A DNA stretch of 60,737 nucleotides from Eubacteriales bacterium (GTDB lineage Bacteria; Bacillota; Clostridia; Oscillospirales; CAG-272): the NCBI GenBank assembly GCA_045533115.1, contig JAZSHF010000072.1, forward strand, positions 1 through 60,737, read 5' to 3'. Below the pieces are notes generated by a model. The model saw nothing but the letters and a program-made list of their open reading frames with translations, had not been told where the DNA came from and made no database searches. Below are positions 1 to 60,737 of the stretch, piece by piece; position 1 is the first letter of the stretch, and each line of letters opens with the position of its first letter. The translations under genes and the position numbers were made by a program.

Positions 1-500
1 CCTCGACTGTCCGCTCGCTCCCGCGTTCACGTTGTCCACCATTTTGCAAATCCCCGCCACTTCGTAGGGGCGACCATTGGTCGCCCGCAAAATAACATCA
101 CGACCAAACGGGCGAGCAATGCTCGCCCCTACAAGAAATCCCACGCGCTCCCGCCGTGCAAAAACGATGTTACTTTACCTTTGGCATACGGTTGCTTCGC
201 AACCTACACCTCATCCGCCCCTTCGGGGCACCTTCTCCCGCTGGAGAAGGTATAACGCCGCTACGCGGCTACACCTCATCCGTCAACCTTCGGTTGCCAC
301 CTTCCCCAAGGGGAAGGCAAGACGGGCGAACACAGTTCGCCCCTACGGTGCGTCGAGGTAAGGGGTTCCCCGAAGCGAATGCAATGAGCTTTGGGGGTTC
401 ACGTGGATGTCGCACCCTATAACGCCGCTTCGCGGCTACACCTCATCCGTCAACCTTCGGTTGCCACCTTCCCCTGAGGGGCAGGCAAGAGGACGCCCCG
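1..500. repeat. Cluster of mosaic GC-rich hairpin repeat modules (REP/MITE-like); the window begins inside it
   Basis: Short hairpins are chained together, e.g. gggcgacc-attg-gtcgccc, ccttctcc-cgct-ggagaagg and ccttcccc-aa-ggggaagg. The 52-nt block at 206-257 is identical to 36769-36820. The module ggggttccccgaagcgaatg.aatgagctttgggggttc recurs at about 362-404, 36881-36920 and, as a variant, at 29821-29862. ORFs in the track here (77-361, 156-422, 407-634) are translations of these repeats. Confidence 0.8.
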
Positions 501-516
501 ATGCTTCGTCGCGTAC

Positions 517-547
517 AAAAAACCGCGAGCGGAAATCCGCTCGCGGG
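517..547 (-). terminator. Rho-independent terminator of the hydrogenase-family gene
   Basis: The minus strand reads cccgcgagcgg-attt-ccgctcgcgg followed by tttttt, immediately downstream of the stop at 562. Confidence 0.85.
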
Positions 548-561
548 TTTGTTTGTTTATG

Positions 562-2013
562 TTATTCTGAAATCGTCTTCTTTTCCGATTCATTGGCGAA
601 GGTATCAACGACCTCTGCGCTCTTATCGAAATGAGTAAGGCATCCTGCGCCGCTGACGCATCCGCCGACGCACGCCATTCCCTCTATAAGGTTGCCATTT
701 AGCACGCCCTTTTTGAGCATCAGAAGCGCCTTACGGCATTCCTCGATGCCGTTGCAGATAACCGGCTTAAACTCGAAGCTTTCGTTTCCACTCTCCTTCA
801 GCGCCTGCGCGACGGCCTCGGATAGACCGCCCGTGCGCCCGAAGCTTCTGCCGTAGGGCGACGCAACGCTGTCAAGCTCGCTTTCCTCAAGCTCCGCAAT
901 ACTGATATCACGGCTTCTGAACAGCGCGTAAAGCTCCTCAAAGGTTATCACCGCGTCGATCACGCACTTATTGTCACCGAGATTAAGCTCGTCCTTTTTC
1001 GCGGTACATGGACCAACGAAAATGATCTTCGCATCGGGATCGTTCTTCCTTATAAGCTCGCCCGTCGCTATCATCGGCGAGGGATTATGCGATATGTACT
1101 TTACAAGCTCGGGGAACTCCTGCTTTATAAATGAAACGAACGCAGGACAGCAGGACGAGGTAAGAACGCCCTTTTCGACAAGCTCCTTCGCCTCTTTCAT
1201 CGCGACTATATCTGCACCGACTGCCGCCTCGATAACGTGAGTAAATCCGAGCTTTCTGATACCCGAAATGAGCTGACCGCGCTTAGCATAGTTGAACTGA
1301 CTTGCAAACGCCGGCGCAACGACGGCATAAACGTTATTCTTCTTGCCGAAATCGCTCTTTTTGATTATATCAATAGCGTCGAGTATAAACGACTTCTCCG
1401 ATATCGCACCGAACGGGCAGATATACGAGCAGGCACCACAGGCGGTACACTTATTATTATCAATCGACGCCGCTTTCGTTTCGGACATCGATATCGCATC
1501 GACCTTACAGGCAAGCTCACAAGGGCGCTTGAAGTCCAGTATCGCCTGGAACTGACAAGCCTGAGCACATTTTCCGCACTCGATACACTTGTTCTTGTCG
1601 ATAAACGCCTTCTGGCTTCGATCAAAGGAGATTGCACCCTTCGGGCAGACGTTCTCGCAACGGTGCGCAAGACATCCGCGGCAGGCGTTCGTAACCTCGT
1701 AACCGCCTACGGGACATTCGTCACACGCTATATCAATGACCTCGATAATATTCGGGTTCGCCTTGTGACCGCCGATAGCAAGCTTGACTCTCTGACCGAG
1801 AATCGCCCTCTCCTTATAAACACAGCAACGCGTCGTCGGCGTGTTTCCGGGAACTATCTGCATCGGTATTTCCGTTATATTCTCAACGAGAGTCGCGTTC
1901 CAAGCATTCTTGGCGACCTCACGAAGCGCCTGAAATTTTAGATGCTGTACCTTTGTATCAAATTTTCTCGTATTCACTGTAACTCGGCTGACAGCCGCCT
2001 CCGTACTTATCAT
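562..2013 (-). CDS. [FeFe]-hydrogenase-family protein with N-terminal 4Fe-4S ferredoxin-like domains
   Basis: 483-aa ORF. Several CxxCxxCxxxCP ferredoxin motifs are present (CIECGKCAQAC, CTACGACSYICP). H-cluster-like signatures are TSSCCPAFV, GPCTAKKDE and EGMACVGGCVSGAG. Confidence 0.8.
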   Translation of the reverse strand: MISTEAAVSRVTVNTRKFDTKVQHLKFQALREVAKNAWNATLVENITEIPMQIVPGNTPTTRCCVYKERAILGQRVKLAIGGHKANPNIIEVIDIACDECPVGGYEVTNACRGCLAHRCENVCPKGAISFDRSQKAFIDKNKCIECGKCAQACQFQAILDFKRPCELACKVDAISMSETKAASIDNNKCTACGACSYICPFGAISEKSFILDAIDIIKKSDFGKKNNVYAVVAPAFASQFNYAKRGQLISGIRKLGFTHVIEAAVGADIVAMKEAKELVEKGVLTSSCCPAFVSFIKQEFPELVKYISHNPSPMIATGELIRKNDPDAKIIFVGPCTAKKDELNLGDNKCVIDAVITFEELYALFRSRDISIAELEESELDSVASPYGRSFGRTGGLSEAVAQALKESGNESFEFKPVICNGIEECRKALLMLKKGVLNGNLIEGMACVGGCVSGAGCLTHFDKSAEVVDTFANESEKKTISE

Positions 2014-2021
2014 TTTATCAC

Positions 2022-2050
2022 ATTATACATTAAACTTTGGATTTCGTCAA
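2022..2050 (-). promoter_or_regulatory. Sigma-A-type promoter of the hydrogenase-family gene; transcript may be leaderless
   Basis: The minus strand reads TTGACG-17 nt-TATAAT. The -10 element ends only 8 nt before the ATG at 2013, and there is no SD in between. Confidence 0.6.
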
Positions 2051-2091
2051 GAAATAAAATAATGTGTATGTTAATTTATCGAAATTTGCTC

Positions 2092-2120
2092 TTGAAAAAA
2101 ATAAAAATTGATAGTATAAT
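2092..2120 (+). promoter_or_regulatory. Sigma-A-type promoter of the zinc-ribbon membrane protein gene
   Basis: TTGAAA-17 nt-TATAAT, followed by RBS AAGGAG at 2145-2150 and the ATG at 2159. Confidence 0.65.
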
Positions 2121-2158
2121 GGTGATATCATAAAAATAAACACCAAGGAGACAATACT

Positions 2159-4168
2159 ATGTTCTGTGAAAAATGTGGTGCGCAGCTTCCCGACGACGCG
2201 AAATTTTGCGAAAAGTGCGGAAGCTCGACCACTCCAGGCGCAGCCCCCGCAGCCGCAACAGTAGCCGCAGCAGCCGCTGTTGCCCCTGCCGCTCCCTCTG
2301 CATTCTCTTTAGCACTCAAAAAATTCTTCTCGAATAAGAGAAACGTTATTATCACGGCAGTCGCGCTTCTTCTTGTTATCGCGGTCATCGTAGTTGCGGT
2401 AATTATAGCTTCTCAGCCCGAGAAGATCTATATCGACGATTACTTCCACGTTGAGTTCGAGGGCGTCGACGGAAGCGGTTACGCGTATCTCAGCTCAAAC
2501 GAAAAGGAAAACAAGGCGTTTGTCAAGCTAAACGAAAAGCTCTTCGGCGACGACTACAAGGAAGGCAAGGAATCTATCCAGAAGTATATATCTATCTCGA
2601 TAGATATGACCGAAGAGGAGCGTCATTCGCTCAAGAACGGCGATAAGATCAAGATCAAGCTTGAGATAAAGGACGAGCTTTACGAAAAGATCGGCGACTA
2701 CAAGCTCGTTCTCAGAAGCAAGACCGTCAAGGTAAAGGGTCTTTACAAGTCGACTCAGCTTAACGTTCTCGACTACATAACACCCGCCTTCAGCGGTTAT
2801 AGCGGCTTCGGTGTGGCTCGCAGCAACGGCACGCTCGTCTTCCCGCTTATAAACGGTGTTGAGGCGCGCGTTGAGCATGACGGTTCAAGTGCCCGCATCG
2901 AATTCTACGATGCTAAGAACGACAGTTATATTTCAAGCGCATACGCTTATTTTGACAAGTATGACCGTCTTTCGAACGGCGACAAGGTGACTTTGTCCTT
3001 CAACGCAAGCGACTACGACACCTCCGGCCTTTTCAACGGATACGGAATCATTCTTTCTAACCAGTCCAGAACCTACACGGTATCTGGTCTTTCCGAGCCG
3101 CTCACCTGCGACATTACTGAGCATGTCAAGTTCAGCTTCGCGGGACTCAGCAGCGTAGGAAGAATGACTATCACTCTTCCCGAGGATCCCGTAAAGGCAG
3201 GCAACATTTCGGTAATCTTCAGAGAGCCCTATAACGGCTCCGAAATGACAAACGAGTTCGTACTCGCTATCATCGACGAAAACGGCAATAACGTCGAGAC
3301 CTTCAGCTATTACGCCGATATGTATTACGATCTCAAAAACGGCGATAAGGTCAAGTTCAATGCCTACGGAGACGTAGAGGATATTCTCACCGATTACGGC
3401 GTTGCCTTCCCCTACTCCTTTGAAGTTGAGGTAAAGGGACTCGAAGAGCCCTTTAACGCCGACCCCGTAAGCCGCGGAACCTACTCCTTTGGCGGATACG
3501 AGAACTACGGAACGTTTAATTTCGATCTTCCCGAGGCTAACCGTGTATACAAGTCCGATGACGGAAAATACACCATCAAGCTCTCCTTTGTGAAGAATAA
3601 CTACTATATGATCACAGTAGTCGTAGCAGATGAAAACGGCAGAAACTTCCTTTCGTTTAATTACGAATGCTATCCCGGCACGTATTTGAAAAACGGAGAC
3701 ACCGTTGAATTCTACTGCACCGAATGGGACAGCAATCTCAAGGGCTACGTTACGAGCTACGGTCTCTATTTCCCCGACAGGATCACGTACACCGTTGAAG
3801 GCCTGAAGGAGATTACTACGGTAAATCCTCTTGAAAACAACATTACCTTCTCATTCGCACAAGATGGTGACTATATTAAGATGACTCTCGGTCTTAAGGA
3901 AAAGACCGTAACCGTCGGTGAAAACACCCTTCACTATTCTCTCGAAACCTACACGTCTTGGGGCTACAAATATACCAAGGTCAAGATCACGGTAAAGGAT
4001 AAGGACGGAAAGCAGGTCGCATCCGGTTACTATCAGTTCCAGTCCGACCATCTCTACGCGGGCAACTGGATCTATCCCAGCACCTATATCGATACCGATC
4101 CTATCGTAAGAGGAACGGGACTTCTTTTCAACACTGACAATTTCTACGTAATCGTCAGCGCACAGTAA
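2159..4168 (+). CDS. Zinc-ribbon, single-pass membrane protein with a large repetitive extracytoplasmic region
   Basis: N-terminus is CEKCGAQLPDDAKFCEKCG (two CxxC pairs), then an Ala/Pro linker and one TM helix (VIITAVALLLVIAVIVVAVIIA). An L(K/S)NGD(K/T)(I/V) motif recurs at least 4 times, about 100-120 aa apart. Confidence 0.7.
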   Translation: MFCEKCGAQLPDDAKFCEKCGSSTTPGAAPAAATVAAAAAVAPAAPSAFSLALKKFFSNKRNVIITAVALLLVIAVIVVAVIIASQPEKIYIDDYFHVEFEGVDGSGYAYLSSNEKENKAFVKLNEKLFGDDYKEGKESIQKYISISIDMTEEERHSLKNGDKIKIKLEIKDELYEKIGDYKLVLRSKTVKVKGLYKSTQLNVLDYITPAFSGYSGFGVARSNGTLVFPLINGVEARVEHDGSSARIEFYDAKNDSYISSAYAYFDKYDRLSNGDKVTLSFNASDYDTSGLFNGYGIILSNQSRTYTVSGLSEPLTCDITEHVKFSFAGLSSVGRMTITLPEDPVKAGNISVIFREPYNGSEMTNEFVLAIIDENGNNVETFSYYADMYYDLKNGDKVKFNAYGDVEDILTDYGVAFPYSFEVEVKGLEEPFNADPVSRGTYSFGGYENYGTFNFDLPEANRVYKSDDGKYTIKLSFVKNNYYMITVVVADENGRNFLSFNYECYPGTYLKNGDTVEFYCTEWDSNLKGYVTSYGLYFPDRITYTVEGLKEITTVNPLENNITFSFAQDGDYIKMTLGLKEKTVTVGENTLHYSLETYTSWGYKYTKVKITVKDKDGKQVASGYYQFQSDHLYAGNWIYPSTYIDTDPIVRGTGLLFNTDNFYVIVSAQ

Positions 4169-4178
4169 ATATATGCCG

Positions 4179-4213
4179 ATCCCTCTCCCGCTCGGGAGAG
4201 GGATTTCGTTTTT
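4179..4213 (+). terminator. Rho-independent terminator
   Basis: atccctctccc-gctc-gggagagggat followed by ttcgttttt. Confidence 0.85.
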
Positions 4214-4217
4214 GCTA

Positions 4218-4246
4218 TTGACAAAAGACGAAACATCTGATATACT
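4218..4246 (+). promoter_or_regulatory. Sigma-A-type promoter driving a roughly 175-nt leader of the CNNM/CorC-family gene
   Basis: TTGACA-17 nt-TATACT. Confidence 0.7.
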
Positions 4247-4341
4247 ACTCCTATCAACATAAAAACGGAGGATTTTTCAAACCATCATGGACAGTGACAG
4301 TGATAATTGTAACTGCGACCGAAGTATTATGATAAAAGGCG

Positions 4342-4380
4342 GCATATCCATTCCGAGAGGCGGTATGGGTATGCTTTTTT
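4342..4380 (+). terminator. Terminator-like hairpin plus U-run inside the 5' leader (possible attenuator)
   Basis: gcatatccat ... atgggtatgc (one G-U pair) followed by tttttt, 47 nt upstream of the ATG at 4427. Confidence 0.55.
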
Positions 4381-4426
4381 GCGCTTATTTTTCGGTTAAT
4401 AAAAATAGTGCGGAGGTGAATTTCTG

Positions 4427-5692
4427 ATGGAAACGATACACTATATATACATCGGAATAATGCTCTTCTGCGTTATGATGTCGGCATATTTTTCCGCTAC
4501 CGAAACGGCATTTTCATCTCTTAACAGAACGAAGATAAGAACCCTTGCCGAAAAGGGCAACAAGAAGGCGAAGCTTGTCAACAAGCTTCTCGACAATTAC
4601 GATTCGCTTATCTCAACCATACTTATCGGAAACAACATCGTAAATATCGCCTGCGCTTCGCTTGGTACTATGCTGTTTGTTGACCTGATAAAGGATCAGG
4701 ACCTCGGAGCAACGGTCTCAACGGCAGTCGTTACGGTTGTCGTGCTTATCTTCGGTGAAATAACCCCGAAAAGCGTCGCAAAGGACAATCCCGAGAGATT
4801 CTCAATGTTCGCGGCCCCCCTTATACGCATACTTATCTTCCTTTTCACTCCGTTAAACCTTATTTTCTCGGGCTGGAAAAAGCTCGTTTCGAAGATATTT
4901 AAGGTCGAAAGCGACACGAAAATGTCGCAGGAGGAGCTTCTGATGCTCGTTGAAGAGGTTGAAGAGGACGGATCTATCGACGAGGACGAGAGCAGCTTGC
5001 TTAAAAACGCGATCGAGTTTTCCGAGCTTAAAGCAGAGGATATCCTGACTCACCGCGTTGATATCGAAGCTGTCAGCACCGAGGACACGAAGGAGGATAT
5101 CGCAAAGGTATTCACCGAAACGAAGTTCTCGCGCCTGCCCGTTTACGAGGAGACGATCGACCATATCGTCGGTATCATTCACCAAAAGGACTTTTACCAC
5201 GGCCCCGGTCTTACCGATAAGCCGATAAGCGAGATAATGACCTCGCCCATATTCGTTCTTAAAAGCGAACCGCTGAGCGAGCTTCTCCGACTTCTTCAGG
5301 AAAATAAGTCACACGTTGCCATTGTTCTCGACGAATACGGCGGAACGCTCGGCATCGTAACTCTCGAGGATATCCTTGAGGAGCTCGTCGGTGAAATTTG
5401 GGACGAGCACGACGAGGTGACCGAGGAGTATACAAGCATAGGCGAAAACCTTTGGCTCATCGACTGTCTTGAAAATCTCGACGATTTTGCAAAGCAGTAC
5501 GACCTCAATATCGAATCGGAAAGTATCTCGGTCGGAGGTTGGGTAATGGAGCAGATGGGCAAGATCCCCGACGTTGGCGACAGCTTCGAATACGATAACG
5601 TATCCGTCACTGTAACCGAGCTCGACGGTCAGCGAGTTTCGCAGATAAAAATGCAGATCACTCCCAAGCCCGATACGGACGAGGAAGAATAA
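4427..5692 (+). CDS. Hemolysin-family/CNNM (DUF21)-CBS-CorC_HlyC membrane protein (putative divalent-cation transport mediator)
   Basis: 421 aa. It has N-terminal TM helices, a CBS-pair-like middle region and a C-terminal CorC/HlyC-like domain. The overall layout is typical of the TlyC/CorC family. Confidence 0.8.
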   Translation: METIHYIYIGIMLFCVMMSAYFSATETAFSSLNRTKIRTLAEKGNKKAKLVNKLLDNYDSLISTILIGNNIVNIACASLGTMLFVDLIKDQDLGATVSTAVVTVVVLIFGEITPKSVAKDNPERFSMFAAPLIRILIFLFTPLNLIFSGWKKLVSKIFKVESDTKMSQEELLMLVEEVEEDGSIDEDESSLLKNAIEFSELKAEDILTHRVDIEAVSTEDTKEDIAKVFTETKFSRLPVYEETIDHIVGIIHQKDFYHGPGLTDKPISEIMTSPIFVLKSEPLSELLRLLQENKSHVAIVLDEYGGTLGIVTLEDILEELVGEIWDEHDEVTEEYTSIGENLWLIDCLENLDDFAKQYDLNIESESISVGGWVMEQMGKIPDVGDSFEYDNVSVTVTELDGQRVSQIKMQITPKPDTDEEE

Positions 5693-5748
5693 TGTAAACG
5701 CCCTCGCGGGACTGCACAAGTCCGTTAAAAACGGACAATAGAAAAACT

Positions 5749-5790
5749 CCCCTTATGGTAGAATAGAACTACTATAAGGGGGGATTTTGT
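5749..5790 (+). terminator. Probable terminator hairpin
   Basis: ccccttatggtag ... ctactataagggg (one wobble pair) followed by gattttgt. The U-run is weak. Confidence 0.5.
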
Positions 5791-5862
5791 ATGCCAAGAG
5801 AATACAAGAAAATCAAACAAAGAAAATGTCGAAAAATATCCGTGATACGATATGCCAACGTA

Positions 5863-5893
5863 TTGACAAAACGGCAAAACGTGATATTATAAT
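5863..5893 (+). promoter_or_regulatory. Sigma-A-type promoter of the K+ uptake operon
   Basis: TTGACA followed 17-19 nt later by ATTATAAT. Confidence 0.6.
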
Positions 5894-5967
5894 GTAAATA
5901 GATAATAAAGGAACCCGCTGACTGCAGAGTACGTTGATTCCTTTATGCGTTTTTAGAGGAAAACTTT

Positions 5968-7329
5968 ATGGTTAGAAAAAAGAAATTCACACTCTCAACC
6001 ACGCAGATTATATTGCTCAGCTTCCTCGCGACCATTCTCGTAGGAAGCGTGCTTTTGGCATTGCCTATCAGTTCCGCCGACGGCAAAGCCGTGCCGTATC
6101 TTGACGCACTTTTCACTGCAACCACTTCTACCTGTGTAACAGGTCTTGTTACGCTTCCAACTGTGTCTACATGGAGCGTCTTTGGTCAGATCGTCATATT
6201 GCTTTTGATACAGATCGGCGGTCTTGGTATCATCACCATTATGTCGGGGTTAATGCTTCTGTTGAACAGAAAAATAGGCATCAGCGACCGTTTGCTTATT
6301 CAGGATGCCTTCAACCTCAATACTATGTCGGGGCTTGTCAAGTTTGTCAAGAACGTGCTGTTCGGAACGCTGATCATTGAAGGAATAGGCGCGGTTCTAT
6401 ACATGTTCGTGTTTGTCCCCGAGTTCGGTGCAAAGGGAATCTGGATATCGGTATTCAATTCGGTTTCAGCATTCTGTAATGCCGGTATTGACATTATTGC
6501 TGAAAACAGCCTTCGCAATTACGCCACAAATCCCTTGATAAACATCGTTACCTCGGCACTCATTATTCTCGGCGGTCTCGGCTATATCGTATGGTGGGAT
6601 GTGCTTCGTGTCGTCAAGAGCCGTTCAACTAAAAATCGAAAGATATTCAGGCATCTGACCTTTCACAGCAAAATTGCTATTACCGTTACCGCAGGACTCA
6701 TTTTTGTCGGTGCGATTCTCATATTTGTTTTTGAATACGCTAATACGTTGACCATCGGAGAGATGTGCCTGTTCGATAAAATTCAGGTATCATTCTTCCA
6801 ATCGGTCACCACGAGAACCGCGGGCTTTGCCTCGGTTCCGCAAGAGAATCTGACAAACGCCTCTGCCGCGCTATCCATTATCCTGATGCTCATTGGCGGT
6901 TCACCGGTGGGAACGGCAGGCGGTATAAAAACCGCAACTATCGCAGTCCTCGTTTGCTCGGCATTTGCTACGATTCGAAACAAGAATAACGCGACCCTTT
7001 TCGGTCGAAGCATTTCCGAGGACTCGCTGAAAAAGGCGGATGCCGTGGCGGTAACATTTCTTACGATTTGCACTGCATCCGCCGTACTATTGATGGCAAC
7101 GAGTAACGCATCTGCCATTGATGCGGTCTATGAAACTGTCAGCGCAACAGCAACCGTAGGTCTTTCGAGAAATCTTACGGCAACACTTAACACGTTCGGG
7201 AAACTTATTATCATAGTAACGATGTATTTCGGCAGAGTCGGTCCCATCTCACTTGCGGTGGCACTTGGCAGTAAGAACGAAAGTCAGAACGTAATTTCCG
7301 AGCCGACGGAAGATATCATTATAGGATAA
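5968..7329 (+). CDS. ktrB: TrkH/KtrB-family potassium uptake membrane subunit
   Basis: 453-aa polytopic membrane protein with repeated GGxG-like pore motifs (QIGGLG, GGLGY, GGSPVGTAGGIKT). It is followed 10 nt later by a TrkA-family gene. Confidence 0.85.
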   Translation: MVRKKKFTLSTTQIILLSFLATILVGSVLLALPISSADGKAVPYLDALFTATTSTCVTGLVTLPTVSTWSVFGQIVILLLIQIGGLGIITIMSGLMLLLNRKIGISDRLLIQDAFNLNTMSGLVKFVKNVLFGTLIIEGIGAVLYMFVFVPEFGAKGIWISVFNSVSAFCNAGIDIIAENSLRNYATNPLINIVTSALIILGGLGYIVWWDVLRVVKSRSTKNRKIFRHLTFHSKIAITVTAGLIFVGAILIFVFEYANTLTIGEMCLFDKIQVSFFQSVTTRTAGFASVPQENLTNASAALSIILMLIGGSPVGTAGGIKTATIAVLVCSAFATIRNKNNATLFGRSISEDSLKKADAVAVTFLTICTASAVLLMATSNASAIDAVYETVSATATVGLSRNLTATLNTFGKLIIIVTMYFGRVGPISLAVALGSKNESQNVISEPTEDIIIG

Positions 7330-7339
7330 GGAGAAAATT

Positions 7340-7993
7340 ATGAAAGCAAAGAAAACGTACGCAGTCTTTGGACTTGGAAGATACGGCATAGCCGTTGCAC
7401 GTGAGCTTGTAGAGAACGGTATGGAGGTCATTGCCGTCGATACCGAGGAAAGAATCGTCAACGATGCGGCGGCATATCTGCCCGTCTGCAAATGTGCCGA
7501 CGTAACCGACGCGGAAGTCATTTCACGCCTTGGCATCGGCAATATTGATACCGCCATCGTTTGCATGGCGAGCAATCTTGAAGCGAGCGTAATGGCGGTC
7601 ACGCTTTGCAAGGAGGCGGGCGTTAAGACCGTTATCGCAAAATGTGCCAACGAGATGCAGCGAAAGATATTGCTTCGCGTGGGTGCGGATCAGGTGGTTT
7701 TTCCCGAAAATGAGTCGGGTATACGCCTTGCCAAGAACCTACTCAGCTCGGGCTTTATTGATATGATCTCCCTGTCGCGTGACGTGTCGATAGTAGAGAT
7801 TGATGTGAAGAACGAGTGGAGTGGTAAAAACTTGATCGAATTGAATCTACGAAAAAAATACGGATTCAACATAGTTGCCATTAAGAAAGGCGACCAAGTC
7901 AACGTAAATATCAATCCGGAGCAAGCACTGGATGCAGAAAGCTCGCTGATCGTTATTGCAAATACGGCAAAGCTTGGAAAATTGAATCAATAA
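7340..7993 (+). CDS. ktrA: TrkA/KtrA-family potassium uptake regulatory subunit (RCK N + C domains)
   Basis: 217 aa with an N-terminal Rossmann motif VFGLGRYG. Its size and its pairing with the TrkH-family gene fit KtrA. Confidence 0.85.
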   Translation: MKAKKTYAVFGLGRYGIAVARELVENGMEVIAVDTEERIVNDAAAYLPVCKCADVTDAEVISRLGIGNIDTAIVCMASNLEASVMAVTLCKEAGVKTVIAKCANEMQRKILLRVGADQVVFPENESGIRLAKNLLSSGFIDMISLSRDVSIVEIDVKNEWSGKNLIELNLRKKYGFNIVAIKKGDQVNVNINPEQALDAESSLIVIANTAKLGKLNQ

Positions 7994-8281
7994 TCCTATT
8001 CGAAACAGCGGCGAGAAAGGGCTACCATCGCGGTAGCCCTTCCTTATACCCTCACCCCGGCGCTTTACTCATCGCGGCGCCGGTTTCACTTTTGCTTACG
8101 GCATCGAGGCGGCTGTAGATGTTAGCCCATAGTAAGCGGCGAGCAGAATCGGGATATATATGTAAATCCCAAAACACTCTAAAATTTAATATAACCAAAT
8201 TCCGTTTTACATCTTATGTTTAACTTGATAATTTAAGCGCAAAATAATAGTAAAATAAAGATATGAAATGGAGGTTTTGGT

Positions 8282-9124
8282 ATGAAAAAAAGAATTATTA
8301 CCAATCAAACAATAAGCTCGTTTAAGGAGTATTTAATCGAGAACGAAAAAGCAACCGCTACCATCGAAAAGTATATGCGAGATATACGCCTATTTACTGA
8401 ATACGCTACAGACAAGCCCTTGGATAAAGCTCTTGTGTTGGAATACAAGACGTCATTGGAACAGACCTATGCCATCAGAAGTGCAAACTCTATGTTGGCG
8501 GCTCTCAATGCCTTTTTTCGCTTCATCGGGTGGCACGAACTTTGTGTAAAGCAATTTAAGGTGCAAAAAGAGGTGTACTGTTCCGAGGAAAAGGAACTTA
8601 CCAAAGCGGAATACACCGCTCTTGTGAGAGTGGCTGAGCAAAAGGAAAATGAACGCTTATCCCTCGTGGTGCAAACGATCTGCGGAACAGGCATTCGTGT
8701 CAGTGAATTACAAAGTATTACGGTGGAGGCTGTACGCAAAGGAGAGGCAATTGTATCCTGCAAGGGAAAAACAAGAAAAATATTTATTGTAAGCGCCCTT
8801 CGGAAGAAACTGCTTCGATATGCATTAGAACACAAAATAAACTTCGGGATTATTTTCGTGACCAAAAACGGTAAACCTCTTGTCCGCAGTAATATATGGA
8901 GAGAAATGAAGAGTTTGTGTGAACAGGCAGGTGTTTCTCCCCAAAAGGTGTTTCCGCACAACCTACGCCATTTATTTGCGAGAACTTTCTATGGCATCGA
9001 AAAGGATATTGCAAAACTAGCGGATATTCTCGGTCACTCCAACATTAATACCACGCGAATTTATATCATCACAACCGGTGCCGAACATCAGCGACGTATG
9101 GAGAATATGCGGCTAATTATCTAA
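8282..9124 (+). CDS. Tyrosine site-specific recombinase (XerC/D-like, short form), candidate invertase for the adjacent switch
   Basis: 280 aa. Catalytic signature is present: TGIRVSEL (Arg), HNLRHLFA (HxxR) and LGHSNINTTRIY (His...Tyr). RBS GGAGG precedes the ATG. The gene is AT-rich compared with its flanks (by eye). Confidence 0.9.
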   Translation: MKKRIITNQTISSFKEYLIENEKATATIEKYMRDIRLFTEYATDKPLDKALVLEYKTSLEQTYAIRSANSMLAALNAFFRFIGWHELCVKQFKVQKEVYCSEEKELTKAEYTALVRVAEQKENERLSLVVQTICGTGIRVSELQSITVEAVRKGEAIVSCKGKTRKIFIVSALRKKLLRYALEHKINFGIIFVTKNGKPLVRSNIWREMKSLCEQAGVSPQKVFPHNLRHLFARTFYGIEKDIAKLADILGHSNINTTRIYIITTGAEHQRRMENMRLII

Positions 9125-9162
9125 AAAATAAAACCGCTACACTTTCGCAGCGGTTAAATATC

Positions 9163-9183
9163 ACATAATGGTTATTATGTTGT
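9163..9183. repeat. Left inverted repeat (IR-L) of the invertible segment
   Basis: ACATAATGGTTATTATGTTGT. It is the exact reverse complement of 9419-9439. Internally it has palindromic arms ACATAAT/ATTATGT around an asymmetric GGTT centre. Confidence 0.9.
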
Positions 9184-9254
9184 AATAAACAATAAAAATA
9201 AACAGTATACCTCGATTAAATGCTCAAGGGTAATCAAAAATGGGTACAACAAAT

Positions 9255-9286
9255 AAGACCTTTTGAAAAAATAACCAAAAGGTCTT
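9255..9286. terminator. 11-bp hairpin inside the invertible segment (insulating terminator candidate)
   Basis: aagaccttttg-aaaaaataac-caaaaggtctt followed by gtttctc. It lies upstream of the internal promoter. Confidence 0.5.
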
Positions 9287-9344
9287 GTTTCTCACGCCCA
9301 AAATCCGTTATTTTATGTAAATCTCAATTTTTTTGGTAAATCAC

Positions 9345-9373
9345 TTGATTTTTCGTTTGTATTATGCTATACT
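9345..9373 (+). promoter_or_regulatory. Sigma-A-type extended -10 promoter inside the invertible segment
   Basis: TTGATT-17 nt-TATACT, with a TGc extended -10 motif (TG at 9365-9366) within the spacer immediately upstream of the -10. Confidence 0.75.
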
Positions 9374-9418
9374 TTATTGTACTAAAAAGTAACGTGATAT
9401 GTTTGTTCGGCTTTATGA

Positions 9419-9439
9419 ACAACATAATAACCATTATGT
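9419..9439. repeat. Right inverted repeat (IR-R) of the invertible segment
   Basis: ACAACATAATAACCATTATGT, matching the reverse complement of 9163-9183 at 21/21 positions. Confidence 0.9.
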
Positions 9440-9519
9440 TGCCACTATCGTTATTCATTAAGCAAACACATAGTCTTTAGTCCACACGTAAAACGCAAAA
9501 AACCGCGCCTGAGCCTTAG

Positions 9520-9572
9520 AGCCTGTGCCATTTAATCGTTGTATACGATTATGGTACAGGCTTTTCTTTTTT
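9520..9572 (+). terminator. Strong intrinsic terminator in the leader between the switch and the first ORF
   Basis: agcctgtgccat ... atggtacaggct (one G-U pair, with an inner taatcg/cgatta stem) followed by tttctttttt. It lies 44 nt upstream of the TTG start at 9616. Confidence 0.7.
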
Positions 9573-9615
9573 GAAGTTATTTGACGCAACCGAGCACAAA
9601 ACGAGGTGATTCCAT

Positions 9616-9810
9616 TTGAAAAACGAGTTACAGAACAAACCGACAGACACTGATGTAAAAACAGAAAGACGACGACTCCTGTGTCCTTTATGCGGCAAGC
9701 ACACGGTACTGTGGTTGCTTCCCGACACTGTGATTAAGAATTTACCGATTAAATGTAAACGATGCGGAAAAGAATGTATGGTAAATGTCGAACCGCTTGA
9801 CCAAGCTTAA
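9616..9810 (+). CDS. Cysteine-rich KTR-domain-like small zinc-ribbon protein
   Basis: 64 aa with a TTG start and RBS AGGTGA. The pattern CPLCGKHT...DTVIKNLPIKCKRCGKE matches the Cys_rich_KTR layout as I remember it (CPxCGxKT...DTxLKNFPLxCPKCKxE). Confidence 0.65.
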   Translation: MKNELQNKPTDTDVKTERRRLLCPLCGKHTVLWLLPDTVIKNLPIKCKRCGKECMVNVEPLDQA

Positions 9811-9954
9811 TACGACGCATCATCATAAACTCTAAACGATTTTACTGATACTTGCTCCCTTCGCAGAAGACTATGTGTAAACCTGACACAAACGTTTAGC
9901 GTTTGTAATTTTTTGTTGAAATTTGTAGTAAACACTTACAAAGGGGAACTTAAA

Positions 9955-10542
9955 ATGAAACAGGATGACTTAAGCCAGGCATTGATTGATGGCACTATCC
10001 ACGTCATTGCCCGGAACGGACTTGATAAAGCCACAACAAAAGCAATAAGCAAAGCAACAGGTATTAACGAGGTATACATATACCGCCTCTTTGAAAATAA
10101 AGAGAGGTTATTTGAAAAAGCTTTCGAATACCTGGATAATCAACTGTTAGAGAAATGCTTGCTCCACATTGACGTGATGTATATGAGTGAAATAGATTAC
10201 GAGACAAGATGCAGAATTTATTTTTTGGCAATGTGGCGCTTTTTTATCGGTAACAAAGATGAAATTTCTATGTATGTCCATTATTATTACTCGCCGTATT
10301 TCAAGAAGTATTCTGCCGAGGCGCACAAAAAAAGATTTCTGCCGCTTGTAAATAAGTTCAGAGATGCCTTTAAGGAGGAAGCGGCTGTATGGCTGATACT
10401 TAACCATATATTAAACGTAATGCTTGATTTTGCTCTAATGGTACATAACGATGAGATGCCCAAAGAAGATAATTACAGTGAGCATGTGTTTCGAGTTATT
10501 TATCAGTCGGTAAAGCAGTATTTCAAAGCGGCTTCGGCTTGA
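9955..10542 (+). CDS. TetR/AcrR-family transcriptional regulator
   Basis: An N-terminal HTH typical of TetR (ARNGLDKATTKAISKATGINEVYIYRLFENKERLF). The ATG at 9955 has RBS AAAGGGGA. The track ORF starts earlier (9913) with no SD. Confidence 0.85.
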   Translation: MKQDDLSQALIDGTIHVIARNGLDKATTKAISKATGINEVYIYRLFENKERLFEKAFEYLDNQLLEKCLLHIDVMYMSEIDYETRCRIYFLAMWRFFIGNKDEISMYVHYYYSPYFKKYSAEAHKKRFLPLVNKFRDAFKEEAAVWLILNHILNVMLDFALMVHNDEMPKEDNYSEHVFRVIYQSVKQYFKAASA

Positions 10543-10554
10543 AGGCGAGTGTGA

Positions 10555-11124
10555 GTGGATAGACCTATGAATAAAAAATTGAAAAAAGCATTGAAAATTA
10601 CGTCTAACTCGCTGTTGGTTTTGGTTGTTATCCTTGTCATTCTCCTTGTTGGTGTCAGAGCAGTAGGGCTTGACATTCTGACTGTGCTGTCCCCGTCGAT
10701 GGAGCCGAAGTATCCTGTAGGATCACTAATCTACCTTGTGGACGTTGATCCGGCAAAATTAGAGGTCGATGACGTTATCACCTATCGGATATCCGAAAAG
10801 ACCACGGCGACACACCGCATCAAGGAGATTATTCCCGACGAGGACGATCCGAGCATTGTCCGGTTCCGTACCAAAGGCGATAACAACGATGATTATGACG
10901 GCAGTCTCGTGGAATTTGAGCAAGTCGAAGGTAAAGTCATCTTCTGTATCCCGCTTCTCGGCTATTTGGCGGTGTATATCCAAAGTCCGCCCGGGCTCTA
11001 CGTTGCCATCGGCACGGCGCTTGCAATTATTTTCTTCGTGATGATCGTGGATACGGTCACCGATGATAAAAAAGTAAAAAATAAAAATGAACATAAAGGA
11101 GAACACGAAAATGAAAAAAACTAA
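10555..11124 (+). CDS. sipW: Signal peptidase I, SipW/archaeal type
   Basis: One N-terminal and one C-terminal TM helix. Catalytic motifs are SPSMEP (Ser), THRI (His) and TKGDNNDD. An alternative ATG start lies at 10567. The 3' end overlaps the next gene by 14 nt. Confidence 0.85.
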   Translation: MDRPMNKKLKKALKITSNSLLVLVVILVILLVGVRAVGLDILTVLSPSMEPKYPVGSLIYLVDVDPAKLEVDDVITYRISEKTTATHRIKEIIPDEDDPSIVRFRTKGDNNDDYDGSLVEFEQVEGKVIFCIPLLGYLAVYIQSPPGLYVAIGTALAIIFFVMIVDTVTDDKKVKNKNEHKGEHENEKN

Positions 11125-11749
11125 ACCGCTTGTTTTGGCACTGTGTGCAGTCCTACTCGTGGCAGGCGCCATCCTCGGAACCGTTGCTTACTTGCAGGAT
11201 ACTGCCGAGGTAGTCAACACATTCACCGTGGGAAACGTACACTTAAAGCTCGATGAAGCTGTGGTGAACGAAAAGGGCGAACCTACCGGCGGCAGAACCG
11301 AAACCGGCAATGCGTACCACCTCATTCCAGGACAAACTTATACCAAGGATCCCACCGTTACCGTTCTGAAGGGCAGCGAGGAATCCTACGTTCGTATGAT
11401 GCTCACCCTTAACTGCGCGAGTGAGCTGGATGCCATCTTTGCCCCCAACGGTGCTGTTCTTACCGAAATCTTCAAAGGCTACGACGCCAATAACTGGAAT
11501 TACGTTGGTGTGACGAGAGGAAACGATAATACGATCACCTATGAGTTCCGCTATAAGGAAAAGGTTACGCCCGAAAAGGATGCCGACCTCGTTCTCGATG
11601 CACTCTTTGACAGCGTGACAGTTCCCAACACCATGACCGGCGCACAGCTCGAAACCATCGCCGATCTGGAAATTTCCGTAGAAGCTCACGCAATTCAGGC
11701 AGCCGGCTTTAACACTGCCGATGAAGCTTGGGCGGCATTCTCTAAATAA
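11111..11749 (+). CDS. TasA/BsaA-like secreted protein with a SipW-cognate signal peptide (candidate major fibre subunit)
   Basis: 212 aa, RBS AAAGGAG. N-terminus reads ...LLVAGAILGTVAYLQDTAEVVNTFTVGNV (TasA-type signal/N-strand). The C-terminal motif HAIQAAGF..A.EAWAAF is shared with the paralogs. Confidence 0.75.
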   Translation: MKKTKPLVLALCAVLLVAGAILGTVAYLQDTAEVVNTFTVGNVHLKLDEAVVNEKGEPTGGRTETGNAYHLIPGQTYTKDPTVTVLKGSEESYVRMMLTLNCASELDAIFAPNGAVLTEIFKGYDANNWNYVGVTRGNDNTITYEFRYKEKVTPEKDADLVLDALFDSVTVPNTMTGAQLETIADLEISVEAHAIQAAGFNTADEAWAAFSK

Positions 11750-11775
11750 ACTATGGTTTCAAACAAACGGACGAA

Positions 11776-11829
11776 TTCGTGTTCCTCCGCTTGTTGAAAT
11801 ATAAAATCTGAAGAAAGGAGGAACACGAA
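11776..11829 (+). promoter_or_regulatory. 13-bp perfect hairpin that sequesters the SD of the next cistron
   Basis: ttcgtgttcctcc (11776-11788) is the exact reverse complement of ggaggaacacgaa (11817-11829). The latter contains the GGAGG SD of the ATG at 11832. The loop is 28 nt. Confidence 0.6.
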
Positions 11830-11831
11830 AT

Positions 11832-12467
11832 ATGTATCGCGGAAAATACTCTACACCGAAGCACAGTCACCGCCGCAGAAGCTCTGCATTGAAGGTAGCT
11901 CTTATGTCTTTTGTGGCGTGTCTCATGATCTTCTCCGTGATAGGCGGCTCTCTTGCGTGGCTGATGACTTCAACCGACCCCATCGTTAACGTGTTCACTT
12001 ACGGCGATATCCGCATAACCCTTACCGAAACAAAGGGTGAAGAACTGGGCGACGGACGCTACTTCAAGATGACCCCCGGCAAGGTGATCGAAAAGGATCC
12101 GAAGATCTCCGTACTTGCCGACAGTGAAGATTGCTGGCTGTTCGTAAAAATCGTCGAGTCCAGCGACAAGGCGCTCAGCGATTACATCGAGTACGCCATT
12201 GCCGACGGTTGGACTGCTCTGCAGGAAGCTCCCGGCGTTTACTTCCGTACAGTCGACAACAGCGCAGAAGCGCAGACCTTCTCCGTACTGAAAGACGATA
12301 AGATTACCGTCAAGGGCAGCGTAACGTCGGAAATGCTCCAGGTACTCAACAGCACCAACTATCCCAAGATGACCTTCACCGGTTACGCCGTACAGCGTGA
12401 TATGAGCATCGACGCAATCGACTCCGCCGCAGAAGCATGGGCACTCATCTGCGAAAGCGGCAACTGA
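11832..12467 (+). CDS. TasA/BsaA-like secreted protein, second paralog
   Basis: 211 aa with a basic N-terminus and TM helix, then GGSLAWLMTSTDPIVNVFTYGDI. The C-terminus YAVQ....AAEAWALI parallels gene 11111. Confidence 0.7.
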   Translation: MYRGKYSTPKHSHRRRSSALKVALMSFVACLMIFSVIGGSLAWLMTSTDPIVNVFTYGDIRITLTETKGEELGDGRYFKMTPGKVIEKDPKISVLADSEDCWLFVKIVESSDKALSDYIEYAIADGWTALQEAPGVYFRTVDNSAEAQTFSVLKDDKITVKGSVTSEMLQVLNSTNYPKMTFTGYAVQRDMSIDAIDSAAEAWALICESGN

Positions 12468-12555
12468 TCCCGCAGACGAATGTCTGCACGAATCTATGAT
12501 GTAAAGGGGCAACCCATACATAAATTAAATCTTATTTTGAAAGGAAAGATGACAA

Positions 12556-14067
12556 ATGAAACTTAAAAACATTCTTCTGCATGGTCTCAGCCTTGTCCTC
12601 GTTGCGGCTCTCGCAATCGGCGGCACTGTGGCTTACCTGCAAGACGATGACAGCGATGTCAACGTAATGACCCTCGGCAACGTAAAGATTGAGCAGCACG
12701 AGTATGAGCGTGTTGTAGAAAACGGCGAGTACAAGAAAGAAACCATCAATGGCGCAGATAGCTATGTTCTGAAGGACTTCACTCAGGGCAAGCCCCTACT
12801 TCCTGCTACTGAAATTGATGCCAATGGCCAGCCCTACAACTATGGTGCAGGCGATTATGATGGCACCCGCGTTAAAATGTCTCAGGTTGGCTCCCACGGC
12901 TCTATGGACGTTTTCGTTAACGAGAACGCTGTCGACAAGTTCGTAACCGTGGAAAACACCGGTAAGACTGATGCTTACGTTCGTACGATTATCGCTTATG
13001 AGCTTGGTTCTGTATCCGAAGATAAGTTTGAAGACGTAATCATGACGAGCTGCTTCATGACTGCTCAGGGAGTTTGGAAGGTTACCGATATAGGTGCTGT
13101 TGAAATTGACGGCAATAACTACTTTGTTTCCGAGTATATCTACAATGGCGCAAAGGCTCTTGGCGGCGTTCATGAAAACGGAGTTCTCCCTGCTGGCGAC
13201 ACTACTTACCCCAGCCTTGCTCAGGTTTACATGAAGGCTACCGCAACCAACGAGGATGTTGAGAAGATCGACGGCAACAAGAATGGCACTTACGATATCC
13301 TTGTCGTTTCCCAGGCTGTTCAGGTTGCGGGCTTTGCTGATGCTGAAACCGCTCTGAACGCTGGCTTCGGTGACATCACCACCACCAATCATCCTTGGGC
13401 TGATGGCGTAAATATCCCCGCCGTTGTTGAAGACGCTGACGGACTCGTTGAAGCGCTTGAAAGCGGTAAGGACGTGGTCCTCAACGATGACGTTAAGATC
13501 GACCCCGCCGGTATGAGTAATGCTTACGGTACCACCGGTATCAACGTTAAGAACGGCCAGACCATCGACGGCAACGGCAACACCCTGGACATCAAGGGCG
13601 CAGGCGGCACTTGGGACTCCGGTATCAACACCACCGGCGGCCTGATCAAGAACCTCACCGTTACCGGCTCCTTCCGCGGTATCTTCATCAACCACAACAG
13701 CTCCTACTCCGAGACTGTTGTTCTTGAGAATGTTATCATTGACGGAACTACTTATACCATCTCCTGCGATCAGGGTATGAACCAGAATTTTGAAGCATAC
13801 AACTCCACCTTCAACGGCTGGACTTCCTATGCTGCAACTCTCGGTAATGCCAAGTTCGAAAATTGCAAATTTGGCGAAGGCAACGGCTATGCATTCTTCC
13901 GTCCCTACGCTCCTACCACCTTCGTGGGCTGCGAGTTCGAGGCTGGCTATACTCTCGACCCGAGAGCTGACGTGACCTTCGAAAACTGCACCTTGAACGG
14001 CGTTGCTTTGACCGACGCTAACATTGCAGAGTTGGTTACAGACACTGCAAAGGTAACAGTAAAGTAA
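12556..14067 (+). CDS. TasA-like N-terminal domain fused to a beta-helix-like C-terminal domain (large fibre-associated subunit)
   Basis: 503 aa. The signal region reads LVAALAIGGTVAYLQDDDSDVNVMTLGNVKIEQ. The TasA-like core ends at SQAVQVAGF. The C-terminal ~200 aa are rich in N/G/T turns (GNGNTLDIKGAGG, IKNLTVTG, ENVIIDG, FENCKFG, FENCTLNG), typical of a parallel beta-helix. Confidence 0.7.
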   Translation: MKLKNILLHGLSLVLVAALAIGGTVAYLQDDDSDVNVMTLGNVKIEQHEYERVVENGEYKKETINGADSYVLKDFTQGKPLLPATEIDANGQPYNYGAGDYDGTRVKMSQVGSHGSMDVFVNENAVDKFVTVENTGKTDAYVRTIIAYELGSVSEDKFEDVIMTSCFMTAQGVWKVTDIGAVEIDGNNYFVSEYIYNGAKALGGVHENGVLPAGDTTYPSLAQVYMKATATNEDVEKIDGNKNGTYDILVVSQAVQVAGFADAETALNAGFGDITTTNHPWADGVNIPAVVEDADGLVEALESGKDVVLNDDVKIDPAGMSNAYGTTGINVKNGQTIDGNGNTLDIKGAGGTWDSGINTTGGLIKNLTVTGSFRGIFINHNSSYSETVVLENVIIDGTTYTISCDQGMNQNFEAYNSTFNGWTSYAATLGNAKFENCKFGEGNGYAFFRPYAPTTFVGCEFEAGYTLDPRADVTFENCTLNGVALTDANIAELVTDTAKVTVK

Positions 14068-14081
14068 TTATTTAAGTCCGT

Positions 14082-14152
14082 CCTATCCCTCCCCGTGAGG
14101 GATAGGCGGCAATCAAAGCACATAAGCGATGGTTTGTGTGTTTTGATTGCCG
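14082..14152 (+). repeat. Two-hairpin intercistronic element, copy A
   Basis: Hairpin 1 is cctatccctc-cccgt-gagggatagg. Hairpin 2 is cggcaatcaaagcacataagc...gtttgtgtgttttgattgccg (about 21 bp including wobbles). It begins 15 nt after the stop at 14067. Confidence 0.75.
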
Positions 14153-14245
14153 AAAGGCATAAAGCTTTCTTCGATATAAGACCTGCAGGATCGAAGAAAA
14201 GTTAAGTCTTGAATGCAGGCAAATATCAAAAGGAGGCATACATAT

Positions 14246-16168
14246 ATGTCAAAACTCAAAAAGGTGCTCTTAATGTGCACCACTTATGTGTTGGTTGCAG
14301 CTCTCGCAATCGGCGGCACTGTTGCGTATCTTCAGGATGAAGATAGCGCAGTTAACGTTATGACACTTGGTAACGTTAAAATCGAGCAGATCGAGCTTCA
14401 GCGTGCTGAAGGCGTTGCTCACAACGCAGGTGAAGCAGGAAATGGAAACGGCGTTAAGAACGGCGATCTTGTAGATTTCGTTCAGGATCAGCCGCTTTAT
14501 CCTGCAGTTCCCAAGAACAATGCGGCGACAGACTATACCGCAGAAGCAACCGACTTGTTCTTCTGGGGCGACTACGTTTATTCAGGAACCGCAGGTAACG
14601 GTCTTTGGAACGATAGCAAGCTTTCCAACGTAATGGATAAGTTCGTGTTCGTAAAGAATACCGGTAAGACGGAAGCTTACTTCCGTACCCTCATCGCTTT
14701 TGAGTGTCCCGAGGGAATGGAGTTCAGCGAAGGTCCTGACAAGGAACTTATGATGAACATCAATGGTTCTGAAACCCTCTATGAGTGGGAAGAAATCGGC
14801 TATATTACCGTAGACGAAACTCGTTATCTTGTGATGGAAGCAACCTATCTCAACCCCCTCGCTCCCGGCAACACAGCTCATCCTTCGCTTCTTCAGGTTG
14901 TTCTTACTCACAATGCAACCAATGAAGATATGGAGCTTCTCGGTGGTACTTACGAAATACTCGTTCTCTCTCAGGCTGTTCAGGCTGCTGGTTTTGATAA
15001 CGCCGCTATCGCTCTTAATACTGCTTTTGGTGAATCCGAAGTATACGCTCCCGAGTGGTTCGGCGGCGTACTCGCAGATCACGCCGGTGACACTTGGGAC
15101 GGTACTGTCGATACCTCTTGGTATGACCCGGCTTCCCCTGCTACCGAATATAATATCACCACAGCGGAACAGCTTGCAGGTCTTGCTGAGCTTGTTTCCG
15201 GTGATACTACATTTAAGGGTGTTACCTTCACATTGATGAACGACCTTGATCTTTATTGTGAAGATACCACTGCAAGTGCTGACGGCGATCCTTTGACGTT
15301 TAGACCGATCGGTGATCATTCAAAGAATGGTACTTTTGAAGGAACTTTTGATGGTAATGGAAAGGTTATTTACAATCTTTATCAAAATGGTTGGGATCTC
15401 GGTTATCAGTGGGGAGTATATGGTTCTTACGGTCTGTTCGGCAATCTGAACGATGCTACCGTAAAGAACTTGACCCTCTCCGGTGGCGAAAGCTATATCG
15501 AAGGTGGCGACGTATCCTTTGTTGCCGGTAGTGCTACCGGTACTTGCGTATTTGAGAACATTACGATAGAAGACAGCGTTGCAGCGACCTACAACAACGG
15601 TTGCGGCGGTATTATCGGTTGGTCCGGTGCCGGCAATTATACTTTCAAAAACATTACCATCGCTGAGGATGCGGTTCTTGGCGGTCTTTGGGGCTCCTTC
15701 GATAGTTCTATCGGTGGTATTGTCGGACAGGGCGAGCCCGGTGCGACCTATAACTTCGAGAATGTAGACATCAAGTGTCGTCTTGACGTTTACAATGACG
15801 TTACCGCTGCATATAAGTATTACATTTATCGTATGTCCGGTATGCTGATTGGACGTCTTGAAGAAACGACAACGATCGATGGCACCAATTATCCGGATAT
15901 GAGCAAGTACAACATCACCTGTGCTGATGTAACAGTTACCTACAACGACTGGGCAAATTATCACTACTGTGTTGTAGCCGGTAAGACTGCATGGCGCGTA
16001 GAACCCGGATATGCTTATGGCGGAATTCCTGCAGATCACGATCATAGCACGTGTGCAATTTGTTGTAATGAGCTTCTCGTATTTGATTCACTCTTCGGTG
16101 GAGATCAGTACGGCGTTAGAGGTATTACAACTTACGACGGCGTAACTGTTGTTTACAACAACAAGTAA
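14246..16168 (+). CDS. TasA-like N-terminal domain fused to a large GLUG/beta-helix-like adhesin-type domain
   Basis: 640 aa from the ATG at 14246 (RBS AAAGGAGG). The N-terminus is nearly identical in protein sequence to gene 12556 (LVAALAIGGTVAYLQDEDSAVNVMTLGNVKIEQ). The C-terminal segment ITTAEQLAGLAELVSGDTTFKGVTFTLMNDLDL...FRPIG...FEGTFDGNGKVIYNL resembles repeats of Gram-positive surface proteins. Confidence 0.7.
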   Translation: MSKLKKVLLMCTTYVLVAALAIGGTVAYLQDEDSAVNVMTLGNVKIEQIELQRAEGVAHNAGEAGNGNGVKNGDLVDFVQDQPLYPAVPKNNAATDYTAEATDLFFWGDYVYSGTAGNGLWNDSKLSNVMDKFVFVKNTGKTEAYFRTLIAFECPEGMEFSEGPDKELMMNINGSETLYEWEEIGYITVDETRYLVMEATYLNPLAPGNTAHPSLLQVVLTHNATNEDMELLGGTYEILVLSQAVQAAGFDNAAIALNTAFGESEVYAPEWFGGVLADHAGDTWDGTVDTSWYDPASPATEYNITTAEQLAGLAELVSGDTTFKGVTFTLMNDLDLYCEDTTASADGDPLTFRPIGDHSKNGTFEGTFDGNGKVIYNLYQNGWDLGYQWGVYGSYGLFGNLNDATVKNLTLSGGESYIEGGDVSFVAGSATGTCVFENITIEDSVAATYNNGCGGIIGWSGAGNYTFKNITIAEDAVLGGLWGSFDSSIGGIVGQGEPGATYNFENVDIKCRLDVYNDVTAAYKYYIYRMSGMLIGRLEETTTIDGTNYPDMSKYNITCADVTVTYNDWANYHYCVVAGKTAWRVEPGYAYGGIPADHDHSTCAICCNELLVFDSLFGGDQYGVRGITTYDGVTVVYNNK

Positions 16169-16188
16169 TTTCACAAAAAACAAGCTGC

Positions 16189-16253
16189 CCCAACCCTTCG
16201 GGGTTGGGCGGCAATCAAAGGGTATAAGCAAGCCTTGTGCCTTTTGATTGCTG
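16189..16253 (+). repeat. Two-hairpin intercistronic element, copy B
   Basis: Hairpin 1 is cccaaccc-ttcg-gggttggg. Hairpin 2 is cggcaatcaaagggtataag...cttgtgccttttgattgctg. It begins 21 nt after the stop at 16168. Confidence 0.75.
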
Positions 16254-16303
16254 ATATTAAATGATTTCTCGGCAATAGTTATCGAAAAGCGAGGTATTCA
16301 CAG

Positions 16304-16441
16304 ATGTTATTATTCATTATAGGTCTCATTGCGGGCAGCGTATTTGGATTTGGCGTTTGCGCTATCTGCAGCATGGCTGGTAACAATCACCGCACAAAAG
16401 CATCCAAAGATACCGAAGATAGCGATGCTGCAAGTAAATAA
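16304..16441 (+). CDS. Possible 45-aa single-TM peptide (too short to appear in the ORF track)
   Basis: ATG...TAA encodes MLLFIIGLIAGSVFGFGVCAICSMAGNNHRTKASKDTEDSDAASK. GAGG lies 9 nt upstream. The ORF sits between copies B and C of the hairpin element. Confidence 0.4.
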   Translation: MLLFIIGLIAGSVFGFGVCAICSMAGNNHRTKASKDTEDSDAASK

Positions 16442-16627
16442 CCCCAACACCATACTTTATGCGTTCATTGGCTTCGTTGCCGTATTCCCGGCGATTTTGT
16501 GGTTATGAGGATATTATGGTTATTATTAATTCCGTTTGTAAAGTATCAATTTACTTACAACAGAGATTTTCTCTGTAGTGAGCGTGGTAATAAAATGTGT
16601 CTTGTCTTCAACTTTTTTACCTCGCGC

Positions 16628-16695
16628 CGCCCATCACTCTCTGATGGGCGGCAATCAAAGGGTACAAGCGTGGTTCTTGTGCCTTTTGATTGCTG
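16628..16695 (+). repeat. Two-hairpin intercistronic element, copy C
   Basis: Hairpin 1 is cgcccatca-ctctc-tgatgggcg. Hairpin 2 is ggcaatcaaagggtacaag...cttgtgccttttgattgct. It overlaps the spurious ATG of track ORF 16690. Confidence 0.75.
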
Positions 16696-24824: not shown

Positions 24825-25244
24825 TTACTGTCCTATCTTCCCGTTCAGCTTCCTGCTGACCGCCTTGACGGTCAGGCAGACCGTTACCCAAACGACCGCG
24901 TAAACCAAAACGAACACCGCCGTAAATATGCCGAGTGCCTCGATTTGAAACGGGATCCAGCTGTTAACAAGATACGCGCCGACGTAGGTAACGTAAAGAA
25001 GAGAAAGATGCGCTCCCGTCATAAGGAGCGGATAGCGCGTGTCTATCTGATTCAGCACGCTCGCGCCCGCCTGAACGAATGCGATCATATAGGTCGATAC
25101 TATCGCCAAAAGCACCTCACCGCCGTCAAGGGAAAAGCCGCTTTCCGTGTTTTGGAGTACCGCATATATGATGCCCATAATTATCGGCCCGAAGCCGCCG
25201 AACATCATTCCGCGAAGGAAAAATTCCTTTAGATACTTATTCAT
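24825..25244 (-). CDS. DUF3021-like small polytopic membrane protein
   Basis: 139 aa with 4 TM helices. It overlaps by 4 nt an upstream LytTR gene, which is the usual partner arrangement. Confidence 0.65.
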   Translation of the reverse strand: MNKYLKEFFLRGMMFGGFGPIIMGIIYAVLQNTESGFSLDGGEVLLAIVSTYMIAFVQAGASVLNQIDTRYPLLMTGAHLSLLYVTYVGAYLVNSWIPFQIEALGIFTAVFVLVYAVVWVTVCLTVKAVSRKLNGKIGQ

Positions 25245-25672
25245 TTTTTAAGCCCCATCCTTTCCTTGACCTTTTTCAGATTTCGTCTCGAAACGTAGTC
25301 GCGGTAGCCGTTCTTGAATACTACCCCGAGCGTTCCCGAAAAAGAAGCGTCAAACCGTTCGATCATATTGATATTCGCAATACAGGACTGATTTATCCTA
25401 ATAAACGACGGCGGAAGCGTCGGCTCGATATGTGAAAGACGGCTTTTTATGCGGAGTCTTCCATTTTTTGTATGTGCAAAAAGCAGGTCGTTTTCACTGA
25501 CGAAGCACAAGACCTCGTGCTGACTGATCTTAAATATCCCGTCGTCCGAATACCCGACAAGATCGCCGTCCTCACACAGCGCTCTTACAGCTTTGACAAG
25601 CTCGTTTTCTTCCCTTGCGTAAACGATAACCTCGTCTTCCCTTTCACCGTCCAAAATCAAGCTGAATTTCAT
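25241..25672 (-). CDS. LytTR-family DNA-binding domain protein
   Basis: 143 aa with a C-terminal LytTR-like segment (FIRINQSCIANINMIERFD...YVSRR). Confidence 0.75.
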   Translation of the reverse strand: MKFSLILDGEREDEVIVYAREENELVKAVRALCEDGDLVGYSDDGIFKISQHEVLCFVSENDLLFAHTKNGRLRIKSRLSHIEPTLPPSFIRINQSCIANINMIERFDASFSGTLGVVFKNGYRDYVSRRNLKKVKERMGLKK

Positions 25673-25816
25673 TTCATCACCTCAAAATAATTATACACTG
25701 TAAGAAAAGTCTTTGCAATAGAAAACGGTAAACGGCGTTATATCGTCAGAATTCGGCAGGTTCTTGCAAAACGGCGGGATTTGTGTTACTATATAATAAC
25801 GAAAAGAGGTTATAAT

Positions 25817-26734
25817 ATGAGTATCGAAAAATGGCTTAAGAAAAATACCGCTTCCCTCTCGGGCAAAACCGTCGCGGTCACAGGCTCAACGGGCGGACTC
25901 GGTGCTCCGCTTTGCGCCTACCTATCCCGCCTCGGTGCATCACTTATCCTCGTTGACCGTAACAGAAGCCGATCCGAGGCACATGCAAATGAGCTTCGCG
26001 AAAAATACGGTGTGTCGGTCTCTCTCATACAGTGTGATCTTCAAAGCCTCGCATCCGTCGTTTCGGCAACGGGCGAGCTTATAAAAGCAGAGCCGGACAT
26101 TCTTATACACAATGCGGGCGCATACAGTATTCCCCGTGAAATCTGTGACACCGGCTACGGCAACGTTTTTCAAATAAATTTCCTCTCGCCCTACTATATG
26201 ACGAAGGAGCTTCTGCCTGTTCTTCGCAGAAAAAAAGGCAAGGTCGTCGCCGTCGGAAGCATCGCACACAATTATTCAAAGACCGACAAGGACGACATTG
26301 ATTTCGTCACGCGAAAAGCTTCAAGCAAGCTCTACGGAAACGCAAAGCGCTTTCTTATGTTTTCGCTGTATTCCCTTTTTGAAAACGAAAATGATGCTTC
26401 CCTTTCGATCGTACATCCGGGAATCACCTTTACGAACATAACAGCACACTACCCAAAGCTCATTTTCGCAATTATCAAGCACCCGATGAAGATAATATTC
26501 ATGAAGCCGAAAAAGGCGGTGCTTTCACTGCTCAGAGGCGTTTTTGACACAACCGAAAGTAACGAATGGATAGGACCTCGGCTCTTTAATATTTGGGGAT
26601 ATCCGTCAAAAAAGCTCCTTAAAACCTGCAAAAAGGCGGAAAGTCGGTTCATTTACGAGGAAGCTGAAAGAGCTTGTCAAAAAATGTATGAAGAAAAATT
26701 GACTTTTGACCGTGTTTATGATATAATTGTTTAG
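25817..26734 (+). CDS. SDR-family oxidoreductase
   Basis: VTGSTGGLG (TGxxxGxG) and YGNAK (YxxxK). The ATG at 25817 follows AAGAGG. Confidence 0.85.
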   Translation: MSIEKWLKKNTASLSGKTVAVTGSTGGLGAPLCAYLSRLGASLILVDRNRSRSEAHANELREKYGVSVSLIQCDLQSLASVVSATGELIKAEPDILIHNAGAYSIPREICDTGYGNVFQINFLSPYYMTKELLPVLRRKKGKVVAVGSIAHNYSKTDKDDIDFVTRKASSKLYGNAKRFLMFSLYSLFENENDASLSIVHPGITFTNITAHYPKLIFAIIKHPMKIIFMKPKKAVLSLLRGVFDTTESNEWIGPRLFNIWGYPSKKLLKTCKKAESRFIYEEAERACQKMYEEKLTFDRVYDIIV

Positions 26735-26767
26735 TATTTTTTCAAATTAGGATCAACGGAGATCAAT

Positions 26768-28798
26768 ATGTCAAACGAAAAGATAAAATTTAAGGAATGG
26801 GCAAAGAAAGCGATAACGTTCGTAAAAGAGCATCCTATCTTGCTTATAGTGGTTCTCGCGTACTGCGTTACCTTTACAAACGAGGTTCTGAACCGACACT
26901 CCGTCTGGGAAGCGCTCGTTTTTGAATTTACACAGCCGTTTATGTTCTTAACGAATATGTCAATAATAGCCCTTTGCGAATCTCTTGCGCTTTTCTCGAA
27001 GAAGAGAAGCTATTGGTTCTGGACTATATCGCTTATATGGTTCGGTCTCGGACTTACGAACTTTATCGTGCTGTTCAACCGTATAACCCCGTTCAACGCG
27101 ATGGATCTGCTCCTCTTCCCGAGCATACTGCCCATTTTGCCGGTATATCTCGGCTGGGGCGGAGTTATCGCCTGTGCGGCGCTCCTTTTCGGAGCGATAA
27201 TCGGCGTCATCGTCGCTTGGTTCAGAGTCAAGAAGATCAAGGTGAACTTTACGCAAGCGGTAACGACCCTTCTCGCAAACGCAATAATCACGACAGCATT
27301 CGTCGGCGGCGGCTCACTGACGGGAGCTATCCCCGATCACTTCTCCTCACTTCCCCGTGCTTACGAGGCACACGGATTTACGCTTTGCTTCTCCATCAGT
27401 GTCTTTGACCGTGGAGTGACGAAGCCGGAGAACTACAAGAAAACCATTGACCACGTAGTCGCCTTCGTAAAGGGCGACGATACCGATGGCTTTACACAGC
27501 CCGAAAAAACGCCGAATATCATATTCGTCCAGCTCGAATCCTTCTACGATCTCAAGCTTCTTTCCGGATTTGAGTTTTCCGAGGATCCGACCCCCGTCTT
27601 TACGGAGCTGAAAAATAATTTCCCGTCGGGAATTCTGACCGTTCCCTCCATCGGAGCGGGAACCGCAAACACCGAATTTGAGATACTGACGGGAATGTCA
27701 ATGCAGTACTTAGGTTCTGCTGAATACCCCTATAAGACCTTCCTTCAGAACAAAACGACTGAAAGCTTGCCCTTTATTCTTAAAAACTATGGATACGTTT
27801 CTCACGCTATCCACAACTACAAGGGGAACTTCTACGACAGGCACAAGGCATTCTCCACGCTCGGCTTCGACACCTTCACCTCCAAGGAATATATGGATCT
27901 GCTCGGTGAAAACGTAGCAGGCTGGGAGCAGGACGCAGTCCTTCTCGGATGTGTTATTGATGCGCTGGATTCGACCGAAGGACCCGATTTCATTCAGTGT
28001 ATAACGGTTCAAGGACACGGAAAATATCCTGTTGATGCTTACCCCGGAGAACGCGGCGAGAGAATTACAGTCGAAGCATTGCCCGACGGCGCAAACAAGC
28101 ACGCCTATACCTACTTTGCAAATCAGCTTTACGACACCGATAAATTTATCGGCGATCTCGTCACCGCAATAGAGGAGTTTGGCGAGGAAACTGTCATTGT
28201 CTTCTACAGCGACCATATCCCAAATATAGGCTTTGAAGAAAGCTGGGTTCCCAAGGGAATGAACCTTTACAATACCGAGTACGTTATCTGGCACAACGGC
28301 GGTGTCTTTAGCGAGAACAAGGATATCGCATCATATCAGCTTTATTCCGACGTTCTTAATATGCTCGACATCGAGGGCGGAATCATCACAAAGCTTCACG
28401 AAAAGCGCGATCAGCTTTCAAATGAGGATTACAATCATTATCTGCACTGCCTGATGTATGACATAGTCGAGGACGACGCCAGACATTCCTACGATGGAAA
28501 GCTTCCCTTCAAGGCGACCGACCTTCAGATGGGCGTTCTTGAAATAACGGTTACCGATGTATACGTATTCGGAGATCATACCTACGTAAAGGGGACGGGC
28601 TTCACAAAGGCAAGCGAGATATTCGTCAACGGCTCACACGAGGATACCGAGTATATCGACGATAACACACTGATCCTTTCGGGCGTAAAGCTTGATGACG
28701 GCGACAAGATCAAGGTCTCGCAGATCGCAGACTTCTTAAGCCCCCCGCTAAGCTCAACAAGCAGCTTCACCTTCCGCGAAACACTAATTGAAGAATAA
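26768..28798 (+). CDS. LTA synthase/sulfatase-family membrane protein (phosphoglycerol-transferase-like)
   Basis: 676 aa. It has N-terminal TM helices and an extracellular alkaline-phosphatase-superfamily domain (VQLESF, GTANTEFEILTG, YSDH). Confidence 0.8.
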   Translation: MSNEKIKFKEWAKKAITFVKEHPILLIVVLAYCVTFTNEVLNRHSVWEALVFEFTQPFMFLTNMSIIALCESLALFSKKRSYWFWTISLIWFGLGLTNFIVLFNRITPFNAMDLLLFPSILPILPVYLGWGGVIACAALLFGAIIGVIVAWFRVKKIKVNFTQAVTTLLANAIITTAFVGGGSLTGAIPDHFSSLPRAYEAHGFTLCFSISVFDRGVTKPENYKKTIDHVVAFVKGDDTDGFTQPEKTPNIIFVQLESFYDLKLLSGFEFSEDPTPVFTELKNNFPSGILTVPSIGAGTANTEFEILTGMSMQYLGSAEYPYKTFLQNKTTESLPFILKNYGYVSHAIHNYKGNFYDRHKAFSTLGFDTFTSKEYMDLLGENVAGWEQDAVLLGCVIDALDSTEGPDFIQCITVQGHGKYPVDAYPGERGERITVEALPDGANKHAYTYFANQLYDTDKFIGDLVTAIEEFGEETVIVFYSDHIPNIGFEESWVPKGMNLYNTEYVIWHNGGVFSENKDIASYQLYSDVLNMLDIEGGIITKLHEKRDQLSNEDYNHYLHCLMYDIVEDDARHSYDGKLPFKATDLQMGVLEITVTDVYVFGDHTYVKGTGFTKASEIFVNGSHEDTEYIDDNTLILSGVKLDDGDKIKVSQIADFLSPPLSSTSSFTFRETLIEE

Positions 28799-28881
28799 GC
28801 AATTACCTGTGCAAAAGTTTAGATGACGTTAAAAGGACGAAGAGTATTAAAGCTCTTCGTCCTTTAATTTTGTCACTGCTC

Positions 28882-29577
28882 TTATTCTTCAGTATTGATT
28901 TTCAAAAGCTCGCAGGGATCGACGTTGTCGTTATTCAGAATAACCTCAAAGTGAAGATGCGCCTCGTCTGCGATCTCTATGATCGCGCTTTCGCCTATGC
29001 TGCCGATAACGGTACCTTCAGTTATCTCCTTACCCGCCTTGATGCCCGAAGCAAGCTCGGAAGAGAGATTCTTGTAAACCGAAATGAGTCCGTCTCCGTG
29101 GTCGATCGTCACCGTCGTTCCCATAAAAGGATCGTTCCCGACCTCGGAAATGATGCCGTCGGCAATAGCAACGACCTCAGAACCAAGCTCTGCCTCAATG
29201 TCGATACCGCAGTGAACGCGGTAATCGTTCATTGTTACAGAATAAACGGCGTGAAGAAGATCGTGCTCCTTTATGACCGTACCGCTCACAGGCAGCGTGA
29301 GTGTTTCGTTATACCAATCCTTTTGAGGCTTGACGGTCGGCTTTTCGTCCGTCACGGGCGGATCGGTATTAACGGGCGGATCGGTCACTATCGGAGCGTT
29401 CGTTGACGGCGGAAGCGTCGGCGTACCCTCGGTAGTAAGCGGCAGCTTTGTCTTCCCCGCTTCCTTTGAGCTTCCGAAAAAGGTGTACATGGTAACGCAT
29501 AGCACCGTTACCGCCATAAGGGTAAGTCCAATGTATACGACTCGCCCGATCAGGGTTCTTTTTTGACTGTAATTCAC
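28882..29577 (-). CDS. M23/LytM-family peptidase with an N-terminal membrane anchor
   Basis: HCGIDI and HLHFEV motifs, with a Pro/Thr-rich linker after the TM helix. Confidence 0.85.
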   Translation of the reverse strand: MNYSQKRTLIGRVVYIGLTLMAVTVLCVTMYTFFGSSKEAGKTKLPLTTEGTPTLPPSTNAPIVTDPPVNTDPPVTDEKPTVKPQKDWYNETLTLPVSGTVIKEHDLLHAVYSVTMNDYRVHCGIDIEAELGSEVVAIADGIISEVGNDPFMGTTVTIDHGDGLISVYKNLSSELASGIKAGKEITEGTVIGSIGESAIIEIADEAHLHFEVILNNDNVDPCELLKINTEE

Positions 29578-29686
29578 AATAAAATCTTCCTTTCAAGATA
29601 TTTTTTGCCCTACCGATATTTTTACCGACTTCGGTCGTTTTATTCAAAAAGACAAAAATATGCAGAAAAGAAAAACCGACGGTTTC

Positions 29687-29919
29687 GTATCGCGTCCGAG
29701 GGACGCGATACAACTATGATCGCCTGCGGCGAGCTATGAATTATGATACGATTCGCGCAGTTATGAGTTGCCTGCGGCAACGTTTAAGTTTGAATGCGAT
29801 CATATCATAACGCTTGCGCCGGGGTTCCCCGAAACGAACAACGTGAGTTTTGTGGGTTCGCGACAAAGCCAGGCTCATAACATTTTGCGGAGCAAAATTC
29901 ATAACTGATAACTATACAA
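29687..29919. repeat. Mosaic hairpin-repeat patch flanked by a 16-bp direct duplication
   Basis: Contains gtatcgcgtcc-gag-ggacgcgatac, tcgcctgcggcga, ttgcctgcggcaa and a variant of the ggggttcccc...gggttcgcg module. It is flanked by aaaaaccgacggtttc at 29671-29686 and 29920-29935. Confidence 0.7.
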
Positions 29920-29944
29920 AAAAACCGACGGTTTCCCGTCGGTT
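29918..29944 (-). terminator. Terminator of the PfkB-family kinase gene
   Basis: The minus strand reads aaccgacgg-gaaa-ccgtcggtt followed by a U-run. Confidence 0.8.
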
Positions 29945-29957
29945 CTGATAGTTCATT

Positions 29958-30887
29958 TTACTTTTCGTTTATATTGATAAGTTCGTAGATTTCCTTTATC
30001 TTTTGGGGCACGGGCGGATTCGTTCCCGGCTCAAGACAGCAAGCCGTTCCGTAAGCACACGCCATCTTGACGGTATGCTCAAGCGTCGGACTCTCGGAAT
30101 ATCCCGCAATAAATCCCGCAACGGTGCTGTCGCCCGCACCGACTGTCGAAAGGCTGGCAATTTTCGGAATCTCAACGATACATTTTCCAAGCTCACCGCA
30201 ATAAACGGCTCCGCGATCTCCCATAGATATCATAACGTGCTTGATTCCGCCGCAGTAAAGCTCTTCCGCCGCCTTAAGCGCAACTTCCTTCTCATGACAG
30301 GAGTATCCTACAAGTTCCTCAACCTCTTTTTCGTTTGGCTTGATAAACCAAGGCGCGATCTTTAGAATATCCAAAAGACCTATCGATTTCGTATCAAGAA
30401 CAACCTTATCGGTTATAGTCTTCAGTTCTTCGATGAATTTAACAGTATATTCGGTCGATATGCCCTCGGGGAAGCGTCCGCAACAGGCGATGATATCGTC
30501 CGGCGCAACCTCTTCCTTGAGAGAAGCGAGAATATAATCAAGTGTTTCGGAATTGGCAGAAAAATTATTCATAACGATGCGGGTTTCGTTTCCGTCGCCA
30601 TCGGTAAGAGTAACGTTTTCTCTCATTCTGCCCTCGGTATAGAATAGACGAGTCGGTATCTGCGCCGCTGTCATTCCCTCAATAAAGGGCTGGCAGTTCT
30701 CGTGGCCGAGAAGAAGATAAGCTCTTGTATCAAATCCGCATCCGAGAAGCGCACGCGAAACGTTTACGCCCTTGCCGCCTGTAAAGACCGAAACGCCCGA
30801 CGCCCGATTTTCCTCACGCAAAGTAAGATACGGCACGGAATAGAATATGTCGTAAACGGGATTCAGCGTTATGGTAAAAATCTTCAT
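29958..30887 (-). CDS. PfkB-family hexose-phosphate kinase (1-phosphofructokinase/tagatose-6-P kinase type)
   Basis: 309 aa with GGKGVNV and VGAGDSTVAGF motifs. Confidence 0.85.
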   Translation of the reverse strand: MKIFTITLNPVYDIFYSVPYLTLREENRASGVSVFTGGKGVNVSRALLGCGFDTRAYLLLGHENCQPFIEGMTAAQIPTRLFYTEGRMRENVTLTDGDGNETRIVMNNFSANSETLDYILASLKEEVAPDDIIACCGRFPEGISTEYTVKFIEELKTITDKVVLDTKSIGLLDILKIAPWFIKPNEKEVEELVGYSCHEKEVALKAAEELYCGGIKHVMISMGDRGAVYCGELGKCIVEIPKIASLSTVGAGDSTVAGFIAGYSESPTLEHTVKMACAYGTACCLEPGTNPPVPQKIKEIYELININEK

Positions 30888-30903
30888 ATAACGATCCTTT
30901 TCG

Positions 30904-31569
30904 TTAAATTACGGAATCGGTGATCTTCTGAACTACCGAAAGATTGTATAGTGACACGTTTGACGGGCAAGGCAGACCGATAGTGCTCTTTCCCGTTATT
31001 GTACGGAAAATAATGCACGCGGCAAGATAGCTTCCCGTGCTTGACGGATGATAACCGTCGTTTTCGTTGATGAGCTTTGTTATATATTCGGCTTTCTTTA
31101 CGTGTGCAAACGTTTCTCCGACAGGGGCAACGGTCGCGCCGCTCTCAGAAGCGGCTCTGTCATAAGCCGATTTGAGCTTCGATGCCATCTCGCCGTAGGT
31201 CATACCCGTACTCATAAGCTTTTCGCTTCCGTCGGCATACGCCCAGGTCTGATAAAGAACAACCTTAGCGCCCACCTGAGAAATAATACGCGACAACGTC
31301 TTGACCGCGTTTACAAATGACTTCTCGTCATTACAGGGGAGCAGGCTCTGCTCCTGAAGAACGACGTAGTCCCACTCGTACGATACTATCTTGCTGATGA
31401 CAAGACGCCCAACCTCGGTCGTTTCGTCGCAGTACTGCGAAAGAGTATATCCGCCGTAAGCGATCGACTCAATGCGCGACTCGGGTTCTAACGTCTTCGC
31501 CATATTGAGAAAGGTGTATGGCAAATCGTTAAAATACGTAAAGCTGTTGCCAATAAACAATACCTGCAT
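30904..31569 (-). CDS. SGNH/GDSL-like hydrolase family protein
   Basis: FIGNSFTY near the N-terminus and DGYHPS near the C-terminus. The ATG at 31569 is 7 nt from GAGG. Confidence 0.65.
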   Translation of the reverse strand: MQVLFIGNSFTYFNDLPYTFLNMAKTLEPESRIESIAYGGYTLSQYCDETTEVGRLVISKIVSYEWDYVVLQEQSLLPCNDEKSFVNAVKTLSRIISQVGAKVVLYQTWAYADGSEKLMSTGMTYGEMASKLKSAYDRAASESGATVAPVGETFAHVKKAEYITKLINENDGYHPSSTGSYLAACIIFRTITGKSTIGLPCPSNVSLYNLSVVQKITDSVI

Positions 31570-31767
31570 AATCATACCTCATTGTGTCCAAAACCGCTTG
31601 TACAACTATGGAAATATAGTCCACATAATATAACATATTTTAACATAACGACACAAAAAAGTCAATAAGATTAGCTCTATTTTATGCAATTATTTGCTCT
31701 CCCTCAGAAAAAAGCATTATTTACACATTTTCTCCGAATCACAGACCTCATTTTGTCAATATCACAG

Positions 31768-31796
31768 TTGACAAAACCGCAGTTTTTCAATATAAT
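31768..31796 (+). promoter_or_regulatory. Sigma-A-type promoter of the aspartate kinase gene
   Basis: TTGACA-17 nt-TATAAT. The leader is only about 45 nt. Confidence 0.75.
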
Positions 31797-31847
31797 AGTA
31801 TATTATATGACAAATACTGTGTACAATCACACGCAAGGAGAAAATAA

Positions 31848-33173
31848 GTGAGCAATAACACCGTAAAGACAGTTAAATTCGGGGGCAGCTCGCTCGCAAG
31901 TGCTGAGCAGTTCCGCAAGGTTCGCGATATTATTTTTGCAGATAAAGACCGCCGCTACGTCGTTCCCTCCGCGCCCGGAAAGCGCTTCAAGGATGATACG
32001 AAGGTAACCGATATGCTCTACGCCTGCTATGAGGCGGCGTCGAAGGGCGAGGATATCAAGGACATTTTCGGAAAGATCAAGGAGCGCTATAACAGCATCA
32101 TTTCCGAGCTCGGTCTTGACCTTTCTCTTGAAAACGAATACAACGAGATCGAGGGCGCGCTAATCCACCGTACAGGCCGTGACTATGCAGCGTCGAGAGG
32201 CGAGTACCTCAACGGTAAGATTCTCGCCGCTTACCTCGGCTTTGATTTCATCGACGCATCGGAGGTCATCTTCTTCCGTCAGAACGGAACCTTTGATGAC
32301 GAAAAGACGAACGACGTCCTTTCCGCGGTCCTCAAGCGCCACGAATACGCCGTTATCCCCGGCTTCTACGGCGTAATGCCTAACGACACGATAAAGACCT
32401 TCTCGCGCGGCGGCTCGGATATTACCGGCTCGATCGTAGCGAGAGCGTCGCAGTCGAGCATATATGAAAACTGGACCGACGTTTCGGGCTTCCTTATGGC
32501 AGACCCGAGAATAGTTGACAACCCCAATCCTATCGAGCTCGTAACCTACCGCGAGCTTCGCGAGCTTTCCTATATGGGCGCAACGGTTCTTCACGAGGAC
32601 GCTATCTTCCCCGTCCGCGTTGCGGGAATACCGATAAATATTAAGAACACCAATATCCCGAACGACAAAGGAACGATGATAGTTTCACACTGTCCCCCCG
32701 ACGGTAACGGCTATATCACCGGAATTGCCGGCAAAAAGGGCTTCAGCGTTATCACGATCGAAAAGGATATGATGAACAGCGAAAAGGGCTTCGGACGCCG
32801 CGTTCTTCAGGTTCTTGAAAGCTGTGATCTCAGCTTCGAGCATCTGCCTTCGGGTATCGACACGATGTCGGTCGTCGTCAATACCGCAGAGCTTGAGTCG
32901 ATGCGCGATCTCGTGATCAGCAATATCTGCACAGCAGTCGATCCCGACTCTATCTCGGTCGAGGATAACCTCGCGCTTATCGCCGTCGTCGGACGTAACA
33001 TGGCGAAGGCAAAGGGAACGGCGGCAAGAGTATGTCACGCCGTTGCAAGAGCAGACATAAACATTCGTATGATCGACCAGGGATCCGACGAGATCAATAT
33101 CGTCCTCGGCGTAAACGAGGAGGATTACGAGGAAGCTATCCGCGCGATCTACGCAAGATTCGTTCAGCAGTAA
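31848..33173 (+). CDS. Aspartate kinase
   Basis: 441 aa with a GTG start after AAGGAG. It has VKFGGSSL and C-terminal ACT-like repeats. Confidence 0.9.
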   Translation: MSNNTVKTVKFGGSSLASAEQFRKVRDIIFADKDRRYVVPSAPGKRFKDDTKVTDMLYACYEAASKGEDIKDIFGKIKERYNSIISELGLDLSLENEYNEIEGALIHRTGRDYAASRGEYLNGKILAAYLGFDFIDASEVIFFRQNGTFDDEKTNDVLSAVLKRHEYAVIPGFYGVMPNDTIKTFSRGGSDITGSIVARASQSSIYENWTDVSGFLMADPRIVDNPNPIELVTYRELRELSYMGATVLHEDAIFPVRVAGIPINIKNTNIPNDKGTMIVSHCPPDGNGYITGIAGKKGFSVITIEKDMMNSEKGFGRRVLQVLESCDLSFEHLPSGIDTMSVVVNTAELESMRDLVISNICTAVDPDSISVEDNLALIAVVGRNMAKAKGTAARVCHAVARADINIRMIDQGSDEINIVLGVNEEDYEEAIRAIYARFVQQ

Positions 33174-33181
33174 AAACTATG

Positions 33182-33212
33182 AAAAGTGCCGATAACGGCA
33201 CTTTTCTTTTTT
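33182..33212 (+). terminator. Rho-independent terminator
   Basis: aaaagtgccg-ataa-cggcactttt followed by ctttttt. Confidence 0.85.
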
Positions 33213-33221
33213 CCCCCGCTA

Positions 33222-33250
33222 TTGACATAAAAGCCCTGAAAAGGTATAAT
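33222..33250 (+). promoter_or_regulatory. Sigma-A-type promoter
   Basis: TTGACA-17 nt-TATAAT. Confidence 0.75.
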
Positions 33251-33283
33251 TATAGGGTATATTACGCTAAAAGGAGCAATTTT

Positions 33284-34519
33284 ATGAAAAAAACGGTTCT
33301 TAAAAAATATGCAAAGCTTATAGTCGAAAAAGGCGTTGCAGTTAAGCGCGGTCAGGAAGTCATAGTTGTTGCCGAGCTTGACCAGCCCGAATTCGTGACG
33401 ATGGTTGTAGACGCCGCATATAAGGCAGGCGCATCGAAGGTAACGGTTGAATGGAACCATCAGCCGCTTACAAAGATTCATACCCGCGGCCGTTCGCTTA
33501 AAGTGATGAGCAAGGTCGAGGATTGGGAAAAGGCAAAGATGGAAAGACGCGCTGAAGTTCTTCCCTGCATGATCTACCTTATGTCTGAGGATCCCGACGG
33601 TCTTAACGGTATCAACTTCAAGAAGATGGCAAAGAGCGCGCAAGCGAGAATGAAGGTCATCAAGCCGATACGCGACAAAATGGAAAACAAGTATCAGTGG
33701 GTCATCGCCGCCGTTCCCGGCAAGGCGTGGGCTAAAAAGCTCTTCCCCGAGCTTCGTCCTGCGGCTGCTGTTGAAAAGCTTTGGGAGGTTATCCTCAAAT
33801 GTGCAAGAGCCGATGGAGACGATCCCTGCGCCGATTGGGACGCTCACAATGCAAATCTCGCCGCAAAGTGCGAGTATATCAACGCTCTCGGCCTTACCGA
33901 CGTTACTATCAAGTCCGGAAACGGAACAAACCTAACAGTAGGTCTCATTCCCGACGCGGTATTCATGGGCGGAAGCGAAGCGGCTCTCGGAAGCGGCATC
34001 GTATATAACCCCAATATGCCGAGCGAAGAGGTATTCGTAACTCCTAAAAAGGGTGCGGCAGACGGTATCGTTTATTCGACCAAGCCCTTCTCTTACAACG
34101 GTCAGGTAATTAACAGCTTCTACGTTAAGTTTGAAAACGGTAAGGCGGTTGAGATCAAGGCAGACAACGACCGTCAAACCGAGCTTCTTAACCAGATGAT
34201 CTCGATGGACGAGGGTGCGGCATACCTCGGAGAAGTCGCGCTCGTTCCCTATTCCTCCCCCATCAATCAGTCGGGCGTGCTCTTCTTCAACACTCTCTTT
34301 GACGAGAACGCCGCTTGCCACCTTGCTCTCGGTCGCGGTTTCTCAAACTGCCTCAAGGACTACGAAAAGTATTCTCACGAGGAAGCGAAGGAAGCAGGCA
34401 TAAACGACTCGATGATACACGAGGACTTTATGATCGGCGCTATCGATACCACAATCACGGGTACCGATAAGAACGGCAAGACCGTTACGATATTCGAAAA
34501 CGGCGAGTGGGCGTTTTAA
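33284..34519 (+). CDS. M29-family aminopeptidase (AmpS/PepS-like)
   Basis: The ATG at 33284 follows AAGGAG. Motifs are FFNTLFDENAACHLALG and HEDFMIG. The longer track ORF (33032) would overlap the aspartate kinase gene. Confidence 0.85.
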   Translation: MKKTVLKKYAKLIVEKGVAVKRGQEVIVVAELDQPEFVTMVVDAAYKAGASKVTVEWNHQPLTKIHTRGRSLKVMSKVEDWEKAKMERRAEVLPCMIYLMSEDPDGLNGINFKKMAKSAQARMKVIKPIRDKMENKYQWVIAAVPGKAWAKKLFPELRPAAAVEKLWEVILKCARADGDDPCADWDAHNANLAAKCEYINALGLTDVTIKSGNGTNLTVGLIPDAVFMGGSEAALGSGIVYNPNMPSEEVFVTPKKGAADGIVYSTKPFSYNGQVINSFYVKFENGKAVEIKADNDRQTELLNQMISMDEGAAYLGEVALVPYSSPINQSGVLFFNTLFDENAACHLALGRGFSNCLKDYEKYSHEEAKEAGINDSMIHEDFMIGAIDTTITGTDKNGKTVTIFENGEWAF

Positions 34520-35799
34520 TGAAAAAATTTGCGATCCTGACTCTCGGGTGTCGAGTTAATCACTACGAGAGTCAGGTGCTTTCCGAGGAGCTCTCTAAGC
34601 TCGGATATGAAAGCGCGCCGTTTAACGATAAATGCGACGTTTATATCGTAAATTCGTGTGCTGTCACCGAGGAATCGGTGCGAAAATCGAAGCAGATGGT
34701 GCGCCGCGCGGCGAAAAAGAATCCCAACGCGTTTATCGCGATCTGCGGATGCGCCTCACAGCTTCATCCAAACGAATTTGAGAAGATCAAGGAGATATCC
34801 TTCATCTACGGCACGCGAAACAAAGACGCGCTGATTTCGGCGTTAAAAGCCCGTATAAACGGCGAAAACGCGCCGCGAGTTATTGTTGACGAGCCGAATT
34901 CTCCCCTCACGCCGACCTCGATCACGCGCTTCGACAGAACGCGCGCTTACGTCAAGATACAGGACGGATGCGAGAATAAATGTGCATACTGCATCATTCC
35001 GAAGGTACGCGGAAACGTCGTTTTACGCGACGAAAACGAGATACTCTGCGAGATAAAGGCACTTGCCGACAACGGCTGTCACGAGGTCGTGCTTACGGGT
35101 ATCGAGACCTCTGCATACGGCGAGCGCTTGCCGATACTTATTGAAAAAATTGCAGAGATCGAAGGCATTCACCGCATACGTCTCGGCTCCCTTGAGCCGT
35201 CGTTTATGAAAAAGCATTTCGTTGATGCTATTGCGAAGATCGACAAGGTCTGTCCGCATTTTCACATTTCGGTGCAGAACGGCTCCGATAACGTCCTCCG
35301 CGCGATGAGACGCAGATATAACGTAAAGATGCTCGAGGATAACGTGGCGTATCTGCGTTCCGTCATTCCGAACTGTAACCTTTCCGCCGACGTTATTGTT
35401 GGCTTCCCGGGTGAAAGCGAGGAAGATTTCCTTTCGACCTGCGAATTCGTGAAGCGCAACGCGTTTCTGCACCTGCACATATTCACCTATTCCCCACGCC
35501 CCGATACCGAGGCGGCGGCAATGGATAACCAGCTTCCGGAAGCGGTCAAGACCGAGCGTCTGCACCGTCTTTCGGCTATTGCCGACGAGGAAAAGCGGAA
35601 GATACTTACCGCAATGATCGAAAGCGGAACGCCTATCAAAGTGCTTTGCGAAACGTACAGTAAAGGTCATATTTCAGGACACACCGACGGCTTCGTTGAA
35701 TGCCTTGTCAGATCCGACACCGTCCCCGAAAAAGGCGCGATTATATCGGTAATTCCCGATCACATTCAGGACGGAAAGTTAATATGCAAAAAACCGTGA
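34519..35799 (+). CDS. mtaB: tRNA methylthiotransferase, MtaB-like (MiaB family radical SAM)
   Basis: UPF0004-type N-terminus (TLGCRVNHYES), radical-SAM motif CENKCAYC, and a TRAM-like C-terminus. Its start overlaps the upstream stop. Confidence 0.85.
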   Translation: MKKFAILTLGCRVNHYESQVLSEELSKLGYESAPFNDKCDVYIVNSCAVTEESVRKSKQMVRRAAKKNPNAFIAICGCASQLHPNEFEKIKEISFIYGTRNKDALISALKARINGENAPRVIVDEPNSPLTPTSITRFDRTRAYVKIQDGCENKCAYCIIPKVRGNVVLRDENEILCEIKALADNGCHEVVLTGIETSAYGERLPILIEKIAEIEGIHRIRLGSLEPSFMKKHFVDAIAKIDKVCPHFHISVQNGSDNVLRAMRRRYNVKMLEDNVAYLRSVIPNCNLSADVIVGFPGESEEDFLSTCEFVKRNAFLHLHIFTYSPRPDTEAAAMDNQLPEAVKTERLHRLSAIADEEKRKILTAMIESGTPIKVLCETYSKGHISGHTDGFVECLVRSDTVPEKGAIISVIPDHIQDGKLICKKP

Positions 35800-35825
35800 G
35801 GATTTCCTCACGGTTTTATTTTAGT

Positions 35826-36410
35826 TCAATCTCTTTCGATTATATGAGTGAATGTCTTTTCGTCGTCGTTTTTCTCAATCACTAAATCTTCTACGGGCAC
35901 AATGTAGTCCCAAAGCATCTCATTATATTCATATATGGCTACGGTTTTTCCGTTAATAATATCAATATATTTCTGCTTTTCTTCTTCATCCTCAATCGTA
36001 TTGGCAAAGGCTTTGTTTATTTTTCTGATTTTATTTGCGTCCTTGCCTGTAATTTTAATAGTGACATACAATGGCAACCATGCCTTTTCTCCGTTTTGAT
36101 TTTCCAATCCGTCTAAGTTAAAAACAATAAACGTTTTTCCTGGCTCATCACCTTTTTGCTGCGCAAGCCCATATCTAGTGGTAGTTATTTTAATAACGTA
36201 GGATTCTTCATCCTCTACTTGAACTATTTGAACTTTTGCGATCGAATCTTCAAACGATATTTTCACGGGAACATCGTATACCATTCCGGAATAGACATCT
36301 CCGTTCAAGTTGTGCGGATTCCACTCGTTCTTTTTTGCTTTATCGCACGAGCAAAAAAATAGTGTGCTGACAAGTATCATCGCCAATGTAAAAGTCAAAA
36401 TTCGTTTCAT
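35826..36410 (-). CDS. Hypothetical lipoprotein
   Basis: The ATG at 36410 follows GGAGG. The signal peptide has a lipobox-like LFFCSC. Confidence 0.55.
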   Translation of the reverse strand: MKRILTFTLAMILVSTLFFCSCDKAKKNEWNPHNLNGDVYSGMVYDVPVKISFEDSIAKVQIVQVEDEESYVIKITTTRYGLAQQKGDEPGKTFIVFNLDGLENQNGEKAWLPLYVTIKITGKDANKIRKINKAFANTIEDEEEKQKYIDIINGKTVAIYEYNEMLWDYIVPVEDLVIEKNDDEKTFTHIIERD

Positions 36411-36430
36411 TTTTTCCTCCAAAAATTAAT

Positions 36431-36458
36431 CAAAAAATGCGCAGCCGAGGCTGCGCAT
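36431..36458 (-). terminator. Intrinsic terminator immediately upstream of the lipoprotein gene RBS
   Basis: The minus strand reads atgcgcagc-ctcg-gctgcgcat followed by tttttt. Confidence 0.7.
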
Positions 36459-36638
36459 CAAAAACACAGCCCCATTTGCTGCGACACAAACTTTCACTCC
36501 CTTAATAGGTATGCGAAACCGGGCATGTATTTTTACAATAATAAAAATACACACCTATAAAGAGAGTTATTCAGTTTGTGTCGCATTCTCATTTTATCAC
36601 GGTAAAGAGCTTTTGTCAATAGCGGGATTTGCGTTTTA

Positions 36639-36975
36639 CCTTCTCCTGAGGGAGACGGGGGACCGCGGTAGGTTTCGCGTAGCGAAAACTACTGAGTGGC
36701 TGGATGAGGAGTACGTTCCCAATATAGACACCTCAGGAACAACCAAAGCTCATTTCATTCGCTTTGAGACACCTCATCCGCCCCTTCGGGGCACCTTCTC
36801 CCGCTGGAGAAGGTATAACGGTTGCTTCGCATCCTACACCTCATCCGCCAAGTGCCCGAGATCCTTCGACTACGCGATGAGGGGTTCCCCGAAGCGAATG
36901 AAATGAGCTTTGGGGGTTCGCGATAAGGATGACAACGGGCACTTGCCACCTTCCCCTGAGGGGAAGGCAAGACAG
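36639..36975. repeat. Mosaic GC-rich hairpin repeat patch (same family as 1-500)
   Basis: 36769-36820 is identical to 206-257. The module ggggttccccgaagcgaatgaaatgagctttgggggttcgcg is present. A 22-nt internal inverted copy links 36743-36764 to 36892-36913. Track ORFs 36511-36906 and 36755-36970 are translations of these repeats. Confidence 0.8.
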
Positions 36976-36999
36976 CGTGGCGCTTTTTCTCTCACGCGC

Positions 37000-37029
37000 A
37001 AAAAAGACCGTTGATCTCTCAACGGTCTT
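37000..37029 (-). terminator. mnmA terminator
   Basis: The minus strand reads aagaccgttga-gaga-tcaacggtctt followed by tttttt. Confidence 0.85.
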
Positions 37030-37032
37030 AAT

Positions 37033-38049
37033 TTATTTAATTATTCCGCTAAACAACAGATCATCGCCGTCGTAAAAAACTGCGCTTTGACCGGGGGTGA
37101 CGGCACGCGTCATATTTTCAAATTCTACAAGTGCGTTATCGCCTTTGAAGGTTACCTTACAGGGTGACGGCTTTGCCGAATAACGGACGCGGCAGAATGC
37201 GTTAAGCGTTCCGTTTATCATCGGCGCAAGCTTCATAAAATTAAGCTCGCCGACTTCCGTCTTGCCCGAAAACTCCTCACCCGCAGGCACGAGAGTTACG
37301 GTATTGTTCTCGGGGTCAACCTTTGAAACAAACATCGGTCTGCCAAACGCGCCAAGCCCCTTTCTCTGCCCTACCGTATAGCGGATTATTCCGTTATGCT
37401 TGCCGATTACCTTTCCGTCTGCATCAATAAAGTCTCCCGTCGGAAAGGTCTCGCCCGTCGCTTTTTCTATATAAGAAACGTAATCACCGTCGGGTATAAA
37501 GCAGATGTCCTGGCTGTCCTTCGCGTCAGCCGCGCTGAAGCCGAGTTTTGCCGCTTCCTCGCGTATATCGTCCTTTTTCATACCCGAAAGAGGCAAATAC
37601 AACATCGAAAGCTGCTCCTGCGTAAGACGCGAGAGCGCGTAGCTCTGATCCTTTCCGCCTACAGTATCCGCCTTGATGAAATATCTGCCGTTTTCGTTTC
37701 CGATAACGGCATAATGTCCCGTTGCGATCTTATCAAAGCCGTTTTCACGCGCGTAAGTCAAAAGCGCGTCAAACTTGACCGTCGGGTTACAAACGATACA
37801 CGGATTCGGCGTTCTGCCGTTCTTATAGTCGTTTATAAACCGCTCGATGACGTTCTTACGAAACTGCTCTCGGTAATCAACGGTCACAAACGGAATACCA
37901 ACCTGCTTTGCCGCCGTTTCCGCCGCCGAAATATCGGTATATTCGTGCATTATCGCCGCCGCGCCGACAACGTCGTGGCCCTGTTTTTTCAGAAGATAAG
38001 CGGCGTACGTGCTGTCAAGACCGCCGCTGAGTCCTATCAGTATCCTCAT
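37033..38049 (-). CDS. mnmA: tRNA 2-thiouridine(34) synthase MnmA
   Basis: 338 aa with PP-loop SGGLDS, and CIVCNP and DQSYAL motifs. Confidence 0.9.
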   Translation of the reverse strand: MRILIGLSGGLDSTYAAYLLKKQGHDVVGAAAIMHEYTDISAAETAAKQVGIPFVTVDYREQFRKNVIERFINDYKNGRTPNPCIVCNPTVKFDALLTYARENGFDKIATGHYAVIGNENGRYFIKADTVGGKDQSYALSRLTQEQLSMLYLPLSGMKKDDIREEAAKLGFSAADAKDSQDICFIPDGDYVSYIEKATGETFPTGDFIDADGKVIGKHNGIIRYTVGQRKGLGAFGRPMFVSKVDPENNTVTLVPAGEEFSGKTEVGELNFMKLAPMINGTLNAFCRVRYSAKPSPCKVTFKGDNALVEFENMTRAVTPGQSAVFYDGDDLLFSGIIK

Positions 38050-39209
38050 TGCGGAAGCACGCTTTCAAGAATGACGTAGGTTATATTTACCGTCGACTTT
38101 TTACCGTCAATCGGCGTCAGTATGATAACACATTCTCTTCCGCTTTCGTATTCGAAGCTCTTTTGAATAGTCGTTCTTCCCTTTACGGTCTCGCTATATA
38201 TTGTAGCACCGTCACAGATGACGGTCACCTCAACGGATTTTGTCGCGTTTATCTCAATGAAAAGCTCAAAATCTCCCATTCCGTCAATTTTTAGCGGGAT
38301 TTCCTCGGTTTGTTCACTTACTATCGCCTTTTCGGTGTCATAAGAAACGAAGCGGAACGAGAAAAGCGTAAAGGTCACAAATCCCGTAAAGCAAATTCCG
38401 ACCGCAACCATAAGCGCAACGAAGCTCTTGAAAACGAACACCCGCTTGCCTGCGAACATTCTGTATCCGAATACGATGGGGAAAACGCCGAGACCGATAT
38501 AAAGAATACTCATTCCAATGCTCTGCGGAAGCGTAAACGAGAGAAGATCTACCGCCTCACTCGCGCCCTGCTTCGCATTCACAAAGGAGAGCGCAACGGC
38601 AAGAGCGTTATTTCCGAAGTGAAGCAGCATCGGTATAATGAGCGATTTCGTCCTTAGTGCGATAAAGCATAAGAGTGCGCCCGAAAGCGCAGTCGGGACA
38701 AAGGTATAAAGGTCAAGATGCATCGCGCCGAAGACCGAGCCGACGAGCGCGATTAAAACCCACTCCTTTTTGATCCCCGAGAAGCACTTAACAAGGAAGC
38801 CTCGGCAGAAAAATTCCTCGCAAACGGCAGGAATGACCGCTACCAAGAATATCGCAAGTGCGGGATGCATTCCGAGAATAAGCGAATCAATTACGTCGTT
38901 ACGCGCGTTAGCGTCAAATATCCTTCCCGTCAAGACGGAAATTCCCGAGCTTACCATAGTCACGCCGATATACATACAAAGCGCGCCAAAAAACTTCTTT
39001 ATCGGCGGAGGCGTAATCGGAAACACCTCGCTCAGCTTCGTTTTCGTGCCAAGCGTGAAAATAAGAGCTATAATAGCAATAAGCACTCCTCCAAGGAACG
39101 CGCCGTTATTTCCGAAGATCGGTATCAAAATAAAGCCTCCGAAAAGAAGCGAGAGTATCGCAAGCACTATCGCGATTATACCGTGAATAGAATTTAGTCC
39201 TTTTTTCAT
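38046..39209 (-). CDS. CPBP-family intramembrane glutamic endopeptidase with a C-terminal extracytoplasmic extension
   Basis: EEFFCRGF, FGAMH and HFGNN motifs in a polytopic N-terminal half. The ATG at 39209 follows GAGG. Confidence 0.8.
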   Translation of the reverse strand: MKKGLNSIHGIIAIVLAILSLLFGGFILIPIFGNNGAFLGGVLIAIIALIFTLGTKTKLSEVFPITPPPIKKFFGALCMYIGVTMVSSGISVLTGRIFDANARNDVIDSLILGMHPALAIFLVAVIPAVCEEFFCRGFLVKCFSGIKKEWVLIALVGSVFGAMHLDLYTFVPTALSGALLCFIALRTKSLIIPMLLHFGNNALAVALSFVNAKQGASEAVDLLSFTLPQSIGMSILYIGLGVFPIVFGYRMFAGKRVFVFKSFVALMVAVGICFTGFVTFTLFSFRFVSYDTEKAIVSEQTEEIPLKIDGMGDFELFIEINATKSVEVTVICDGATIYSETVKGRTTIQKSFEYESGRECVIILTPIDGKKSTVNITYVILESVLPQ

Positions 39210-39216
39210 AATGACC

Positions 39217-39268
39217 TCAAAAAGCAAAACGACAAATGAATCGAAGCGTCGCCTGACTCATTTGTCGT
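39217..39268 (-). terminator. Terminator after rplA
   Basis: The minus strand reads acgacaaatga-18 nt-tcatttgtcgt followed by tttgcttttt. Confidence 0.7.
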
Positions 39269-39285
39269 TCGTTTCTTATGATTTA

Positions 39286-39972
39286 TCAGCCGAGCTTAGC
39301 GGAATTAACCTTTACGCCGGGGCCCATAGTAGAAGCTACGACGCAGCTCTTGATGTACTGACCCTTAGCAGCAGCGGGCTTAGCCTTGATGATCGCACCC
39401 ATAAGAGCGTCAAAGTTCTCAGAAAGCTTTTCCTTACCGAAGGAAGCCTTGCCGATCGGGCAGTGGATGATGTTGTTTCTGTCAAGACGGTATTCGATCT
39501 TACCTGCCTTAGCCTCGGTAACAGCACGTGCAACGTCGGGGGTTACAGTACCTGCCTTGGGGTTAGGCATAAGACCCTTCGGTCCGAGAACTCGACCGAG
39601 ACGGCCGATAACACCCATCATATCGGGAGTTGCGATAACAACGTCGAACTCGAACCAGTTTTCCTTCATGATCTTCTCAACGTAGTCAGCTTCGCCAACG
39701 TAGTCAGCGCCTGCTGCCTTTGCTGCCTCTGCCTTTTCGCCCTTAGCGAAAACCATGGTTCTTACGGTCTTACCGGTACCGTTAGGAAGAACTACGGCAC
39801 CTCTTACCTGCTGGTCAGCGTGACGGGAGTCAACGCCGAGACGAACGTGAAGCTCAACGGTCTCGTCGAACTTTGCCTTTGCGGTCTGGCATACGAGGTC
39901 AAGAGCCTCTTCGGAATCATAAAGCTTTGCCTTGTCGACAAGCTTAGCACTATCAATATATTTCTTTCCCAT
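39286..39972 (-). CDS. rplA: 50S ribosomal protein L1
   Basis: 228 aa. Typical L1 sequence ([23 protein letters not shown]-like, [20 protein letters not shown]). Confidence 0.97.
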
Positions 39973-39991
39973 TTCTATCTACCTCCGAAAA

Positions 39992-40417
39992 TCAGTCAAC
40001 AACAGTAATACCCATGCTGCGTGCGGTACCTGCGATCATACTCATCGCAGTCTCAAGCGAGCCGGCATTAAGGTCGGGCATTTTGGTTTCGGCGATCTTC
40101 TTAACCTGTTCCTTGGTGATAGAAGCAACCTTGGTCTTGTTGGGAGCTGCAGATGCAGTCTCGATTCCCGCTGCCTTCTTGATAAGAACGGGAGCAGGGG
40201 GAGTCTTAGTGATGAACGAGAAGGAACGGTCAGCGTAGATAGTGATAACTACGGGGATGATAAGTCCGATATCGTTCTTGGTTCTTTCGTTGAACTCCTT
40301 AACGAAGTTCGCACCGTTTACACCGTAAGGTCCGAGCGCAGGTCCTACAGGGGGCTGCATGGTGGCCTTACCGGCATTCAACTGAAGTTTTACATAACCG
40401 ACAACTTTCTTTGCCAT
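39992..40417 (-). CDS. rplK: 50S ribosomal protein L11
   Basis: 141 aa, starting [29 protein letters not shown]. Confidence 0.97.
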
Positions 40418-40504
40418 TTTCTTATACCTCCAAATGTGGTTTGTTGCGGGGGCTGTAAAGATTTACCCCCTCCCACGCCGCGTTAACGCGGCTTGTGAAA
40501 ATAA

Positions 40505-41065
40505 TTATTTGTAGAGCTTTTCGGCGCTATCGGAATCAAGCTCGATAGGAGTTTCTCTACCGAACATAGAAACAAGCACCTTGATCTTCTTTTTGTCCTC
40601 GGAAATTTCCTCGACGGTTCCGACGAAGCCCTTAAGAGGACCTGCGGTAACCGTAACGCTGTCACCGATCTCGTATTCGAGAGTGATCTGCTTGGTCTCG
40701 ACTCCGATAGCCGCAACCTCTTCATCGGTGAGCGGTACCGGCTTTGATCCGGGGCCTACAAAACCCGTCACTCCGCGGATATTGCGGACAACGTGCCAGG
40801 TAGCATCGCTCATCTTCATCTTGACGAGCACGTAGCCTGGAAAAATCTTTGATTCGGTTTCCTTGAGGACGGGATTGCCGTTTTCATCCTTGCCGTTTTC
40901 TTCCGTGACAGTCTCAACGGGTATACGAATATCCGTTATAACGTCCTGAAGATTACGGTTTTCGATGATCTTTTCGAGGTTTGCTTTAACCTTGTTCTCG
41001 TAACCGGAATAGGTATGAGCTACATACCATCTCAGCTCAGAGCTTATCTCGTCGAAGTCACTCAT
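40505..41065 (-). CDS. nusG: Transcription termination/antitermination factor NusG
   Basis: WYVAHTYSGYENKV and a KOW motif (GDSVTVTAGPLKGFVGTVEEI). The ATG at 41065 follows GGAGGG. Confidence 0.95.
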   Translation of the reverse strand: MSDFDEISSELRWYVAHTYSGYENKVKANLEKIIENRNLQDVITDIRIPVETVTEENGKDENGNPVLKETESKIFPGYVLVKMKMSDATWHVVRNIRGVTGFVGPGSKPVPLTDEEVAAIGVETKQITLEYEIGDSVTVTAGPLKGFVGTVEEISEDKKKIKVLVSMFGRETPIELDSDSAEKLYK

Positions 41066-41079
41066 TAAAGTCCCTCCGA

Positions 41080-41358
41080 TCAGACGAGCTGTCCGATCCA
41101 CATAAGGAGCTTGGACAGACCAAGGTCAATAAGGCCGATGGCAACGCTTGCGATAAGAAGCACGACGATAACTACTCCCGTGCTCTTTGCAGTCTGTGCC
41201 TTGCCGTACCACGAGATCTTCTTCATCTCGCTTTTGTTGTTCTTGAAAAAGTTTTTGATCTTGCTTCCAAGTCCGGGCTTGCGGTCTTTAGAAGTCTTTT
41301 TCTTGTCTTCTTTCACCTTTGCCGCAGCGGCTCCGGTGTTCTTCTCAACTTCTGACAT
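41080..41358 (-). CDS. secE: Preprotein translocase subunit SecE
   Basis: 92 aa with a basic N-terminus, then KISWYGKAQT and a single TM helix. Its position between rpmG and nusG is canonical. Confidence 0.85.
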   Translation of the reverse strand: MSEVEKNTGAAAAKVKEDKKKTSKDRKPGLGSKIKNFFKNNKSEMKKISWYGKAQTAKSTGVVIVVLLIASVAIGLIDLGLSKLLMWIGQLV

Positions 41359-41372
41359 TAACCGATTCTCCC

Positions 41373-41522
41373 TTACTTAGATTCCTTGTGAACGGTGTGT
41401 TTCTTGCAGAACGGGCAATACTTGCTCATCTCAAGACGGTCAGGGTCGTTCTTCTTATTTTTCATCGTGTTGTAGTTGCGCTGCTTGCATTCGCTGCAAA
41501 CCATAGTGATTCTGACTCTCAT
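41373..41522 (-). CDS. rpmG: 50S ribosomal protein L33
   Basis: [49 protein letters not shown]. The ATG at 41522 follows GGAGG. Confidence 0.95.
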
Positions 41523-41641
41523 AATTTTCCTCCCGATAGTATTGACAAGGGCATTTTCGCCAAGCCGCGGCACCCTCGCCTGATTTTATCTCCCTCAAGA
41601 AGAAGGCAACAAGAAAAAGCCCTCTCCGCAGAGGTAACATC

Positions 41642-41670
41642 ATTCTATCACAATTAATTCTCTTTGTCAA
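41642..41670 (-). promoter_or_regulatory. Sigma-A-type promoter of the rpmG-secE-nusG-rplK-rplA cluster
   Basis: The minus strand reads TTGACA-17 nt-TAGAAT, with a ~110-nt leader. Confidence 0.65.
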
Positions 41671-41783
41671 CACTTTTTTATAATTTATTCCATTATTTTT
41701 CGCTGAGAGAATAAAAAAGTCCGCGCGGGGCAAACTTTTCAAAAAAGACTGCTCTAAAGGGGGCGACGGGCATTTTTACTATA

Positions 41784-42398
41784 GTGATGCGAACCGTAAT
41801 AATATATGTTTTCTTACTGCTTTCAATGCGTCTGAGCGGGAAAAGGCAGGTGGGAGAATTACAGCTTTCGGAGCTGATAACCGCATTTCTCATATCCGAG
41901 GTCGCATCGACGCCGCTCACCGACCCCGATATACCCATAATTTACGCACTAATTCCCATAACGATGCTTCTATGCCTCGAGATCGCGGTTTCGTATATCA
42001 CCACAAAATCGGTTACGGTGAAAAGGTTGTTTGAACCGCCTCCGACCGTCCTTATCGGCAAGGGCAAGCTTAATATTGCAGAGCTTAAAAAGCAGCGGCT
42101 CACCGCTGATGAGCTGATAAGCTCGCTTCGTCTGAATAACGTTGCAGATATAAATACGGTCGAATATTGCTTCCTCGAGCATAACGGTCAGGTATCGTCA
42201 TTTTCAAAGGACGATGCCCTCGCGTTACCCGTCGTAGTCGACGGCAAGATTCACAACGGACATCTTAAGCTCTTGGGGCGCGACGAGAATTGGATAAAGG
42301 CAAGGCTGCGTGAGCAAAAGACCGATATGGACGAGGTATTTATCGGAACGAGCGACGGAAACGTCCTGACTATATTTGCAAAGGAGAAAAAGAAATGA
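41784..42398 (+). CDS. DUF421 (YetF-like) membrane protein
   Basis: 204 aa. It has an N-terminal membrane domain (LLLSMRLSGKRQVGELQLSELI) and a soluble C-terminal domain, followed by its usual DUF4363 partner. The start is either GTG 41784 or ATG 41787. Confidence 0.75.
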   Translation: MMRTVIIYVFLLLSMRLSGKRQVGELQLSELITAFLISEVASTPLTDPDIPIIYALIPITMLLCLEIAVSYITTKSVTVKRLFEPPPTVLIGKGKLNIAELKKQRLTADELISSLRLNNVADINTVEYCFLEHNGQVSSFSKDDALALPVVVDGKIHNGHLKLLGRDENWIKARLREQKTDMDEVFIGTSDGNVLTIFAKEKKK

Positions 42399-42769
42399 AG
42401 GCGTTTATATGTGCTCTGTCGGTTATTCTCGCAATAACCGCGCTTGCCGTTACAAGCGGTCTTTACGTCAAAAGCGTTACCGACCGACTTATCGCCCTTG
42501 AAAAGAGGTTCCCCGAAAAAGGGGACGGAGAAAGCCCTCCGTCATCGGCAATAACCGAAAGCGAAGAGCTTTTGGAATCTTCTTATAAAATTTTGACGTC
42601 AATAAGCCACACGAAGCTGTCAAACAACGTAAAAACGTCACTCAGCTACCTCGTTTCCTGCTACCGCTACGGGACCTACGCCGATTATATGGCGGCAAGA
42701 GCGAGCTATCTTGAGGCGCTCCATTCACTTCGAAAAACAGAACTTCCGTCATTCAAGGGGATCATCTGA
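42395..42769 (+). CDS. DUF4363-like small membrane-anchored protein
   Basis: 124 aa with an N-terminal TM helix. It overlaps the DUF421 gene by 4 nt. Confidence 0.6.
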   Translation: MKAFICALSVILAITALAVTSGLYVKSVTDRLIALEKRFPEKGDGESPPSSAITESEELLESSYKILTSISHTKLSNNVKTSLSYLVSCYRYGTYADYMAARASYLEALHSLRKTELPSFKGII

Positions 42770-43373
42770 ACTCGGTCACACCGTCGGGCAGAAGCACTCT
42801 TTTGCGAAGTATCGTGCAATCGGTAATATCAAGCACCTTCGCGATATAATCGGGATTAAGATACTGATCGGGGGACGCGCTCAGCACACAGGTGAGCTTG
42901 TTCCCCTCCTTTTTATAGGAGTGTATCATCGGCTTGATATCGGTCATTTTCTCGCCGCTTTTCGTTCTTTTCATAAGTACGATCTCATTCTGCTCAAGCG
43001 CCTCAACCGAGAAATCCTCGTCGTTTTCAAGCTCGTATTCGGCATAGCGTATAGACACGAACTTGCTTTCGGGCTTATACGCATCGAGCACTTTCATTTC
43101 GGGCGGAAACGCGTTATTAAGGCGCTCTATAAGCTCCGATTTCGGCATTGGTCTTGTTATCTTGAAATCAAGAAGCTCGGTAACGCTTTCGGCACCTATC
43201 GAAAGAGGAAGCGCAAAAACCATCTTCGGATGGGGATTGAATCCCTCGGAATACTTTATCGGTATTCCGGCTCTTATCATAACGGTTTTCATCGTTCGGT
43301 TGAGATCAAGGTGGGAAATGAACTGCAGACTCCCTACCTTTGAAAACTTAATTCTTACAGCATCGGACAGCAA
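42762..43373 (-). CDS. TIGR03936-family radical-SAM-associated protein (DUF2344)
   Basis: 203 aa beginning ...RIKFSKVGSLQFISHLDLNRTM. It is translationally coupled downstream of the TIGR03960-type radical SAM gene. Confidence 0.8.
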   Translation of the reverse strand: MLSDAVRIKFSKVGSLQFISHLDLNRTMKTVMIRAGIPIKYSEGFNPHPKMVFALPLSIGAESVTELLDFKITRPMPKSELIERLNNAFPPEMKVLDAYKPESKFVSIRYAEYELENDEDFSVEALEQNEIVLMKRTKSGEKMTDIKPMIHSYKKEGNKLTCVLSASPDQYLNPDYIAKVLDITDCTILRKRVLLPDGVTEFR

Positions 43374-45208
43374 GTTCTTTCACCTCCAAGCTTGTTCGCT
43401 CCGCAGCCGGAGCATTTTTCACGGCAGTTCGGCGTCGTCTTCGACTCAAACGCCTTTTTCCATTCGCGAAGGAAAAACTCCTTCGTTACTCCGCAGTCGA
43501 TAATATCCCACGGCAGAACCTCGTCAAAGCCGAACTGTCTGTTCGCATAGAAGCTCGGATCAATTCCGACGTTTTCAAACGCCTTGAGCCAATTTTCGTA
43601 AGAGAAATGCTCGTCCCAGCCGTCGAACTTCTGACCGAGCTTGTGTGCCTCGATAAGTGCGGCGGAGAGCTTTCTGTTTCCGCGCGCAAACACCGCTTCA
43701 ATTCGACTGACCTTCGCCTCGTGCCAGTTGTAGCGTATATGCTTTTTAGACTTGACCTTTTCAAGCAGGTGATCCTGCTTCATCATAAGAGTTTCAAGGG
43801 TATCCTGTCCAAACCACTGGAACGACGTAAAGGGCTTCGGAACGAAGCAAGAAACGCTCGCAGTAACGGTAGGATGTCTTCCCTTCACGCGATTGGGATT
43901 TTTGTAGAACTCGTCCTCAACCTTAAGAGCAAGGTCGGCAATTCCGTCAATATCGTCAAGCGTCTCGGTCGGCAGACCGTTCATAAAGTAGAGCTTGACC
44001 GAAGTCTTCCCTGCCTCAAATGCGGTACGGCAGGCTTTAAGCAGATCCTCTTCGCATACGTTTTTGTTAATAGCATCGCGCAGACGCTGTGTTCCCGCCT
44101 CGGGCGCAAAGGTAATACCGCCGGTACGAACCGTCGATATCTTATCCATAAGCTCCTTTGTGAAGCTGTCTATACGAAGGGACGGAAGCGACAGGCTGAC
44201 ATTGCTCTCGTTCGTCCATTCAAGCAGCTTATCTGTAAGCTCCGTAAGATGCGAATAGTCACTTATACTTAACGACGAAAGGGATATTTCGTCGAAGCCC
44301 GTGTTTTCATACAAGCACTTCGCTTGCTCGTTCAGCACGTCGGGAGTCTTATCTCGAACAGGGCGGAAGATGATTCCCGCCTGACAGAAGCGGCATCCGC
44401 GGATACAGCCGCGGTAGACCTCAAGAACGATCCTGTCGTGAACCGTCTCAATATACGGCATAATGAGCTTATCGGGGAAATAGCTCTTGTCCATGTCCTT
44501 GATAATGCGCTTTACGATCTTAGTCGGTATATCGTCATATTTGGGAGTATACGCGTTTATGGTTCCGTCCTCATTATAAGTGACCTCGTAAAGCGACGGA
44601 ACGTAAAATCCGGGGAGCTTCGCAAGCTCGTGAAGGAATTTTTCCTTATTATAGCTTCCCTCGTCCTTCATTTTAATATAAAGACGGGTCATCTCTGGAA
44701 GCGCTTCCTCGCCCTCTCCGATACTGAAGGCATCGAAGAAATCGGCACCCGGCTCGGCGTTATAGGCACAAGGGCCGCCGCCGACGATTATCGGAAAGCT
44801 GTCGTCACGCTCCGACGCGAGAAGCGGAATGTTGCCCAGTTCAAGCATATTGAGAACGTTCGTATATGAAAGCTCGTACTGGAGCGTGAACGCAACGAAA
44901 TCAAAATCGCTTATAGGATCGCGGCTTTCGTGTGCGAAAAGGGGGATATTATTCTCCCGCATCTTCTCTTCCATATCGTCCCAGGGCGCATAAACTCTTT
45001 CGCACCAGACGTCGTTTTCGAGGTTAAGAGCACCGTAAAGAAGGCGCACGCCGAGATTTGACATTCCTATCTCGTAGGTGTCGGGGAAGCAAAATGCAAC
45101 TCTGCATTTGACATCGTCTTTATTTTTGATTATCTGCCCGTACTCGCCGCCGGTATATCTGCCCGGCTTCAGCACCTGCTTGAGTATCGAGCGCATTTTT
45201 TTATCCAT
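43355..45208 (-). CDS. TIGR03960-family B12-binding-domain radical SAM protein
   Basis: 617 aa with the CxxxCxxC motif CIRGCRFCQAG. Confidence 0.85.
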   Translation of the reverse strand: MDKKMRSILKQVLKPGRYTGGEYGQIIKNKDDVKCRVAFCFPDTYEIGMSNLGVRLLYGALNLENDVWCERVYAPWDDMEEKMRENNIPLFAHESRDPISDFDFVAFTLQYELSYTNVLNMLELGNIPLLASERDDSFPIIVGGGPCAYNAEPGADFFDAFSIGEGEEALPEMTRLYIKMKDEGSYNKEKFLHELAKLPGFYVPSLYEVTYNEDGTINAYTPKYDDIPTKIVKRIIKDMDKSYFPDKLIMPYIETVHDRIVLEVYRGCIRGCRFCQAGIIFRPVRDKTPDVLNEQAKCLYENTGFDEISLSSLSISDYSHLTELTDKLLEWTNESNVSLSLPSLRIDSFTKELMDKISTVRTGGITFAPEAGTQRLRDAINKNVCEEDLLKACRTAFEAGKTSVKLYFMNGLPTETLDDIDGIADLALKVEDEFYKNPNRVKGRHPTVTASVSCFVPKPFTSFQWFGQDTLETLMMKQDHLLEKVKSKKHIRYNWHEAKVSRIEAVFARGNRKLSAALIEAHKLGQKFDGWDEHFSYENWLKAFENVGIDPSFYANRQFGFDEVLPWDIIDCGVTKEFFLREWKKAFESKTTPNCREKCSGCGANKLGGERTCCPML

Positions 45209-45265
45209 CGTTCATACCTTTCAAAATCCGCAAAAATGCAGTCTTTCGACTGCATTTTGATTAGG

Positions 45266-48200
45266 TTACATTAACAAAAATCTCGAAACAAGATATACAG
45301 ACGCAAGCCAGAAAAGCTGATAAAGAGCAACGTAGACTGAGCTTACCGCCATTATCGAGCCGAGGAATGCAACGACTCCCGTAACAGCGAGACCGCCTAT
45401 TATAGAAAGAGCAGATATAATAATGTTTGTCTTGGTCACGTGCTTCGTCTTATCGCACATCGTGAAGGCGCGGAGAAGTGCCTTTACCGATTTTTTTGAA
45501 ACGACGCCGCTGTCGGTGCGGTCGCTTCCGCGGCTTCTGTCGTTTATGTCATCGTATTTCAGAACGCGAACAGGATATTTAGTCAAACGGATTCTCGTGC
45601 TGAGCATCTCGTCGTTAATATTAGGGTCAACGGTCTTTATTCCGACGCAGATACCCGACTTGTAGAGATTTTTAAGCGTCATCTCAAACTCGGGATCAAT
45701 ACGGTAGCGAACGTAGAATTTTGCCACGACCTCATCGTCGCATACAAGGAAAAGAATGCTGATATCTCCGCCCTCGATCTCCTCGTCCTCGGGATCGGTA
45801 ACGGGAAGGTATCCGTTATGACGGAGATAATCCGCCTTGCCGGCATAAAGGTGATGCCCGTCAACGACGGTCTCGATTCCGTCCGCATCTATCGATATAA
45901 CCTCTACGTTCTGCGAGCGTCCGATATCGGCTGTCGCAACGTTAAGCACGTCTGAAAGCGGTCCGCCGATGCAGGAATAAACGCTTGCCATATAGTATAT
46001 AGCAGTGTCAAGGCGTCCCTGTCCGAACACCTTTATCGAGCGAAGCTTAACGCCCGATGTCGGGAACACCTCCCTGTCGTCAAAGCTTATCGAGGAAGCT
46101 GAGGTGTACTCGTCGAGCGCACCCTCACCGACAATAGCACTTCCGTCATCGTAAGAAACCTTTGACGCGCGGAACATTGGCAAGCTAAACGCAAAGAATG
46201 AGGTCGCGGGAAGCGCAAAGGCAAACGCCGCATATCCTGTCGACATCGCTGTCGGGAAATCCTTATTAGCAACCGCGCCAATTATAATTCCGAACACAAA
46301 AGCAACAATCGTTGCGGGAATGAAGGCGTTAAGAACGCTTTTCACCGAGGAATATTCACCCGTGCGGCGGAAATATCCGTCGATAAACGCAGTCTTGTTG
46401 ATACGGAATATATCGGGTTGACTCGGAAGGTACTTATCAAACGCCTTCGTTTCAAGCTCGGCGTCGATAATGTCAAGCTTTTCAAGAGCAAACTTGCTTC
46501 TCTTTGAGGATATGATCCTGAAGGTCATTATCTCGCGGCGAAGATCAAGACGTTTTCCGAGCGCATAGAACAGAAGCGCGAGTGCCATCGGGAAATGGAA
46601 TCCGATGATCGTGCTTCCCGCTCCGAAGAAGCAGGCAACGACCGAATAAATTACCGAAATACCAAGCATAACGGGAATAATGCTTTCAACCGTCACATTT
46701 TTGTTTATCAGGTTCTTGAACCCGAAAACGATTTCCTTATACAGAACGGCAAATCCGATAACGAGAAGCTGAAGCCCCGTCATAATATGTACCACGGGAT
46801 AGAATTCGGGGTTGAACACGTCAAGCAGCTTACCGCCGAAAATTCCAATATTCTCATAGAAGAACAGGAGCAGGCTGACTATCGCGAGAACGAATATCTT
46901 GATAGCACTCTTGCCGTACTCTGTCTTGTAGTTTTCAAAAATACCCTTGATTTCGGCAGGAGATACAAATTCCTTTATAGGCTCCTTAACTTCCTCCGCC
47001 TTCGGCTTTTCCTTTGCAGGCTCATCGTCGGGAATAAGCTCGTCCGTGCTTTCGCGAAGCTTGTCTGCCGATTCCTTACCGATAGCGGCATCAAGCTCCT
47101 CGTCCATACCGAAGGCAACCATAAGGTTCGCGTCGATCTCGTCGAAGCCGTTTTCGTCAATTTCTCCGACGTACTCGCTGTATTTATCAACATCTGTCGT
47201 CACAAGAGCTTCATCCTCTGACACGGCAGCAACCGCATCAATATCTGCCTCTGCTTCGCTTTCAGGCTCAAGCTCATTTTCCGCTTCGTCCGTCCCGTCG
47301 AGAGCTTCAAGCTCGCTTACCTCTTCAAGCTCCTCGCTCTCAGAAAGCTCTTCAAGCGATTCGAGCTCATCAAGCTCTTCGGCTTCTTCGACCTCATTAA
47401 ACTCCTCAAGATATTCGTCGTCATGGCTATCCTCAGGCGCTTCGTCAGAAGCCTCATCCTCAGGCTCGCCTTCCTCGGGCGCACCGTAAACGTCGTCAAA
47501 CACCGATTCGTCAAGAGAAAGATCGTCATCGGAGAAGATCTCTTCAAGCGACGAAATATCGGTATCGCGCTCATCTTTGGTCTCCTCTTCAGGCTTCTTT
47601 TCTTGCTCTTCGTCCGTGGAAAAAGCGGTAACTATTGTGTCGTCAATGTCCTCGTCGTCTTCAGCTTCGGTAGAAAGGAGCGCCTCACTTATAGCCGTAA
47701 AGGTGAGAGTGTCGCCTTCGCCGCCTTCATTGTCGAAAAGGTTGATCGCTATCTCAACGGTATTCGAAGGGTCAAGAGCAACCGTATCGTCAGCCGAAAC
47801 GATTTCTTCCTTGTCTTCGTCCTCAATCGGCGCGTTCTGAGCGGCAAGGATCTCGCGCACCGACACAAATCCGCCCTCGTCATCGTCCGATACGTAAGCG
47901 ATAGTCTTTTCAATATCGGTCATCGGGCGAAGCGGTGCAGGCATCGTATCAGCCATACTGTCATACTTATCAAGAGCGTCAAGCTCGGGAACGTCGCAAA
48001 CCTTTCCGCCCTCGCTCAGACGATTATAAAGCTCCTCGTCTGGTGCCGTGAAGCCCTTTGCATCCTCGGCATCCGGCTCGGCAGTACTTCTCTCGGTCAT
48101 TTTCTCGGGAATCTCTATCGAAGAAAGCGTCTGCACGAATTCTTCCTCGATCTCAACGCTCTCCGATTTCTCGGTCATTCTCTTATAATCCTCCTCGGGG

Positions 48201-48463
48201 AGGTACTTCTTCATCAGCTCGTCTATATCGAGGTCCTCGATTTCAGATTTCGACACGGGGCTTTCAAATCTGTAATCGCTGTTATCGGGCATATGAGCTC
48301 TTATATCCTGTTCTGACACTGACGGCGTGATCTTTCCCGAGCGGCGGAACTTATACTTCTTTCCGGTAACGCTCTTTTCCTCGGTCTCGCCCTCTGCCAT
48401 ATTCGCTTTAAGTTGAGCAAGCAGCTCGTCTGCAGATATATCGGAATTGTGCTTGTTGTCCAT
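45266..48463 (-). CDS. Large membrane protein: ~500-aa highly acidic N-terminal region plus a degenerate P-type-ATPase-like C-terminal half
   Basis: The ATG at 48463 follows AAAGGGG. Residues ~100-500 are extremely Asp/Glu-rich. The C-terminal half has about 8 TM helices and segments aligning by eye to P1B-ATPase landmarks, but with the catalytic motifs altered (see finding). Confidence 0.6.
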   Translation of the reverse strand: MDNKHNSDISADELLAQLKANMAEGETEEKSVTGKKYKFRRSGKITPSVSEQDIRAHMPDNSDYRFESPVSKSEIEDLDIDELMKKYLPEEDYKRMTEKSESVEIEEEFVQTLSSIEIPEKMTERSTAEPDAEDAKGFTAPDEELYNRLSEGGKVCDVPELDALDKYDSMADTMPAPLRPMTDIEKTIAYVSDDDEGGFVSVREILAAQNAPIEDEDKEEIVSADDTVALDPSNTVEIAINLFDNEGGEGDTLTFTAISEALLSTEAEDDEDIDDTIVTAFSTDEEQEKKPEEETKDERDTDISSLEEIFSDDDLSLDESVFDDVYGAPEEGEPEDEASDEAPEDSHDDEYLEEFNEVEEAEELDELESLEELSESEELEEVSELEALDGTDEAENELEPESEAEADIDAVAAVSEDEALVTTDVDKYSEYVGEIDENGFDEIDANLMVAFGMDEELDAAIGKESADKLRESTDELIPDDEPAKEKPKAEEVKEPIKEFVSPAEIKGIFENYKTEYGKSAIKIFVLAIVSLLLFFYENIGIFGGKLLDVFNPEFYPVVHIMTGLQLLVIGFAVLYKEIVFGFKNLINKNVTVESIIPVMLGISVIYSVVACFFGAGSTIIGFHFPMALALLFYALGKRLDLRREIMTFRIISSKRSKFALEKLDIIDAELETKAFDKYLPSQPDIFRINKTAFIDGYFRRTGEYSSVKSVLNAFIPATIVAFVFGIIIGAVANKDFPTAMSTGYAAFAFALPATSFFAFSLPMFRASKVSYDDGSAIVGEGALDEYTSASSISFDDREVFPTSGVKLRSIKVFGQGRLDTAIYYMASVYSCIGGPLSDVLNVATADIGRSQNVEVISIDADGIETVVDGHHLYAGKADYLRHNGYLPVTDPEDEEIEGGDISILFLVCDDEVVAKFYVRYRIDPEFEMTLKNLYKSGICVGIKTVDPNINDEMLSTRIRLTKYPVRVLKYDDINDRSRGSDRTDSGVVSKKSVKALLRAFTMCDKTKHVTKTNIIISALSIIGGLAVTGVVAFLGSIMAVSSVYVALYQLFWLASVYLVSRFLLM

Positions 48464-48480
48464 TTTTCCGCACCCCTTTC

Positions 48481-49296
48481 TTACTTGCCAAGGTTTCTCT
48501 GCCTTGCGGCTTCGCAAAGAATGACCGCACCGGCTGTTGAAACGTTGAGAGAATTTATGCTTCCATACATTGGAATTGAAATTATGTAATCGCTTTTGTC
48601 TTTAAGCAACCGCGAAACTCCAAAGCCCTCGCTCCCGAGTATTATTGCCGCGGCACAGGTCATATCGGTATCAAAGTGAGGACTTCCGCCCGCCTCGGCG
48701 GCAAATATCCACAGTCCTTTGTCCTTGAGCTCGTCGACGGTCTGTGCAAGGTTCGTCACCTTTGCAACCGGAACGTACTCAACAGCGCCCGCCGATGCAC
48801 GTCCGACCGCCTCGGTAAGCCCGACGGCGCGTCTTTTCGGAATTATCACTCCGTGCGCTCCGCTGCACTCTGCAACACGCAGAAGCGCACCGAGGTTTTG
48901 CGGATCCTCGACTCCGTCGGCAATTATAATAAGCGGCTTTTCGCCCTTATTTTTCGCATTTTCCAGTATCTCATCGACCGAAACGTAATCCTTGAGCGCC
49001 GCCGACGCGATAACGCCCTGATGCGCCTGACCGCCCGACATATTGTCGAGCTTGGTTCCCTCGACCTCGATGACGGGTATATTACGTCGTATCGCCTCGG
49101 AAACGATAACGGTTATAGATCCCGTTCTCTCGCCTTTTTTTACATAGACCTTATCGACGTCGCGTCCGCTTTTGAGAAGCTCCGAAACGGCATTTCTGCC
49201 GATAACGTATGAACCGGAAAGCGGCTTTCTTTCCTGAGGAAGGCGCTCAAAATTACGGCGGTCGTTATTTCTTTTTTTGTCGTATCTTTTTTCCAT
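48481..49296 (-). CDS. rlmB: 23S rRNA (guanosine-2'-O)-methyltransferase RlmB (SpoU/TrmH family)
   Basis: 271 aa. It has a basic N-terminus, a SpoU substrate-binding-like region and a C-terminal SpoU methylase fold (LGSEGFGVS, IPMYGSINSLNVS). Confidence 0.85.
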   Translation of the reverse strand: MEKRYDKKRNNDRRNFERLPQERKPLSGSYVIGRNAVSELLKSGRDVDKVYVKKGERTGSITVIVSEAIRRNIPVIEVEGTKLDNMSGGQAHQGVIASAALKDYVSVDEILENAKNKGEKPLIIIADGVEDPQNLGALLRVAECSGAHGVIIPKRRAVGLTEAVGRASAGAVEYVPVAKVTNLAQTVDELKDKGLWIFAAEAGGSPHFDTDMTCAAAIILGSEGFGVSRLLKDKSDYIISIPMYGSINSLNVSTAGAVILCEAARQRNLGK

Positions 49297-49384
49297 AACC
49301 TATATCCGTTCGTGATCGCATAGTTATACATTGTTTATTATATCACAAAAAAATTCCTTTGTATATAATTTTTTCAAAAAATTA

Positions 49385-49418
49385 ATAAAAAAGCAGAGAA
49401 ATTTGCCATTTCTCTGCT
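49385..49418 (-). terminator. clpX terminator (bidirectional hairpin)
   Basis: agcagagaaat-ttgcc-atttctctgct flanked by A/T runs. Confidence 0.8.
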
Positions 49419-49423
49419 TTTTA

Positions 49424-50701
49424 TCACTTTGTAATCAACTTGGGAGAGACGCCCTTAGCGACGGTATCCGCGGTAATAACGACCTCGGAAATATCGTTCC
49501 TTCCGGGTAGCTCGTACATTATATCGAGAAGAACGTTCTCAACTATCGAACGAAGACCTCTTGCTCCCGTTTTAAGCTCGATCGCTTTGTCGGCGATTTT
49601 CTCAAGTGCGCCGTCGGTAAAGCGAAGCTCGACGTTATCCATCGTAAAAAGCTTCTTATACTGCTTCGTAATTGCGTTTTTCGGCTCACGAAGGATCTTT
49701 ACGAGCGCATCGCGATCGAGATTTTTAAGCGCAACTATAACGGGAATTCGTCCGACAAGCTCGGGAATGATACCGTACTTTACGATATCGTGTGGCGTTA
49801 CGTCCTTGAACAGATCGACCTTATCCTTCTGCGCCTTGGTCAAAACCTCGCTCGAGAATCCGATGCTCTGCTTATCGTGGTTTACTCTCTTGCTTATGGT
49901 CTCGTCAAGCTTATCAAACGCACCGCCGCAAATAAAGAGAATATTCTCGGTATTTATCTGAATAAACTCCTGATTCGGGTGCTTCCTGCCGCCCTGCGGA
50001 GGAACATTGGATACCGTTCCCTCAAGAATTTTCAGAAGCGCCTGCTGAACGCCCTCTCCCGAAACGTCACGCGTGATCGAACGGTTCTCACTCTTGCGGG
50101 AGATCTTATCGATCTCGTCGATATAGATGATTCCCTTCTCTGCCTTCTCGATATCGAAGTCAGCCGCCTGAATGAGTCGGAGAAGAATGTTCTCAACGTC
50201 CTCACCGACGTATCCCGCCTCGGTAAGCGTCGTCGCATCAGCTATTGCGAAAGGCACTTTAAGGGTCTTCGCAAGCGTCTGTGCAAGAAAAGTCTTACCG
50301 ACACCCGTCGGTCCGATAAGAAGCACGTTGCTCTTCTGTATCTCAACGCCGTCAGCATTATCCTTTTTCTGGAGTATTCTCTTGTAGTGGTTATATACTG
50401 CGACCGAAAGCGTCTTTTTCGCATCGTCCTGTCCGATAACGTATTCGTCAAGGACCGCCTTAAGCTCCGACGGCTTCGGCAGAGTTTCAAGCGAAAGCTC
50501 ACCCTTTTCACCCTTGCCCGCCTTTTTACCGTTACGGCTTATGCCGAAATGCTCATCGACGAGGCGGTTACAGCCGTCAAGACACTTATCGCAGATATAA
50601 AGCCCCGTTGGCGATGGAATAAGGTACTGAACCTCGTCCTCGCGGCGTCCGCAATAATCGCAATAAACGTGATTATCGGTGTTGTGATCGTTATTTGCCA
50701 T
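49424..50701 (-). CDS. clpX: ATP-dependent Clp protease ATP-binding subunit ClpX
   Basis: N-terminal zinc ribbon (CDYCGR...CDKC), Walker A GPTGVGKT, and IYIDEIDK. Confidence 0.97.
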
Positions 50702-50703
50702 TA

Positions 50704-51288
50704 TCAGTCTCTCTTTTCGATAACTCTGTCAATAAGTCCGTATTCGAGTGCTGCTTCTGCCGAAAGGAAATTATCGCGGTCTGTATCGCGCTCGATCTCC
50801 TCTATGCTCTTTCCGGTGTTCTTTGCAAGTATCTTATTCAGCTTTTCTCTCGTTGCGAGAATATGATCTGCGTGGATCTTAATGTCCGACGCCTGACCCT
50901 TCATTCCGCCGAGGGGCTGATGGATCATTATCTCGCTGTTCGGGAGTGCAAGGCGCTTGCCCTTTGCGCCCGCAGAAAGCAGGAACGCGCCCATGCTTGC
51001 CGCCATTCCGACGCAAATGGTCGAAACGTCGCACTTGATGAAGTTCATCGTATCGTATATAGCAAGTCCTGCCGAAACGGAGCCGCCGGGACTGTTGATA
51101 TAAAGACAGATGTCCTTATCGGGATCCTGCGCTTCAAGGAAAAGAAGCTGTGCTATAACGAGCGACGCAGTCACGTCGTTTACCTCGTCGGAAAGGAATA
51201 TGATCCTGTCGTTAAGCAGGCGGGAGTATATATCGTATGCTCTTTCGCCTCTGTTTGTCTGTTCAACTACGGTTGGTACGAGTGCCAT
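50704..51288 (-). CDS. clpP: ATP-dependent Clp protease proteolytic subunit ClpP
   Basis: [22 protein letters not shown] and the GMAASMGA catalytic Ser context. The ATG at 51288 follows AGGAGG. Confidence 0.97.
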
Positions 51289-51344
51289 AAATTTCCTCCT
51301 ATAAATCCGTGCGGAAAGCACTGTTATATGCTTTCCGCGCGTTG

Positions 51345-51986
51345 TCAGTATGAACGAATGAAGTTTGCTATGCGCTCGGAAAGAAGAACGTGTCCCGCGT
51401 CGTTCGGATGAAGTCCGTCGGGCATATATTTTTCTCTCTGCGCGTCAATCGACGGCTGAATGCCGTACGTTGCAAAAAGATCGATAACGGGAAGCGAGTA
51501 ATAATGCGCTACCTCTCTTATCATCTCGGCATAATCGGAAAGAATCTTTCCCTTTCTGTCGGGCTGATTCTCCGTCAAGCGGTGAATAGGAGTGCAAACG
51601 AATATTCTCGCAAACGGATATTCCGTCATAAGGTATGTGTAAAGATAATGAAGCGCGCCGTAAAAGGTATCAGGAGTTCTATCGGACATTTCTCCGATCG
51701 GTGCGTCACCGTGACCGAAGTCGTTTGTTCCGCCGAAGACCACGATAGCGTCTGCGTCTCTGTCCATCTCTTCAGCTCTCATCGGAAAGTCAAGATCGCG
51801 ACGCGGATTCTCGGACGACGCCACCTGCTTTGCAAGTCGCGTTCCACTGACACCGTAGTTACGGGCGGCAGCGAGACCGAAACGCTCTTTCATTAGCTGA
51901 TGAAAAGTTTTGCTCGCATCGGTACAGCCATAGCCCTCAGTGATACTGTCTCCGAGGAAGTTTATCTTCTTACCTTTAAGCTCCAT
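51345..51986 (-). CDS. SGNH/GDSL hydrolase family protein
   Basis: Block [10 protein letters not shown], block III GGTNDF and block [11 protein letters not shown]. Confidence 0.85.
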
Positions 51987-51987
51987 A

Positions 51988-53343
51988 TTACTCGGTTACT
52001 TCTTCAGCCTTCTCTTCGGTTGTTTCCTCTGCCTTGGGTGCCGCCTTCTTAGCTCTGGGCTTACGGGGCTTGGTGATGGAAGCGTTGCTCTTAACTACCT
52101 CAACAGCCTTCGATACCTTGATATCGTCGGTAATCATATCGGGAGTGATCTGCGCCTTAACCTCTGAAAGCTCGATGCGGTAAGCATCAGCGATCTTCTT
52201 AAGCTCGTTTTCAATTTCCTCGTCGGTTACTTCGATATTCTCGAGAGAAGCGATCTTCTCAAGAGCGAGACGGGTCTTGACTTGCTTTTCAGCGATAGGT
52301 CTGAACTGTTCTCTCATATTATCGAGGGTCATACCGGTATACTTGAGGTAGGTGTTGAGGTCAAGTCCCTGCATTCTGAGACGGTTGTCATAGTCACGAA
52401 CCTGATTTTCGGTCTCGGTTACAAACATTGCCTCGGGAATGTCAGCTTCAAGGTTTTCGATCAGCATATCAATGAGCTTATTCTCTACTTCTCTATCCGC
52501 CTCAGCATTATGTCTCTCTGTGATTTTTGCCTCAACGTCTGCCTTATATTCAGCAAAAGTATCAAAATACGAAACGTCCTTAACGAACTCGTCGTCGAGC
52601 TCGGGAAGCTCATTGAACTTAATTTCGTGAAGAACGGTCTTGAACACTGCTTCCTTACCTGCAAGCTCAGCTGCGTGGTACTCGGTCGGGAAAGTTACGT
52701 TTACGTCGAAAGCGTCACCGGGGTTGTGACCGACGATCTGCTCTTCAAAGCCGGGAATGAACTGACCGGAGCCGAGAGTAAGGTTATACTTCTCGCCCTT
52801 ACCGCCCTCGAAGGGAACGCCGTCAACGGAGCCCTCGTAGTCGATAACTGCGATGTCACCCTCTGCCGCTGCGCGGTCGGTGATGTCAACGGTACGGGAG
52901 TTGCGGGCGCGGACCTGCTCGATCTGCGCGTTTACTTCCTCCTCGGTCGTGGGAGCAACGGTTCTCGTTACCTTATAGCCCTTATATTCCTTAACGGTAA
53001 CCTCGGGCTTGACCGGGAAGGACGCCTTGAGAACAACACCGTTATCGTCAAGAGATACGATATCGAACTCCGCCTGACCTACGGGAGTCTCGCCGCACTC
53101 GGTGATCGCCTCGTCGTATGCCTTGGGGAGAAGCGCGTTAATTGCCTCATCGTAGAATACGCCCTTACCGTACATCTTTTCAACTACGGAACGGGGTGCC
53201 TTACCCTTTCTGAAGCCGGGAACGTTCATGTTCTTAACATTCTTTCTGTATGCGGCCTCGACTGCCTTGTCAAAGCTCTCCTTGTCGATAGCTATTTCAA
53301 GCTCGACCTGATTTCCATTTTTGTTTACGCTTTTCAAGCTCAT
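51988..53343 (-). CDS. tig: Trigger factor
   Basis: 451 aa with GFRKGKAP and an FKBP-type middle domain. It lies upstream of clpP-clpX. Confidence 0.95.
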   Translation of the reverse strand: MSLKSVNKNGNQVELEIAIDKESFDKAVEAAYRKNVKNMNVPGFRKGKAPRSVVEKMYGKGVFYDEAINALLPKAYDEAITECGETPVGQAEFDIVSLDDNGVVLKASFPVKPEVTVKEYKGYKVTRTVAPTTEEEVNAQIEQVRARNSRTVDITDRAAAEGDIAVIDYEGSVDGVPFEGGKGEKYNLTLGSGQFIPGFEEQIVGHNPGDAFDVNVTFPTEYHAAELAGKEAVFKTVLHEIKFNELPELDDEFVKDVSYFDTFAEYKADVEAKITERHNAEADREVENKLIDMLIENLEADIPEAMFVTETENQVRDYDNRLRMQGLDLNTYLKYTGMTLDNMREQFRPIAEKQVKTRLALEKIASLENIEVTDEEIENELKKIADAYRIELSEVKAQITPDMITDDIKVSKAVEVVKSNASITKPRKPRAKKAAPKAEETTEEKAEEVTE

Positions 53344-53379
53344 TTTGTTTTTTCCTCCGATGATATTAATATCCTTATA

Positions 53380-53407
53380 ATTTTACCAAATTTTCGCTTA
53401 TTGTCAA
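53380..53407 (-). promoter_or_regulatory. Sigma-A-type promoter of tig
   Basis: The minus strand reads TTGACA-16 nt-TAAAAT, with a TGg extended -10 at the end of the spacer (TGgTAAAAT). Confidence 0.6.
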
Positions 53408-53432
53408 TAGATTTAGGCGAAAAAGTAGTTAA

Positions 53433-54143
53433 TTAATTGATTTTTAGGGGTACAAAACTCAAATAATCCGATGAAACTATATTCATCTTTATTCCCTCGT
53501 GATCAAACGACCTCGGAATATCGTAAGAATTATGAAGATGTCCGTAGTAGCATCGTTTGATTCCATACGATTTCATCAGAGCGACGAGATCGTCGCTTAC
53601 AAAGTCCTTACATACGGGCGGAAAATGAAAAAATGCGACCTTTTCGTATTTTCCGTCAGGGTCAAGCGCGGCTGCCGCCTTGAAGGACAACTCGGCACGG
53701 ATGACCTCGCGCTTTGAAAGCTTATCGAAATCAGTCCCGTCGGGCGCGCTTTTCGGATCGTAAAACCAACCGCGTGAGCCGCAAACGATAATATCCTCGA
53801 CGAGATGCGCGTTATTGTGAAGAAGCGAGATATTCGTTATTCCCTCTTTTGCGAAATACTCTTTGAGCTTCTTTTCCGACTGCCACCAGAGATCGTGATT
53901 TCCCTTGCCGATTATCTTTTTTCCGTTAAGAGAGGAGATGAGCCTAAGGTCGGGGCCCGCTTCTTCCATGTTCAGTCCCCACGAAATGTCGCCGGGAACA
54001 ATTACGGTGTCATTTCCGCTAACGACCGCGTTCCAGCCGTTTATCAGCTTCGCAGTATAATCGCGCCAGCGGTTACCGAAAATATCCATCGGCTTCGGCA
54101 CGGCTTCAGACAGATGCGTGTCGGCAATAACGTAAACTGCCAA
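53433..54143 (-). CDS. Metallophosphoesterase
   Basis: Motifs VIADTHL, PGDISW, GNHDLWW and GHLH. Confidence 0.85.
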   Translation of the reverse strand: MAVYVIADTHLSEAVPKPMDIFGNRWRDYTAKLINGWNAVVSGNDTVIVPGDISWGLNMEEAGPDLRLISSLNGKKIIGKGNHDLWWQSEKKLKEYFAKEGITNISLLHNNAHLVEDIIVCGSRGWFYDPKSAPDGTDFDKLSKREVIRAELSFKAAAALDPDGKYEKVAFFHFPPVCKDFVSDDLVALMKSYGIKRCYYGHLHNSYDIPRSFDHEGIKMNIVSSDYLSFVPLKIN

Positions 54144-54218
54144 GATCTCCTCCTTCCTCGGTATATTTCAACCGAAAATGCAGATACTTCTAACAACAAA
54201 ACTGAAAGGAATACTACA

Positions 54219-54431
54219 ATGGGAATTTTTAATATGAACGGTGACGCAAGAGAAGGCAAGGGCAAGAATCAGCACCATATCAAGGGCGTTGTCTGCGACG
54301 TCCGCAACTGCGCCTACCACGACGGCGACAACTACTGCACGGCAAACAAGATCGCCGTAGGTCCGTCATTTGCCACCTCCTGCACCGACACCGTCTGTGC
54401 AACCTTCAAGCAGAAAAATCAGAACCTTTGA
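54219..54431 (+). CDS. DUF1540-like small Cys-rich protein
   Basis: 70 aa with VVCDVRNCAYHDGDNYCTANKIAVGP...CTDTVCATF. The ATG follows AAAGGA. The longer track ORF (53805) runs antisense to the phosphoesterase gene. Confidence 0.7.
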   Translation: MGIFNMNGDAREGKGKNQHHIKGVVCDVRNCAYHDGDNYCTANKIAVGPSFATSCTDTVCATFKQKNQNL

Positions 54432-54434
54432 AAA

Positions 54435-55925
54435 TCAGAACTTGTTAAACTCAAGAGCCGCTTTCGGCATATCCTCCGCTTTGATCGCGCTATTCGGGTC
54501 AAAGCGGATTTCTCTTTTCGCAATTCCGCAAAGCGGCTTCGGAACGGGAACGCCCGTCTTTTCTTCAAGAAGCTCCATCGCGTCAAGCTCGTTTTCGGGA
54601 ACCTCTCCCGTAAGTGCCTTAAGAACTGCCGGAGAGAACTTGTAAGGCGATGCAGTGGACGCGCAAACGAGCTTTCTTCCGCTCTTATCGTCCGAAATAA
54701 ACTTCTCGGCACAGTGTAGACCTACAGCGGTATGAGTATCGCAAAGATAATCATATTCCTCGTAAATATGCTTTATCTCGATAGCGGTCTGCTCTTCATC
54801 ACAGGATAGACCGGTAAATTCTGCTCCGATCTTCGCCTTTGCCTCGTCGGTTATGGTATAGCTTCCCTTTTCCTTCAGCTCCGCCATAAGCGTTTCGGTC
54901 TCTTCCTGACCGCAGGTAAGGTACAGTAGGCGCTCGAGGTTGCTCGAAATGAGAATGTCCATTGAGGGCGACGTTGTCGCGTAGAAGGGGCGGTTTCTGT
55001 CGTAATTACCGCTTACAAAGAAGTCGGTAAGCACATTATTTTTGTTTGAAGCACAAATAAAGCTGTGAACGGGAAGTCCCATAAGCTTCGCAATATAAGC
55101 GGCAAGAATGTTTCCGAAGTTGCCGGTCGGAACGCAGATGTCGATTTCCTCGCCGAGCGAAATATCTCCGTCCTTGAGGAGGTCACAGTAAGCCGAAATG
55201 TAGTAAACCACCTGAGGAACGAGTCGACCCCAGTTGATCGAGTTTGCGGACGATAGGAACACGCCCTTCTCGTTCAGCTTCGCATTGATTTCGGGATCGG
55301 AGAATATCTTTTTAACGCCGTTCTGCGCGTCGTCGAAGTTACCGATAACGGAATTGACCTCGACGTTCTTTCCCTCCTGCGTTGCCATCTGAAACTTCTG
55401 AACGCGGCTTACGCCGTCAACGGGATAGAATACCGAAATTCCGACACCGTCAACGTCCTTGTAGCCCTCAAGCGCCGCCTTACCCGTGTCACCCGAGGTC
55501 GCGACGAGAATGAGTGCACGGCGCGTGTCACCCGTCTTTTTCACGGCTCTGACAAACAGCCGCGGCATTATCTGAAGCGCCATATCCTTGAACGCCGCAG
55601 TCGGACCGTGCCAAAGCTCAAGAACTCTTATTCTCTCTCCGAGCTTGCTTATAGGCGCAGGACCGCCGGGGAAGCTTTCCTCGCAGTAAGCGTCCTCACA
55701 TTCGGAAAGAAGCTCCTCATAGGTGTATTCGTCGCAAAGGAACTTATACATTACCTTCGCCGCGCGCTCAGCGTAGCTGTCGTCGCAAAGTGCCTTGATA
55801 TCATTAAGGGTAAGCGACGGAATTTCATCGGGGAAATAAAGCCCTCCGTCCTCGCAAAGTCCCTTCTTTATAGCCATAGCAGAGCTAACGGCTTCACTTT
55901 TTCCTCTCGTGCTTATGTATTTCAT
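54435..55925 (-). CDS. thrC: Threonine synthase
   Basis: The ATG at 55925 gives MKYISTRG. The PLP-lysine context is FKDMALQ. About 496 aa (long form). Confidence 0.9.
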   Translation of the reverse strand: MKYISTRGKSEAVSSAMAIKKGLCEDGGLYFPDEIPSLTLNDIKALCDDSYAERAAKVMYKFLCDEYTYEELLSECEDAYCEESFPGGPAPISKLGERIRVLELWHGPTAAFKDMALQIMPRLFVRAVKKTGDTRRALILVATSGDTGKAALEGYKDVDGVGISVFYPVDGVSRVQKFQMATQEGKNVEVNSVIGNFDDAQNGVKKIFSDPEINAKLNEKGVFLSSANSINWGRLVPQVVYYISAYCDLLKDGDISLGEEIDICVPTGNFGNILAAYIAKLMGLPVHSFICASNKNNVLTDFFVSGNYDRNRPFYATTSPSMDILISSNLERLLYLTCGQEETETLMAELKEKGSYTITDEAKAKIGAEFTGLSCDEEQTAIEIKHIYEEYDYLCDTHTAVGLHCAEKFISDDKSGRKLVCASTASPYKFSPAVLKALTGEVPENELDAMELLEEKTGVPVPKPLCGIAKREIRFDPNSAIKAEDMPKAALEFNKF

Positions 55926-55956
55926 AGTCTTTATCCTTTCAACAAAGGGGTATTTT

Positions 55957-56835
55957 TCAAAAATTGTTAATAGCAAAACGCTCCGCGTTTTTATAGAACA
56001 CCGCGTCGGCAAAATCCTCCGATCGGTATTTTTTTACTATCGCTTCATATAGAACGCCGATCTTTCCGACATTTTCTATACCGTAAGGCAGAGTATCGTC
56101 GTCCGTTCCGTCGAAGTCGGTTCCGATACAAACGGCTTCGCCTCCGCAAACGTTAAAGAGGCGGTCAATATGACGAAGCAGAGTATCAACACTCCTGTCT
56201 CCGAGATGGTCGGAAACAAAGTTAACACCGATCACACCGCCAATATCGGCAATCTCACGCGCAACCTCATCGGAAATGTTTCTCGGATGGTCGTATACGC
56301 TTCGGGAACAGCTGTGGCTTGCGATAAGCGGCTTTTTCGCGCTTTTCGCAAGCTCTATCGCCTGATAACAGATCTCATCGTTCGAGTGTGACAGATCGGG
56401 TGTTATTCCGAGATCAAAGCAACGGAGAACGACCTCTTTTCCGAAGTCTGTCAAGCCCTCGGAATTGTTAAACGCGCCGCCGATATGGCAGCTGTCCCAC
56501 CATACGAGAGTAAATATCTTTACTCCGCGCTCAGCAAGCGTATCAAGACGGCTTATGTCGCCGTCAAGGAGCTTTCCGCCTTCAACGGCAAGTATCGGAT
56601 TAAAATTTTCAATACCGAAAATATGCTTCTCGGCGTAATCGAGTGCGCTTAAACAACGACTGTAATTTTCGTCGTTACTTAAATTATGCTCGCTCCATAC
56701 AGCCATGACCTGCGTGTAGCCTTCAAGCGTACCGAACGCCTTGTTCAGCTCGATATGACAGGTATTGTCAAACATAGTCTCGCCACGGCGGAATATCTCG
56801 CCGAGCGTGTCACAGTGCAGATCAAAAAGCTTCAT
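55957..56835 (-). CDS. M19-family dipeptidase (renal-dipeptidase-like)
   Basis: MKLFDLHCDT at the N-terminus and later HS..D motifs. The ATG at 56835 follows GAGG. Confidence 0.7.
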   Translation of the reverse strand: MKLFDLHCDTLGEIFRRGETMFDNTCHIELNKAFGTLEGYTQVMAVWSEHNLSNDENYSRCLSALDYAEKHIFGIENFNPILAVEGGKLLDGDISRLDTLAERGVKIFTLVWWDSCHIGGAFNNSEGLTDFGKEVVLRCFDLGITPDLSHSNDEICYQAIELAKSAKKPLIASHSCSRSVYDHPRNISDEVAREIADIGGVIGVNFVSDHLGDRSVDTLLRHIDRLFNVCGGEAVCIGTDFDGTDDDTLPYGIENVGKIGVLYEAIVKKYRSEDFADAVFYKNAERFAINNF

Positions 56836-56842
56836 AAAAACC

Positions 56843-57274
56843 TCAAATCCATATCCTGCCCTTCGCACCGAAAACGCCTTTCATATGATTTATCTTGTAG
56901 CTTCCCTCTCCTGTGTTCTTGTCTGAGCATACGAACACCTCGATCACGTCAAAGCGGTAAAATTTATCGCTCGGGAAGTTTTTTATAAAGCATGATGCGG
57001 CACGGGCAAGATTCGCGCGTTTTTTCGCGGTAACGGCGGCGGCAGGTCTGCCATACTGACTCTTGACCTCGCGTCTCGTCTTTACCTCGACAAATACAAT
57101 ATACTGATCCTTTTGCGCGATTATGTCGATCTCCTCATTGTACGGCTTATAGTTACGGCAAATTATCGTGTAGCCGTTCGTCTTCAGATAATCCTCGGCG
57201 ACTCTTTCGCCCGCGACACCGGTAATTATATGTGCGGGTGCAAGCGAACCGTCCTTTTTTCTTATGTCCATCAT
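56843..57274 (-). CDS. YraN-family (UPF0102) endonuclease-like protein
   Basis: GERVAEDYLKTNGYTIICRNYK...EIDIIA...VFVEVKTR. Confidence 0.85.
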   Translation of the reverse strand: MMDIRKKDGSLAPAHIITGVAGERVAEDYLKTNGYTIICRNYKPYNEEIDIIAQKDQYIVFVEVKTRREVKSQYGRPAAAVTAKKRANLARAASCFIKNFPSDKFYRFDVIEVFVCSDKNTGEGSYKINHMKGVFGAKGRIWI

Positions 57275-57280
57275 TCCGAC

Positions 57281-58024
57281 TCACAGGGTTTCTATTACGT
57301 TGCAGTTGAATTTTTCGGTAATTATCGACGGGACAATATCCTTTATCATCTTTTCAAGCTTGTCAAGCACGGGATTTTCCGTCTCAAAATGTCCGAGCGC
57401 CGCCATGCTCATTCCGTAGGCGTGAGCATCGGTCATATCGTTGTAGCTGAGCCGTCCGCTTATGTAAAGATCGGCACCTGCTTCCTGCGCATACGGAATA
57501 TAATGCTCGCCGTCGCCGCCTACAACGGCAACACGCGTAACTTTTTTATCAAAAAGCACCGCATCAGCTTTAGTCGCACCCAAAAGCGCTTTCGCTTTAA
57601 TGACGAACTCGCGGTCTGTCGTCTCCCGAACACTTCCGATAACGCCAAGCCCATCGTCGCCGAAGCGCTCGGTATTTCTAAGCCCCAAAAGCTCAGAGAG
57701 AGCAGTATTGACTCCGCCCTCAACAGCGTCAAGGCGCGTATGGAATGAAAATACCGCAATATCGTTCTTAATGAGATCCATAAAACGGCTGTCGGAAACA
57801 GCCTTTATCGGACGGAAAATAAGCGGATGATGCGTCACGATAAGGTCAAAGCCGTTCTTTGCCGCATATTCCACAGCGCGTGAGGTCGCATCAAGCGACA
57901 AAAGCACCTTTTTTACGTCCTTATCTCCGTTCGGCAGACACATAACTCCGTCGTTATCCCAGGAGCAGGAAAGCTCGCGCGGTATTAAATCGTTCAGAAC
58001 GCGGTAAAGCTCAGTAACAGTCAT
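57281..58024 (-). CDS. Nif3-like dinuclear metal centre protein
   Basis: 247 aa with LIVTHHPLIF. It overlaps the trmK stop, which is the usual trmK-nif3 pairing. Confidence 0.85.
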   Translation of the reverse strand: MTVTELYRVLNDLIPRELSCSWDNDGVMCLPNGDKDVKKVLLSLDATSRAVEYAAKNGFDLIVTHHPLIFRPIKAVSDSRFMDLIKNDIAVFSFHTRLDAVEGGVNTALSELLGLRNTERFGDDGLGVIGSVRETTDREFVIKAKALLGATKADAVLFDKKVTRVAVVGGDGEHYIPYAQEAGADLYISGRLSYNDMTDAHAYGMSMAALGHFETENPVLDKLEKMIKDIVPSIITEKFNCNVIETL

Positions 58025-58710
58025 CTTTTTTCTCCGTTAATTATTTCTTTTATCTCTTTTATCAGCTCTTCTTCGTACGAGCAGTCGGCGCCGCCGCGCT
58101 TTTTACCGTCGTAAATGGAATTAAGAACGTCGAGCTTGTTCTTTGCCAAGGCAAAAAACTCGCCGTTTTCATTTCTTATTCCCGTCTTGCCGAGCAAAAG
58201 CTCGGACGGTGTAAGCTCGTATTTATTTCCCGTATATCTGCAGGAAATAACAGTATAATATTTGCCCTCAAAAACGGTGTTTTCATAAAGGATCTCAAAT
58301 CCGTTTTCGCATAGGTATTTACGAAGCTCCTCGCCGCGTGTCATCGGCTGAAGAACGAGCCGAATATCGGGGTGACGAACGCTCGGTTCAGCGTCGATTA
58401 TCGACGCGATAAGCTCTCCGCCCATTCCCGCAATGCTTATATCGCAGGGCGGAATGACAGACACGCTTTTCATTCCGTCGGAAAGGCACAGACGGCACTT
58501 GTCGCCAACGCCGAAAGCTTTAACAGTCTCCTCTGCCTTCGAAAGCGGACCGCGAGCAACGTCGCAAATATATGCAAAGGGTATCTTGCCTTCAAGTAGA
58601 AGCGACACAGGGAGATACGCGTGGTCACTTCCGATATCGTAAAGCGTCACGCCGTCGCGAATAAGCGATGCAACGGCAGATAAACGCGCGTCAAGGTTTA
58701 TATTCGTCAT
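58021..58710 (-). CDS. trmK: tRNA (adenine(22)-N(1))-methyltransferase TrmK
   Basis: LDARLSAVASLI...LYDIGSDHAYLPVSLL is a typical TrmK N-terminus. Confidence 0.85.
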   Translation of the reverse strand: MTNINLDARLSAVASLIRDGVTLYDIGSDHAYLPVSLLLEGKIPFAYICDVARGPLSKAEETVKAFGVGDKCRLCLSDGMKSVSVIPPCDISIAGMGGELIASIIDAEPSVRHPDIRLVLQPMTRGEELRKYLCENGFEILYENTVFEGKYYTVISCRYTGNKYELTPSELLLGKTGIRNENGEFFALAKNKLDVLNSIYDGKKRGGADCSYEEELIKEIKEIINGEKR

Positions 58711-58753
58711 ATTAAAAATTAATGGCTGTAACCGATAAGGTCACAGCCATCGC

Positions 58754-58954
58754 TCACTTTGTGCTCAAATAATCGTTGATCTTGGTGATGAGCGCATCAG
58801 CATCGGTGCCGTGTACCATGCAGGCAGCTTCTATGCTTTCGCCTCTCGATGCGGGGCAGCCGAGACAGTGCATACCGATCTCAAAGAAGAACTGTGCAGT
58901 TCCGGCATCAAAGTCAAGAACGTCGCCGATGATCGAATCTTTCGTTACTACCAT
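58754..58954 (-). CDS. DUF1858 domain protein (hybrid-cluster-associated redox disulfide type)
   Basis: 66 aa with GMHCLGCPASRGESIEAAC. Confidence 0.75.
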   Translation of the reverse strand: MVVTKDSIIGDVLDFDAGTAQFFFEIGMHCLGCPASRGESIEAACMVHGTDADALITKINDYLSTK

Positions 58955-59070
58955 TGACAGAAATCCTCCGTTTTGTTATAATACTAATAAAATCATAACC
59001 ATTATAGCAAAGTATCATACGTTTGTCAATGATTTTACGCTATAAATATTAAAGAAAGAAGGAAAAAACT

Positions 59071-59406
59071 ATGTGTCTTTTCTGTAAAATAGTGGCGGGC
59101 GAAATTCCGTCAAATAAGGTCTATGAGGACGATAAGATCCTCGCATTCCGCGACATCGCGCCCCAGGCACCGTCGCATATTCTCGTCATCCCGAAAACCC
59201 ATATCCCCTCCCTCGACGGAGTAAATGAGGAAAACGCGGAGATCGTCGCACATATCTTCAAAACGATCCCCAAAATAGCGGCAGAAGAGGGCTTAACAAA
59301 CGGCTACCGCCTCGTATCAAACTGCGGTCCCGACGCCTGCCAGACAGTCCCCCACCTCCATTTCCATATCCTCGGCGGCAAAAAGCTCGCAGGAGAAATG
59401 GCGTAA
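59071..59406 (+). CDS. HIT-family (histidine triad) nucleotide-binding protein
   Basis: CLFCKI at the N-terminus and the HLHFHILGG triad. Confidence 0.92.
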   Translation: MCLFCKIVAGEIPSNKVYEDDKILAFRDIAPQAPSHILVIPKTHIPSLDGVNEENAEIVAHIFKTIPKIAAEEGLTNGYRLVSNCGPDACQTVPHLHFHILGGKKLAGEMA

Positions 59407-59448
59407 AAACATAACGGACGAAGCGAAAACGCTTCGTCCGTTTTTATA

Positions 59449-60477
59449 TTATAAATCATACACAGAAAGCAAGAAAATCAGAAGGAAGAATACATCAACC
59501 CCAAACAATACCGCTGTAATAGGAATCAATACAGTATAATGAAATGCGATTGATACTATTAATCCAGAAAGATATGGTATCAAAAAAATCCATGCAACAA
59601 CACGAAATATTTTGGGAACAACCTTTTGTTTTGCACTATGTGTTTTTATAGAATCAATCATAGAATCAAGACAACCATATACAAACAATAGCAGGAAAAT
59701 TCCCCAGCCAATACCCAAAACCGTCCCAAACAATCCCCAAGGTGACTTATACAAAATCGAAAGTATTAAAGCTGGAACCAGAAAAAACATTAGTAACGGC
59801 ACAAAGTCACGAATGTTGTAACGCAAGTCTCTCCGTTTTTCTAATGAGTAATATTTTTTTGCATCTTTGTGCGCTTTACTGTTTTTGGCTTTTGTTTTTG
59901 TGTAACTATGTACCTGCTTCAGTTTTTCTTTCCAAGCGATCGTTAATACATCTCGTGTTCTCTTTCGCGACTCTATTTCTGAATTTATAAACTGCACAAA
60001 TTCTTCAAGTTGTTTTTCCGATTTTGGAATTGGATAATCTAAAATCATCCTCATTAGTTTCTCTTTCCAAACATCTGTTAGCGAGTCGATTTCCCGACCA
60101 TTTGATGCTATTTGAGAGTTCATATATGTCGCAAGTTTTTTGAGGTTATCGCAAGAATTCGGCATGGGATATTCTAAAATTAGTTTCTTTTTATCTGACA
60201 TTTTTTGCGATTCGAAATCATCGTCAAACACTAAATCGAGAATAGACACTTTTCCCTTCAAAACATCAAAAGCTTTTTTTACGGTATTTTCTTTCTTTTT
60301 GGGTGGTTTCTTCCTATTGTCAATCTCTCTAAGCTTTTTCTGAATATCTTTTACAGGATCTAAAATCGACTCTTTTTCTTCGTGAGAAACGTTTTCTTCT
60401 CCGAGAACAGGGCTACCACAACCGCTGCAAAATTTCGAGGTTTTTGCAATTCTCTTTCCGCACTGATCACAATACAT
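59449..60477 (-). CDS. Zinc-ribbon protein with a helical repeat region and C-terminal multi-TM domain
   Basis: The ATG at 60477 follows GGAGG. N-terminus is MYCDQCGKRIAKTSKFCSGCG. There are two similar segments (ILEYPMPNS...L..Y.NSQI / ILDYPIPKS...F..FINSEI), then 4-5 TM helices. Confidence 0.6.
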   Translation of the reverse strand: MYCDQCGKRIAKTSKFCSGCGSPVLGEENVSHEEKESILDPVKDIQKKLREIDNRKKPPKKKENTVKKAFDVLKGKVSILDLVFDDDFESQKMSDKKKLILEYPMPNSCDNLKKLATYMNSQIASNGREIDSLTDVWKEKLMRMILDYPIPKSEKQLEEFVQFINSEIESRKRTRDVLTIAWKEKLKQVHSYTKTKAKNSKAHKDAKKYYSLEKRRDLRYNIRDFVPLLMFFLVPALILSILYKSPWGLFGTVLGIGWGIFLLLFVYGCLDSMIDSIKTHSAKQKVVPKIFRVVAWIFLIPYLSGLIVSIAFHYTVLIPITAVLFGVDVFFLLIFLLSVYDL

Positions 60478-60705
60478 TTTATTACCTCCAAAATTAAAAA
60501 GTGTGTCCCAATAAGGGACACACCGAAAAAGCGTTCCCTCATTGTTGTCACACAATTTCGCAACTCCATCAGGGAATGAGAAAAAAGAGAGAAACACCTT
60601 TTGCCAAGGTATTTTTCCCGATAAAGTTGCAAATATGAAATTGTGTGACAAGTTGATTAGTAAAGAGCAAATTTAAAAGTACCGCAAAACGGTGTTTCAA
60701 CACGT

Positions 60706-60737
60706 TTTTCGTAGGGCGGGGGCTTGCTCCCGCCGTT
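60706..60737. repeat. Start of another hairpin-repeat patch at the window edge
   Basis: gtagggcggg-ggcttgct-cccgcc resembles the gtaggggcga...tcgccc modules at 61-122. It is truncated by the window end. Confidence 0.4.

Follow-up and report, generated by a model that had tools for sequence, protein, structure and literature searches.

In fimS of Escherichia coli type-1 fimbriae, the FimB and FimE genes lie directly upstream of an invertible element of about 0.3 kb that is bounded by 9-bp repeats and carries the promoter of the downstream surface-structure operon, and the direction of this promoter sets ON or OFF. Xer-family recombinases invert promoter DNA beside surface-protein genes in the Mycoplasma systems mpl of M. 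penetrans and Vpma/Xer1 of M. agalactiae, in which one promoter is moved among several genes or many independent switches are served by few recombinases; we know of no terminator cassettes described for these inversions. RecV of C. difficile works from a distance on switches with dissimilar repeats, and the flgB switch sits downstream of its promoter and acts after initiation. In loxP, FRT and dif, inverted arms surround a short asymmetric overlap that sets polarity, and the overlaps of partner sites must be identical. In B. subtilis, some cells of a population but not others express the tapA-sipW-tasA operon, which encodes a SipW-type peptidase and its substrates.

The targets of RecV include the flagellar switch and further switches such as cwpV (PMC5386303, PMC5903667), and Rho factor is involved in phase variation at the flgB switch (PMC7446863). 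Heterogeneity of sipW-bsaA in C. perfringens arises from a two-component system and PilA2, not from DNA inversion (PMC7395162). A PhaseFinder-type catalogue reports a median of three invertons per genome for Clostridia-like Firmicutes_A (PMC11892184).

We analyzed a 60,737-nucleotide stretch of DNA from a Eubacteriales bacterium (the window), in which a short segment between a recombinase gene and an operon is likely a recombinase-driven invertible promoter (inverton) in its minimal two-site form. By flipping, it probably switches the expression of SipW-secreted surface proteins, encoded in one operon, between on and off. Like fimS, the locus has a tyrosine recombinase immediately 5' of a short promoter-carrying invertible element with a surface-protein operon downstream. 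Unlike fimS, it has a single, Xer-like recombinase gene whose product scores only 27-29 bits against FimB/FimE models with cut-offs of about 220 (NF007370, 28.6 against 221; NF007371, 27.1 against 222), its repeats are 21-bp lox/dif-like palindromes with an asymmetric centre of 4-6 nt, and it has built-in predicted terminators on both sides plus a leader attenuator. The Mycoplasma inversions belong to another phylogenetic group and have lipoproteins as cargo, and the Bacteroides Mpi/Tsr systems differ from the window switch in recombinase family and site logic. In architecture the locus can be likened to the C. difficile RecV switches (cwpV, flgB, cmrRST; PMC5386303, PMC7446863, PMC5903667), where a clostridial tyrosine recombinase acts on segments flanked by inverted repeats upstream of surface or motility operons and yields population heterogeneity with termination contributing to the output; in contrast to these, the window family has its own adjacent recombinase, a promoter inside the segment and identical partner sites. 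Invertible promoters flanked by inverted repeats also lie 5' of surface-structure genes in gut Bacteroidales commensals (PMC11892184, PMC11602134). The window repeat is absent from two supplementary files of the hCom2 inverton catalogue (PMC11892184), and a literature search found no paper linking an inverton or invertible promoter with SipW or TasA.

Recombination sites, recombinase and predicted invertible promoter

The switch module comprises the following features:

8143-8213, plus strand: the module's conserved left edge, lying 5' of the recombinase promoter, with box2 (TGTAAATCcCA, 8161-8171) and a box1-like element (AAATTCCGTTTT, about 8196-8207)
8220-8248, plus strand: candidate recombinase promoter TTAACT-17-AATAAT, by consensus scan only, in a region conserved in relatives
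8282-9124, plus strand: Xer-like tyrosine recombinase of 280 aa (Pfam Phage_integrase, 1.9e-25, plus an N-terminal SAM-like domain)
9122-9155, minus strand: predicted terminator, a hairpin at 9132-9155 and then a T-run at 9131-9122 (minus-strand sequence TTATTTTTTA)
9163-9183, plus strand: left recombination site IRL, core ACATAAT-GGTT-ATTATGT at 9163-9180 plus inner TGT
9184-9418, no strand assigned: invertible segment P, 235 bp, which in relatives lies either way round between fixed flanks
9251-9290, no strand assigned: internal terminator-like bidirectional hairpin, stem AGACCTTTTG / CAAAAGGTCT, nearly invariant in 29 aligned segments
9296-9326, plus strand: box1 GCCCAAAATCCGTT and box2 TGTAAATCTCA, a conserved alignment block just 5' of the -35
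9345-9373, plus strand: predicted invertible promoter TTGATT-17-TATACT, by consensus scan (-35 at 9345-9350, TG at 9365-9366 in a spacer ending TGc, -10 at 9368-9373)
9419-9439, plus strand: right recombination site IRR, core ACATAAT-AACC-ATTATGT at 9422-9439 plus inner ACA

A repeat search returned ACATAATGGTTATTATGTTGT at 9163-9183 as the exact reverse complement of 9419-9439 (21 nt, 100% complementary, 235 nt between them). No perfect separated inverted repeat longer than 15 nt appeared in 100 block-shuffles of the window, and the core pattern ACATAATNNNNATTATGT has exactly two occurrences in the 60.7 kb, where 0.24 would be expected. Both sites have a 7+4+7 palindromic layout, and because the centres are asymmetric (GGTT on the left, AACC on the right) the two sites are mutually inverted rather than direct; recombination between them would therefore flip the segment without excision. 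Homologous loci show 31 different sequences for the 6-nt centre, yet in 86 of 87 loci the left centre is the exact reverse complement of the right one, as expected if strand exchange requires identical overlap regions. This co-variation between partner sites is shared with loxP, FRT and dif, whereas the sites of the window family have arms of 7-10 bp, a variable centre of only 4-6 nt, at least 31 natural centre variants and a role in local promoter inversion rather than in dimer resolution or phage and plasmid functions. The window has exactly two sites, unlike a shufflon, in which three or more sites rearrange several segments.

The recombinase ORF stops 38 nt ahead of the left repeat and its catalytic set, read from the sequence, is intact (R139, K161/163, H226-x-x-R229, H252 and Y261). 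The best NCBIfam matches are XerA (131.9 bits, cut-off 220), XerD (111.9, cut-off 329.6) and XerC (108.4, cut-off 335), all far under their cut-offs, and the best PDB sequence match is the XerC-like protein 4a8e (8e-22). These scores, the two inverted sites beside the gene and the presence of two modules in some genomes speak against a XerC/XerD/XerA-dif system for dimer resolution. Its adjacency to the sites and its co-conservation with them suggest that the recombinase is the invertase. Upstream, the left edge of the module is tied to the interior of the switch by a direct repeat: motif counts show box1 and box2 again 5' of the recombinase gene and seldom anywhere else, and the edge is conserved across loci whose genes differ further upstream. 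A regulator may bind these boxes, or they may serve as an UP-type element.

The segment holds only small unconserved ORFs and no credible one. In 29 aligned segments the -35 columns T165, T166 and G167 are invariant or nearly so, as are the extended -10 columns T185, G186, T188, A189, T190 and T193, and both elements are among the best-conserved columns whichever way the segment is oriented. The same element occurs at the same position in most of 80 homologous switches; the window -10, TATACT, departs from the family consensus TATAAT (family promoter TTGnnn-17-TGnTATAAT). Transcription is predicted to start near 9380, aimed at the operon, and the window is thus assembled in the ON orientation. 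The internal hairpin (9255-9286) folds with 12-15 pairs at -17 kcal/mol on either strand (z = -6.7 and -3.9), and we infer that it shields the promoter and operon from read-through out of the recombinase gene.

Much of this had been proposed in a sequence-only reading of the locus, and its account of an intact tyrosine recombinase (R, HxxR, Y) about 40 nt before the left repeat, of a 21/21 inverted repeat made of lox/dif-like sites in inverted orientation, of a hairpin in the insert and of a near-consensus extended -10 promoter was borne out in each part. Its statement that the other strand of the insert has no second promoter needs qualifying: the scan lists a weak minus-strand candidate (TTACCA-18-TAAAAT, 9339-9310), but the -35 of this candidate is unconserved in relatives.

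Both orientations among relatives

Searches of Clostridia MAGs and metagenomes gave a non-redundant set of 80 homologous switches. Conservation of the repeat pair and a comparison of orientations at homologous loci had been put forward as checks on the inverton reading, and both came out in its favor. The recombinase recurs, in the 80 best genome loci and in many from metagenomes, with a site pair about 40 and about 300 nt past its stop, and the usual cargo behind them is a set of TetR-SipW-secreted-protein genes. Between fixed flanks, the promoter points toward the operon in 30 of the 80 non-redundant switches and toward the recombinase in 34 (16 are unclear); two-site switches of relatives divide into 13 in the first orientation ('+') and 21 in the second ('-'). 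Several features of a fimS-type inverton are present, namely a short segment bounded by inverted repeats, an internal outward promoter by computational prediction, an adjacent intact recombinase gene co-conserved with the sites (catalysis being predicted from sequence) and, for the homologous loci, both orientations. Together with the co-varying centres and conserved promoter columns, the two orientations between fixed flanks uphold the recombinase-adjacent promoter inverton. That dozens of related gut Clostridia have the module, some in one orientation and some in the other, marks it as a genuine DNA flip-switch.

Pairwise comparisons point the same way. BLAST alignments place the segment inverted relative to fixed flanks in L004, L008, L015, L020, L021, L023, L028, L030 and L032, and further in L039, L040, L041 and L043. 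Loci L018 and L086 have recombinase genes that are 98.0% identical and left flanks that are 97% identical, yet their segments match at 95.5% only after one of them is reverse-complemented (61% otherwise); L040 and L041 are a further near-identical pair that differs only by the flip. The window segment itself matches those of L015 and L008 at 82-84% only when reverse-complemented. Contig L011, which was assembled at k = 141, closes with 138 nt that reverse-complement its own left flank exactly; such a k-mer hairpin chimera can arise only if the reads of one sample contain both types of junction. Genome contigs end within 450 nt past the recombinase stop in 17 of 80 cases, versus 6 of 80 within 450 nt before its start. 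The switch explains both these recurrent contig breaks and the hairpin chimeras beside the recombinase in metagenome assemblies. The nearest relatives, L161 and L162 (97% nucleotide identity, found via the secreted protein encoded at 11087), have the same P+ orientation as the window. No same-strain assembly came up when the recombinase, TetR and TrkA proteins were looked up by exact match, and no opposite-orientation copy of the window's exact sequence was found.

Leader hairpins and the SipW-type operon

Downstream of the right site the window contains:

9519-9574, plus strand: leader hairpin T1 (9519-9563) and U tract (9564-9574), an attenuator resembling an intrinsic terminator
9616-9810, plus strand: Cys_rich_KTR zinc-ribbon protein of 64 aa (Pfam PF14205, 4.3e-09), conserved in many relatives
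9888-9916, plus strand: second terminator-like hairpin, CAAACG..CGTTTG plus T-run, preceding the TetR gene
9955-10542, plus strand: TetR-family regulator (Pfam TetR_N, 3.1e-09), conserved behind the switch in most relatives
10555-11124, plus strand: SipW-type (archaeal-type) signal peptidase I (NCBIfam TIGR02228, 84.5 bits, cut-off 51.9)
11087-16168, plus strand: four secreted-protein genes with SipW-cognate N-termini (11087-11749, 11832-12467, 12556-14067 and 14213-16168)
16690-17409, plus strand: protein with a streptococcal-pilin isopeptide-linkage domain (TIGR03786, 3.4e-11), probably the last gene of the transcription unit
17507-17538, no strand assigned: perfect 16+16 palindrome AAAAAATCCATCGTAA / TTACGATGGATTTTTT from the repeat search, likely a bidirectional terminator closing the unit

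The terminators on either side of the switch bear on what each orientation would express. On the left, the minus-strand hairpin at 9132-9155 (-9.7 kcal/mol, z = -4.0; conserved in L011 and L161) scores as a terminator, so OFF-state transcripts should stop at the recombinase stop codon; in contrast to the earlier suggestion, the flipped promoter would not simply send antisense transcripts into the recombinase gene. On the right, T1 folds at -29 kcal/mol (z = -5.1) and is stronger on the plus strand, and each of 17 relatives examined preserves all 19 of its pairs, variation being mostly G.U-compatible on the plus strand. Neither partial-transcript folding nor a duplex search found an antiterminator competing with T1. 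A search of Rfam matched no family in the window, whether at the leader, at the hairpins or elsewhere; a weak mir-1264 match on the internal hairpin was rejected as chance. Given a conserved T1 and no detectable antiterminator, much ON-state transcription may stop before the operon, and because T1 separates the switch from the operon, the ON orientation is probably necessary but not sufficient. The second hairpin could alternatively be an operator palindrome, and a related CAAACG-N-CGTTTG element precedes TetR in loci without the KTR gene. With two predicted hairpins between the switch and the SipW genes, orientation alone may be insufficient to set expression.

The cargo is a SipW-dependent secretion module, with a SipW-type peptidase and substrates with cognate signals. 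The peptidase scores 91.5 bits against the SipW equivalog model, under its cut-off of 190. TIGR04088 matches two of the secreted proteins at 25.9 and 19.1 bits (cut-off 19) and a third at 18.1; the SipW-type N-terminus of the 11832-12467 product was assigned by eye only, and this product has no family match even at E up to 1. The product of 12556-14067 also has a pectate-lyase-like adhesive domain (Pectate_lyase_5). The description of the cargo as a "SipW/TasA-like fibre" holds for the peptidase and the cognate signal peptides but finds no support for a TasA fold or a fibre. Peptidase_M73 (TasA/camelysin) aligns to residues 18-60 only, at 17.4 bits against a cut-off of 22.5, and 6 of 12 homologues match it weakly; PDB searches of the cargo, by single protein and by profile, gave nothing relevant. 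A single-sequence AF2 model was poor (pLDDT 48.6), and an alignment-based model (pLDDT 70.8) has a beta-sandwich core without a Foldseek match at E <= 0.001, the only matches being generic, cohesin-like beta-sandwiches at E >= 0.005. The locus resembles C. perfringens sipW-bsaA and B. subtilis tapA-sipW-tasA in combining a SipW-type peptidase with secreted substrates; unlike the former, its heterogeneity would be genetic, and its cargo is not established as a TasA/BsaA homologue. Operons with an 87-88% identical secreted protein occur without the switch, which indicates that the cargo is independent of it; most of the contigs with near-identical secreted proteins (P0043, P0033, P0012) adjoin a different, divergent integrase and have no site pair, and these contigs gave no information on orientation.

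Proposed switch, alternative readings and the wider family

In the switch that we propose, the 8282-9124 recombinase would bind the two palindromic sites ACATAAT-NNNN-ATTATGT, the sites would pair through their identical, inverted asymmetric centres (TGGTTA / TAACCA) and the 235-bp segment would flip. In the ON state, as assembled, the promoter would fire rightward from about 9380 through the right site, the leader, KTR-TetR-SipW and the four genes with SipW-type signals. In the OFF state it would fire leftward, its transcripts would end at the minus-strand terminator beside the recombinase stop codon, and the internal hairpin, then between the recombinase gene and the operon, would block read-through. 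T1 would add a second layer of control that is independent of orientation. The predicted flipped junctions are GGTTAAATATC-ACATAATGGTTATTATGTTGT-TCATAAAGCCGAAC on the left and CTGTTTATTTTTATTGTTTATT-ACAACATAATAACCATTATGT-TGCCACTATCG on the right.

The alternative that deserves most attention accepts a real switch but holds that inversion alone does not gate the secreted proteins: most ON transcripts would end at T1 as a leader RNA of about 190 nt, the operon would be set by read-through or antitermination, by TetR or by other promoters, and inversion would merely modulate it or control the leader RNA itself. The stability and plus-strand conservation of T1, the failure to find a pairing that would oppose it and the further hairpin with a T-run ahead of TetR all favor this account. 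So do several weaker promoter-like sites at 9797-10287 and the finding that in L040 and L047 a further consensus promoter (TTGACA-17-TATAAT) is placed ahead of T1, downstream of the switch, so that T1 serves non-invertible promoters too. However, the KTR gene begins about 40 nt past T1, which leaves no space for a promoter of its own, and its protein is conserved, so that read-through of T1 must occur; moreover, the linkage of switch and operon is kept over recombinases down to about 60% identity, which argues that the operon is the regulated target. On balance we regard this alternative as rather unlikely. It is improbable that the switch is a fossil, intact but with negligible inversion since the loss of a terminator cassette (S) and with the operon left constitutively promoter-ON. 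The clean loss, relative to the closest relative, of 64 bp comprising one site and the S cassette, the P+ orientation of both close relatives and the missing opposite copy of the exact sequence would suit a frozen switch, but the sites are perfect over 21 of 21 positions, the recombinase ORF and catalytic residues are intact and the two-site switches of relatives occur in both orientations.

Two further readings dispense with inversion. That the repeats are ends of a mobile element, or att sites of an integrative island with the adjacent recombinase as its integrase, is suggested by a module that starts at about 8156 in varying contexts (TrkH/TrkA in the window, CotJB/Mn-catalase in L161, others elsewhere), by its GC content of 34-40%, below that of the flanks, and by related operons that adjoin another integrase. 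Yet the asymmetric centres make the sites inverted, which predicts inversion and not excision, the 235-bp segment encodes nothing, and it stays between recombinase and operon in diverged genomes with only its orientation varying. As a transposable element (MITE or IS) the pair fares no better, since no target-site duplication surrounds the repeats (ATATC vs TGCCA), the site pattern is found within the window at the switch only and its place is fixed across genomes; we therefore hold a mobile element to be very improbable. The idea that the repeats are operator palindromes, for instance for TetR, or a chance repeat without recombination draws on the palindromy of every site and on the TetR regulator encoded nearby. 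It is scarcely credible, because it leaves the flipped segments, the co-varying centres and the chimeric contig ends unexplained and the shuffled windows gave no repeat above 15 nt.

If the invertible-promoter reading is right, a SipW-dependent secreted set would be under heritable, reversible ON/OFF control in uncultured gut Acutalibacteraceae and related Clostridia, and a trait that regulatory circuits make bimodal in Bacillus and C. perfringens would here be phase-variable by DNA inversion. This set includes adhesin-like domains, and effects on adhesion, biofilm matrix and immune or phage exposure are likely.

Three to five sites occur in 33 of the 80 relatives, and the additional segments there are non-coding, terminator cassettes rather than parts of genes. 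The window holds the two-site minimum of a family in which three to five sites are frequent. Many relatives have the 45-bp terminator cassette S, which moves across the switch and which the window has lost; L161 is a three-site relative. Tentatively, and with somewhat less than even confidence, we suggest that the locus belongs to a large family, as yet undescribed, of self-contained switch modules of gut Clostridia, with at least 31 centres, four-state cassette devices and phase-variable SipW cargo. In about 40% of members the unidirectional cassette would shuttle between the two sides of the promoter segment and make four states out of a two-state inverton (promoter direction x terminator position), and the centre variants, at least 31 in one Xer-like lineage, may prevent cross-reaction of paralogous switches. 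These matched variants with constant arms form a natural data set on the diversification of tyrosine-recombinase sites, and they and the compact design, with its promoter, insulating terminators and, in relatives, movable terminator cassette, could find use in Firmicutes as orthogonal genetic switches. A group of human-gut contigs (L117-L160), whose recombinases are 55-56% identical, has tandem units of about 320 bp instead of a repeat pair and was set aside as a differing arrangement.

Recombinase, sites and invertible segment

The sequence-only reading placed an intact tyrosine recombinase gene just upstream of an exact inverted repeat pair. Both are borne out: the recombinase carries Phage_integrase and SAM-like domains with catalytic residues R139, K161/163, H226-x-x-R229, H252 and Y261, its stop codon lies 38 nt upstream of the left site, and the sequence together with a repeat search confirms the pair.

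8161-8171 and 8196-8207: copies of the short motifs box1/box2, before the recombinase gene
8282-9124, + strand: tyrosine recombinase ORF, 280 aa
9132-9155: hairpin 3' of the recombinase gene, T-run on the minus strand
9163-9183: left site IRL, ACATAATGGTTATTATGTTGT
9251-9290: internal hairpin, folding equally well on both strands
9296-9309 and 9316-9326: copies of box1/box2, before the invertible promoter
9345-9373: predicted promoter TTGATT-17-TATACT, TG ahead of the -10
9419-9439: right site IRR, exact reverse complement of IRL, 235 bp between the two
9519-9563: leader hairpin T1 (-29 kcal/mol), then UUUUCUUUUUU, between the switch and the first gene (KTR)

Across 100 block-shuffled versions of the window, no perfect separated inverted repeat was longer than 15 nt, and the ACATAAT-NNNN-ATTATGT core occurs twice in 60.7 kb, at precisely these sites, against 0.24 expected. 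Each site has palindromic 7-nt arms, reaching 10 nt inward, around an asymmetric centre, GGTT in the left site and AACC in the right one; the two sites are therefore inverted relative to each other. The window's sole other long perfect inverted repeat (22 nt, 36743-36764 / 36892-36913) belongs to a GC-rich, strongly structured intergenic element of ~370 nt (36600-36970; -154 kcal/mol, z = -4.9) 3' of an mnmA-like gene, which has neither a recombinase nearby nor an Rfam family match. An imperfect 36-nt GC-rich inverted repeat at the window start (52-87 / 323-358, 75% complementary) likewise has 235 nt between its arms.

Alignment of 29 homologous segments, each oriented by similarity, gave four conserved blocks: the hairpin stem (AGACCTTTTG / CAAAAGGTCT), box1/box2 (GCCCAAAATCCGTT-N8-TGTAAATCTCA), a promoter whose -35 CTTG and TGnTATAAT are invariant or nearly so, and the first ~40 transcribed nt. 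The internal hairpin and extended -10 promoter claimed for the window are both present, the -10 TATACT being one step off the family consensus, and no credible ORF was found within the segment. Box1 (GCCCAAAMTCCGTT) and box2 (TGTAAATCTCA) stand 5' of both the recombinase gene and the invertible promoter, their order being permuted between the two; ~25 of 35 close loci have them at each place. Elsewhere they are rare, and they may mark the site of a shared regulator.

Inversion in the recombinase family

The best matches of the recombinase are Xer-type (XerA, XerD and XerC models, all far under curated cut-offs, and PDB 4a8e), and FimB/FimE invertase models barely score. A survey of its relatives, one genome per species, returned 467 encoding stretches, of which the best 80 were analysed and further loci added by a metagenome scan; nearly all of these 80 are MAGs, from Acutalibacteraceae and other Clostridia of animal and human guts. 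Nearly every locus with sufficient sequence has the same site pair ~40 nt and ~300 nt past the recombinase stop, and most relatives, down to ~66% recombinase identity, keep the linkage recombinase-switch-(KTR)-TetR-SipW-secreted protein. Human-gut metagenome contigs L117-L160 encode a clade of recombinases that share 55-56% identity with that of the window, and they have no inverted site pair; between recombinase and downstream gene lie 1-3 tandem units of ~320 bp, each with a TTGACA..TATAAT-like promoter and a small ORF, in copy numbers that vary by sample.

Several lines of evidence support the main reading of a recombinase-driven invertible promoter. The site arms are constant across loci (ACATAAY / RTTATGT) around a variable 6-nt centre with 31 different sequences, yet within a locus the left centre is the exact reverse complement of the right one in 86 of 87 cases, as expected if the two sites of a locus are recombination partners and must share an identical overlap. 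The sole mismatch (GGTT vs ACCC) is in the ERZ808032 contig L081, which probably joins two strains or paralogous modules in a chimeric assembly. In 13 loci, BLAST matched the window's segment to the opposite strand, with the recombinase, KTR and TetR genes remaining on the + strand. Scored by the conserved promoter in 80 non-redundant switches, both orientations occur among homologous loci, 30 facing the operon and 34 the recombinase (16 unclear). Near-identical pairs also differ by the flip: L018 and L086, whose recombinase genes are 98.0% and left flanks 97% identical, have segments that agree at 95.5% if one of them is reverse-complemented but at 61% otherwise, and L040 and L041 (recombinase genes 99.6% identical) carry a small cassette on different sides. 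The L011 contig (k = 141 assembly), moreover, closes with 138 nt that repeat its own left flank as an exact reverse complement; for such a hairpin path to be assembled, a single sample must have yielded reads of both junction types.

Assembly breaks bear on inversion too: of 80 genome contigs, 17 break off in the 450 nt that follow the recombinase stop vs 6 in the 450 nt ahead of its start, and the Logan contig L162 begins 7 nt ahead of the first site. Exact-protein look-ups found no second assembly of the window's own strain, and the promoter points the same way in its nearest relatives, L161 and L162 (97% nt identity), so inversion is shown for the family and for this genome we infer it; we consider it likely that the window element is a recombinase-driven invertible promoter. 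Four genomes carry two module copies (L011/L013, L002/L024, L054/L062, L075/L076), with an identical centre (TGGTTA) in two genomes and differing centres in the other two, which bears on whether centre diversity blocks cross-recombination between paralogous switches.

Terminators around the switch and known systems

Flipping had been expected to send antisense transcription into the recombinase gene. This is corrected by the hairpin at 9132-9155, which scores as a minus-strand terminator, so that transcripts from the flipped promoter should stop at the recombinase stop codon. The internal hairpin at 9251-9290 sits between the recombinase gene and the downstream region in either orientation and would thereby block read-through; as predicted from these hairpins, the switch design is insulated on both sides.

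Three to five sites are present in 33 of the 80 switches (L001, L004, L020, L029, L040/L041 and L161 are among the relatives with such arrays). Close relatives carry a 45-bp cassette, S, predicted to be a unidirectional intrinsic terminator (CCGATGTT-loop-AACATCGG-TTTTTT), which lies left or right of the promoter segment, or on both sides in L004, and always points out of the switch on its own side. Among relatives, promoter direction and S position occur in all four possible combinations; by inference, S-bearing switches would be four-state devices, fully open only with S left and promoter right. S is absent from 9163-9439, and what separates the window from L161 here is a clean 64-bp indel comprising S and one site. 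Recombination between the two sites that lie as direct repeats on either side of S would be expected to give just this product, and the window thus carries the minimal two-site derivative.

The leader adds a second predicted terminator. T1 is more conserved than the surrounding coding DNA; all 19 pairs are retained in 17 of 17 relatives, with substitutions that are mostly transitions preserving G.U pairing on the + strand, and an invariant GCCTGAGCC (9507-9515) lies ahead of it. Neither a competing antiterminator nor an Rfam family was found for it, and T1 may be an unknown protein-dependent attenuator. KTR begins ~40 nt past T1, too close for a promoter to fit between them, so some transcripts must get past T1; the ON orientation is thus probably necessary but not sufficient for operon expression. 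Of the claim that the secreted proteins are simply phase-variable, the invertible promoter stands; simple orientation gating is the main uncertainty with T1 intervening, and we put gating by orientation alone at an even chance or slightly better. Ahead of T1, L040 and L047 carry an additional consensus promoter.

Functionally closest is fimS with FimB/FimE, which shares the adjacent recombinase, the promoter inside the element and a surface-structure operon downstream; unlike fimS, the window's enzyme falls outside the FimB/E family and its sites are lox/dif-like. Phylum and the use of termination are what the RecV switches of C. difficile have in common with the window's switch. RecV acts from a distance and some of its switches act after initiation; Xer-like promoter inversions in Mycoplasma offer another parallel. 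The kind of system is well known, and the family-level features of the window's switch merit experimental attention: diversified crossover centres, built-in insulation, the shuttling terminator cassette of relatives and the conserved leader attenuator. RecV serves several switches (PMC5386303, PMC5903667), and Rho takes part at the flgB switch of C. difficile (PMC7446863). Inverton catalogues list few invertons in Clostridia-like Firmicutes (PMC11892184), and the window's repeat is absent from two supplementary files of that catalogue.

The operon and the module

The invertible promoter points into a 236-nt leader, which is followed by the operon.

9616-9810: Cys_rich_KTR zinc-ribbon gene
9955-10542: TetR regulator
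10555-11124: SipW-type signal peptidase (TIGR02228 above cut-off)
3' of the peptidase gene: four genes, products with similar SipW-type N-termini
after these four: gene with a pilin isopeptide domain
17507-17538: perfect palindromic terminator (predicted)

Two of the four products score above cut-off with the SipW-cognate model TIGR04088 and one just under; that of the gene at 11832 has no family match, its SipW-type N-terminus being assigned by eye. The proposed TasA-like fibre is not established: the camelysin/TasA match is weak and confined to the N-terminal 40 residues, sequence and profile searches of PDB with a secreted protein gave no match, and its AlphaFold model (mean pLDDT 70.8), whose beta-sandwich core is confident, gave no significant hit in a structural comparison. 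We found no literature linking invertons to SipW or TasA. SipW-dependent matrix proteins are bimodal in C. perfringens via a two-component system (PMC7395162), whereas heterogeneity in the window would arise by DNA inversion.

A second hairpin with a T-run lies ahead of TetR. It is formed by the palindrome CAAACG-TTTAG-CGTTTG, which shares the stretch just 5' of the TetR start (9888-9945) with another palindromic box, TGTAGTAAACACTTACA. Loci that have no KTR gene carry related CAAACG..CGTTTG elements ahead of TetR, and the palindrome could be a TetR operator instead of a terminator.

Recombinase, switch, regulators, SipW and secreted proteins (~8156 to ~17540) appear to form one movable unit. 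Its context differs between loci (after TrkH/TrkA in the window, after CotJB/Mn-catalase in L161, others elsewhere), and the recombinase-to-TetR part has a GC content of 34-40%, below its surroundings. Operons whose first secreted protein is 87-88% identical (L163-L177, contigs with P0043 or P0033) adjoin a different, divergently transcribed 368-aa phage-type integrase; in place of the full site pair they have only an 11-nt inverted repeat (AACATAATATT / AATATTATGTT, ~126 nt apart), which resembles the half-sites of the switch.

Follow-up and report, generated by a model that had tools for sequence, protein, structure and literature searches.

A recurrent two-hairpin intercistronic element of SipW/TasA-like operons in Clostridia, a candidate mRNA processing and stabiliser module

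In phage early operons, repeated and similar hairpins of about two helical turns are found at the gene boundaries of one polycistronic mRNA, where they serve as RNase III sites (e.g., the R sites of T7, or the SP82 sites that are cut by the B. subtilis RNase III). The cut leaves a 3' hairpin which stabilises the upstream message, and internal loops in these sites direct single-strand cuts. Another arrangement is that of the HK022 put RNAs, which consist of two stem-loops with bulged stems, one nucleotide apart, and which modify RNA polymerase from a single promoter-proximal leader site. In Clostridia, the intergenic stem-loops of the cip-cel operon act both as cleavage signals and as end-protectors, and several of its intergenic regions contain a pair of them, SL1 and SL2 (PMC4423207; PMC10311766). 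The RNase III of B. subtilis is known as an enzyme of narrow specificity (PMC4838370), and the sipW-bsaA region of C. perfringens produces a short, abundant transcript together with a read-through transcript (PMC7395162).

The window considered here is the whole stretch of DNA that was analysed, i.e., 60,737 nt. Its initial annotation had described three copies of a two-hairpin module, and the sequence read, the RNA folds and a covariance model all confirm this shared architecture (Table 1): a variable, GC-rich hairpin 1 adjoins a conserved hairpin 2 of 20–21 bp, with 0–1 nt between the two. Copies A and B begin, as annotated, 15 and 21 nt past the stops of the 503-aa and 651-aa genes, and copy C does precede the last gene, ending 36 nt short of its start. 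In copy A, AAGUCCGU precedes hairpin 1. RNA folding gives dG values of -50.4, -43.9 and -42.7 kcal/mol for copies A, B and C (z of -9.2, -7.2 and -7.8, respectively); in copy C, the junction CG/GGC is contested between hairpins 1 and 2. The antisense strand of the copies folds 7–15 kcal/mol less stably, because the G.U pairs turn into A.C. The compensatory changes between copies are also found as described: CAC/GTG in copy A stands against GGT/GCC in copy B, and a U.G pair of copy B against C-G in copy C.

On the + strand of the window, CGGCAATCAAAG occurs exactly 3 times, while 0.38 occurrences are expected by chance when up to one mismatch is allowed. The covariance model, built from 7 copies of identical geometry and run with filters off over the 60.7 kb, recovered only copies A, B and C (scores in Table 1), the next and unrelated match reaching 15 bits. 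Rfam 15 gave no match in the whole window at gathering thresholds and, at E ≤ 10 over 13.9–16.9 kb, noise only (snoRNA models at 17–22 bits, for thresholds of 34–100). No match to copies A and B was obtained by BLAST in plasmid and phage collections, and no description of the element was found in the literature on SipW/TasA stem-loops, camelysin RNA motifs, the core sequence or the TasA-like clusters of gut Clostridia. The element is a previously uncatalogued family, absent from Rfam. The same genome also has other hairpin-array repeats.

Table 1. Positions of the element copies, of the genes of the host operon and of its terminator in the window
Feature	Coordinates	Strand	Description
SipW-type signal peptidase I	10555..11124	+	Defining gene of the element-hosting cluster type
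503-aa protein	12556..14067	+	SipW-dependent-type signal peptide, pectate-lyase-like adhesive domain; copy A as 3' element
Copy A, hairpin 1	14082-14091/14097-14106	+	10-bp GC-rich stem CCUAUCCCUC/GAGGGAUAGG, loop CCCGU
Copy A, hairpin 2	14107-14127/14132-14152	+	21-bp stem CGGCAAUCAAAGCACAUAAGC/GUUUGUGUGUUUUGAUUGCCG, 3 G.U pairs, loop GAUG; 79.1 bits
651-aa paralogue (640 aa from ATG 14246)	14213..16168	+	SipW-type signal peptide; copy A 5', copy B 3'
Copy B, hairpin 1	16189-16196/16201-16208	+	8-bp stem CCCAACCC/GGGUUGGG, loop UUCG
Copy B, hairpin 2	16209-16228/16234-16253	+	20-bp stem, 4 G.U pairs; 77.0 bits
45-aa small membrane ORF	16304..16441	+	Between copies B and C; kept in 10 related loci
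Near-invariant non-coding block	16520..16627	+	Directly 5' of copy C; travels with the copy-C subtype in related genomes
Copy C, hairpin 1	16628-16636/16642-16650	+	Stem CGCCCAUCA/UGAUGGGCG; last two bases common with hairpin 2
Copy C, hairpin 2	16649-16695	+	55.7 bits; end 36 nt upstream of the TTG start at 16732
225-aa protein, last operon gene	16732..17409	+	Spy0128/FctA-type isopeptide pilin domain; copy C upstream
Canonical intrinsic terminator, operon end	17508..17540	+	A-tract, 13-bp stem, U7

The host operon is of the SipW/TasA-like type, and such clusters probably produce surface fibres that bear large, variable adhesive domains as tips or decorations. An exact-protein look-up gave no record for the product of the 503-aa gene. 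A TetR gene recurs in these clusters, as does an ORF for a Cys_rich_KTR zinc-ribbon protein. A XerC/XerD-like tyrosine recombinase is also present upstream, in the window as well as in at least 13 related loci. In every locus checked, it has its own perfect inverted repeats of 21–25 bp, which flank a promoter-bearing segment of ~235–280 bp, and the whole is a classic invertible promoter, separate from the element. The terminator that closes the operon of the window gives an example of the true terminator form in this genome. A small ORF on the minus strand, starting from the 5' flank of copy C, was considered and abandoned, its reading frame not being conserved.

Beyond the window, the search for further copies that the annotation had called for yielded ~170 of them in ~107 Clostridia contigs, and covariation in the wider alignment is strong. 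In 150 aligned copies, 97.2% of the cells are paired, against 40–50% when the partners are slid and 85.8% when they are shuffled; double changes are observed at 26 of the 29 pairs, and the 20 modelled pairs of hairpin 2 reach 97.4%. The loci were first gathered by the exact lower-stem pattern of hairpin 2, so that the lower stem looks invariant in part because of the way in which the collection was made. An alignment-free check of the 8 distal pairs located outside this search pattern found 94.9% of them paired, against 82.5 ± 0.8% after shuffling. The closing pair of hairpin 2 covaries between C-G and G-C. Four loci (L121, L126, L127 and L128) have the arms of hairpin 2 separated by 60–420 nt, and their lower stem is still complementary, with compensatory changes such as GGCGAUC/GAUCGCC and GGCAAGC/GCUUGCC.

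The strand that folds is the sense strand, since G.U cells outnumber A.C cells by about 10:1 (210 vs 20); the sense-strand model also matches ~30–45 bits above the antisense one. This wobble bias, together with the invariable co-orientation of the copies with the flanking genes, favours RNA over double-stranded DNA, two natures between which the annotation had not chosen. Several features of the sequence are conserved as well. The segment CGGCAAUCAAAG of hairpin 2 is kept across families (94 of 146 copies), the 5' arm of hairpin 1 carries the C in ~95% of its G-C pairs, and AAGUCC stands 5' of hairpin 1 in ~45% of the copies. On the other side, a conserved GAAA follows hairpin 2, the tail past it being A-rich and not U-rich, and GGCA is found within 30 nt downstream in 37% of the copies, vs 14% in controls.

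The carriers belong to the Acutalibacteraceae, Oscillospiraceae, Ruminococcaceae, Lachnospiraceae and Christensenellaceae, and the copies are nearly always located within SipW/TasA-like clusters. Cultured carriers include Yeguia hominis NSJ-40, with four copies (locus L105), and Cuneatibacter caecimuris DSM 29486, with a single one (locus L073). Over the window and the loci analysed, the structured module is thus tied to the operon, as the annotation had supposed, and is not a generic genome-wide repeat. Among the ORFs upstream of copies, 60 of 91 match TIGR04088, and others match BsaA, TIGR04089 or SipW. In 8 SipW loci picked via a homologue search, independently of the DNA pattern, the element was present after large genes in all 8. 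This association depends on size: the element is found 3' of 79% of the SipW-signal genes of at least 450 aa, of 46% of those of 300–449 aa and of only 5% of those below 300 aa, and never after TetR or FctA genes. Between the stop codon and hairpin 1 the median gap is 23 nt; that between hairpin 2 and the following start is 35 nt. A common architecture is TetR-SipW-element-large gene-element-SipW-small TasA genes, and some copies stand behind the last gene of their cluster.

Among the roles listed in the annotation, processing or stabilisation fits best. We propose, with about an even chance of being right, that the element is a cis-acting intercistronic mRNA processing/stabiliser module of SipW/TasA-like fibre operons. 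Each copy would be the 3'-UTR or intercistronic RNA of a large TasA-fusion (adhesin-type) gene in a polycistronic mRNA, in which the adjoining hairpins can stack into a dumbbell of ~30 bp. The conserved duplex of hairpin 2 would be the recognition or cleavage signal of an endoribonuclease, either RNase III, cutting inside this duplex, or RNase Y, with a cut in the A-rich, single-stranded stretch immediately 3' of the duplex. Hairpin 1, GC-rich, highly stable and free in sequence, would then be left as a 3'-terminal barrier to 3'-to-5' exonucleases. By this way, the message stability of each large gene, and hence its dosage, could be uncoupled from that of its neighbours, which would amount to selective RNA processing and stabilisation (SRPS) and may set the stoichiometry of the subunits.

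Several observations are consistent with such a module. The element is a stable stem-loop structure (-43 to -50 kcal/mol, z of -7 to -9) close to the upstream stop and within an operon, as in SRPS. Moreover, hairpin 2 has 20–21 contiguous pairs in copies A and B, i.e., the helix of at least 20 bp (~two turns) expected of an RNase III substrate. A narrow-specificity RNase III would fit, because the target is conserved in sequence. Precedents are given by the cip-cel stem-loops and by the two transcripts of sipW-bsaA. A cut by RNase Y between the hairpins is disfavoured, because hairpins 1 and 2 adjoin without a single-stranded gap. Other features fit the processing module less well. The cross-family sequence conservation of hairpin 2 exceeds that of the known SRPS stem-loops and hints at a sequence-specific partner; the C-on-5'-arm polarity of hairpin 1 is left unexplained by a pure barrier role; and the element follows the large fusion genes, though the small TasA-like genes might be expected to encode the abundant subunits.

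A different reading, which we consider unlikely, makes the element a leaky internal intrinsic terminator (attenuator), in which the upper half of hairpin 2 (GGGCAUAAG...CUUGUGCC) followed by UUUUGAUU halts part of the polymerases behind each large gene; the U-run would pair with the A-rich 5' arm, and hairpin 1 would add 3'-end stability. The annotation had seen no convincing U-run. This holds after hairpin 2 (mean of 1.8 T in 8 nt, n = 145) but not inside its 3' arm, where UUUUGAUU adjoins the upper stem. The pair that marks this boundary is G.U and not G-C in most copies (80 of 101 unique ones, 113 of the 150 of the model alignment), which retains four consecutive U. In Ruminiclostridium, operon stoichiometry is set by internal terminators that are poor in U, have long stems and carry their U-tracts in paired form (PMC9045158), a terminator is predicted after C. 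perfringens bsaA, where a short sipW-bsaA mRNA and read-through coexist (PMC7395162), and no canonical terminator lies closer than 300 nt to several of the cluster-final copies. Neither hairpin 1, which is followed by GGCAAUCAAAG, nor the full hairpin 2 has a U-tract, and UUUUGAUU comes after the upper half only and is paired. The long-loop pairing of hairpin 2 with compensatory changes argues against a simple terminator: in L121, L126, L127 and L128, hairpin 2 is not the local, co-transcriptional hairpin that a terminator has beside its release site, and a terminator hairpin would have no need, and hardly any use, for a lower stem conserved and compensated across such inserts, whose lowest pairs covary though they are positioned past the release point. 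Serial terminators in the common cluster architecture would starve the downstream fibre genes, the operon of the window has its separate canonical terminator at its end, and the cross-family sequence conservation would be left unexplained.

Another reading takes the element as a site that a trans-acting factor recognises by its sequence; this factor could be a protein or RNA polymerase itself and could act on elongation (by a processive antitermination re-loaded along the long operon), on translation of the next gene or on mRNA localisation. Sequence is conserved well past the needs of pairing (lower stem, fixed wobbles, AAGUCC, GAAA and GGCA), the loop of hairpin 2 is dispensable and tolerates inserts, the tight gap of 25–40 nt to the next start would permit translational effects, and the Cys_rich_KTR and TetR genes offer recurrent candidates. 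None of them is universal, though: KTR is found in ~7 of the ~16 loci with a visible 5' end, and TetR-family proteins bind DNA. Furthermore, the perfect duplex, devoid of internal loops or bulges, differs from most regulatory RNAs that bind proteins or polymerase, and the cluster-end copies have no cluster gene downstream; we regard this reading as quite doubtful. A more ambitious form of it, on which we would place equally little confidence, sees in the element one half, the cis one, of a post-transcriptional system dedicated to this purpose throughout the lineage: a putative sequence-specific factor would read the conserved dumbbell after every large adhesin gene and set which alternative TasA-fusion adhesin is made by the phase-variable operon. 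This factor could be a narrow-specificity RNase III, the Cys_rich_KTR zinc-ribbon protein or, in a put-like way, RNA polymerase. If true, operon-internal RNA signals would gain a new class, one that serves the choice of fibre or adhesin in gut Clostridia.

At the DNA level, the element might be a recombination site or cassette boundary, either an attC-like folded site of the neighbouring tyrosine recombinase or a block of homology for the swap, deletion or duplication of adhesin genes. The element does bracket large, highly variable tandem genes, the identity profile is a mosaic in which the element and its flanks are better conserved than the genes between, the recombinase recurs upstream in the window and in at least 13 related loci, and G.T pairs are tolerated in folded single-stranded DNA too. 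This role, which the annotation had also listed, is weakened because the recombinase is explained by its own 21-bp inverted repeats around the promoter, and L126 and L127 carry the element with no adjacent recombinase. The element has neither the extrahelical bases nor the unpaired spacer of attC sites and forms a perfect duplex, it follows only 5% of the small cluster genes, and the recombinase scores 54 bits against an integron-integrase cut-off of 265. Hairpin 1 is given no role, and the wobble asymmetry and strict co-orientation with transcription are more simply explained by RNA; we hold this reading to be very improbable. Scarcely credible, in our view, is a selfish palindromic repeat (REP/BIME- or MITE-like) accumulated in these clusters by chance. 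Hairpin 2 resembles two 20-bp terminal inverted repeats around a variable interior of up to 420 nt, and the genome contains its other hairpin-array repeats. Against this, the assessment of dispersed repeats, which covers the 60.7-kb window and the 107 loci, found the 3 copies of the window in one operon, none elsewhere in it with filters off and no match among the plasmids and phages searched, and the ~170 copies are uniform in cluster type, orientation and position class. Target-site duplications were not observed, and compensatory changes and a G.U bias are not expected of inverted repeats defined by a transposase.

Other candidates were discarded. TTGATT in the 3' arm could recall a -35 box, but no suitably spaced -10 follows it, and the gap to the next start is only ~30 nt. 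A TetR DNA operator would have half-sites 18–420 nt apart, and the interior covaries. A stalk enclosing the gene, formed by the 3' arm of one copy and the 5' arm of the next, is contradicted by L128, whose variant lower stems are compensated within copies and not between neighbours. An action of the recombinase on the element was dropped once its own inverted repeats had been found.

In gut and rumen Clostridia, SipW/TasA-like clusters are widespread and have hardly been studied, and the element provides a ready-made marker for locating them. It also offers a handle on gene dosage inside a long, phase-variable operon and, at ~70 nt, a compact natural part with which expression in Clostridia might be tuned, a use already suggested for the cip-cel stem-loops. 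To RNA biology it brings a well-supported family outside Rfam, whose adjoining hairpins, fixed wobbles, C-rich/G-rich polarity of hairpin 1 and tolerance of 400-nt loops need explaining.

Among the known systems, the SRPS stem-loops of the R. cellulolyticum cip-cel operon are found, like the element, in Clostridia and in a long operon devoted to an extracellular assembly of several subunits (PMC4423207; PMC10311766). In both cases, stable stem-loops stand just past the stops, often two per intergenic region. The cip-cel stem-loops vary from one intergenic region to the other and form no sequence family, whereas the element is a single family with a hairpin 2 conserved in sequence, adjoining hairpins, ~170 copies in several families of Clostridia and a near-exclusive linkage to SipW/TasA; for the element, processing is a proposal. 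The internal terminators (PMC9045158) and the one predicted after bsaA (PMC7395162) are also stem-loops placed after the gene of a secreted component, with a U-poor tract paired to an A-rich arm, and the C. perfringens precedent is itself a SipW operon (PMC7395162). The element differs from them by a lower stem compensated over hundreds of nt of arm spacing, by its extra hairpin 1 and by its cross-family sequence conservation. With attC sites, it shares imperfect palindromes located after cassette-like ORFs in one orientation, a conserved stem base, a variable tip and a tyrosine recombinase nearby; on the contrary, it lacks both the extrahelical bases and the spacer, comes after some of the genes only, has an inverton recombinase as neighbour and shows a wobble bias that fits RNA. 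With the phage RNase III sites, the likeness is that of repeated hairpins of ~two turns at the gene boundaries of one mRNA, but hairpin 2 is uninterrupted, protection would come from a separate hairpin 1, and the operon is chromosomal and devoted to fibres. Finally, the HK022 put RNAs and the element both have two hairpins 0–1 nt apart, whose action on a long transcription unit is, or for the element would be, in cis; unlike put, the element recurs behind genes, has a perfect duplex and accepts very large inserts in its loop.

The three copies of the two-hairpin element are sited in a co-directional gene cluster, copy A after the 503-aa gene, copy B after the 651-aa gene and copy C before the last gene of the operon. 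On reading 13900-16900, we found that the initial annotation had placed all three exactly and that the compensatory differences it listed between them are correct. Their reverse complements fold 7-15 kcal/mol more poorly than the + strand, because G.U pairs turn into A.C; in the RNA fold, the junction bases of copy C are contested between hairpin 1 and hairpin 2. The string CGGCAATCAAAG occurs exactly three times in the window (about 0.4 expected by chance), and a covariance model made from related copies, run with filters off, matched these 3 copies only in 60.7 kb (79.1, 77.0 and 55.7 bits), the next match, unrelated, scoring 15 bits. The operon ends in its own textbook terminator (~17508-17540: A-tract, 13-bp stem, U7), and thus the element is not the terminator of this operon.

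Features of the fibre operon and of related loci (window coordinates unless a locus is named)
Feature	Position	Details
XerC/D-like tyrosine recombinase	8282-9124	280 aa
Perfect 21-bp inverted repeats	9163-9183 and 9419-9439	ACATAATGGTTATTATGTTGT; directly downstream of recombinase
Promoter-like TTGATT-17-TATACT	9345-9373	faces fibre operon; inside the 235 bp between inverted repeats
Cys_rich_KTR zinc-ribbon ORF	9616-9810	64 aa; PF14205, E 4e-9; between putative invertible promoter and TetR gene
TetR gene	9913-10542	
SipW-type signal peptidase gene	10555-11124	
Two small TasA/camelysin-like proteins	11087-11749 and 11832-12467	
Large paralogue	12556-14067	503 aa; SipW-dependent signal peptide, adhesive C-terminal domain
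Copy A	14082-14106 (hairpin 1), 14107-14152 (hairpin 2)	10 and 21 bp; +; RNA fold dG -50.4 kcal/mol, z -9.2
Large paralogue	14213-16168	651 aa; same kind as the 503-aa gene
Copy B	16189-16208 (hairpin 1), 16209-16253 (hairpin 2)	8 and 20 bp; +; RNA fold dG -43.9 kcal/mol, z -7.2
Membrane ORF	16304-16441	45 aa
Copy C	16628-16650 (hairpin 1), 16649-16695 (hairpin 2)	+; RNA fold dG -42.7 kcal/mol, z -7.8
FctA/Spy0128 isopeptide-domain protein	16732-17409	
Conserved leader downstream of element, L121	13766-13830	
Conserved leader downstream of element, L126	13567-13630	
Conserved leader downstream of element, L128	14085-14150	

Several other features of the operon were observed. The intergenic regions 3' of both small TasA-like genes are without the two-hairpin element. 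The small TasA-like gene that begins at 11832 has its Shine-Dalgarno region, GGAGGAACACGAA, paired with UUCGUGUUCCUCC in a 13-bp hairpin (11776-11830), which may control translation. The 45-aa ORF between copies B and C, single-pass membrane, is kept in 10 related loci (39-66% identity), where it also lies upstream of the copy-C subtype of the element. Directly 5' of copy C, a non-coding block of ~105 nt (16520-16627) is near-invariant across five genomes, with 81-92% identity to L075, L097, L111 and L016 (L-numbers are handles of related loci from other genomes) and conservation above that of the flanking genes. Within it, CAGAG...CUCUG forms a small hairpin, and pairing across copy C would be possible between its UUUACCUC and GAGGCAAA at the ribosome-binding site of the gene that starts at 16732. 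The block may serve as a leader or an internal promoter; a minus-strand ORF in it was rejected, its frame not being conserved. The two large genes are tandem paralogues in their N-terminal TasA-like halves (12594-13373 vs 14287-15033, 73-77% DNA identity), but bear no relation to each other in their C-terminal halves. Among the matches listed, the window is closest to L107 and L088, two contigs of an Acutalibacteraceae MAG, to which the first large gene shows 72% protein identity and the second only 44%; what lies between the two genes, element and 5' leader, is conserved there despite the divergent second gene. The window locus therefore evolves as a mosaic.

We collected the family by scanning one genome per GTDB species for GGCAATCAAAG-N16-34-TTTGATTGC, which gave at least 120 loci; as the first loci were collected by their exact lower stem, its invariance is overestimated. 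Among the listed matches, ~99 are Clostridia loci (Acutalibacteraceae, Oscillospiraceae, Ruminococcaceae, Faecousia, several Lachnospiraceae, Christensenellaceae and Anaerovoracaceae), nearly all with a variable GC-rich hairpin directly 5' of GGCAATC, while the other ~20 come from scattered phyla, do not have hairpin 1 and are about as numerous as the estimated chance matches. The covariance model recovered extra copies that the exact pattern had overlooked in the collected loci; with these included, the collected loci and contigs contain at least 146 non-redundant copies on the sense strand, spread over 99 loci with a maximum of four per locus.

The element is linked to large SipW-signal genes. 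Upstream, 60 of 91 ORFs carry the SipW-dependent signal-peptide model TIGR04088, and further ones belong to the BsaA family, match TIGR04089 or are SipW itself; downstream ORFs are likewise SipW-signal proteins, SipW or isopeptide pilin-domain proteins, and in the gene maps the element always has the orientation of the cluster genes. In the collected loci, it lies 3' of 79% of SipW-signal genes of at least 450 aa; the share is 46% at 300-449 aa and drops to 5% below 300 aa, and no TetR or FctA-type gene has it 3'. Because the first loci had been picked by DNA pattern, we sampled 8 more SipW loci by protein search alone, as an independent check, and found the element 3' of large genes in all eight. 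Given this linkage, and since plasmid and phage collections gave no match, the element does not behave, across the collected loci and contigs, as a generic genome-wide repeat unrelated to the operon, the outcome that the initial annotation had named as counting against its proposal.

The wider alignment also brought the covariation support that the same annotation had called for. In the 150-copy model alignment, standard pairs make up 97.2% of cells, against 40-50% with partners slid by 1-3 columns and 85.8% after shuffling; both sides change in 26 of 29 pairs, all hairpin 1 pairs covary, and two wobble positions are themselves conserved. As this alignment was fitted to the model, we recounted, model-free, the eight distal hairpin 2 pairs left free by the search pattern: 94.9% are paired vs 82.5 +/- 0.8% in 1000 shuffles (maximum 85.5%), and G.U/U.G cells outnumber A.C/C.A cells by 210 to 20. 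Model scores on the antisense are 30-45 bits below the sense. The structure of the element is thus under selection, on the sense strand. RNA is the simplest reading of its active form, because of the covariation, the G.U excess, the lower antisense scores and the invariable co-orientation; formally, a single-stranded DNA fold of that strand is still an alternative.

Hairpin 1 is variable in sequence yet constrained, its 5' arm being C/U-rich and its 3' arm G/A-rich (C-G vs G-C roughly 20 to 1), and AAGUCC is often found 5' of it. Since the hairpins abut, they can jointly form a ~30-bp dumbbell, which the mRNA, in the modeled fold, can enter and exit at the same nick. The tail 3' of hairpin 2 is (Y)GAAA, A-rich, and GGCA follows within 30 nt of the element in 37% of copies vs 14% in controls; hairpin 1 begins a median 23 nt after the stop codon, and the following start codon lies a median 35 nt beyond hairpin 2. 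The most informative anatomical feature is offered by L121, L126, L127 and L128, in which 60-420 nt of GC-rich hairpin-array sequence separate the hairpin 2 arms while lower stem complementarity is kept by compensatory changes (GGCGAUC/GAUCGCC, GGCAAGC/GCUUGCC, GGCAAGCAGAG/UUCUGCUUGYC). These changes are compensated within a copy and not between neighbor copies, which excludes a gene-enclosing stalk. The inserts of L126-L128 are similar to a second, unrelated repeat family of the window, short GC-rich hairpin arrays at 188-490, 29813-29862 and 36769-36972 (ACACCTCATCCGCCCCTTCGGGGCACCTTCTCCCGCTGGAGAAGG, for instance, stands at both 206-257 and 36769-36820 with 100% identity). A conserved leader with alternative small hairpins, GAGGGCU..CCC..GGCAAAAGGGACGGCGAnCCCGUCAnUCGCCCGAAC, stands 3' of the element before one large-gene class and may be a further RNA element.

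We consider it very probable that the operon mRNA carries the element as a cis-acting structured RNA, and the data favor a helix functional in the completed transcript. That it serves as a processing and stabilization signal is our preferred model, though about an even call: hairpin 2, whose duplex has the two turns needed by RNase III, would be the processing signal, RNase Y could alternatively cut in the A-rich tail 3' of it, and hairpin 1 would be left after the cut as a barrier to 3' exonucleases. Narrow specificity has been reported for B. subtilis RNase III (PMC4838370), and a conserved target would suit such an enzyme. The main rival, a leaky internal terminator, could draw on UUUUGAUU directly 3' of the upper stem, on the conserved G.U that preserves a run of four U, on the U-poor, paired internal terminators documented in related bacteria (PMC9045158) and on the terminator predicted 3' of bsaA in C. 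perfringens (PMC7395162); we hold it unlikely, as the long-insert copies count against it, the lowest hairpin 2 pairs covary, and the common gene order puts small fibre genes downstream of two copies.

Conservation beyond pairing needs speaks for a sequence-specific binding role, a rather doubtful one as no universal partner was found; the Cys_rich_KTR protein, whose homologues occupy the equivalent position in L123, L075, L126, L072, L020 and L002, is a speculative candidate partner of the RNA. A role in DNA recombination lost most of its appeal, and is now quite improbable, once the neighboring recombinase was tied to a putative invertible promoter, a device that appears separate from the element. 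Seven related loci (L072, L051, L038, L066, L020, L075 and, more weakly, L090) show the same arrangement, a homologous recombinase with inverted repeats of the same consensus, and the recombinase gene is found in 6 of the 8 protein-sampled loci; such a promoter would imply that the fibre operon as a whole is phase-variable in its expression. A selfish repeat is barely credible, as the distribution of the element does not fit it.

A search of Rfam 15, as initially advised, returned no match, and we found no description of the element in the searchable literature. Intercistronic stem-loops shaping operon expression are a known kind of element, but several points are new here: it forms a sequence family with an abutting-hairpin design, it is exclusively linked, in the collected loci, to large SipW-signal genes across several Clostridia families, and it tolerates large loop inserts. 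In the Clostridial cip-cel operon, selective RNA processing and stabilization has been shown, with intergenic stem-loops that signal cleavage and also protect ends, and that come in twos in several of the intergenic regions (PMC4423207; PMC10311766). We propose that the element may follow the same logic, joining a cut signal to end protection.
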